Below, piece by piece: positions 1-24,000 of a DNA stretch of 24,000 bases. A program made the position numbers and the translations under genes. The notes below the pieces were generated by a model. That model saw only the letters and a list, made by a program, of their open reading frames with translations. It searched no databases and had not been told where the DNA came from. The stretch is from Kineosporia sp. NBRC 101731. Its GTDB lineage: Bacteria; Actinomycetota; Actinomycetes; Actinomycetales; Kineosporiaceae. The stretch is taken from NCBI RefSeq assembly GCF_030269305.1, contig NZ_BSTC01000004.1, positions 227,963-251,962 on the forward strand, in the 5' to 3' direction. How positions within the stretch are numbered: the first letter of the stretch is position 1; every line of letters begins with the position of its first letter.

Positions 1-1
1 C

Positions 2-655
2 GGTGGATCCGATCCGGAGACCGTCGACGAGGTGAAGGTGCGGGGGCCCCTGACACTGCGCACGGGCCGGCGGGCGGTCACCGCCGCCGACTTCGAGCAA
101 CTGAGTCTGGAGAGCAGCCCCCGGCTGGCCCGAGCGCGCTGTGCGGTGCCCGAGACCGACGGTGGGCCCGTGCGGCTGCTGCTGGTGCCCCGCCGGCCAC
201 CGGCCCCGGGCCTGCGGAACGTGGACGAGTTCGCTCTCGAGGAAGAGCTTCTGGAGGAAGTCACCGCCGGTCTGGAACCGCGCCGGCTGGTCGGCTCACG
301 CATCGAGCTGACCACCCCGTACTACATCGGGGTCGCCGTGGAGGTGTCGGTGCGGGCCGCCACCGGTCACAGCGCGGCCGCGGTGCGTCAGACGGCCGAG
401 GAGACGCTGCGCACCTGGCTGGACCCGCTGCACGGGGGTGCCGACCGCAGCGGCTGGCCCTTCGACCGACATCTCACCGGGTCCGCCGTCGTGCACCGGC
501 TGGAAGGGCTGGCCGGTGTCGCGAACATCGAGGACGTGCGCCTGTACGAGTACGACCTGCGCCGGGGGGAACGGGTCGGCCCGGTCCGGGACGTCCTGAC
601 GCTGGACGCCGACAGCCTGTTCCTGCCGGGTGAGCTGATGGTGGTGGCCCGATGA
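2..655 (+). CDS. Baseplate J/gp47-like baseplate wedge protein of a contractile injection system (Afp11/Cis11-like). Only the C-terminal part is present; the 5' end lies outside the window.
   Basis: The frame is open from nt 2 (GGSDPETVDEVKVRGPLTLRTGRRAVTAADFEQL...). The '...RAVTxxDFExL' block and the following beta-rich C-terminus are typical of baseplate J family C-termini. The GTG at 32 in the track is probably internal. The stop overlaps the next gene's start as ATGA (652-655). Third-position GC bias is strong. Confidence 0.8.
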   Translation, partial: GGSDPETVDEVKVRGPLTLRTGRRAVTAADFEQLSLESSPRLARARCAVPETDGGPVRLLLVPRRPPAPGLRNVDEFALEEELLEEVTAGLEPRRLVGSRIELTTPYYIGVAVEVSVRAATGHSAAAVRQTAEETLRTWLDPLHGGADRSGWPFDRHLTGSAVVHRLEGLAGVANIEDVRLYEYDLRRGERVGPVRDVLTLDADSLFLPGELMVVAR

Positions 656-1659
656 GTGCGCCGGCCCCCGGCTGGCTCGCCCGGCAACTGCCGGTCGTCA
701 TGCAGCAGGACGACTTCACGGTGCGCTTCCTCGCGATCTTCGAGGACCTGGCGGACACCCTGCTGCACTCGGTGGGTTCGGTGGCCGAGGCGGCCGATCC
801 CACCGTCGCGCCCGCCCCGATGGTGCCCTGGCTCGGGAGCTGGATCGCCGGCCCCGTCGATCCCGCCGCCGGCACCCACCCGCTGCGCGACCGGGACTGG
901 CTGCGAGCGCAGTCCCGGGCGCTGGGGGCCCGGGGCACCCGGGCCGGTCTGGAGCAGTGGCTGTCCCTGCTGTCCGGCGGGCGCCCGGTCGAGATCATCG
1001 ACGGCGGTGGCGTCTACCGCGAGGGTCAGGCCCCGGAGGGAGCGACCGGCTGGGTCCAGGTCCGGATGCCACTGGCCGGCGATGTGGATGCGCAGCAGGT
1101 CGTCGCCCTGATCGAGGACGAGGTGCCCATCGGCGTGAGGGTCGAGCTCCTGGTGATTCCGGACGAGCCCTCCGGGGTGCCCCGGCCCCGGGACGCTCAG
1201 GACGATGCCGATCACACCGATCACACCGCTGACGCCGATCTCCGGGAGCCGATGCCGGGCGGCCCGTACTTCTGGGACGGCGGGGACGAGGACGTCTTTC
1301 CGCCCCTGTGGGAGGAAGCGATCCCGGCCCCGGAAGTCACGGAGAACACGCAGGAGGCCCCGCTGTCCGGTGCGCTGCGCCGGCTTCCGGGAACGGGCGG
1401 ACGGGCCGTGCGCGCCGGGCGCTTGTGCCCGGAGTGCGCCGAGCCCAACGCCTTCGGATCACTCACGTGCCTCCGATGTGCATCGGTGTTGCGGGTTCCC
1501 CGTCCGGTGGCGGAGCCGGTTCCGGAGCCCGAACCGGAGCCCTTGTGGGACGACGAGGACTGGCTGCCACAGCGGCGGACCCGGCCCGTCGTCGTCGCGA
1601 CGGCCGGGCTGCTCCTGCTTTTGAGCCTCATCCTGTTCCTCACGTACCTCCTGCGCTGA
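652..1659 (+). CDS. P2 gpI-like baseplate/tail protein (Afp12/Cis12-like), residues ~1-170. It carries a C-terminal extension: an acidic/Pro-rich linker, a CxxC-x13-CxxC zinc ribbon (nt 1426-1479) and a C-terminal TM helix (nt ~1588-1653).
   Basis: The N-terminus WLARQLPVVMQQDDFTVRFLAIFEDLADTLL matches the usual start of tail-protein-I family members. ATGA coupling to the baseplate J gene gives the canonical J-I order. The extension contains CPECAEPNAFGSLTCLRCASVL, then PEPEPEP, then RRTRPVVVATAGLLLLLSLILFLTYLLR at the very C-terminus. Confidence 0.7.
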   Translation: MSAPAPGWLARQLPVVMQQDDFTVRFLAIFEDLADTLLHSVGSVAEAADPTVAPAPMVPWLGSWIAGPVDPAAGTHPLRDRDWLRAQSRALGARGTRAGLEQWLSLLSGGRPVEIIDGGGVYREGQAPEGATGWVQVRMPLAGDVDAQQVVALIEDEVPIGVRVELLVIPDEPSGVPRPRDAQDDADHTDHTADADLREPMPGGPYFWDGGDEDVFPPLWEEAIPAPEVTENTQEAPLSGALRRLPGTGGRAVRAGRLCPECAEPNAFGSLTCLRCASVLRVPRPVAEPVPEPEPEPLWDDEDWLPQRRTRPVVVATAGLLLLLSLILFLTYLLR

Positions 1660-2518
1660 GCCTCACCGGCGCCAGGGTGGTCCTGGCGCTCGTCACCGTC
1701 TCCACCATCACGCAGGCACCGCTGTAGCCGCGGCTGCGGAAGTAGATCGCGTATATGCCGGGCGGCAGATCCGCGCTCCAGTCGTGGCCGCTGATCGTGA
1801 CCGGGTACGTGGTCCGGCCCGTGCGGGCGCTCGCGCCGCTGAGGTTCTCGCGCGAGAGACCACGCACGAACGCCGTGATCGGTGAGGAGGCACCGCCGTC
1901 CAGGAACACCGTGCCCTGGACCCGTACGGGGCCCGGGGCGCGACGCATGCGGGCCACATTGGCATCCCGGTCGGCGGTGTCGACGATGGCCGCCAGGGTG
2001 CGCGCCCGCGGTCCGGCCGACGCGGCCGTGAACACTTTCACCCCCGCCACGACCATCAGCAGCAGCGCGACCAGCAACACGGCGATCACGGCGACCACCC
2101 GAGGACGCCGCGTTGCCGGTCGCGCAGAACCGCTCGGGGGTTGTGGTCGGTCGGTGAACGGCGGGCGGCGAACCGTCAGCTGGGAATCGGCGACCGGCAC
2201 CGGAGCACCCGAGGTCTGCGCGGTCAGGGTCCAGAGGTACCGGCCGGGCAACGTTCCGGCCGGAGGGGTCAGGTAGACGAAGACCTCAGCCGTGTTGTGA
2301 CCCGGCAACTGCAGGACCTGGGCCGGCGGGCACCAGGACGACGGCAGGCCCCGGGCGAGCAGAACAGCCCGCACCTCCTCGCCCGTCAGGTTCTGGACGG
2401 TTCCACGCACGACCACCGTCTGGCCGGCGTCGACCGTCCCTTCCTGAGCCGTCACCCTCAGCGTGGCGCGGTCACCTGACCAGGACGCTGCCTGCCGGTC
2501 TGTTGTGGGGCTGCTCAT
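1640..2518 (-). CDS. Bitopic membrane protein, paralog 3: N-terminal Ig-like (CARDB/NEW3-like) domain, one TM helix, C-terminal carboxypeptidase-regulatory-like beta-sandwich.
   Basis: I place the start at the internal ATG at 2518 (MSSPTTDRQ...), not at track position 2614. A GGAAGGAG Shine-Dalgarno lies just upstream. This ATG overlaps the upstream gene's stop as ATGA (2515-2518). The TM is RRPRVVAVIAVLLVALLLMVVAGV. The C-terminal 'VRVQGTVFLDG...LPPGIYAIYFRSRGY' is a CarboxypepD_reg-like pattern. Confidence 0.7.
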   Translation of the reverse strand: MSSPTTDRQAASWSGDRATLRVTAQEGTVDAGQTVVVRGTVQNLTGEEVRAVLLARGLPSSWCPPAQVLQLPGHNTAEVFVYLTPPAGTLPGRYLWTLTAQTSGAPVPVADSQLTVRRPPFTDRPQPPSGSARPATRRPRVVAVIAVLLVALLLMVVAGVKVFTAASAGPRARTLAAIVDTADRDANVARMRRAPGPVRVQGTVFLDGGASSPITAFVRGLSRENLSGASARTGRTTYPVTISGHDWSADLPPGIYAIYFRSRGYSGACVMVETVTSARTTLAPVRLSAGGT

Positions 2519-4401
2519 GAAACTCCTTCCGACGACGTTTCGGTGGGTGTGGCCGGTGGGGCGGTCGTCGCCGACGGCCGGACGCAGATGAAGACGTCGT
2601 GCCACCAGGAGCACCCGGCCGGGCCCGACACGCCGTCCTCCCCCGGGGGACCGCTGGGACCCGGCGGACCGGAAGGCCCTACGGCGCCGTCCGTTCCGTC
2701 AGCACCGTCGCTGCCGTTCGTCCCGTCGGTGCCGTCACTCCCGCCGGTGCCGGCCGTGCCGTCGGTGCCGTTCGTTCCGTCCGTGCCGTCCGTTCCGTTC
2801 GTGCCGTCGATGCCGTTGGTTCCGTCCCGGCCGTTCGTACCGTCCGCACCCGGGTCGCCCGTCGTCCCCGCACCACCCCGGTCACCGCGAGGGCCGGGTT
2901 CTCCGGTCGCACCCGGCGGAAGCCGCAGTCCGCTCGCGGGATCCGGGGCCAGTCGTAAGGTCACGTCGGCGGGCACCCCCGGCTCCAGCGTCACGGTGGC
3001 CTGAGCCGGGCGGTATCCCTCCTTGGCGGCGACCACCGTGTAGCGGGCCGGGGCAAGCACGTCCTTCGCCACGAATACCGCGGTACCCGGCAGTTGCTCC
3101 GCCTGCCTCACCCCCGCTCCCGGAGCCGCGGTTCCCTCACCCAGCTGAAGATTCACCTCGGCACCCGCCGGGATGTCCATGTCGAGGGTCACGACGACCG
3201 TTCCCAGCGCCAGTCCCGGCACCATCGGATTCAGCGACGTGCCTTCACCACCGGTCGCGGTGACCGGTGCCGCATCCTCCGGGTCGGTCGCCTGGGGGTA
3301 CCAGATCGGATGCGGACCCGTGCCTTCGAGCCGGATCAGGTACTCCCCGGACGGAACCTCCATCTGCCAGGTGCCGTCCGCACCGAAATCCTTGGTGCTG
3401 ACCACCGGGACGGCGGTGTCATCGAGCCGGTACGCGGAGACGACCGCACCGGTGGGCAGTCCCCGGCCCCGACGTCCGCCGCTGCTCACCGGCGCCGCAC
3501 GTCCGGACCGGACCGACTCGGGCTCCGGCTGCACCGTTCCCTTCAGGAAGCAGGGGCAGTCGGCCGAACCGTCCGCCGCTCCCCCGACGTGCGGATCGCT
3601 GACCTCGTCCAGTTGATCGGCGGTATTGGCCTGTTCCACGTCGTGCTGGGTGAAGATCGCGCCCACGGTGACGGCGGCCACGCCGAGCACCAGCGCCAGG
3701 ACCACCAGACTCGCCCCCAGCGACAACGCGGCCCGGCTGATCCGCGGTTTCTGCAGGAAAGCTCCCTGGGCCAGCGGCCCCTCGACAGGAACCCCGATCC
3801 GGCGTTCCTGATCCGTGCGCGCATCCGCATACACCGAGAACATCCGGGGCGCCGGCATACCCGTCCAGGGCCGGCGCCGCCGGACCGTCACGTCGATGCG
3901 GGTCTGCTCCCCCGGCGCCAGGTCCAGCCGCTCCGAGCTGAAATCGAAGGTGAGCCGGGCCTCGTCGTCCACTCCCACCAGAGGGCTGCCCACGGTCGTG
4001 TTGCCGGCGTTCTCGGCCCTCAGCCGGAAACCGGCACGACGGCCTCCGGACACCAGCGGCGGCCTGACCGTCAGCAGCAGGCGCTCCCGGGCGGGCACGT
4101 GCACCTCGACCGGCTGCAGCCAGCATTCCTGGCGGCCACCGACCTCCTGGACCTGCACCGTCAGGGGATGGGAGCCGGCGGGAAACGTCTCCGGCAGGAG
4201 CACCCGCACCGTCAGCTCGCGCGATTCACCGGGAAAGAGCTCGAACTCAGGAACGCCGACCTCGACCCAGTCCGGGTCGGCCCCCAGAATGCGCACCGAG
4301 AACGCGGAAATGGTGTCCCGGACGTTCTGCACCCGCAGGGTCATCTCACCCGGCGAGCCGGCCCGGTGCACGATCTGCCCGGGTGAGAACTCGGTGATCA
4401 T
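2515..4401 (-). CDS. Bitopic membrane protein, paralog 2: two Ig-like N-terminal domains, a TM helix, two carboxypeptidase-regulatory-like domains and a C-terminal collagen-like triple-helix repeat.
   Basis: This is a 628-aa ORF with strong GC3 bias. The start ATG at 4401 overlaps the upstream stop (ATGA, 4398-4401). The TM is KPRISRAALSLGASLVVLALVLGVAAVTVGAIF, followed by an acidic segment, which implies N-in/C-out. 'LKGTV...GEYLIRLEGTG' and 'ARYTVVAAKEGYRPAQATVTLEPG' are beta-sandwich motifs. There are 32 uninterrupted G-X-Y triplets near the C-terminus. Confidence 0.8.
   Translation of the reverse strand: MITEFSPGQIVHRAGSPGEMTLRVQNVRDTISAFSVRILGADPDWVEVGVPEFELFPGESRELTVRVLLPETFPAGSHPLTVQVQEVGGRQECWLQPVEVHVPARERLLLTVRPPLVSGGRRAGFRLRAENAGNTTVGSPLVGVDDEARLTFDFSSERLDLAPGEQTRIDVTVRRRRPWTGMPAPRMFSVYADARTDQERRIGVPVEGPLAQGAFLQKPRISRAALSLGASLVVLALVLGVAAVTVGAIFTQHDVEQANTADQLDEVSDPHVGGAADGSADCPCFLKGTVQPEPESVRSGRAAPVSSGGRRGRGLPTGAVVSAYRLDDTAVPVVSTKDFGADGTWQMEVPSGEYLIRLEGTGPHPIWYPQATDPEDAAPVTATGGEGTSLNPMVPGLALGTVVVTLDMDIPAGAEVNLQLGEGTAAPGAGVRQAEQLPGTAVFVAKDVLAPARYTVVAAKEGYRPAQATVTLEPGVPADVTLRLAPDPASGLRLPPGATGEPGPRGDRGGAGTTGDPGADGTNGRDGTNGIDGTNGTDGTDGTNGTDGTAGTGGSDGTDGTNGSDGADGTDGAVGPSGPPGPSGPPGEDGVSGPAGCSWWHDVFICVRPSATTAPPATPTETSSEGVS
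2617..2904 (-). repeat. Collagen-like G-X-Y coding repeat (32 triplets, mostly GTD/GTN/GSD/GPP) inside the 2515..4401 CDS.
   Basis: The translation reads GEPGPRGDRGGAGTTGDPGADGTNGRDGTNGIDGTNGTDGTDGTNGTDGTAGTGGSDGTDGTNGSDGADGTDGAVGPSGPPGPSGPPGEDGVSGPAG. At the DNA level this appears as degenerate 9/18-bp repeats (ccgtc/ggtgccgtt...). Confidence 0.9.
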
Positions 4402-6119
4402 CCGGGATCACCTGCACAGGTCGCCGAACTCGCCGAGAACGGCACGGAATAGAAGTTCGCCCGCGCCGGGAGCACATGCAGACGACAGGCGTGCATCGCC
4501 TGCCCGCCCACGGTCATCGTGAGGTCGTAGTAGCCGGGTGCCAGCAGCCCCGTCAGACGGATCTGGCTCTCCCACCCGCCGCCGGCGGCGGGCCGGGACG
4601 GAAACTCCCCCGGCCCGGAGCCGCCCGCCGGGTCGCCGGGTCCGGCGCCTTGTGTGCCTTCCTCCCCCTTACCCGTCGGCGTCCTGGCCGGCAGCCAGAC
4701 CGGGCCGGCCGGCCGGGCCGGATCGGACCGGGCACCCTCGAACGCACCCGTCCCCGCACCGGCAGAACGACCGGCGGAAGAACCGGACAGCGCTGTCGCA
4801 GAGGGTTTCCGGGCCGAGGAAGGGATCGGCCCGCAGGCCGGGACCGGTGTCGGGGCCACCGTGACACCCGGGGACCTCCCGGCCTCCGGGGTTCCCCCGG
4901 TATCGACGTCCGCCGAGGGCTGCTTCGGCGCCGACAGCCGGGCGGTGACGTGCACGGCCGGCGTGGCGGATCCGTCCGGGTTCCGCAGCCTCACCGTCAG
5001 CTGAGCCGGACGCCCCGGCAGCCGCCCCCGGACCCGGCAGGACTCCTGGTCCACGGCGGCCCGCAGCCTCGCATTCCCGTTCCAAGGCGGTGCGAGAACG
5101 ATCTCGTAGCGGGCGGGAAAGGTGTCCGGCAGCCAGAACCGGCCCTGGCTGTCACTGGCGGTCCGGTAGGTCGTGGTGGCCTCGGTACAGCGCGACCGCG
5201 GCCGCACCGCAGGGTCCTGGCTGCACGCCAGCACCTTCACCCCGGACACCGGCGAACCGTCCACCTCCGAGACGACCAGTCCGGACAGTGTGAGCGCCAC
5301 ATCCAGAACGTCACGAGGCCCCGGACCCGTCCGGAACCCGTCGGGTACCGCGACCGGCGGTGCCTCCGGGCGGACGAAGGCACGCAGCCCGAGATATCCC
5401 AGGGTGCCCCAGATCGCCAGCACCAGAACGAGGACCACCGCGAACACCAGCCCGTGACCCAGCACGGGCCGCTGACGGAAGGTGACCCGCACGTCCTGGT
5501 GCAGCTCCTCGTCCAGCATCGGGTGCCCGGGCGTGACCGACGCGGCCACGACGCGTACATCGGCCAGGTGCTCACGGACAGCGCCGAGCAGACGCCAGGG
5601 GGCGGTGACCTCCACCCGGCAGACCTTCGTCTGCCACGGTTCGATCATGGCCTCGTCCGGCTCGAACGTCATGGAGACCCCGTCGGGGAGGTCGACCTCG
5701 CGGGGATGAACCAGCAGAGCGGTGTTCCCGCGGTTGGCGACCGTCATCGGGAAGGACACGCGACGGGTGCCCATGCGTACGCAGGGGCGGACACCGGCCG
5801 TCAGCGCGGGACGCGCGGCCACGTCGACCTGCAGGCCGGCCTGATGCTCCCTCTCGGTCGCGGTCGCCCGCACCACCACATCGACGCGGTGCCGGCCGGC
5901 CGGTACCTGGGCCGGCAGTTGCACCTGCAGCGGTAACCGCCGCCGCTCACCGGGAAACAGCGTGGGGGTGCTCTCCAGGCGCACCGTGGCCCCGGAGAGA
6001 CCGGTCAGGTCGATCTCGACCGCGTCGATCACATCGTCGGTGTTGACGACGTCGATCAGCACCTCCCCCGGAACCTCCGGTTCCAGGCTGACCTCGTCGT
6101 TGACCAGCCGGACCTCCAT
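4398..6119 (-). CDS. Bitopic membrane protein, paralog 1: two Ig-like N-terminal domains, a TM helix, a carboxypeptidase-regulatory-like domain, a long low-complexity linker and a C-terminal beta-sandwich.
   Basis: I place the start at the internal ATG at 6119 (MEVRLVNDEVSLEPE...), residue 201 of the 773-aa track ORF. The upstream 200 codons are an Arg/Gly-rich shadow of the DUF4255 gene, which is in another frame. The start overlaps the DUF4255 stop by 1 nt (TGATG). The N-terminal domains align by eye with paralog 2 (V.N..D.I.A...LFPGE.R.L...V.LP...PAG.H). The TM is VLGHGLVFAVVLVLVLAIWGTLGYLGL. Confidence 0.75.
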   Translation of the reverse strand: MEVRLVNDEVSLEPEVPGEVLIDVVNTDDVIDAVEIDLTGLSGATVRLESTPTLFPGERRRLPLQVQLPAQVPAGRHRVDVVVRATATEREHQAGLQVDVAARPALTAGVRPCVRMGTRRVSFPMTVANRGNTALLVHPREVDLPDGVSMTFEPDEAMIEPWQTKVCRVEVTAPWRLLGAVREHLADVRVVAASVTPGHPMLDEELHQDVRVTFRQRPVLGHGLVFAVVLVLVLAIWGTLGYLGLRAFVRPEAPPVAVPDGFRTGPGPRDVLDVALTLSGLVVSEVDGSPVSGVKVLACSQDPAVRPRSRCTEATTTYRTASDSQGRFWLPDTFPARYEIVLAPPWNGNARLRAAVDQESCRVRGRLPGRPAQLTVRLRNPDGSATPAVHVTARLSAPKQPSADVDTGGTPEAGRSPGVTVAPTPVPACGPIPSSARKPSATALSGSSAGRSAGAGTGAFEGARSDPARPAGPVWLPARTPTGKGEEGTQGAGPGDPAGGSGPGEFPSRPAAGGGWESQIRLTGLLAPGYYDLTMTVGGQAMHACRLHVLPARANFYSVPFSASSATCAGDPG

Positions 6120-6754
6120 CAGGCCCCGTCGCGCTGCCGTTGCCGCGAGGCCCCGAACCAGCCGGGGCGACGCCCGGTGTCCGTCGCGCTGCCCGACCGG
6201 CGCAGCGGCGCCACGGTGGTCTCCACCCGCCGGACCGGCGCCGCGACGCGCTGCGGGCGGTCCAGGGTAACGGCGGTCGTGGCGACGAGAACCAGAGAGG
6301 GGCGCAGCTTTCCCCCCAGACCACCCCAAAGATCCCGGCCTCTGACCTGTTCCGGATCCGCCAGGGCGATGTTCACCTTGCCCGTGATCTCCCCGCCCTC
6401 CGTGTCCCCGTCCAGCACCGGTGTCCGCAGCAGACCTCGCACGGCATCCCCCAGGAGCCGGTGCTCCTCCCGCACCCCGCCACCCCAGGCACTCAGGAGG
6501 TACGAGAACGAGACCACGGGCGCCGGCCGGTCCCGCACGACCACCCCGTTGGTGTCGCGGTACGGACCGGTCACCGCGGGTTGCACTGCCGCCCGGGCAA
6601 TGTCGAAAAGAAAAAGGTTCAGTGTCGGCCGCGTGAGAGACGTACCCCAGGTGCCGTCCGGGCTCTCGAACGAGACGTCCCCGTCCTCCTCGGGCAGCGG
6701 CACCTCTTCTTGCAACCACGACTTCAGCGTGCTTTCCAGCGCGGACAGCGGCAC
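6119..6754 (-). CDS. DUF4255 / Pvc16-N-like protein (Afp16/Cis16-type tail terminator/cap of contractile injection systems).
   Basis: This is a 211-aa ORF. It has a GTG start with a GGGGAGGA Shine-Dalgarno 4 nt upstream. MPLSALESTLKSWLQEE...PTLNLFLFDIARA...SFSYLLSAWG fits the DUF4255 pattern as I remember it. It sits next to other CIS genes. Confidence 0.7.
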   Translation of the reverse strand: MPLSALESTLKSWLQEEVPLPEEDGDVSFESPDGTWGTSLTRPTLNLFLFDIARAAVQPAVTGPYRDTNGVVVRDRPAPVVSFSYLLSAWGGGVREEHRLLGDAVRGLLRTPVLDGDTEGGEITGKVNIALADPEQVRGRDLWGGLGGKLRPSLVLVATTAVTLDRPQRVAAPVRRVETTVAPLRRSGSATDTGRRPGWFGASRQRQRDGA

Positions 6755-6983
6755 GATTCCTCCCCGGTGCTCGGGCCGGTGCAGCTCACCTGGACAGGAG
6801 CCCCCGGCACCGGCACGAACCTCAGGGACGTTACCAAGGGCGAGGACGCGTTCCGCGAACCACGCGCAACGGAAGCCATGAAGTTGCTACTCACCCGCGA
6901 GAGACCTCGCACCCGCATGTCACCGACCGCAGCTGCCGTGGTTCGTGAAAGGGTGCGGCAGAGGATGAAACCAGGGGGAAGCC

Positions 6984-14904: not shown

Positions 14905-15372
14905 TCAGCCGAGCCAGGCCCAGTCGCTCGGCGAGGCCGAGTAGGTCACGTCGCCCCAGACCGCATCGACGTCGGTGTCGGGGGTCGGGGAGTCGATGTA
15001 GACGGTCTGGCGCAGACCGTTCTTTCTGTCGTCCCTGGTGATGCCGACATTCGAGTCCGGGCACAGGTCGCCCGGGATGTCGATGATCTCGGTGCAGACC
15101 CGCACCGTTCCGCTGGGGCCGGTGAACTCGGCGCTACGGGCGATCGACTGCAGATCCCCGTTGCCGTCGTAGATGCTCGCCACCGACCAGAACCGCTTGA
15201 GCTGATAGCCACCGGGCATCGTCGTCGGCAGGGGCAACGTCACGCCGGACGCCTCGGCGTACGCGTCCTCGACCTTCACCCGTGCTTCGTTCTCCTGGAC
15301 ATGACCACAGCCGGCCAGAGCCAGGAGCACCATCCCCACCACAGCCAGCTTCTTACCTACACGCACACGCAC
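14905..15372 (-). CDS. Lipoprotein of unknown function.
   Basis: The signal peptide and lipobox read VRVGKKLAVVGMVLLALAG|C. The GTG at 15372 is preceded by GGGGAGGG about 10 nt upstream. Alternative starts are GTG 15366 and ATG 15420. The track's 15543 start is unlikely. Confidence 0.7.
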   Translation of the reverse strand: MRVRVGKKLAVVGMVLLALAGCGHVQENEARVKVEDAYAEASGVTLPLPTTMPGGYQLKRFWSVASIYDGNGDLQSIARSAEFTGPSGTVRVCTEIIDIPGDLCPDSNVGITRDDRKNGLRQTVYIDSPTPDTDVDAVWGDVTYSASPSDWAWLG

Positions 15373-15902
15373 TTGCGACGGCCCTCCCCGAGCCTCGAAC
15401 GGCCAGCTCGATCCGGGCATTTGCTGGCCTACAGCGCGAACCTTCGCACAGATGGCCCCGGCTCGGTCAACTTCTGGGACCGCTTCGGCAAAAGTATGAC
15501 GCAGCGTGAAACACCGTGTTGGCATTGATGATTTGGACGGCATACCGAGAACACTCAGCGCGGTCGCCCGCCACCAGAGCGCTACCGGCGCACTACCGCG
15601 ACCGGCGGCGCGATCATCCCCCGGTCATAGGGGTTTTCAGCTAGCCGCCGGACAATCGCGATCTTTACCGGGCGGCCGACGGGAGAGCGCCACGCTCCGT
15701 CCACCGTGCGACGCGACCCTCCCCGTCTGCGCTACGCCAGATGGCTGACGTGACCCACCGACTGTGACCCCGAGTCACCTATCTGGCACTCAGCGGTGTT
15801 AGCTTTTGGGGGTCAGGCAATCCGTCGCCATCAGGCGGGCAGTAAGCCCCCGTCGAGACCACCGGCGGAAGACCAGCAGCCTTCGACCGGAAGGGAACAG
15901 CC

Positions 15903-16307
15903 GTGAAATTGGTCCCGTGGCCACGCAAGAACGACCGGACGTCCGCGGCACGATCCAGCCGCCTCCCTGTCGAGGCACCCATCCAGCGGCGTCGTTTCGT
16001 CCGCGAGATGGTGCGGGTGCCGGTGGTGGTACTCAACTCGAACGGCATCCGCCTGGCCTCCGGCGCCACCATCGAGGTCAGTGAGGGCGGGGTCCGCGCC
16101 CACCTGAACCAGCACCTGCACGAGAACACCCGGGTGCGTGTGGAGATGCACCTGGCCCGCGACCGGATCGTCGCCATCGGCGGCACGGTGCGCCGCGCCC
16201 CGGGCGACCGGCGCCCGATCGTGGTCGCGTTCGATCACCGGCACGCCCACCAGGACGATCTGCGGGCGCTCGTCTTCGCCGCCCAGCGGGCCAACGCCAA
16301 ACGCTGA
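15903..16307 (+). CDS. PilZ-domain protein (putative c-di-GMP receptor).
   Basis: RRRFVRE provides the RxxxR motif. About 30 aa later, IEVSEGG resembles (D/N)xSxxG, with Glu in place of D/N. The size (134 aa) suits a single PilZ domain. The GTG start is preceded by GGAAGGGAAC. Confidence 0.55.
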   Translation: MKLVPWPRKNDRTSAARSSRLPVEAPIQRRRFVREMVRVPVVVLNSNGIRLASGATIEVSEGGVRAHLNQHLHENTRVRVEMHLARDRIVAIGGTVRRAPGDRRPIVVAFDHRHAHQDDLRALVFAAQRANAKR

Positions 16308-16376
16308 AGCCTCGCCGCTGTTCTGCCGAGACACGCCGTGACGCAGGTTCAGCCGAAGCGACGTCAGGGGAACGAC

Positions 16377-17054
16377 ATGGCGGTCACCGCCCTGAAGATC
16401 GGCCGGTTCAGCATCTCGGTCGCCAAGGCCGAGACCTGGGTGAGGCAGTACACCGCCGAACGCACTCGTCCGGCCTACGCCTACCCGGCGTACGACGGCT
16501 ACCGGGCGTCCGGGCGCGCCGGTCCCCTGGAGGACGCCGACCTGCTGGCCCCGGTGCTGCTCAACGTCCGGCCCACCCTCGAGGCCTACTACTGGCTGCA
16601 GAGCCGGCTGCCGGTGCTCAACGAGGCACTGGACCGGATCCCGCCCGACGCCTCCATCACCGGCAACGACCTGGGTCTGCTCGAGCCGTTGTTCGCCGTG
16701 CTCGACGGCAACACCCGCTGGGGGGTGGGCATGCCCACCCTGGCCACGGTGCTGCACCGCAAGCGCCCGGGCTTCGTACCGCTGTGGGACGAGCGCGTAC
16801 GCGCCTGCTACTACGGGGCCGACGCCCCGGTCCCACCGGTCCCGGGCCGCGGCAAGGGACAGTTGGCCGTGGCTGTGGCCGCCGCCATGCGCGACGACCT
16901 CACGGCTGCGACCCCGGCCTGGGCGGCCCTGGCGACCATCGCCACCGAACCGGCGATCACGCCCCTGCGCGTCCTGGACATCGTCGCCTGGCAACTGGGC
17001 AAGGACGGCGAGTCGGTGCCGCGCCAGGCCGGCCCGGCCGACGCGACCGTGTGA
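16377..17054 (+). CDS. Hypothetical protein, DUF6308-like (assignment from memory).
   Basis: I chose the ATG at 16377, which has AGGGGA 6 nt upstream. The motif 'TLATVLHRKRPGFVPLWDERV' resembles the 'KLLARKRPxLIPIxD' block that I recall from DUF6308 proteins. Confidence 0.5.
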   Translation: MAVTALKIGRFSISVAKAETWVRQYTAERTRPAYAYPAYDGYRASGRAGPLEDADLLAPVLLNVRPTLEAYYWLQSRLPVLNEALDRIPPDASITGNDLGLLEPLFAVLDGNTRWGVGMPTLATVLHRKRPGFVPLWDERVRACYYGADAPVPPVPGRGKGQLAVAVAAAMRDDLTAATPAWAALATIATEPAITPLRVLDIVAWQLGKDGESVPRQAGPADATV

Positions 17055-17066
17055 TCCACTCGCCCA

Positions 17067-17098
17067 TTCGTGACCAGGGCCCCGGGCCCGATCACGAA
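17067..17098. terminator. Candidate stem-loop between the convergent DUF6308-like and yafY-like genes.
   Basis: TTCGTGA (17067-17073) pairs with TCACGAA (17092-17098). They enclose a GC-rich GGGCCCCGGGCCC inner palindrome. The right arm overlaps the yafY stop codon. Confidence 0.4.
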
Positions 17099-18159
17099 CC
17101 AGGCGGGGCGTGGCTCCCGTCGAGCAACCGCTGCGCGAGATCGGCCATCCGATCGCGCAACGACGCCGGCTCCTCGATCACGAACGGCAGGTCGAGCCCC
17201 GCGATCAGCGCCGGCACCCAGTCAAGTCGCTGCGCGTTGAGCCGCACGCGCACCCAGCCCGGGTCGTCGGCCAGCTCCTCCACCAGCGCCAGCCCGGGCG
17301 GCAGGCGACGGCCCACGTCGACCGGGCCGGCCTGCACCCGGACCGACACCGGATGGGCCCACGGGGTCCGGGCCAGGGACGTCAGCACCGTGGCCCCCGG
17401 ATCAGGATCCCGATCCCCACCGGCGCCAGAGCCGGAGCCCGGGTCAGTGGCCCGCTCGACGGCCCGTTCCGGGGCCGATGCGATGGCCTGCTCGACGGCC
17501 GATCCGGTGGCCGGTTGCGAGGTGCCCGGCACCTGCGTGACCCGCGAGATCCGGTCCAGCCGGAACGTCCGCTGCTGGTGCTCCTCGACCGTCGCCGTCA
17601 GGTACCAGCGACCCGCATGCCCGACCACATGGTGCGGCTGGATCGAACGGACGGACGCGCGTCCCTCACGGTCGGTGTAAGCAATGTCGACACCAAGGTT
17701 CTCGTGGGCGGCAACGGCCAGCGACAAGAGGACGCCGGTGTCCACCGGCGGTTTCCGGGCTGCCGGGGCAGTGAAAGCCGCCGTCGCGAGGAACGCCTCC
17801 ATCCGCGTACGGGAGGCGTCGGGCAGGACGCGGCGCAGCTTGGCCAGAGCGCTCTCGGAGGCGGTGGAGTCCGGCACCAGACCGGCCCGGCTACCGATGA
17901 CCAGGCCGGTCATCACCGCGATCGCCTCGTCGTCGGTCAGCATGAGCGGCGGCATCCGGAACCCCGGGGCCAGCCGGTAGCCGCCGTAACGCCCACGCTC
18001 GGACTGCACCGGGATACCCAGATCCATCAGGTGCGCGGCGTATCGCCGTACCGTGCGCTCGTCGACGTCCAGCCGCTGCGCCAGGTCCGCCACCCGGCGG
18101 GTGCCCCCGGCCTGGAGCATCTCGAGCAGCGCGAGCACGCGGGACGTCGGACGGGTCAT
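17092..18159 (-). CDS. YafY-family transcriptional regulator (HTH, WYL domain, C-terminal WCX-like domain).
   Basis: TSRVLALLEMLQAGGTRRVADLAQRLDVDERTVRRYAAHLMDLGIPV is a DeoR-like HTH. GRWYL is the WYL motif. The protein is 355 aa. Confidence 0.9.
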   Translation of the reverse strand: MTRPTSRVLALLEMLQAGGTRRVADLAQRLDVDERTVRRYAAHLMDLGIPVQSERGRYGGYRLAPGFRMPPLMLTDDEAIAVMTGLVIGSRAGLVPDSTASESALAKLRRVLPDASRTRMEAFLATAAFTAPAARKPPVDTGVLLSLAVAAHENLGVDIAYTDREGRASVRSIQPHHVVGHAGRWYLTATVEEHQQRTFRLDRISRVTQVPGTSQPATGSAVEQAIASAPERAVERATDPGSGSGAGGDRDPDPGATVLTSLARTPWAHPVSVRVQAGPVDVGRRLPPGLALVEELADDPGWVRVRLNAQRLDWVPALIAGLDLPFVIEEPASLRDRMADLAQRLLDGSHAPPGS

Positions 18160-18175
18160 CGGAAAAGAACATCAC

Positions 18176-18204
18176 GGATACCGGGCGGATCCTGCCCGGT
18201 ATCC
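18176..18204. promoter_or_regulatory. Perfect 11-bp inverted repeat in the yafY/VOC divergent intergenic region. It is a likely operator.
   Basis: GGATACCGGGC (18176-18186), spacer ggatcct, then GCCCGGTATCC (18194-18204). It is centred in the 61-bp gap between the two start codons. Confidence 0.55.
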
Positions 18205-18220
18205 CTCCTACGGTCGCGTC

Positions 18221-18637
18221 ATGACCGCAACCAGCTTCGCCTCGATCCGCATCATCACCGCCGACGTGCCCGCCCTCGTCGCCTTCTACGAGAAGATCGC
18301 CGCCACCACCGCCGACTGGGCCACCGACCTGTTCGCCGAGGTGCGCACCCCCGCCGCCCGGGTGGCCGTCGCCGGCACCGCGACCCTGGCCCCCTTCGGC
18401 ATCCGCCTCGACCCCGCCGCCAACCGCTCGGTCATCGTCGAGTTCCTGGTGACCGACGTGGACGCCGAGTACGACCGGCTCACGGGCGAGCTGGACGGGC
18501 TGAAGGTCGTGCAGGAACCCACCACCATGCCCTGGGGCAACCGCTCCCTGCTCGTGCGCGACCCGGACGGCAACCTGGTGAACCTCTTCACCCCGGTGAC
18601 CGCGGCCGCGCAGGAGCGGTTCGGGCAGCCCGGCTGA
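18221..18637 (+). CDS. Glyoxalase/bleomycin-resistance/VOC-family protein.
   Basis: I chose the internal ATG at 18221 (MTATSFASIRIITADVPALVAFYEKI...). The C-terminus '...PWGNRSLLVRDPDGNLVNLF' is a typical VOC ending. It is divergent from a YafY regulator, which is a common pairing. Confidence 0.85.
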   Translation: MTATSFASIRIITADVPALVAFYEKIAATTADWATDLFAEVRTPAARVAVAGTATLAPFGIRLDPAANRSVIVEFLVTDVDAEYDRLTGELDGLKVVQEPTTMPWGNRSLLVRDPDGNLVNLFTPVTAAAQERFGQPG

Positions 18638-18736
18638 GCGAACCTCGACATCGGCGCGACCGGCCGCGCAGCAGCTACGGATGCTCCACGCACCTACGCT
18701 CCCGTGCTCACGTCCGTCCATCTATGTCGGTGTCCA

Positions 18737-18849
18737 CCACGTCGGACAGCCACGTCGGACAGCCACGTCCGACAGCCACGTCCGACAGCCACGTCCGACA
18801 GCCACGTCCGACAGCCACGTCCGACAGCCACGTCCGACAGCCACGTCCG
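18737..18849. repeat. Non-coding tandem repeat: 13-bp unit CCACGTC(G/C)GACAG, 8 full copies plus a partial ninth.
   Basis: Units start at 18737, 18750, 18763, 18776, 18789, 18802, 18815 and 18828, with a partial unit at 18841. The first two copies carry G at position 8 and the rest carry C. A degenerate copy lies just upstream (~18724). Confidence 0.95.
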
Positions 18850-18856
18850 TAGCCCT

Positions 18857-18936
18857 ACTGATGCCACAACAACCTGATGCCACAACGGCCTGGCGCCACA
18901 ACAACCTGGCGCCACAACGGCCTGATGCCACAGCGA
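18857..18936. repeat. Non-coding tandem repeat: 16-bp unit CCTG(AT/GC)GCCACAAC(AA/GG), 5 copies.
   Basis: Units are at 18857, 18873, 18889, 18905 and 18921. The variable positions are combined in a patterned way (AT-AA, AT-GG, GC-AA, GC-GG, AT-..). Confidence 0.95.
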
Positions 18937-19035
18937 CCGGCCTGGGTGCCGTCTCCTCTGGAGCCCCACGGGAATCACCCACAAATCGCGGCACTCGGAG
19001 CGCGGAAGCTCCCATGAGGGAACACTTATCGATTG

Positions 19036-19077
19036 TGTACACATGGTACATCCGGTACCGGATGTACCGTTTGTACA
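19036..19077. promoter_or_regulatory. A 42-bp near-perfect palindrome abutting the antitoxin start codon. It is a likely toxin-antitoxin operator.
   Basis: The perfect 24-bp core GGTACATCCGGTACCGGATGTACC (19045-19068) is flanked symmetrically by TGTACA (19036-19041 and 19072-19077). The last A is the A of the ATG. Confidence 0.6.
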
Positions 19078-19379
19078 TGATTGATCTGCCCCGTCTGTCC
19101 ATCCGTGACGTCCGCGAGCGGCTGGCCGACGTGGTGGACGAGGCCTGCCACGACCGACCCACGGTGATCACCCGCCGGGGCAGGCCTGTGGCGGCCCTCG
19201 TCCCGATCGACATCCTGCGGCGCTACCTCGAACTCGAAGAACGCGAGATCAACCGCATCATCGATGAGCGGATCTGCGGGCACCCGCAGAGCGAGGGTGA
19301 GACCGAGGACAGTGGCGCCCCGGCCGGAGCAGTCCCACTGGAGACCGTACTGCGCGAAACAGCCTCTCGTGCAGAGTGA
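19077..19379 (+). CDS. Type II antitoxin, Phd/YefM family.
   Basis: MIDLPRLSIRDVRERLADVVDEACHDRPTVITRRGRPVAALVPID matches the Phd/YefM N-terminal pattern. I chose the internal ATG. There is no Shine-Dalgarno, so the mRNA may be leaderless. Confidence 0.8.
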   Translation: MIDLPRLSIRDVRERLADVVDEACHDRPTVITRRGRPVAALVPIDILRRYLELEEREINRIIDERICGHPQSEGETEDSGAPAGAVPLETVLRETASRAE

Positions 19380-19656
19380 TTACCAGGTAATGGTGATGCC
19401 ATCAGCCCGTGCGGAACTCGCCCGGGCTTCCCGGGCTGCGGCCCTGCGCATCCTGAGGAGACTGATCGAGCTCGAAACCGATCCCTACAGTTTCTTCTCG
19501 GCCGGACCGGTGCCCTTCACCTCCCGACCAGAACGCCGCATGCTGCAGGTGGGCGATCACCGGGTGGTCTACACGATCGAGCGGCAACACATCATCGTCC
19601 GGGCCGTACTGGCCGGCGGGGGCACGACGCTGCCGGTGACTTCACCGATGCGGTGA
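19369..19656 (+). CDS. Type II toxin, RelE/ParE family.
   Basis: ...DYQVMVMPSARAELARA...LQVGDHRVVYTIERQHIIVRAVL fits the RelE/ParE fold pattern. The GTG at 19369 overlaps the antitoxin 3' end by 11 nt. An alternative ATG lies at 19390. Confidence 0.7.
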   Translation: MQSDYQVMVMPSARAELARASRAAALRILRRLIELETDPYSFFSAGPVPFTSRPERRMLQVGDHRVVYTIERQHIIVRAVLAGGGTTLPVTSPMR

Positions 19657-19696
19657 CCACGTCGTCCTCCATGGGGGAAGGTGGCCCGGGAACGCC

Positions 19697-19738
19697 GGTG
19701 GGCCCGGCCGATCCCGCGAGGGATCAGCCGGGCCCACC
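19697..19738. terminator. Strong bidirectional stem-loop between the convergent relE-like gene and katG.
   Basis: The outer stem GGTGGGCCCGGC / GCCGGGCCCACC is a perfect 12 bp. The inner stem GATCCC / GGGATC closes a GCGA loop. Confidence 0.7.
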
Positions 19739-19762
19739 GATTGTTGCTGTGAGCCTGAAGGA

Positions 19763-21991
<2,229 letters not shown>

Positions 21992-22015
21992 GTGCATCCT
22001 TCCGGGGCTGGCCAA

Positions 22016-22450
22016 TTACTGAGATGTGCGTTCGGCCGTACAACGGGGGCACATGCCCCAGTAGACGACCTCCGCCTCGTCGACCACGAAGCCGTGGTCG
22101 TCCGCAGCGGTCAGGCAGGGGGCGTGGCCCACGGCGCACGCCACATCGGCGATCGCTCCACACGATCGGCACACGACGTGGTGATGGTTGTCGCCCACCC
22201 GGGTTTCGTACCGGGCATTGGCACCCATCGGCTGGATCCGCCGGATCAGCCGGGTTTCGGTGAGAACACGCAGAACGTCGTAGACGGCCTGATGACTCAC
22301 CGCCGGCAGCTCGGTCCGCACCAGGCTGATCACCGTGTCGGTGTCGACGTGCGGGTGCTCGTGCAGGGCCGTCAGTACGGCCACGCGAGGCCGGGTCACG
22401 CGCAACGAGACCGAGCGCAGCTGGGCCTCGAAGTCGGACGTCATAGGCAT
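22016..22450 (-). CDS. furA: Fur-family regulator FurA, a peroxide-responsive repressor co-transcribed with katG.
   Basis: LRVTRPRVAVL...HPHVDTDTV...VGDNHHHVVCRSCGAIADV...VYWGMCPRC is closely similar to mycobacterial/streptomycete FurA as I recall it. It lies immediately upstream of katG. An alternative start at 22444 is possible if the mRNA is leaderless. Confidence 0.93.
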   Translation of the reverse strand: MPMTSDFEAQLRSVSLRVTRPRVAVLTALHEHPHVDTDTVISLVRTELPAVSHQAVYDVLRVLTETRLIRRIQPMGANARYETRVGDNHHHVVCRSCGAIADVACAVGHAPCLTAADDHGFVVDEAEVVYWGMCPRCTAERTSQ

Positions 22451-22495
22451 GACCTTAGGGCACTTTTCTGGAGTAGTTCAAGTTTCTGGGCGGGC
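22451..22495 (-). promoter_or_regulatory. Putative furA promoter with an AT-rich FurA-box-like operator.
   Basis: The minus strand reads CCAGAAACTTGAACTACTCCAGAAAAGTGCCCTAAGGTC-ATG. TTGAAC is the -35 (22476-22481). After 18 nt comes TAAGGT as the -10 (22452-22457), ending 1 nt before the ATG. CCAGAAA occurs twice, 18 bp apart. This is a locally AT-rich island in GC-rich DNA. Confidence 0.5.
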
Positions 22496-22782
22496 CAATC
22501 CGTGTGCCCCCGGTCGCTCCCTGCCTACGCCCGGTGACCCCACCGCCTTATTCGTGATCATGCCGATTCCCAGCCTTGGGCCGGGAGATGTCCGATCGGG
22601 TGGATTCCTGCGGACGAACAGACAGAGATCCCTCCATCGGCACGTCAGGCACGTCGCCATACGTCAATCTGACTCTTCGCAGTGTGAGGGGCCTGGCCCG
22701 TGACGGCCCTTCGCCGGTGCCGGCCGCGGCACGACCCCATCGGCTTCCTCGCCGGCCCCGACACCGAAGGACGCGCCCCAGC

Positions 22783-24000: not shown

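Follow-up and report, generated by a model that had tools for sequence, protein, structure and literature searches.

Three Ig-like, predicted single-span membrane proteins chained to the cap gene of an actinobacterial contractile injection system: a candidate membrane adaptor set

No trans-envelope complex is known for the cytoplasmic contractile injection systems (CIS) of Gram-positive bacteria. The CIS cluster of Streptomyces coelicolor encodes three proteins with a single transmembrane segment (TM) and a common N-terminus, Sco4256-4258 (Casu et al. 2023, PMC10066040), which were named 'CIS-associated effectors' on the basis of genetics and cryo-ET. Each of them is toxic in E. coli, and the triple mutant phenocopies a CIS deletion; its particles still assemble with a normal appearance, and their lumen is mostly empty (about 85% versus about 3% in the wild type) (PMC10066040). 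Sco4256 has also been described as a 'putative toxin' present in all three particle purifications, with homologs in Actinobacteria, Cyanobacteria and Chloroflexi that consist of a chaperone-like N-domain (pilus-chaperone-like by HHpred in Sco4256), a TM and a variable C-domain, that in about one third of cases have a lectin or pore-forming toxin-like domain at the C-terminus, and that are rare outside eCIS regions (Vladimirov et al. 2023, PMC10020575). It is annotated 'Hydrolytic', with homologs listed in Cellulomonas, Frankia and Ilumatobacter; a ricin or pore-forming lectin domain is present in Sco4257/4258, and the papers call the C-domain variable. A further membrane protein of this system, CisA (Sco4242), was proposed only in 2025 as a membrane adaptor needed for CIS firing (Casu et al. 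2025); it too is toxic in E. coli and was detected by mass spectrometry, yet it is no particle component.

Here we analyze a stretch of 24,000 nucleotides from Kineosporia sp. NBRC 101731 (GCF_030269305.1 NZ_BSTC01000004.1:227963-251962), hereafter the window, whose locus is the accessory end of an actinobacterial CIS (Table 1). Overlapping stop and start codons link four minus-strand genes, cis16 followed by three that we call A, B and C: the TGA of the cap gene (6121-6119) and the ATG of gene A at 6119 have an A in common (TGATG), and an ATGA combines the stop of A with the start of B at 4398-4401 and the stop of B with the start of C at 2515-2518. All three junctions are as the original prediction described them. 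Shine-Dalgarno-like motifs lie 5' of the starts of cis16 (GGGGAGGA), B (AGGTGA) and C (GGAAGGAG). The identity of the first gene as a DUF4255/Afp16-like tail terminator is confirmed by a match of its product to Pfam PF14065 (Pvc16_N; E 7e-28; 98 bits against a cutoff of 27; profile positions 4-178 of 180), and its N-terminus aligns with that of a Kineosporia ortholog; Cis16 of S. coelicolor is a cap hexamer (PMC12237407). The context of cis16 is that of a CIS locus, with an AAA+/WHD gene upstream (Pfam AAA, E 1.6e-26; WHD, E 2e-9) and Cis11 and Cis12 convergent downstream, and the cis15-cis16 order is that of Kineosporia L001. A deaminase-like ORF adjoins cis15 and is another candidate payload.

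Table 1. Features of the locus, in positions of the window
Feature	Coordinates	Strand	Description
Cis11 C-terminal part (baseplate J-like)	32..655	+	cut by window start; TIGR02243, E 1.6e-29
Cis12-like baseplate wedge protein	652..1659	+	335 aa; convergent to A, B and C; TIGR02242
Paralog C	1640..2518	-	292 aa; one Ig domain (NPCBM_assoc, aa 30-101), Arg-rich stretch, TM aa 141-159, then one all-beta C-terminal domain of ~90 aa
Paralog B	2515..4401	-	628 aa; two Ig domains aa 1-217, juxtamembrane FLQKPRISR motif, TM helix aa 232-250, CPC motif, two beta-sandwiches aa 284-485, collagen-like repeat, C-terminal knot with Cys, PT-rich tail
Collagen-like GXY repeat of B	2614..2925	-	aa ~493-596; Pfam Collagen, E 3.8e-14
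Paralog A	4398..6119	-	573 aa; two Ig domains aa 1-~215, TM aa 219-237
Paralog A ectodomain			~330 aa, 6 Cys
cis16 (Pvc16_N/DUF4255 tail terminator, cap)	6119..6754	-	211 aa, GTG start; PF14065
cis15 (AAA+ ATPase, winged-helix domain)	7668..9704	-	678 aa; upstream of cis16

A, B and C are predicted to be type II bitopic membrane proteins. Each contains exactly one strong hydrophobic helix and none begins with an N-terminal hydrophobic segment, which bears out the earlier claim of one TM each and no signal peptide. Their N-termini match the Ig-like Pfam families NEW3/NPCBM_assoc or FixG_C (for C, PF10633, E 3.9e-7, 30.6 bits against a cutoff of 24.4), and the Ig motif that had been noticed by eye corresponds to the invariant or near-invariant residues N26, L55-F56-P57, P70 and G76 of the family alignments. 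In the AlphaFold2 model of B (id m8f6895de05a4), aa 1-217 form two beta-sandwiches (pLDDT about 94), aa 223-260 a helix and aa 284-485 further beta-sandwiches; for the C-terminal domain of C an all-beta structure is predicted at low confidence. The collagen-like GXY repeat of B, which the original prediction overlooked, is also detected with NCBIfam as Scl/Lcl-type collagen-like adhesin stretches, and its DNA is a 9/18/27-bp tandem repeat (Tandem Repeats Finder, rows at 2682-2844).

A BLASTP match between A and B (E 8e-10 over 228 aa) makes these two, which are 31% identical, clear paralogs, and the same program finds no similarity of C to either. By hhalign, C aligns with the first Ig domain of the B group (E 1.7e-9) and with the third-gene (C) group of other genomes (E 2.5e-30). 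Hence, of the claim of three paralogs with a shared architecture, the Ig-TM-beta plan stands, and C is a relative by profile only. Compared as orthogroups, A and B align at E 4e-52 and C and B at E 4e-33, values suggesting that the three orthogroups diverged long ago.

Profile comparisons assign the three proteins to the 'hydrolytic protein'/COG1470 family that is linked to CIS in Streptomyces. A profile built from 29 N-domains matches P0018, a 'hydrolytic protein' of a Streptomyces CIS cluster, with E 1.6e-42; three-sequence HMMs (window, L001 and L002) reach it with E 6e-30 for B and 6e-21 for A, and BLASTP of P0018 against B proteins of the loci gives values down to 2e-25. Homologs of B include P0001-P0017. 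P0018, which matches ASH/Cep192/HYDIN Pfam families, sits like P0031 in a Streptomyces CIS cluster. By name, architecture and locus this appears to be the Sco4256-4258 family, the link running via P0018 and the literature rather than via the Sco4256 sequence. The triplicated arrangement, which had been thought undescribed, was accordingly already in print in 2023 for the family to which the profiles assign the window proteins (PMC10066040). Both sets comprise three paralogs in a CIS cluster beside ATPase and cap genes, each with a chaperone/ASH-like Ig N-module, one TM and a variable C-terminal domain, and in both cases the homologs are largely confined to CIS loci of Actinobacteria and some Chloroflexi. 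They differ in several respects: the C-domains of the window are of the CarboxypepD_reg/PEGA type, with a collagen-like repeat and without a ricin or pore-forming lectin domain; the N-termini of Sco4256-4258 are 'highly similar', whereas A and B share only the identity given above and C is a single-Ig, profile-level relative; and A, B and C, unlike Sco4256-4258, are joined to cis16 by overlapping codons. In the two Streptomyces genomes examined (L123 and L124) the gene is present in a single copy, divergent from a LuxR gene.

Within Actinomycetota, the order cap, A, B, C is preserved in at least 120 species genomes. All 120 genome matches of a family-specific pattern were true family members, most of them adjoining a Pvc16 and/or AAA+ gene, so the association with CIS claimed in the original prediction is a tight one. 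An A-type gene lies upstream of B in every one of the 80 loci with room for it, and a third family member 3' of B in at least 63 of 77; Pvc16 adjoins A in 59 of 67 loci, with AAA+ or Pvc16 in 3 more. A search of viral contigs for the family returned no matches. The recurrence of the same gene order in independent genomes indicates that the arrangement is more than chance. It could be argued that A, B and C are ordinary COG1470-type wall- or S-layer-associated surface proteins, neighbors of CIS genes without a mechanistic link to them, as NEW3, CarboxypepD_reg, SdrD_B, SpaA and collagen are generic surface-protein domains and Pvc16 is missing beside gene A in 5 to 8 of the 67 loci. However, Pvc16 or AAA+ adjacency is found in about 90% of loci, spanning Actinomycetes and Acidimicrobiia, the codon overlap ties gene A to the cap gene, and in locus L044 the genes for Cis12, a zinc-ribbon/TM (Zn-TM) protein, Pvc16, A, B and C follow one another on one strand. 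Moreover, S. coelicolor genetics tie the family to CIS (PMC10066040), and the rarity of homologs outside eCIS regions (PMC10020575) points the same way; the surface-protein explanation is thus disfavored, and we consider it very improbable.

The family-wide data are also informative about topology. A single TM at about aa 225 is seen in 254 of 264 members and an N-terminal hydrophobic segment in only 3 of them, and the net charge of the TM flanks is +2.4 to +3.0 on the N-terminal side versus 0 to 0.6 on the C-terminal side. Cysteine parity differs between the two halves: ectodomains with cysteines have an even number in 44 cases versus an odd one in 6, and N-domains an odd number in 74 versus an even one in 29. 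The even bias of the C-terminal parts suggests that they fold outside the cytoplasm, and together the charge and parity statistics predict an N-in/C-out topology, lending support at the level of prediction to the earlier proposal of Ig domains inside and beta-sandwiches outside. A domain census of 57 sampled members recovered CarboxypepD_reg in 48, SdrD_B in 46, SpaA in 39 and PEGA in 36. The CarboxypepD_reg ectodomains claimed for these proteins are therefore well founded for the family and less so for the window, where A scores 28.4 bits, under the Pfam cutoff of 32.3, and B and C have no match to this family. No enzyme or toxin domain was detected among the 57 sampled non-Streptomyces members or in A, B and C (Pfam, and NCBIfam for the window), nor any ricin or lectin match in the same proteins. 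A few family members match phage_tail_N, Ig_J or Phage_tube_C, and the ectodomains reach lengths of up to 2143 aa. In domain content, the ectodomains look like wall-spanning stalks rather than toxins.

These observations bear on the reading published for Sco4256-4258, under which A, B and C would be injected or released membrane effectors: the N-module would serve to load the proteins into or onto the CIS, contraction would expel them, and the TM would enter the membrane of the producer or a neighbor, with damage to the envelope. One support is the position of the genes. Canonical eCIS loci had been said to encode tail fibers here, but in Afp and PVC loci the fiber gene (13) comes after gene 12 and the slot after gene 16 holds payload genes, so the placement of A, B and C after gene 16 favors the effector reading. 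The combination of a conserved N-module with a variable C-terminus is likewise the layout of polymorphic effectors. To this are added the loss of lumen density, the toxicity and the CIS-deletion phenocopy reported for Sco4256-4258 (PMC10066040), as well as the recovery of Sco4256 with purified particles and the lectin or pore-forming C-domains of its homologs (PMC10020575). CisA, however, is likewise toxic in E. coli and was likewise detected by mass spectrometry, so these two findings do not discriminate between the readings. Against the effector reading stand the toxin-free census, with stalk-like ectodomains of up to about 2100 aa, the even cysteine counts that indicate extracytoplasmic folding, and the order of the A, B and C orthogroups, fixed across two classes, which across the loci compared is unlike that of polymorphic effector genes. 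Although they occupy the same slot as eCIS payloads (Afp17/18, Pvc effectors), A, B and C show neither a recognizable toxin or enzyme domain nor a disordered N-terminal leader; B is folded from residue 1 in the AlphaFold2 model (pLDDT 94), which argues against a disordered packaging leader. Furthermore, other lumen cargo has been reported in Streptomyces, namely the tape-measure-related Sle1 and DUF4157-type proteins (PMC13277306), and L124 has a DUF4157/eCIS_core gene. We regard the effector reading as the main alternative, possible but doubtful, for the window proteins; were the family to consist of plain effectors, the locus would be an ordinary homolog of a described gene set.

The fold of the N-module suggests a further alternative, that A, B and C are membrane-anchored assembly factors whose PapD-like double-Ig module, at the inner face of the membrane, chaperones or nucleates CIS subunits (for example for cap, tube or cargo loading), the ectodomain merely positioning or regulating the protein. 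Foldseek retrieves the pilus chaperones FimC, PapD, CsuC and YadV with the model of B at E about 3e-7 to 9e-7, in line with the HHpred result for Sco4256 (PMC10020575); the genes have the assembly ATPase gene cis15 as a neighbor and are coupled in translation to the cap gene, and a role of this kind would account for the empty tubes of the triple mutant without a cargo function. Nevertheless, the particles of that mutant look normal (PMC10066040), the likeness is that of a generic Ig fold, with ASH/Hydin-type Ig domains on top of the Foldseek matches and whole-model TM-scores of 0.14-0.22, and the large conserved ectodomains are left unexplained. We therefore hold an assembly function to be unlikely.

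The second membrane element of the locus is Cis12 itself (TIGR02242, 63.5 bits against a cutoff of 51.85), whose C-terminal extension comprises a zinc ribbon at aa 259-276 and, at aa 313-331, a tail-anchor TM. The ribbon, of the form CPxCxxPN...CxRC, aligns with aa 220-244 of CisA at E 0.005, and by this criterion the extension resembles the cytoplasmic part of CisA, with a zinc ribbon followed by a TM, although unlike CisA it has no ectodomain. The Zn-TM module is fused to Cis12 in the window and in L001 and is a separate gene in L002 and L044; its fusion points to Cis12 as the attachment site. The window contains no stand-alone CisA. A, B and C were themselves considered as CisA homologs and rejected: with aa 1-310 of CisA, the part before its C-terminal domain (aa 310-468), as the query (from eLife supplement 14) the best BLASTP match has E 0.17 over 14 aa, and the architectures differ, so the doubt originally voiced about such homology was justified. 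The N-region of CisA is largely disordered, with a zinc ribbon before the TM, whereas in A, B and C folded Ig domains continue to the TM and there are no CxxC pairs; its C-terminal domain is solute-binding-like, whereas their ectodomains are transthyretin-like; and its gene is immediately downstream of cis11 and cis12, whereas theirs lie 3' of cis16 and run toward cis12 from the other strand.

For this clade, three observations tilt the balance somewhat from the effector model toward a docking or sensing model: the domain census, the conserved A-B-C triad and the tail anchor of Cis12. We propose, with a probability of about one half, that A, B and C form a set of adaptors that reside in the membrane, span the wall and serve a CIS docked at the membrane. 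They would sit in the cytoplasmic membrane with the double-Ig (PapD/ASH-like) module against its inner face, where it may be the contact to the CIS particle; the ectodomains, chains of transthyretin-like beta-sandwiches with a collagen-like, triple-helical stalk in B, would extend into the cell wall or across it. With the tail-anchored Cis12/zinc-ribbon protein as a CisA-like tether they might anchor the baseplate at the membrane and link firing to the state of the envelope, and the stop/start overlaps might keep the stoichiometry of cap, A, B and C fixed. Against this proposal speaks that S. coelicolor CIS particles are free-floating and seldom seen at the membrane. The three proteins would accordingly act as a trans-envelope adaptor or fiber-equivalent rather than as injected toxins. 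Like the Afp13/Pvc13 fibers, they have a presumed machine-binding N-part and a variable, fibrous distal part, and B alone is fiber-like in its collagen-like repeat, a feature of trimeric fibers. Those fibers, however, are soluble, without a TM, and encoded after gene 12, whereas A, B and C have a TM and follow cis16, and Pfam and NCBIfam scans revealed no homology to Afp13/Pvc13. Contractile machines held at a membrane by TM-bearing accessory or baseplate proteins are likewise seen in the T6SS (TssJLM) and in the thylakoid-anchored Anabaena CIS. In the present case the host is monoderm and the putative anchors are the tail-anchored Cis12 and three Ig-TM proteins, for which the same scans gave no homology to TssJ, TssL or TssM.

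What is new here is the conserved cap-A-B-C order, the N-in/C-out statistics, the toxin-free ectodomain census and the zinc ribbon with tail anchor in Cis12, which bear on the way in which the cytoplasmic CIS of Gram-positive bacteria make contact with the membrane and on what these systems deliver. Across Actinomycetota the Streptomyces 'effector' family emerges as a fixed triad of predicted N-in bitopic proteins with stalk-like, toxin-free ectodomains, and Cis12, a baseplate protein, can itself carry the CisA-type zinc-ribbon/TM module as a direct fusion. Given the stalk-like outer parts of their relatives in the window, the published role of Sco4256-4258 is worth a second look. It is conceivable, albeit as a more tentative extension of the proposal, that Sco4256-type proteins are non-effectors and that A, B and C form a hetero-oligomeric wall-spanning fiber bundle whose double-Ig feet grip the CIS alongside the Cis12/CisA-like tether. 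If so, the empty tubes in Streptomyces would be a secondary loading or docking defect, and the bundle together with the tether would be the long-sought trans-envelope complex of monoderm CIS, a functional Gram-positive counterpart of the T6SS membrane complex.

The first 10.7 kb of the window (G+C ~71%) represent one end of a CIS locus, in which a minus-strand series formed by a deaminase-like ORF, cis15, cis16, A, B and C converges on the plus-strand Cis11 and Cis12-like genes (see table); the remainder, with MFS and EamA transporters, a GntR/aminotransferase regulator and KatG/FurA, is unrelated housekeeping. As originally predicted, the stop and start codons of cis16, A, B and C overlap successively (TGATG at 6119, ATGA at 4398-4401 and ATGA at 2515-2518), and Shine-Dalgarno-like motifs lie ahead of the cis16, B and C starts. 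The 3' ends of the convergent C (stop 1640-1642) and Cis12 (stop 1657-1659) genes overlap by 20 nt, so that no space is left for an intergenic terminator; the matching overlap in L001, the corresponding locus of Kineosporia sp. J2-2, is 57 nt. The 914 bp separating cis15 from cis16 hold an opposite-strand DUF5648 gene whose product has a twin-arginine-like signal, RRSVMSMGVTATVAAGL, and in L001 the two cis genes are 10 nt apart with no gene between. The ORF directly upstream of cis15, which displays an HAE...CxxC motif and lacks conservation in L001, is a candidate genuine toxin payload. Elsewhere, a DUF6578 gene without evident link to the CIS locus lies between MFS and EamA-type transporter genes, and two tandem repeats overlap the 5' part of an ORF, upstream of its antitoxin-like part.

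Coordinates of features in the window
Feature	Position	Strand	Length	Evidence or remark
Cis11, C-terminal part	32-655	+		TIGR02243, E 1.6e-29
Cis12-like gene	652-1659	+		TIGR02242, 63.5 bits, cutoff 51.85
Zinc ribbon to tail-anchor TM of Cis12-like gene	1426-1659	+		past the TIGR02242 domain
C	1640-2518	-	292 aa	
B	2515-4401	-	628 aa	
GXY repeat of B	2614-2925	-		9/18/27-bp tandem DNA repeat
Tandem Repeats Finder rows in GXY repeat	2682-2844			
A	4398-6119	-	573 aa	
cis16, cap gene	6119-6754	-		Pvc16_N, 98 bits, cutoff 27
DUF5648 protein	6984-7652	+	222 aa	E 2e-18
cis15, AAA+/WHD ATPase	7668-9704	-		
Deaminase-like ORF	9779-10684	-	301 aa	weak OTT_1508-like deaminase match, 25.5 bits, cutoff 27
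DUF6578 protein	11938-12348	-		E 2.8e-25
ORF with Phd/YefM-type antitoxin-like C-terminal part	18681-19379	+		
13-bp tandem repeat	18737-18849			8.7 copies, near-perfect, 99% matches
16-bp repeat	18858-18932			4.7 copies

A, B and C each contain one strong hydrophobic helix with Arg/Lys residues before it, lack an N-terminal hydrophobic segment, and match the NEW3/NPCBM_assoc or FixG_C Ig families of Pfam at their N-termini. In an AlphaFold2 model of B (17 homologs), two beta-sandwiches (aa 1-217, pLDDT ~94) are followed by a helix (aa 223-260) that begins only ~6 residues past the last strand, by beta-sandwiches at aa 284-485 and by a collagen-like region without order; the double-Ig module is predicted to be folded and to sit flush against the membrane. 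The single architecture claimed for the three proteins is indeed seen, and their claimed paralogy also holds, though for C at the profile level only. A and B are related in BLASTP searches (E 8e-10, 31% identity over 228 aa), whereas no BLASTP similarity of C to either is detectable. Profile-profile comparisons unite the A and B groups (E 4e-52) and relate the Kineosporia-type C-group to the third-gene group of other genomes (E 2.5e-30) and to the first Ig domain of the B group (E 1.7e-9), which places C, as a single-Ig member, in the A/B superfamily.

The ectodomains, predicted to be of the CarboxypepD_reg type, conform to this firmly at the level of the family but not for each protein of the window. 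Pfam searches of 57 full-length members recovered CarboxypepD_reg in 48, SdrD_B in 46, CarbopepD_reg_2 in 45, SpaA in 39, EMC7_beta-sandw in 38, PEGA in 36, Phage_tube_C in 13, Ig_J in six and phage_tail_N in two, and no toxin or enzyme domains. In the window itself, CarboxypepD_reg is sub-threshold in A, and B has a PEGA match together with a strong collagen triple-helix repeat that the original prediction overlooked. Pfam finds nothing in the C-terminal 106 aa of C, and the weak single-sequence AlphaFold2 model of this protein (mean pLDDT 56), with Foldseek matches to CnaB, pilin and transhydroxylase-type sandwiches at E >= 1e-3, is only compatible with a CarboxypepD_reg-like fold. Median ectodomain lengths are 514 aa for A and 606 aa for B, with a maximum of 2143 aa, and a sortase signal is essentially absent (1 of 175 ectodomains), implying that they are not LPXTG wall-anchored. 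Among the 57 members scanned the Pfam Collagen match is confined to B of the window; a cruder GXY-run pattern also flags A of L001 and B of another comparison locus, L010, among 175 complete ectodomains, and the two closest homologs of B (P0001 and P0002) have shorter versions of the repeat.

Several features of the family bear on its topology. Across the 254 members that have their N-terminus intact and show a TM peak, net charge is +2.4 to +3.0 over the 15 residues preceding the TM and 0 to +0.6 over the 15 following it; K+R favours the N-side in 153 members and the C-side in 20, with 81 ties. A hydrophobic N-terminal segment is present in only 3 of 264 proteins. An even number of cysteines is a signature of exported, disulfide-bonded proteins in Actinobacteria. 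Cys-containing ectodomains have an even number in 44 cases and an odd one in six (six cysteines in A and four in B of the window), and among N-modules, the N-terminal Ig parts, the number is odd in 74 and even in 29. The charge bias and cysteine parity support a predicted N-in/C-out topology for the family, as does the fact that a folded 220-aa N-domain lacking a signal peptide would be hard to export. We reject an N-out arrangement in view of the lack of a signal peptide, the folded ~220-aa N-domain, and the positive-inside and Cys-parity statistics.

The nearest homologs of B come from Kineosporia and related metagenomes (45-51% identity). In L001 the AAA+ and Pvc16_N genes are followed by those for 672-aa, 515-aa and 301-aa proteins, which converge on a 333-aa Cis12-like gene, Cis11 and gp25 in the layout of the window; in the more distant contig L002, Pvc16_N is followed by 758-aa, 845-aa and 2100-aa proteins converging on Tail_P2_I. 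Two dynamin-like GTPase genes adjoin the gp25, Cis11 and Cis12 genes of L001, and one more Ig-TM family member is found there at a distance of ~9 kb from the triad (L001 16481-19866 and 20679-21548). With aa 1-219 of B as query, exhaustive phmmer searching recovered 1915 clusters (50% identity) at E <= 1e-3 and 359 at E <= 1e-10, with the match almost always covering residues 1 to ~215 of the target. A degenerate DNA pattern built on invariant residues (L39 G40 D42 P43 W45 ... L55 F56 P57 ... P70 ... G76) matched the window, L001 and L002, along with at least 120 species-representative genomes, among them Acidimicrobiales, Nocardioides, Cellulomonas, Nakamurella, Jatrophihabitans, Frankiales, Pseudonocardiales, Kineosporiaceae, Jiangella, Egicoccus and two Chloroflexota, and had no matches in viral contigs; by HMM, all of the matches listed are true family members. 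In the 8-kb loci around the matches listed, an A-type gene lies ahead of B in all 80 loci with room for it. Of 67 cases, 59 have Pvc16 adjoining A (50 sharing its strand and nine divergent), and three of the other eight have an AAA+ or fused call; of 77, at least 63 have B followed by a third family member. Intergenic distances are mostly -8 to +20 nt. That these genes are mere neighbours of the CIS locus is very unlikely.

The triad is a real and carefully made observation, and it is the homolog set of a known family; the suggestion that the arrangement was undescribed is not borne out, as this family has been described and experimentally studied. A profile of 29 N-modules retrieves P0018, a 'hydrolytic protein'/COG1470 family protein of a Streptomyces CIS cluster, at E 1.6e-42 (word-indexed search, 6 matches), as do HMMs from the window, L001 and L002 only (E 6e-30 for B and 6e-21 for A), and BLASTP with P0018 recovers locus B proteins down to E 2e-25. 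Its pairwise BLASTP alignment with A is collinear over 278 aa and non-significant (E 13), so that profiles are needed to reveal this homology. P0018 is one of more than 880 Streptomyces proteins in its family, matches the ASH, Cep192 and HYDIN families of Pfam, and lies, like its S. formicae relative, at the edge of a CIS cluster adjoining sheath, AAA+, Pvc16_N and LuxR genes. None of the 120 matches listed out of 880 in Streptomyces is named S. coelicolor, and the last link that places the window proteins in the Sco4256 family is drawn from the published taxon list together with name, architecture and locus. In two Streptomyces loci (L123, 5620-8784; L124, 5717-8926) the gene after Pvc16_N encodes a ~1060-aa protein with Tricorn, PD40 and CLIPPER domains, which is not of the Ig-TM type, and the lone Ig-TM family member lies beyond the LuxR gene on the other strand.

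Vladimirov et al. 2023 (PMC10020575) report that Sco4256 has homologs in Cellulomonas, Frankia, Ilumatobacter, Catenulispora, Amycolatopsis, cyanobacteria and Chloroflexi as well as in 90% of 105 Streptomyces class IId loci, and that these seldom lie outside eCIS regions; in HHpred searches the first Sco4256 domain resembles periplasmic pilus chaperones, a TM comes next, and about one third of homologs continue into a toxin or lectin domain. In agreement with that result, Foldseek with our B model recovers the PapD, FimC, CsuC and YadV chaperones besides ASH/Hydin-type Ig domains. Casu et al. 2023 (PMC10066040) termed the three uncharacterised proteins Sco4256-4258, encoded within the S. coelicolor CIS cluster, CIS-associated effectors: each is toxic in E. 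coli, and their triple deletion phenocopies CIS deletion, the particles still assembling but showing an empty tube lumen in ~85% of cases against ~3% in wild type. Purified particles contained Sco4256 (NP_628430.1, 'Hydrolytic') (PMC10020575). The original prediction, which expected fibre genes at this position, was incorrect with respect to the Afp/PVC gene order. Those loci have the fibre as gene 13, behind gene 12, and payload genes downstream of gene 16. Both this payload-slot position and the empty-lumen phenotype constitute real evidence for the effector role, whereas E. coli toxicity and detection by mass spectrometry are equally true of CisA, which is absent from the particle; for the present clade we regard the published effector role as possible but less likely than an adaptor role. 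A chaperone or assembly function of the PapD-like module could reconcile both the phenotype and the position, and appears less probable still.

CisA (Sco4242), the membrane adaptor for CIS firing, is encoded after the baseplate genes; its cytoplasmic N-region is largely unstructured, and its C-terminal domain, beyond a TM, is solute-binding-like. Earlier doubt about homology to it was well placed: none of A, B and C is similar to CisA aa 1-310, taken from an AlphaFold3 file in the eLife supplement (best E 0.17), and we reject their being CisA paralogs. A resemblance emerged instead in the Cis12-like protein of the window, which runs past its TIGR02242 domain into a zinc ribbon (CPECAEPNAFGSLTCLRC, aa 259-276), an acidic, proline-rich spacer and a TM (aa 313-331) with just 4 residues beyond. 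CisA has CPWCSTPNRPDRHYCARC at aa 223-240 and then its TM at 285-305, and the two zinc ribbons align at E 0.005; the extension thus resembles CisA aa 223-305 but is without the CisA ectodomain. Immediately ahead of the CisA TM, Vladimirov et al. had observed a segment that is rich in Cys and probably binds zinc, for which they suggested baseplate attachment (PMC10020575). In the window and L001, Cis12 is fused to the Zn-TM module, which is a separate small gene directly after Cis12 in L002 and is likewise separate in L044 (Microthrixaceae), in which Cis12, Zn-TM, Pvc16, A, B and C lie on one strand. By a Rosetta-stone argument, this pattern of fusion and separation, seen in four loci with a short motif, is suggestive of a CisA-type tether that works with Cis12, and of a baseplate that in this lineage may be tail-anchored to the cytoplasmic membrane.

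For this clade we prefer, with a probability of roughly one half, an adaptor role for A, B and C over the published effector role. This preference stems from their anciently diverged orthogroups being maintained in a fixed order, as in structural genes, from stalk-like and toxin-free ectodomains, from C-terminal parts marked by extracytoplasmic folding, and from an N-terminus that is not a disordered packaging leader. Furthermore, other cargo exists, namely the tape-measure-related Sle1 and DUF4157 proteins reported in Streptomyces (PMC13277306), a DUF4157/eCIS_core gene in L124 and the deaminase-like ORF of the window. As adaptors, the Ig modules would bind the CIS and the ectodomains would span the wall, and together with the tail-anchored Cis12 the three proteins may keep the machine docked and make its firing depend on the state of the envelope. 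What is new here is the long transthyretin-like or collagen-like ectodomains, the A, B, C triad, which across Actinomycetota is fixed and coupled to the cap gene, and the fusion of Cis12 to a CisA-like tail anchor; these three features sharpen the question of cargo versus membrane adaptor and render it testable.

What the first reader, a model, noticed from the sequence alone, without database searches (positions are those of the whole stretch)
1156..1659. Baseplate gpI-like protein carries a C-terminal zinc ribbon and a tail-anchor transmembrane helix
The conserved tail-protein-I domain ends at about residue 170. The remaining ~165 residues begin with an acidic/Pro-rich linker. They continue with a four-cysteine ribbon (CPECAEPNAFGSLTCLRCASVL, nt 1426-1479) and a PEPEPEP spacer. 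The final 23 residues are a hydrophobic helix preceded by RRTR (VVVATAGLLLLLSLILFLTYLL, nt ~1588-1653).

A structural baseplate wedge subunit that is itself tail-anchored would tether the baseplate directly to the cytoplasmic membrane. That recalls membrane-anchored CIS such as the thylakoid-anchored system of cyanobacteria, rather than free extracellular particles. Together with the three bitopic proteins next door, four membrane-inserted proteins flank the baseplate genes.
Basis: partly seen in the sequence, partly recalled or inferred. Interest (0 to 1): 0.7.

Follow-up and report, generated by a model that had tools for sequence, protein, structure and literature searches.

The report
Baseplate protein fused to membrane anchor
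In Kineosporia, a baseplate subunit of a phage-tail-like injection machine is fused to a small zinc-binding membrane anchor that related bacteria encode as a separate gene, which suggests where such anchors attach to the machine.

Summary
ORF 652-1659 (335 aa, Kineosporia sp. NBRC 101731) has a Cis12 baseplate-wedge domain (aa 1-170). This is followed by a disordered linker, an invariant RRLPGTGGRA motif, a CxxC...CxxC zinc ribbon, a PEPEPEP spacer, RRTR, and a 22-residue hydrophobic helix ending one residue before the stop. Codon bias supports the whole frame. About 25 Kineosporiaceae homologues keep every element.

The main new result is that the extension is a gene fusion. In 10 of 10 CIS loci examined from other Actinomycetota (Nocardioides, Jatrophihabitans, Acidimicrobiia), cis12 is short. 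It is followed at once by a separate gene for a roughly 145-aa tail-anchored double-zinc-ribbon protein that is homologous to the extension (hhalign 99.7%). That family is large and has no family model or description in the resources searched. It is collinear with the cytoplasmic part of Streptomyces CisA (hhalign 96%), the membrane protein needed for CIS firing, but it lacks CisA's extracellular domain.

The most likely function is to tether the six baseplate wedges covalently to the cytoplasmic membrane. Membrane insertion was not tested. This is a new variant of a known kind. The fusion suggests, without proving, that CisA-like anchors dock at the Cis12/Cis11 wedge.

The parts
1..655 (+). 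3' part of the cis11 (baseplate-J-like wedge) gene. It runs off the left edge of the window.
   Evidence: TIGR02243 'putative baseplate assembly protein' E 1.6e-29, matching profile positions 491-658 of 659. The stop overlaps the cis12 start (ATGA).
652..1659 (+). cis12-anchor fusion gene, 335 aa.
   Evidence: Single ORF. GC3 is 0.73-0.97 throughout. It is 100% identical to a Kineosporia sp. NBRC 101731 hypothetical protein.
652..1161 (+). Cis12 / phage tail protein I wedge domain (aa 1-170).
   Evidence: TIGR02242 E 2e-17, 63.5 bits against a cut-off of 51.85. The profile hits PDB 9GTP chain E (S. coelicolor CIS baseplate) at E 2.1e-19 over aa 11-172. The Foldseek top hit is 9GTP at E 7e-7. 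Model pLDDT is about 86.
1162..1359 (+). Acidic, Pro-rich disordered linker (aa 171-236). It contains two conserved short motifs: VPRPR (aa 176-180) and PGGPYFWDGG..PPL (aa 202-220, nt 1255-1311).
   Evidence: pLDDT is below 55. Linker identity is 0.28-0.33, against 0.49 for the PYFWDGG block. W38, D39 and G40 are invariant in alignment A4. The resemblance to the 'CD[YF]PLFW' end of the first zinc ribbon of the free-standing family is visual only and is not supported by hhalign.
1360..1404 (+). LSGALRRLPGTGGRA motif (aa 237-251), the signature of the anchor family.
   Evidence: R, L, P, G and G are invariant in A2 and A3. Mean pairwise identity is 0.70. The motif is predicted to be disordered in the free-standing protein (pLDDT about 50), so it is probably a short linear binding motif (inference).
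1426..1491 (+). Four-cysteine zinc ribbon (aa 259-280; Cys 259, 262, 273 and 276). It corresponds to the second ribbon of the free-standing family.
   Evidence: All four Cys are invariant. The model shows beta-hairpins with pLDDT 85-90. hhalign against the free-standing family gives 99.7%. Relatives give zinc-ribbon Pfam hits that fall below the cut-offs. Metal binding was not tested.
1492..1572 (+). Pro/Glu-rich spacer, including PEPEPEP (nt 1522-1542) and LWDDEDW.
   Evidence: The same kind of spacer is present in the free-standing proteins.
1573..1587 (+). Basic juxtamembrane block RRTRP (family consensus ERRIWP).
   Evidence: Identity is 0.65. The basic residues lie on the N-terminal side of the helix, which fits an N-in orientation by the positive-inside rule (established knowledge).
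1588..1653 (+). C-terminal transmembrane (tail-anchor) helix, aa 313-334, followed by one Arg and the stop.
   Evidence: KD 2.70 and Hessa sum -3.4. Helix pLDDT is about 95. Hydrophobicity is conserved but sequence is not (identity 0.35).
1640..2614 (-). Bitopic protein B1: cytoplasmic Ig-like NEW3 domain, one TM, then a C-terminal extracytoplasmic domain. Its 3' end overlaps cis12 by 20 nt.
   Evidence: PF10633 E 5e-7. Single TM at aa 173-191 preceded by RPATRRPR.
2515..4401 (-). Bitopic protein B2: tandem Ig-like N-terminal region, one TM, a PEGA/CarboxypepD_reg-like region, collagen-like repeats.
   Evidence: Collagen E 3.8e-14, with weaker FixG_C, NEW3 and PEGA hits. TM at aa 232-250. The N-terminus is 30% identical to B3 (E 2e-12).
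4398..6119 (-). Bitopic protein B3 (573 aa). The mechanical ORF call to 6719 is over-extended.
   Evidence: GC3 jumps from about 0.5 to about 0.87 at the MEVRLV start, nt 6119. NEW3 and CarboxypepD_reg hits are weak.
6119..6754 (-). cis16 (cap, Pvc16_N), the first gene of the convergent operon cap-B3-B2-B1.
   Evidence: PF14065 E 7.1e-28. The order is the same in L001 and L002.
7668..9704 (-). cis15-like AAA+ ATPase.
   Evidence: AAA E 1.6e-26 and WHD E 2.1e-9. The position is the same in L001 and L002.

Best explanation
The gene encodes the Cis12 baseplate-wedge subunit of a contractile injection system (CIS). It is fused in frame to a CisA-like membrane adaptor that lacks CisA's extracellular domain.

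In other Actinomycetota the adaptor is a separate protein of about 145 aa, encoded directly after cis12. Its layout is: zinc ribbon 1, RRLPGTxGR motif, zinc ribbon 2, Pro/Glu spacer, C-terminal TM helix. In Kineosporiaceae the two genes have merged. The cysteines of ribbon 1 are gone. The RRLPGTGGRA motif, ribbon 2, the spacer, the basic juxtamembrane block and the tail-anchor helix are retained.

Inferred mechanism:
1. The helix is inserted post-translationally into the cytoplasmic membrane in the N-in orientation, with essentially nothing exposed outside.
2. If the stoichiometry is that of the solved Streptomyces baseplate (one Cis12 per wedge, six wedges), each baseplate would be held at the inner face of the membrane by six flexible tethers of about 140 residues.
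3. The CIS would therefore be constitutively membrane-associated, rather than free-floating and recruited through a non-covalent CisA contact as proposed for S. coelicolor.
4. The conserved cytoplasmic RRLPGTGGRA / zinc-ribbon unit probably binds another component. Candidates are Cis11 or the cytoplasmic Ig-like domains of the three bitopic proteins encoded opposite.

Shown here: the domain anatomy, its conservation, the fusion origin, the homology to the free-standing family, and the collinearity with CisA. Inferred: membrane insertion, topology, tethering, and the binding partner.
For: Cis12 identity: TIGR02242 scores above its cut-off. PDB 9GTP Cis12 is hit at E 2.1e-19. Foldseek's top hit is 9GTP. 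The gene is translationally coupled to cis11. It lies in a full CIS cluster in K. succinea and in a metagenome contig.

Fusion origin:
- Ten of ten non-Kineosporia loci have a short cis12 (180-262 aa) followed at once by a separate ZR1-RLPGTxG-ZR2-PEPEP-TM gene. These are L005-L010 and L012 and L013-L015.
- hhalign of the extension against the small-protein family gives 99.7%, E 2.6e-26.
- A profile of the extension finds 633 representatives at E<=1e-3 among 1.84 billion proteins. About 100 of the 150 listed are small proteins with the module at the extreme C-terminus; the rest are generic multi-zinc-ribbon repeat proteins.
- A profile of the small proteins finds 490 clusters at E<=1e-5.

Tail-anchor character: a strong, conserved hydrophobic end segment with 0-8 residues after it, basic residues before it, and no other hydrophobic segment.

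Link to CisA:
- Both genes sit directly after cis12.
- HHpred of Sco4242 shows zinc ribbons at aa 5-28 and 219-244 before its TM (PMC10020575, Supplementary Data 7).
- hhalign of a CisA cytoplasmic profile against the small family gives 96.0%, score 61.9. Controls with reversed or column-shuffled alignments score 9-22.
- hhalign of the CisA cytoplasmic profile against the Kineosporia extension gives 95.3%.

Functional precedent:
- CisA is a membrane protein with a cytoplasmic N-terminus, needed for CIS contraction in situ, and predicted to touch the wedge protein Cis11 (PMC12237407).
- The Anabaena CIS is anchored by a C-terminal TM helix of Cis13 (PMC8894136).
- The stoichiometry of one Cis12 per wedge comes from PMC12237407.
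Against: - Nothing here shows that the helix is in a membrane. No topology predictor or experiment was available; hydropathy and the positive-inside rule are all there is.
- The window protein itself gets no Pfam hit, not even a zinc-ribbon family, at E<=10.
- The similarity to CisA is weak. With single CisA homologues only the second ribbon aligns (71% and 22% probability). At hhalign's default setting the confident alignment is 29 columns. Zinc ribbons and TM helices are generic, so the 96% may overstate homology.
- A covalently tethered wedge could hinder baseplate assembly or the conformational change at firing. The long linker makes this less of a problem but does not remove it.
- The binding partner of the RRLPGTGGRA motif is unknown.
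- S. coelicolor CIS are mostly free-floating, so membrane residence is not a general property of the clade.
Confidence: 0.6

Rival explanations
1. The extension acts as a firing trigger or sensor rather than a passive tether. Like CisA, the anchor may be needed to set off contraction. The Cys4 zinc site could work as a stress- or redox-sensitive switch that changes how the wedge is held. This overlaps with the tether model rather than excluding it.
For: In S. coelicolor, loss of CisA leaves particles extended in ghost cells, so CisA acts in firing and not in assembly (PMC12237407). Firing there follows stress. The four Cys and the adjacent RRLPGTGGRA motif are the most conserved part of the extension.
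Against: There is no evidence of redox sensing in this family. A small zinc ribbon is more often a structural or interaction module. Nothing in the sequence separates a trigger from a tether.
Confidence: 0.2
2. The product is a polyprotein. It is cleaved in the linker, for example near the conserved VPRPR motif just after the Cis12 domain. Cleavage would restore the two-protein arrangement of other Actinomycetota, so the wedge would not be covalently anchored.
For: A P-x-P-R motif directly after the Cis12 domain is nearly invariant (R10 in alignment A4). The ancestral state is two separate proteins.
Against: No protease, intein or known cleavage signal was seen. The fusion is stable across sequences only 38-62% identical. 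There is no conserved internal start codon that would indicate separate translation: the codon is GTT in L001 and L003.
Confidence: 0.1
3. The hydrophobic C-terminal helix is not in the bilayer. It is buried in the particle, for example as a six-helix bundle under the baseplate, or it binds a hydrophobic partner.
For: Membrane insertion was not tested. AlphaFold2 confidence for an isolated helix says nothing about its environment.
Against: The helix is 22 residues of Leu, Val, Ile and Ala with no conserved polar or packing positions (identity 0.35, while hydrophobicity is always kept). It is flanked by Arg and Trp as lipid-facing anchors are. It sits at the end of a roughly 140-residue disordered tether. 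Free-standing homologues of 137-150 aa consist of little else. The collinear CisA segment was shown experimentally to be a membrane span.
Confidence: 0.06
4. The fusion is an assembly or annotation artefact: a lost stop codon or a frameshift joining cis12 to the next gene.
For: One metagenomic protein (P0067, 732 aa) joins Cis11, Cis12 and the anchor through stretches that look out of frame. This shows that such artefacts occur.
Against: The open frame with high GC3 is continuous in the window. The same fusion is present in independent genomes of K. succinea, K. aurantiaca, K. babensis, Kineosporia sp. J2-2, a Kineosporiaceae MAG and about 20 metagenome clusters. The fused form also has its own derived features, namely the lost ribbon-1 cysteines and the PGGPYFWDGG motif.
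Confidence: 0.02

Closest known systems
CisA (SCO4242) of the Streptomyces coelicolor CIS (PMC12237407, PMC10020575, PMC10066040)
   Same: - Encoded directly downstream of cis12.
- Single-pass membrane protein with a cytoplasmic N-terminus.
- The cytoplasmic part is laid out as zinc ribbon, long disordered region, zinc ribbon, basic juxtamembrane block, TM.
- Profile-profile similarity to the small family is 96% and to the Kineosporia extension 95%.
- Proposed to link the baseplate wedge to the cytoplasmic membrane and shown to be needed for firing.
   Different: - CisA is a separate polypeptide of about 400-470 aa.
- It has an extracytoplasmic domain of about 150 aa that binds glycans (discoidin / NADase type). 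The Kineosporia protein ends one residue after the helix.
- CisA has VLPGRPEAARP where the family here has RRLPGTxGR.
- Sequence similarity is marginal with single sequences.
- CisA's predicted partner is Cis11, and that interaction is unconfirmed.
Free-standing tail-anchored double-zinc-ribbon proteins encoded after cis12 in Nocardioides, Jatrophihabitans, Nakamurella and Acidimicrobiia. No family model (Pfam, NCBIfam) and no paper in the resources searched.
   Same: Homologous from the RRLPGTxGR motif to the C-terminus (hhalign 99.7%). Same spacer, same juxtamembrane Trp/Arg and same helix at the extreme C-terminus. Same CIS cluster type, with convergent bitopic CarboxypepD_reg proteins.
   Different: These are separate genes. 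They have an intact first zinc ribbon (CPxCG...FCxxCD[YF]PLFW) that Kineosporia lacks.
Anabaena thylakoid-anchored CIS: Cis13 and the Cis12 extension (PMC8894136)
   Same: A CIS held on an internal face of a membrane by extensions of baseplate-associated proteins. A C-terminal TM helix does the anchoring. Removing it gave free-floating particles.
   Different: The TM helix there is on the trimeric fibre-like Cis13, not on Cis12. The Anabaena Cis12 extension is about 500 aa, has no TM helix (only a putative amphipathic helix) and has no zinc ribbon. The membrane is the thylakoid. No sequence relationship was found.
TssL of the type VI secretion system membrane complex
   Same: A C-tail-anchored inner-membrane protein whose cytoplasmic domain docks the contractile machine's baseplate to the membrane. 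This rests on established knowledge and was not tested here.
   Different: Unrelated fold (DotU-like helical domain). It is part of a trans-envelope complex with TssM and TssJ. It is not fused to a wedge protein.
Hbor_38620, the putative anchor of the haloarchaeal T6SS-like CIS (PMC11566945)
   Same: A conserved membrane protein associated with a CIS cluster and proposed to hold the baseplate at the cytoplasmic membrane.
   Different: It has six TM helices plus a cytoplasmic domain of about 150 aa. It is encoded upstream of the cluster and is not fused to Cis12.

Membership tests
Cis12 / phage tail protein I (TIGR02242, PF09684) | Sequence match to the family model above the curated cut-off. 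| tested here: met
   TIGR02242 scores 63.5 bits against a cut-off of 51.85, E 2e-17. Pfam PF09684 gives no hit for this protein but does hit its short relatives.
Cis12 / phage tail protein I (TIGR02242, PF09684) | Similarity in sequence and fold to a Cis12 solved within a CIS baseplate. | tested here: met
   PDB 9GTP chain E at E 2.1e-19 over aa 11-172. Foldseek top hit 9GTP at E 7e-7.
Cis12 / phage tail protein I (TIGR02242, PF09684) | Encoded directly after the baseplate-J (Cis11) gene in a CIS cluster. | tested here: met
   The ATGA overlap with the TIGR02243 gene. A full cluster lies upstream in L001 and L002.
Free-standing tail-anchored double-zinc-ribbon CIS proteins (undescribed family defined here) | RLPGTxG motif followed by a CPxCxE.N...CxRC ribbon. 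| tested here: met
   RRLPGTGGRA plus CPECAEPN...CLRC. hhalign 99.7%.
Free-standing tail-anchored double-zinc-ribbon CIS proteins (undescribed family defined here) | Pro/Glu-rich spacer, then a single TM helix within 0-8 residues of the C-terminus. | tested here: met
Free-standing tail-anchored double-zinc-ribbon CIS proteins (undescribed family defined here) | First zinc ribbon CPxCG...FCxxCD[YF]PLFW. | tested here: not met
   There is no Cys upstream of aa 259. The window protein has four Cys in total. Only a PGGPYFWDGG motif remains, and its equivalence to PLFW is unproven.
Free-standing tail-anchored double-zinc-ribbon CIS proteins (undescribed family defined here) | Separate gene downstream of cis12. 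| tested here: not met
   It is fused in frame to cis12 in the window and in all Kineosporiaceae loci examined.
CisA (SCO4242) family | Conserved extracytoplasmic C-terminal glycan-binding domain of about 150 aa after the TM. | tested here: not met
   One residue follows the helix. CisA homologues carry a discoidin / NADase-type domain.
CisA (SCO4242) family | Cys-rich zinc-binding region immediately before a single TM, with a cytoplasmic N-terminus. | tested here: met
   The architecture matches. hhalign 95.3% over 85 columns from ribbon 2 to the TM.
CisA (SCO4242) family | Significant direct or reciprocal sequence similarity to CisA. | tested here: inconclusive
   Profile against a single sequence gives 71% and 22%, over the ribbon only. 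Profile against profile gives 96%, and controls score far lower. No Streptomyces protein appears among the top 120-150 hits of either family search.
Tail-anchored membrane proteins | A single hydrophobic TM segment at the extreme C-terminus, no N-terminal signal or other TM, and the bulk of the protein cytosolic. | tested here: met
   Only one window exceeds KD 1.6, at aa 310-335. The N-terminal domain is a cytoplasmic baseplate subunit.
Tail-anchored membrane proteins | Demonstrated post-translational insertion into the membrane. | not testable with these tools
   This needs fractionation or topology reporters.
Zinc ribbon | Two CxxC knuckles on beta-hairpins that coordinate one zinc ion. | tested here: inconclusive
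   The four Cys are invariant, and the model has short strands at high confidence. Pfam zinc-ribbon models hit relatives only below their cut-offs and do not hit the window protein. Metal binding was not tested.

The most novel reading that the evidence does not exclude
Kineosporia may run a permanently membrane-tethered, T6SS-like CIS in which the wedge subunit Cis12 is itself a tail-anchored membrane protein. On this reading, the fused module represents a large family not described in the resources searched: CisA-like anchors without an extracellular domain, used by a large clade of actinobacterial CIS. The fusion would mark Cis12 as the anchor's docking partner. It would then also identify the lost first zinc ribbon as the docking element, and the invariant RRLPGTxGR motif as the handle for a second partner, such as the cytoplasmic Ig-like domains of the convergently encoded bitopic proteins.
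Probability: 0.35. Interest if true: 0.75.

Novelty: new variant of a known kind. Interest (0 to 1): 0.6.

Why it matters
How cytoplasmic CIS of Gram-positive actinomycetes meet the membrane is an open question. CisA is needed for firing in S. coelicolor, but its contact with the particle could not be shown, because expression of cisA is toxic in E. coli and that blocked co-purification and two-hybrid tests (PMC12237407).

A natural in-frame fusion of a CisA-like anchor to Cis12 is independent, genome-based evidence that such anchors work at the Cis12/Cis11 wedge. It also offers a simpler test system, because the anchor has no extracellular domain.

The work also shows that most of this clade uses a small anchor of about 145 aa for which neither Pfam/NCBIfam nor the papers searched hold a description. 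The anchor has an invariant RRLPGTxGR motif, which gives concrete residues to mutate.

If Kineosporia CIS prove to be constitutively membrane-bound, this would add a covalent wedge tether to the known modes of CIS anchoring. Those are the T6SS membrane complex, the thylakoid anchor Cis13, and CisA.

Tried and rejected
- Frameshift or early stop: rejected, because GC3 is high throughout the ORF and the fusion is conserved.
- An internal translation start before PGGPYFW that would still make a separate small protein: rejected. The Met at aa 201 is not conserved, and the codon is GTT in L001 and L003.
- Wider occurrence of Cis12-anchor fusions: only Kineosporiaceae were found. The 732-aa P0067 joins Cis11, Cis12 and the anchor but contains stretches that look out of frame, so it was not counted. 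Other long hits (P0055, P0063, P0071, P0102, P0125) have no Cis12 domain; P0055, the one whose sequence was read, is a free-standing anchor with a long disordered N-terminus.
- tblastn matches that seemed to extend to query residue 276-328 in Nocardioides and Acidimicrobiia loci turned out to be the separate downstream gene. The cis12 ORFs there are short.
- Pfam, NCBIfam and PADLOC gave no family for the extension or for the small proteins.
- Equivalence of PGGPYFWDGG with the 'CDYPLFW' end of ribbon 1: not supported, because hhalign starts its alignment only at LSGAxRRLPGT. It is kept as a visual lead only.
- Exact look-up of the window protein's contig failed. Context was taken from K. succinea and from a metagenome contig instead.
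- Literature searches for Kineosporia CIS, and for tail-anchored or zinc-ribbon CIS proteins, found no description.
- Multimer modelling of the anchor with Cis11, Cis12 or the bitopic proteins was not possible with the tools available.
Full report
**Observation.** The window has 71% G+C. ORF 652-1659 (+) encodes 335 aa with no interruption. Its ATG overlaps the stop of the preceding gene (ATGA). That gene matches the C-terminal end of TIGR02243 'putative baseplate assembly protein', which is Cis11 or baseplate J.

- four Cys at aa 259, 262, 273 and 276 (nt 1426-1479);
- PEPEPEP at aa 291-297;
- RRTR at aa 308-311;
- a 22-residue Leu/Val/Ile/Ala stretch at aa 313-334, followed by one Arg and the stop.

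Third-position GC is 0.73-0.97 in every 30-codon window, including the extension. The frame is therefore the coding frame to the end. The protein is identical to a hypothetical protein of Kineosporia sp. NBRC 101731. That genus belongs to the Actinomycetota, order Kineosporiales.

**The N-terminal half is Cis12.** TIGR02242 scores above its cut-off (E 2e-17). A profile of the family hits a single PDB sequence, 9GTP chain E. This is a 190-aa subunit of the S. coelicolor CIS baseplate (E 2.1e-19, query positions 11-172). The AlphaFold2 model (N-domain pLDDT about 86) has 9GTP as its best Foldseek match, followed by baseplate subunits of cyanophage A-1(L), diffocin and phiCD508. According to PMC12237407, each CIS-Sc wedge holds two Cis11 and one Cis12, which means six Cis12 per baseplate. 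S. coelicolor Cis12 has no extension.

**The cluster.** In K. succinea (L001) and a metagenome contig (L002) the same gene closes an operon. The operon runs: Septum_form, DUF4280, sheath, two gp19 tubes, CIS_tube-LysM, VgrG, (eCIS_core), gp25, baseplate J, Cis12 fusion. A convergent operon faces it and encodes the cap (Pvc16_N) followed by three bitopic proteins. An AAA+ ATPase gene lies beyond. The window shows the same layout:
- cap at 6119-6754 (PF14065 E 7e-28);
- B3 at 4398-6119, with its true start fixed by a GC3 jump;
- B2 at 2515-4401;
- B1 at 1640-2614;
- ATPase at 7668-9704.

Each B protein has an Ig-like N-terminal part (NEW3 / FixG_C), one hydrophobic segment preceded by basic residues, and a C-terminal part with CarboxypepD_reg, PEGA or collagen-like repeats. 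The N-termini of B2 and B3 are 30% identical.

**The extension is conserved.** Twenty-four further proteins, 287-352 aa long and 38-62% identical, come from Kineosporia species and soil metagenomes. They share the whole architecture. All have a hydrophobic end segment (KD 2.5-3.4) that stops 0-8 residues before the terminus. 24 of 25 keep the CxxC...CxxC. Conservation is uneven in an informative way:
- LSGALRRLPGTGGRA block: 0.70;
- juxtamembrane ERRIWP block: 0.65;
- zinc ribbon: 0.54;
- linkers: about 0.3;
- TM helix: 0.35, with hydrophobicity always retained. This is the pattern of a lipid-facing anchor and not of a packed helix.

The next closest relatives, of about 180-260 aa from Nocardioides and Acidimicrobiia, end with the Cis12 domain.

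**The extension is a fused gene.** I read the DNA after the short cis12 genes in those relatives. An adjacent or slightly overlapping separate ORF appears there (e.g. L006 10489-10956, L005 10441-11082). It encodes the following, in order: CPxCG...FCxxCD[YF]PLFW (ribbon 1), about 18 residues, LRRLPGTxGR, CPxCxEPN...CxRCG (ribbon 2), a PEPEPEP-type spacer, Trp/Arg, a TM helix, and the stop.

This holds in all seven non-Kineosporia loci from the genome scan (L005-L010, L012). It also holds in three more loci reached from the protein side: Jatrophihabitans fulvus (L013), Acidiferrimicrobium (L014) and a 2.9-Mb contig (L015). In each, the small gene follows Tail_P2_I/Cis12 and faces convergent, often giant (2,100-2,750 aa) CarboxypepD_reg-repeat proteins.

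hhalign of the Kineosporia extension against this family gives 99.7% probability, E 2.6e-26. The 84 aligned columns run from LSGAxRRLPGT to the helix.

The family is large:
- A profile of the extension finds 633 representatives at E<=1e-3 and 108 at E<=1e-10 among 1.84 billion. About 100 of the 150 listed are 137-290 aa with the module at the very C-terminus; the rest are generic multi-zinc-ribbon repeat proteins.
- A profile of the small proteins finds 490 clusters at E<=1e-5.
- Every name a source gives among the 120 listed is 'hypothetical protein' or a generic automatic zinc-ribbon label; the named genera are Nocardioides, Jatrophihabitans and Acidiferrimicrobium, plus unclassified Acidimicrobiia. 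A Nakamurella multipartita member came from a separate cluster look-up.
- No Pfam or NCBIfam model reaches its cut-off.
- I found no paper describing the family.

An AlphaFold2 model of a free-standing member has two confident ribbons (pLDDT 88 and 95) and a confident helix. The invariant RRLPGTxGR lies in a low-confidence loop (about 50). That is what one expects of a short linear motif that orders only on a partner; this is an inference.

In Kineosporiaceae the ribbon-1 cysteines are absent. A conserved PGGPYFWDGG motif sits roughly where 'CDYPLFW' would be, but hhalign does not align it. I treat that resemblance only as a lead.

**Relation to CisA.** SCO4242/CisA is encoded in the same position, directly after cis12. 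It is a bitopic membrane protein with a cytoplasmic N-terminus. It is needed for CIS contraction in situ. Its 'largely unstructured' cytosolic part is predicted, but not shown, to bind Cis11 (PMC12237407). Vladimirov et al. noted a Cys-rich, probably zinc-binding region just before its TM and suggested that it attaches the protein to the baseplate (PMC10020575). Their HHpred table shows zinc-ribbon hits at aa 5-28 and 219-244.

I recovered CisA homologues from a S. clavuligerus plasmid and a Kitasatospora plasmid and 139 further Streptomyces homologues. Their cytoplasmic part reads as follows: CPDCGTPAR..GQSFCDSCGAFLRW, a long disordered region, PGxVLPGRPEAARP, CPxCxTxN...FCRSCAxPL, GPYAGQRPxLxRDRxRW, then the TM. 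This is collinear with the small family.

The profile-profile comparison gives 96.0% (E 3.8e-9, score 61.9). Controls score 22.5 for a reversed alignment and 9-13 for eight column-shuffled alignments. The Kineosporia extension against the CisA cytoplasmic profile gives 95.3% over 85 columns.

There are caveats. With single CisA sequences only ribbon 2 aligns (71% and 22%). At default stringency the confident core is 29 columns. CisA also carries an extracellular glycan-binding domain of about 150 aa that is absent here. I therefore call the extension CisA-like and probably distantly homologous, but not a CisA family member.

**Mechanism.** The following are shown: the identity of both halves, the fusion event, the conserved elements and the tail-anchor sequence character. 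The rest is inferred.
- The helix emerges from the ribosome only at termination, so it must be inserted post-translationally. That is how bacterial tail-anchored proteins such as TssL are inserted (established knowledge, not tested here).
- Basic residues on the N-side predict an N-in topology, with virtually nothing exposed outside.
- Assuming the one-Cis12-per-wedge stoichiometry of the solved S. coelicolor baseplate, six copies per baseplate would give six tethers of about 140 residues. These would be flexible but short enough to keep the baseplate at the inner face of the membrane.
- This turns the proposed transient, non-covalent CisA-to-baseplate contact into a permanent one.
- By the usual logic of gene fusions, the free-standing anchor probably acts next to Cis12. 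Loss of the ribbon-1 cysteines after fusion fits ribbon 1 having been the docking element.
- The retained RRLPGTGGRA / ribbon-2 unit must then serve another purpose. That could be binding Cis11 or binding the cytoplasmic Ig-like domains of B1-B3. S. coelicolor has Sco4256-4258, which share an N-terminal domain followed by a TM and a variable C-terminus.

**Rivals.**
- The module is mainly a firing trigger or sensor. This is compatible with the tether model.
- The linker is cleaved near the conserved VPRPR, restoring two proteins.
- The helix is buried in the particle rather than in lipid.
- The fusion is an artefact. This one is effectively excluded.

**Verdict.** However, the Anabaena system is the more distant analogue: there Cis12 has no TM helix and the anchor is Cis13. 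The finding is best described as a new variant of a known kind, namely CIS membrane anchoring by accessory proteins encoded next to the baseplate genes. It has two new elements: a covalent Cis12-anchor fusion confined to Kineosporiaceae, and a broad family of CisA-like anchors without an extracellular domain, not described in the resources searched, from which the fusion derives.

Noticed in passing
window 1640-6754 (-): The cap gene (Pvc16_N) heads an operon with three bitopic proteins. Each has an Ig-like NEW3/FixG_C cytoplasmic N-terminus, one TM, and an extracytoplasmic part with CarboxypepD_reg, PEGA or collagen repeats. In related loci the counterparts are giant proteins of 2,100-2,750 aa (L006 12172-20097; L013-L015). 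The layout resembles the Sco4256-4258 putative effector/toxin family of Streptomyces CIS.
   Followed up: partly
window ~2600-2900 (-), B2 aa ~495-600: A collagen-like GT(N/D)G(x)DG triplet repeat (Pfam Collagen E 3.8e-14) lies in the predicted extracytoplasmic tail of B2. This is a fibre-like element in the genomic position where eCIS encode tail fibres.
   Followed up: no
window 1640-1659: cis12 and the convergent gene B1 overlap by 20 nt at their 3' ends. The same convergent overlap occurs in L001 (14 nt) and L002 (41 nt), so there is no room for a terminator between the two operons.
   Followed up: partly
window 9779-10684 (-): The ORF next to the CIS AAA+ ATPase has a weak hit to an OTT_1508-like deaminase domain (E 1.3e-5, just under the cut-off). 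It could be a toxin or effector of the system. The adjacent 438-aa ORF (10641-11957) has no family hit.
   Followed up: no
L001 3570-5229; L002 4080-5741: The Kineosporia-type clusters show no long tape-measure-like gene between the tube genes and the CIS_tube-LysM gene. L013 and L014 have genes of 789 and 1,157 aa at that position.
   Followed up: no
window 1177-1191 (aa 176-180, VPRPR): A nearly invariant P-x-P-R motif lies directly after the Cis12 domain in the fused proteins. Its role is unknown; it could be a cleavage site or a binding site.
   Followed up: no
window 4398-6719 (-): The mechanical ORF call of 773 aa for B3 is over-extended by 200 codons. GC3 is about 0.5 upstream of nt 6119, and that stretch is actually the cap gene in another frame.
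   Followed up: yes
protein P0067 (metagenome, 732 aa): A single called protein spans Cis11, Cis12 and the small anchor, with stretches that look out of frame. It is probably a frameshifted assembly and not a triple fusion.
   Followed up: partly
window 6984-7652 (+): A DUF5648 protein (E 2.2e-18) with an N-terminal signal-like RR...hydrophobic segment sits between the cap operon and the ATPase gene. A DUF5648 gene occupies the same place in L002.
   Followed up: no

Follow-up and report, generated by a model that had tools for sequence, protein, structure and literature searches.

P0001, a protein encoded in a CIS locus of Kineosporia sp. NBRC 101731, appears to be an accessory CIS membrane protein with its N-terminus inside and its C-terminus outside the cell, whose 33 uninterrupted G-X-Y triplets most likely form a collagen-type triple helix; we put the probability of this reading at about one half. 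The collagen-like sequence itself is real and lies at the predicted extracytoplasmic C-terminal end of the protein. The predicted triple helix would probably make P0001 a three-chain CIS tether, presumably long enough to span the wall. A literature search found no description for bacteria of such a layout, with a collagen-like stalk placed outside on a CIS membrane protein. The window analysed here is a stretch of 24,000 nt (GCF_030269305.1, NZ_BSTC01000004.1, forward-strand positions 227,963–251,962).

The gene content identifies the locus as a Streptomyces-type CIS cluster (sheath, tubes, Baseplate_J, gpI-like protein, Pvc16_N and AAA+ ATPase). The 3′ end of the Baseplate_J gene (PF04865) occupies positions 2–655 of the plus strand; the sheath gene and two tube genes are found upstream of it in the genome. 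The next gene on the plus strand (652–1659), assigned from its position after Baseplate_J as the gpI-like baseplate wedge gene (Cis12 position), is convergent with a four-gene operon on the minus strand. The operon is headed by the Pvc16_N (DUF4255) tail-terminator gene (6119–6754, minus strand; PF14065, E=7e-28), behind which stand three translationally coupled membrane-protein genes, that of P0001 being the second. A CIS AAA+ ATPase gene of the Afp15/Cis15 type is located at 7668–9704 of the minus strand (PF00004, PF22977). The P0001 gene (paralog 2; 2515–4401, minus strand) translates into a bitopic membrane protein of 628 aa, has an ATGA stop/start overlap at either end (4398–4401 and 2515–2518) and shows a GC content by codon position of 0.74/0.57/0.83. 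Paralog 1 (4398–6119, minus strand; 573 aa) combines, according to Pfam and its translation, two Ig-like domains, a TM helix and a CarboxypepD_reg-like ectodomain with no collagen-like part, and shares 30% identity with P0001 over the Ig region (E=2e-11). Paralog 3 (1640–2518, minus strand; 292 aa) has one NPCBM_assoc-like Ig domain recognized by Pfam, a TM helix and a small ectodomain; BLASTP gave no alignment between it and P0001, and the two have architecture alone in common.

Sequence comparison places P0001 among the actinobacterial COG1470-type ‘Ig-Ig-TM-CarboxypepD_reg’ membrane proteins. A homology search with residues 1–495 returned 1570 matches at E<=1e-3, including 51 at E<=1e-30, and the named relatives are annotated as COG1470 or carboxypeptidase regulatory-like, in agreement with the Atlas neighbours. 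The link between this family and the CIS extends beyond the window. The gene order is kept in two relatives, a congener and a metagenome contig, and family members adjoin Pvc16_N in three further genera, one of which belongs to another family of the order. In detail, a P0001-family gene adjoins Pvc16_N in the window, in G005, on the P0004 contig and in G037, G014 and G021; the two genes are 11 kb apart in G002 and lie on separate contigs in G023.

From its N-terminus, P0001 consists of two cytoplasmic Ig-like domains, a TM helix, two outer beta-sandwiches, the G-X-Y stalk, a Cys–Cys hairpin and a Thr/Pro tail, all encoded on the minus strand at the positions given below. The AF2 model shows the same succession, with the G-X-Y segment left unmodelled. 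The two Ig-like beta-sandwiches (aa 1–215, positions 3757–4401), of the NPCBM_assoc/FixG_C-like, COG1470 type, are modelled with a pLDDT of ~97, and their Pfam matches are weak. No signal peptide was found in P0001. Hydropathy and flanking charges define a sole transmembrane helix at aa 224–250 (3652–3732), where AF2 places a helix at 223–266. It is preceded by the K/R-bearing stretch KPRISR and followed by five D/E within 15 residues, from which the positive-inside rule predicts a single-pass, N-in/C-out topology. The extracytoplasmic globular part (aa 284–485, 2947–3552) comprises two beta-sandwiches, CarboxypepD_reg-like and PEGA-like by Pfam and the AF2 model, with an invariant C-P-C at aa 282–284 just ahead of them. 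The tail (aa 610–628, 2518–2574) is rich in Thr, Pro, Ala and Ser. A fold search of the whole model against the PDB gave generic tandem-Ig matches only (ciliary ASH-domain proteins, PapD-like chaperones and macroglobulins) and no functional lead. The initial annotation had described the fibre-like module as joined through a TM helix to the cytoplasmic Ig domains; the collagen part is not directly attached to this helix, as ~245 residues, including the two beta-sandwich domains, intervene between them.

The collagen-like segment covers aa 497–596 (2614–2913) and was delimited by Pfam and translation. Between aa 497 and aa 596, both inclusive, every third residue is Gly, giving 33 complete triplets (aa 497–595) and a closing Gly. 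The count of 32 triplets proposed initially for positions 2617–2904, from GEP to GPA, omitted the first triplet, GAT; the run is uninterrupted, as had been stated. Equally, its placement at the extracytoplasmic end of a CIS-linked membrane protein is supported by the Pfam match, the predicted N-in single-pass topology and the CIS locus. The translation also bears out the order described for this end of the protein: a (GTD/GTN/GSD/GAD)n core is followed by a Pro-rich run reading GPS GPP GPS GPP GED GVS GPA G, and this in turn by a 32-residue Cys/Trp tail beginning C-S-W-W-H-D-V-F-I-C. The Pfam Collagen profile (PF01391) matches the segment with E=3.8e-14 and 52.6 bits, against a cut-off of 27.2. 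The segment also aligns over its full length with solved collagen chains, an alignment that reflects periodicity and not homology. Given 10% Gly in the rest of P0001, the probability of 33 in-phase Gly is ~1e-33, and chance can therefore be excluded. This is the longest G-X-Y run in the genome: a six-frame scan of 8.26 Mb found a runner-up of 23 triplets, made of a simple 6-aa repeat, and the remainder had 15 triplets or fewer. RTX-type or Ca-binding nonapeptide repeats were also considered as an identity for the segment and rejected, since they gave no Pfam match and the GGxGxDxUx pattern with its hydrophobic position is absent.

The composition of the segment is uneven. Thr fills the X position in 13 triplets and Pro in 6; the Y position has 12 Asp, 5 Asn and 4 Pro. 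Pro accounts for 10 of the 66 X/Y positions, nearly all of them near the two ends. Nearly all of the 18 central triplets read G-T-D or G-T-N; these 18 contain hardly any Pro and no Lys. Lys is absent from the segment as a whole, its 3 Arg each fall within the N-terminal third, the net charge is ~−12 per chain and Gly makes up ~36% of the residues. The C-terminal end (aa 575–596, 2614–2679) is Pro-rich, with six Pro in seven triplets, and could serve as a nucleation clamp beside the first Cys of the hairpin; collagen folding follows a C-to-N zipper model (PMC11923368).

At the DNA level, a periodicity of 9/18/27/36 bp underlies the segment. It is present yet degenerate, as had been noted at the outset: the 9/18/27-bp periods show 68–76% matches, the repeat units are 60–76% alike and the longest exact repeat is 14 nt. 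All four Gly codons are used (GGC 14, GGT 9, GGA 5 and GGG 5), and none of the 66 first and second positions of these codons is altered. Invariant Gly codon positions within diverged repeats fit old repeats held in the G-X-Y register by selection. The frame is secured by the hairpin motif 3′ of the repeat: three orthologues conserve this motif, and they read it in one frame with the upstream domains; consequently, the collagen frame is the translated one. Repeats are prone to mis-assembly, and an assembly artefact, or a region that is not translated in this frame, had to be considered. Such an explanation can be regarded as largely refuted: a longest exact repeat of 14 nt is far shorter than read or k-mer length, the gene sits on a 604-kb contig, the ATGA that it shares with the next gene is preserved, the conserved hairpin motif follows in frame, and a 151-nt contig from a freshwater-sediment metagenome matches positions 2783–2933 with one mismatch. 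A 178-nt contig from an RNA library covers positions 2300–2474; these two contigs come from two sequencing runs, and a search of such runs found none that contains the whole locus.

A collagen/hairpin module is carried by three proteins only besides P0001. The hairpin motif, C-x-W-W-x-D-x-x-x-C-V-R-P (aa 597–609, 2575–2613), is conserved in 4/4 module-bearing proteins and unique within the genome; a search for further carriers among 5.8 billion proteins matched only the two metagenome orthologues. In the AF2 model, the hairpin directly follows the last Gly and consists of two strands (597–600 and 603–606) bracketed by the two Cys, with a pLDDT of ~51–55. The three orthologues have an uninterrupted block of 10, 12 or 13 G-X-Y triplets at the same site as the 33 triplets of P0001, with conserved Gly columns and variable X and Y, and fill two thirds of the spacer with a non-collagen Thr/Pro/Val linker. 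Measured from a conserved G-L-R to the first hairpin Cys, the spacer is 106, 106, 111 and 108 residues long in the four proteins, although collagen contributes anything between 10 and 33 triplets to it. The conserved property is thus the length of the spacer and not collagen as such. Several Kineosporia orthologues are without the whole collagen/hairpin module, which, together with the linker-based orthologues, indicates that collagen is dispensable for the core function of the family. In the wider family, a true collagen-like block was found in only one of the best 150 cluster representatives. The two 106-residue spacers are each encoded by exactly 318 nt. The possibility that the collagen frame is a frame-shifted version of the Thr/Pro linker was rejected, as six-frame translation of both spacers and blastn between them revealed no frame that interconverts them; the only match is a 24-nt stretch inside the shared G-X-Y core.

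These comparisons also bear on the suggestion that slippage or recombination might vary the length of the repeat. Triplet number does differ between species (10, 12, 13 and 33), and the tandem repeats might form a contingency tract whose copy number often changes, so that stalk length would vary within populations. Frequent change within a species is nevertheless very unlikely. The repeats are degenerate and share at most 14 nt exactly, one orthologue is an identical protein in two metagenome samples, and a spacer total kept at 106–111 aa argues for selection against length change.

Trimerization, which the initial annotation took to follow from the collagen-like sequence, is predicted by modelling. 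A three-copy fold model zips residues 494–593 of all chains together with a score of 0.38, against 0.00 for the best control; the hairpin stays outside this confident interface. Of 30 solved one-chain pairs, 21 attained that mark; none of 23 single chains did. Fold models tend to produce a triple helix from any G-X-Y input, and for this reason the model is a likeness more than a proof. The main doubt about the trimer comes from the middle of the segment, which is Pro-poor, free of Lys and acidic. Bacterial triple helices are stabilized by Pro at X, by salt bridges between Lys and Asp/Glu and by glycosylated Thr (PMC11923368), so that in P0001 the known stabilizers would be limited to the ends of the segment, apart from possible glycosylation of Thr. 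Genes of the GT-C/PMT-like type were matched in the genome of the strain, but the same search also matches E. coli and other controls.

The segment could instead be a flexible, acidic spacer, possibly O-glycosylated, in which no triple helix forms, the oligomeric state being set elsewhere in the protein. The G-X-Y pattern would then be one of several low-complexity ways of fixing how far the hairpin stands from the membrane, the orthologues' Thr/Pro linker being another. Several observations fit such a spacer: orthologues keep its length and not its composition, the central triplets have little Pro and no Lys-based salt bridges, the net charge is strongly negative, and (Gly-Pro-Thr)10, when not glycosylated, adopts a random coil (PMC11923368). 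The AF2 monomer leaves the segment unstructured, which is also expected of a true collagen chain modelled alone. A plain spacer, however, has no need for 33 uninterrupted in-phase Gly maintained across degenerate repeats with four different Gly codons, or for an uninterrupted G-X-Y block kept at the same site in all four module-bearing proteins. The Pro-rich ends and a trimer model that passes its controls likewise speak against it. We therefore regard the flexible spacer as rather unlikely, though to be taken seriously.

Gly-rich segments can also fold within one chain as polyproline-II/polyglycine-II bundles, as do the snow-flea antifreeze protein and, in T-even phages, the glycine-rich domain of gp38 adhesins. 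A tripeptide Gly periodicity with small or polar residues at X and Y (Thr, Asp, Asn, Ser and Ala) is compatible with this fold, in which case the segment would form a compact knob and not a long trimeric stalk. Such a knob is hard to reconcile with a single Gly per triplet and with 33 triplets that contain no regular turn-forming breaks. In addition, the monomer model shows no such fold (pLDDT <40), the trimer model uses the full length of the segment as an interchain interface, and a constant spacer length better suits an extended element. The bundle is accordingly highly improbable.

If the collagen-type triple helix forms, three P0001 chains would zip into a rod with a length of ~28 nm on the membrane's outer face. 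Folding would be expected to start at the Pro-rich last seven triplets beside the two-cysteine hairpin, and disulfides, either between chains or within the hairpin, might lock the helix. As the triple helix implies a trimer, three pairs of cytoplasmic Ig-like domains would be gathered under the membrane, where they could provide a multivalent docking site for the CIS. The stiff, acidic stalk of fixed length would carry the aromatic hairpin and the Thr/Pro tail across the peptidoglycan or deep into it, and its tip might fix the tether in the wall or signal damage to the envelope.

As docking partner, modelling weakly favours the gpI-like baseplate wedge protein. A fold model of P0001 Ig domain 1 with this protein gave a contact score of 0.38 against 0.00, which the tool rates as ‘weak support’ with the caution that a pass of this kind is wrong more often than it is right unless the contact is likely beforehand. 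The putative interface involves P0001 residues 37–44, 73–81 and 95–97 and gpI-like residues 97–136, and the Ig surface concerned holds the family-conserved patch L-G-A-D-P-x-W. This three-chain model placed the Ig domain on the gpI-like protein and not on the Pvc16_N terminator; as the result is weak, the terminator may still be the partner.

The closest functional parallel to P0001 is CisA (SCO4242), an N-in/C-out membrane protein needed for firing of the cytoplasmic CIS of Streptomyces coelicolor (PMC12237407). Both are encoded in actinobacterial Streptomyces-type CIS clusters and are single-pass proteins with a cytoplasmic N-terminus and a C-terminal domain outside, as predicted for P0001. 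For CisA, as for P0001, oligomerization via the outer part is predicted and baseplate docking via the cytoplasmic part has been proposed (PMC12237407). They differ in structure: in CisA, the cytoplasmic region is largely unstructured, the outer domain resembles a solute-binding protein and a pentamer is predicted (PMC12237407), whereas P0001 has two folded Ig-like domains inside, beta-sandwiches, stalk and hairpin outside, and is a predicted trimer. The gene of CisA follows the baseplate genes, while that of P0001 stands behind the terminator gene on the opposite strand. P0001 is thus not CisA-like in its domains, a distinction drawn from the published description of CisA and not from an alignment.

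The initial annotation likened P0001 to an ‘inside-out tail fibre’ spanning the membrane. A collagen-like module on a CIS membrane protein is indeed present; the fibre is an analogy, and one with a precedent in Cis13, the trimeric, membrane-inserted, fibre-like anchor of the thylakoid-anchored CIS of Anabaena (PMC8894136). As proposed here for P0001, the chains of Cis13 form a fibre-like trimer, cross the membrane of the producer cell and hold the baseplate to it. Cis13, in contrast, trimerizes through an alpha-helical bundle, has no collagen-like part and is a recognizable tail-fibre homologue, and in P0001 the membrane would separate the trimerizing element from the machine. Collagen-like shafts also occur in eCIS tail fibres of the eBAP3 group (PMC12923769). 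These and similar phage fibres resemble P0001 in having such a shaft on a contractile-tail machine and a small distal domain at its end, but they are soluble, bind the baseplate directly and are aimed at the target cell. In P0001, a TM helix separates the presumed baseplate-binding part from the shaft, and beyond the shaft there is no more than a 10-residue aromatic hairpin with a Thr/Pro tail. This helix and the generic Ig/PapD-like fold matches set it apart from a soluble fibre with an N-terminal baseplate-attachment domain.

Outside contractile machines, Bucl8 of Burkholderia has an outer collagen-like extension with a C-terminal tail and forms a triple helix according to circular dichroism (PMC7682875). 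Like P0001, it is a membrane protein of a larger envelope machine with an outer collagen-like domain and a short non-collagenous C-terminus. Bucl8, however, is a Gram-negative outer-membrane efflux channel with (GAS)n repeats, and the two are unrelated in sequence, topology and machine. The type II transmembrane collagens of animals (MACITs: collagens XIII, XXIII and XXV; PMC4678570) have their parts in the order seen in P0001, with the N-terminus in the cytoplasm, then a single TM helix, then a collagenous ectodomain; these animal proteins differ in their interrupted triple helices and short cytosolic tails, and the likeness is one of architecture only, with no evolutionary link.

The locus bears on the question of how cytoplasmic Streptomyces-type CIS locate the membrane and decide to fire. 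CisA is the sole known adaptor, and a survey of 120 actinomycete CIS loci found no match to it in 45 (PMC12237407). The family of P0001 offers a different and widespread candidate adaptor, and a small Kineosporia clade has a version of it with a readable outer element, a collagen-like rod whose length is defined and which ends in a tiny conserved tip. Should the segment be a floppy linker, the finding shrinks to a clade-specific decoration. At the speculative end, P0001 might be the first bacterial ‘type II transmembrane collagen’, a trimeric ruler of ~28–33 nm that crosses the Gram-positive wall and mechanically couples the surface or wall, through an aromatic disulfide hairpin, to the CIS baseplate, so that damage to or stretching of the wall triggers firing. 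We consider this extended proposal doubtful; if true, the outside-in trigger would be a step absent from current models of Streptomyces-type CIS. A defined rod makes the role of adaptor trimerization, that of the distance between membrane and tip, and the question whether the tip lies in the wall accessible to experiment. In addition, the G-T-D/G-T-N composition is unusual among bacterial collagen-like sequences and would be useful for probing hydroxyproline-free triple helices.

The gene at 2515–4401 on the minus strand translates into P0001, a membrane protein of 628 residues, and its G+C content by codon position (0.74/0.57/0.83) is coding-like in a window of 69–75% G+C. From residue 497 to residue 596, Gly occupies each third position, which makes 33 full G-X-Y triplets and a closing Gly (nt 2614–2913). 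The initial annotation had counted 32 triplets at 2617–2904; the uninterrupted collagen-like run is real, only its first triplet had been missed, and the observation as a whole holds with small corrections. Thr fills the X position in 13 triplets and Pro in six; the Y position is occupied by Asp in 12, Asn in five and Pro in four. A short Pro- and Arg-containing start is followed by about 18 triplets of the G-T-D/G-T-N type and then by seven Pro-rich triplets, directly after which comes the first Cys of the 32-residue tail. The Pfam Collagen profile matches with 52.6 bits (cut-off 27.2). The third and fourth triplets contain an R-G-D motif (window 2890–2898; aa 502–504, inside G-P-R-G-D-R), which in a soil actinomycete is probably fortuitous.

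With Gly at 10% of the rest of P0001, the chance of 33 in-phase Gly is near 1e-33, and the segment is the longest G-X-Y run in any of the six frames of the 8.26-Mb genome, which was scanned in full. The runner-up, of 23 triplets, is a plain six-residue repeat (G-T-G-G-Q-N) on contig C25 of the same genome, from about nt 644 on the plus strand, near the start of a giant open frame of 6131 codons. The reading frame of the P0001 repeat is fixed because the downstream hairpin motif, C-x-W-W-x-D-x-x-x-C-V-R-P, is conserved in frame in P0001 and three orthologues; the P0001 stop codon shares an ATGA (2515–2518) with the start codon of the gene that follows. The repeat DNA has a periodicity of 9/18/27/36 bp, with matches of only 68–76% and a longest exact repeat of 14 nt, so that the assembly is unlikely to have collapsed or expanded the repeat. 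Window 2783–2933 is matched, with one mismatch, by a 151-nt contig of a freshwater-sediment metagenome. The suggestion that slippage on the 9/18-bp repeats drives length variation is weak.

P0001 has one hydrophobic segment (aa 224–250), with K/R just before it and five D/E within the 15 residues after it, and no signal peptide was found in the protein. The positive-inside rule predicts a cytoplasmic N-terminus and an outer C-terminus, an orientation also supported by the consideration that a folded N-terminal domain of 220 residues would not plausibly be translocated without a signal. The AlphaFold2 model (50-sequence alignment, mean pLDDT 79) comprises two Ig-like sandwiches (aa 1–105 and 106–195, pLDDT ~97), a long helix (aa 223–266), two further beta-sandwiches (aa 284–395 and 398–485) and a two-strand hairpin (aa 597–606) bracketed by C597 and C606, with a pLDDT of only ~51–55. 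The G-X-Y part is without structure in this single-chain model, as expected for one collagen chain alone, and a fold search with the model returned generic tandem-Ig matches only. The fibre-like module had been described as joined through the transmembrane helix to cytoplasmic Ig domains; this order stands, but the junction is not direct, as about 245 outer residues, including the two sandwiches, lie in between. Some 30 residues past the helix lies a C-P-C motif (window 3550–3558, aa 282–284) that all six close orthologues keep unchanged, those lacking the collagen module among them; the wider family does not share this conservation. Located at the base of the ectodomain, the motif could give rise to a disulfide, either vicinal or between chains.

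We lean towards a triple helix for the G-X-Y segment. Counting for it are the Gly periodicity, which stays strict across degenerate repeats with all four Gly codons in use, the retention of the block across orthologues with variable X and Y, and the Cys immediately after the last Gly; collagen III and the FACIT collagens have junctional Cys knots. Both ends of the segment are also Pro-rich, the C-terminal one most so, and it is at the C-terminal end that collagen folding nucleates (PMC11923368). In a three-copy fold model, residues 494–593 of all chains form one continuous interface with a score of 0.38 (best control 0.00); 21 of the 30 solved one-chain pairs attained this mark, as against none of the 23 single chains. 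Any G-X-Y sequence, however, would probably give such a model, and the hairpin lies outside the confident interface. Against a triple helix count the absence of Pro from the central 18 triplets, the absence of Lys from the whole segment and its high net negative charge; Thr-rich collagen peptides can need glycosylation for folding (PMC11923368). The interpretation in the initial annotation finds partial support: its 'trimeric inside-out tail fibre' is a fair working picture in which the trimer is a prediction from the three-copy model.

The collagen module is rare. The top 150 family representatives include a single cluster with a true collagen-like block. Within Kineosporia, the module is present in one congener (G005). 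Three other orthologues stop shortly past the second sandwich, and in two further genomes the query retrieved no close orthologue. The hairpin motif is unique in its own genome, and querying 5.8 billion proteins with the hairpin region turned up no carriers beyond two metagenome orthologues (P0003 and P0004), so that the known carriers number four. In the other three, a conserved D-P-x-S-G-L-R leads, as in P0001, into a G-X-Y block of only 13, 12 and 10 triplets, after which come a Thr/Pro/Ser/Val linker of 66–77 residues and the same hairpin. Despite this difference in composition, G-L-R and the first hairpin Cys lie 106, 106, 111 and 108 residues apart in the four carriers, which reads as selection on spacer length. 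The spacers of the window and G005 are both exactly 318 nt with only 24 nt alignable, and no frameshift converts one to the other. In the window species, an ancestral short collagen block seems to have expanded and replaced the linker, collagen being, on these comparisons, a clade-specific way to build a spacer of fixed length. As a triple helix with a rise of 0.286 nm per residue, 99 residues would span ~28 nm, and the mixed spacers ~31–33 nm if the linker is extended at ~0.31 nm per residue; ~28–33 nm is of the order of a Gram-positive wall, a general figure rather than one for this organism. The spacers of all four carriers are acidic, their net charge ranging from −8 to −12. In P0003, P0004 and P0272 (L008:1501–3336, minus strand), the linker ends before the hairpin in 15–25 residues of alternating Thr/Val (V-V-T-T-V-V-T-S-like), which look strand-forming rather than disordered and might make a trimeric beta element in these orthologues. 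Two orthologues without the module (L009 in G003, L011 in G006) still end in L-C-[IL]-P, which aligns with the last part of the hairpin, [IL]-C-V-R-P; the module may therefore have been lost by deletion rather than gained.

The proposed link of P0001 to a contractile injection system (CIS) is borne out by its surroundings. The window starts, on the plus strand, with the end of a Baseplate_J gene and the gpI-like baseplate wedge gene (652–1659), and a sheath gene and two gp19-type tube genes lie upstream in the genome. Converging on the baseplate genes is an operon of four genes joined by overlapping stop and start codons: a Pvc16_N tail terminator (E=7e-28), paralog 1 (4398–6119, minus strand), P0001 and paralog 3 (1640–2518, minus strand); a DUF5648 gene and then an AAA+ ATPase gene follow. 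Gene order is identical in G005 and on a 13-kb metagenome contig. Paralog 1 has two Ig domains in common with P0001 (30% identity, E=2e-11) and paralog 3 only the layout; both lack G-X-Y repeats. Part of the paralog 3 gene (window 2300–2474) is matched, with three mismatches, by a 178-nt contig whose metatranscriptomic library bears the label 'mosquito metagenome'; the contig may represent RNA or carried-over DNA of a close relative. Directly upstream of the ATPase gene, a minus-strand gene (9779–10684) has a weak OTT_1508-like deaminase match (25.5 bits, just below the cut-off of 27); its product is a possible CIS effector.

On the cytoplasmic side, P0001 residues 1–218 were modelled together with the terminator and the gpI-like protein; this three-chain model places Ig domain 1 (residues 37–44, 73–81 and 95–97) on gpI-like residues 97–136, with no contact between terminator and Ig domain. 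The score is 0.38 (best control 0.00), rated 'weak support' by the tool, with the warning that most passes of this kind are wrong unless the contact was already likely. The contacted surface includes an L-G-A-D-P-x-W patch that does not vary among close orthologues; in the family alignment of 50 sequences, G40, D42 and W45 hardly vary. Docking of P0001 to the baseplate rather than the cap is a lead from this model.

P0001 resembles CisA, a membrane protein needed by Streptomyces-type CIS for firing, in its orientation, N-in/C-out by experiment for CisA (PMC12237407) and by prediction here. CisA is described with an unstructured N-terminal region, a solute-binding-like outer domain and a predicted pentameric state (PMC12237407), unlike P0001. 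The trimeric fibre-like Cis13 of Anabaena can be membrane-inserted (PMC8894136), some eCIS fibres bear collagen-like shafts (PMC12923769), the bacterial membrane protein Bucl8 carries a collagen-like extension on the outside together with a C-terminal tail (PMC7682875), and in animal MACIT collagens the parts are arranged in the same order (PMC4678570). The combination seen in P0001 is found in none of these, and a full-text literature search combining 'collagen-like' with 'contractile injection' returned five papers, in none of which such a protein is described. P0001 unites two known kinds, bacterial collagen-like proteins and CIS membrane adaptors; to our explanation as a whole, a trimerising stalk of fixed length on a CIS membrane tether, we assign a probability of about 0.5.

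The closest named relatives of the window proteins are from Kineosporia, and the orthologues of two congeners share their C-terminal tails with records of K. babensis and K. succinea. Among 1.8 billion cluster representatives, residues 1–495 of P0001 have 1570 relatives at E<=1e-3, most of them of 800–900 aa with several CarboxypepD_reg repeats. A family member adjoins Pvc16_N in three of five further genomes (G037, G014 and G021), one of them from another family of the order; in G002 the two are 11 kb apart, and in the fragmented assembly G023 they are on different contigs. Given these relatives and their linkage to Pvc16_N, P0001 is, as judged from sequence, a member of a widespread actinobacterial family of CIS-accessory membrane proteins, distinct from CisA by domain content and by the latter's published description. 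One member, P0268, combines the Ig-Ig-TM scaffold with outer PKD-PEGA-CBM96 domains (Pfam), and PG_binding_1, ricin-type lectin and ChW domains, found in Atlas neighbours only, are further leads. These domains hint that the outer part of the family generally deals with wall glycans and suggest that the Ig-Ig-TM proteins are modular wall- or glycan-contacting CIS tethers.
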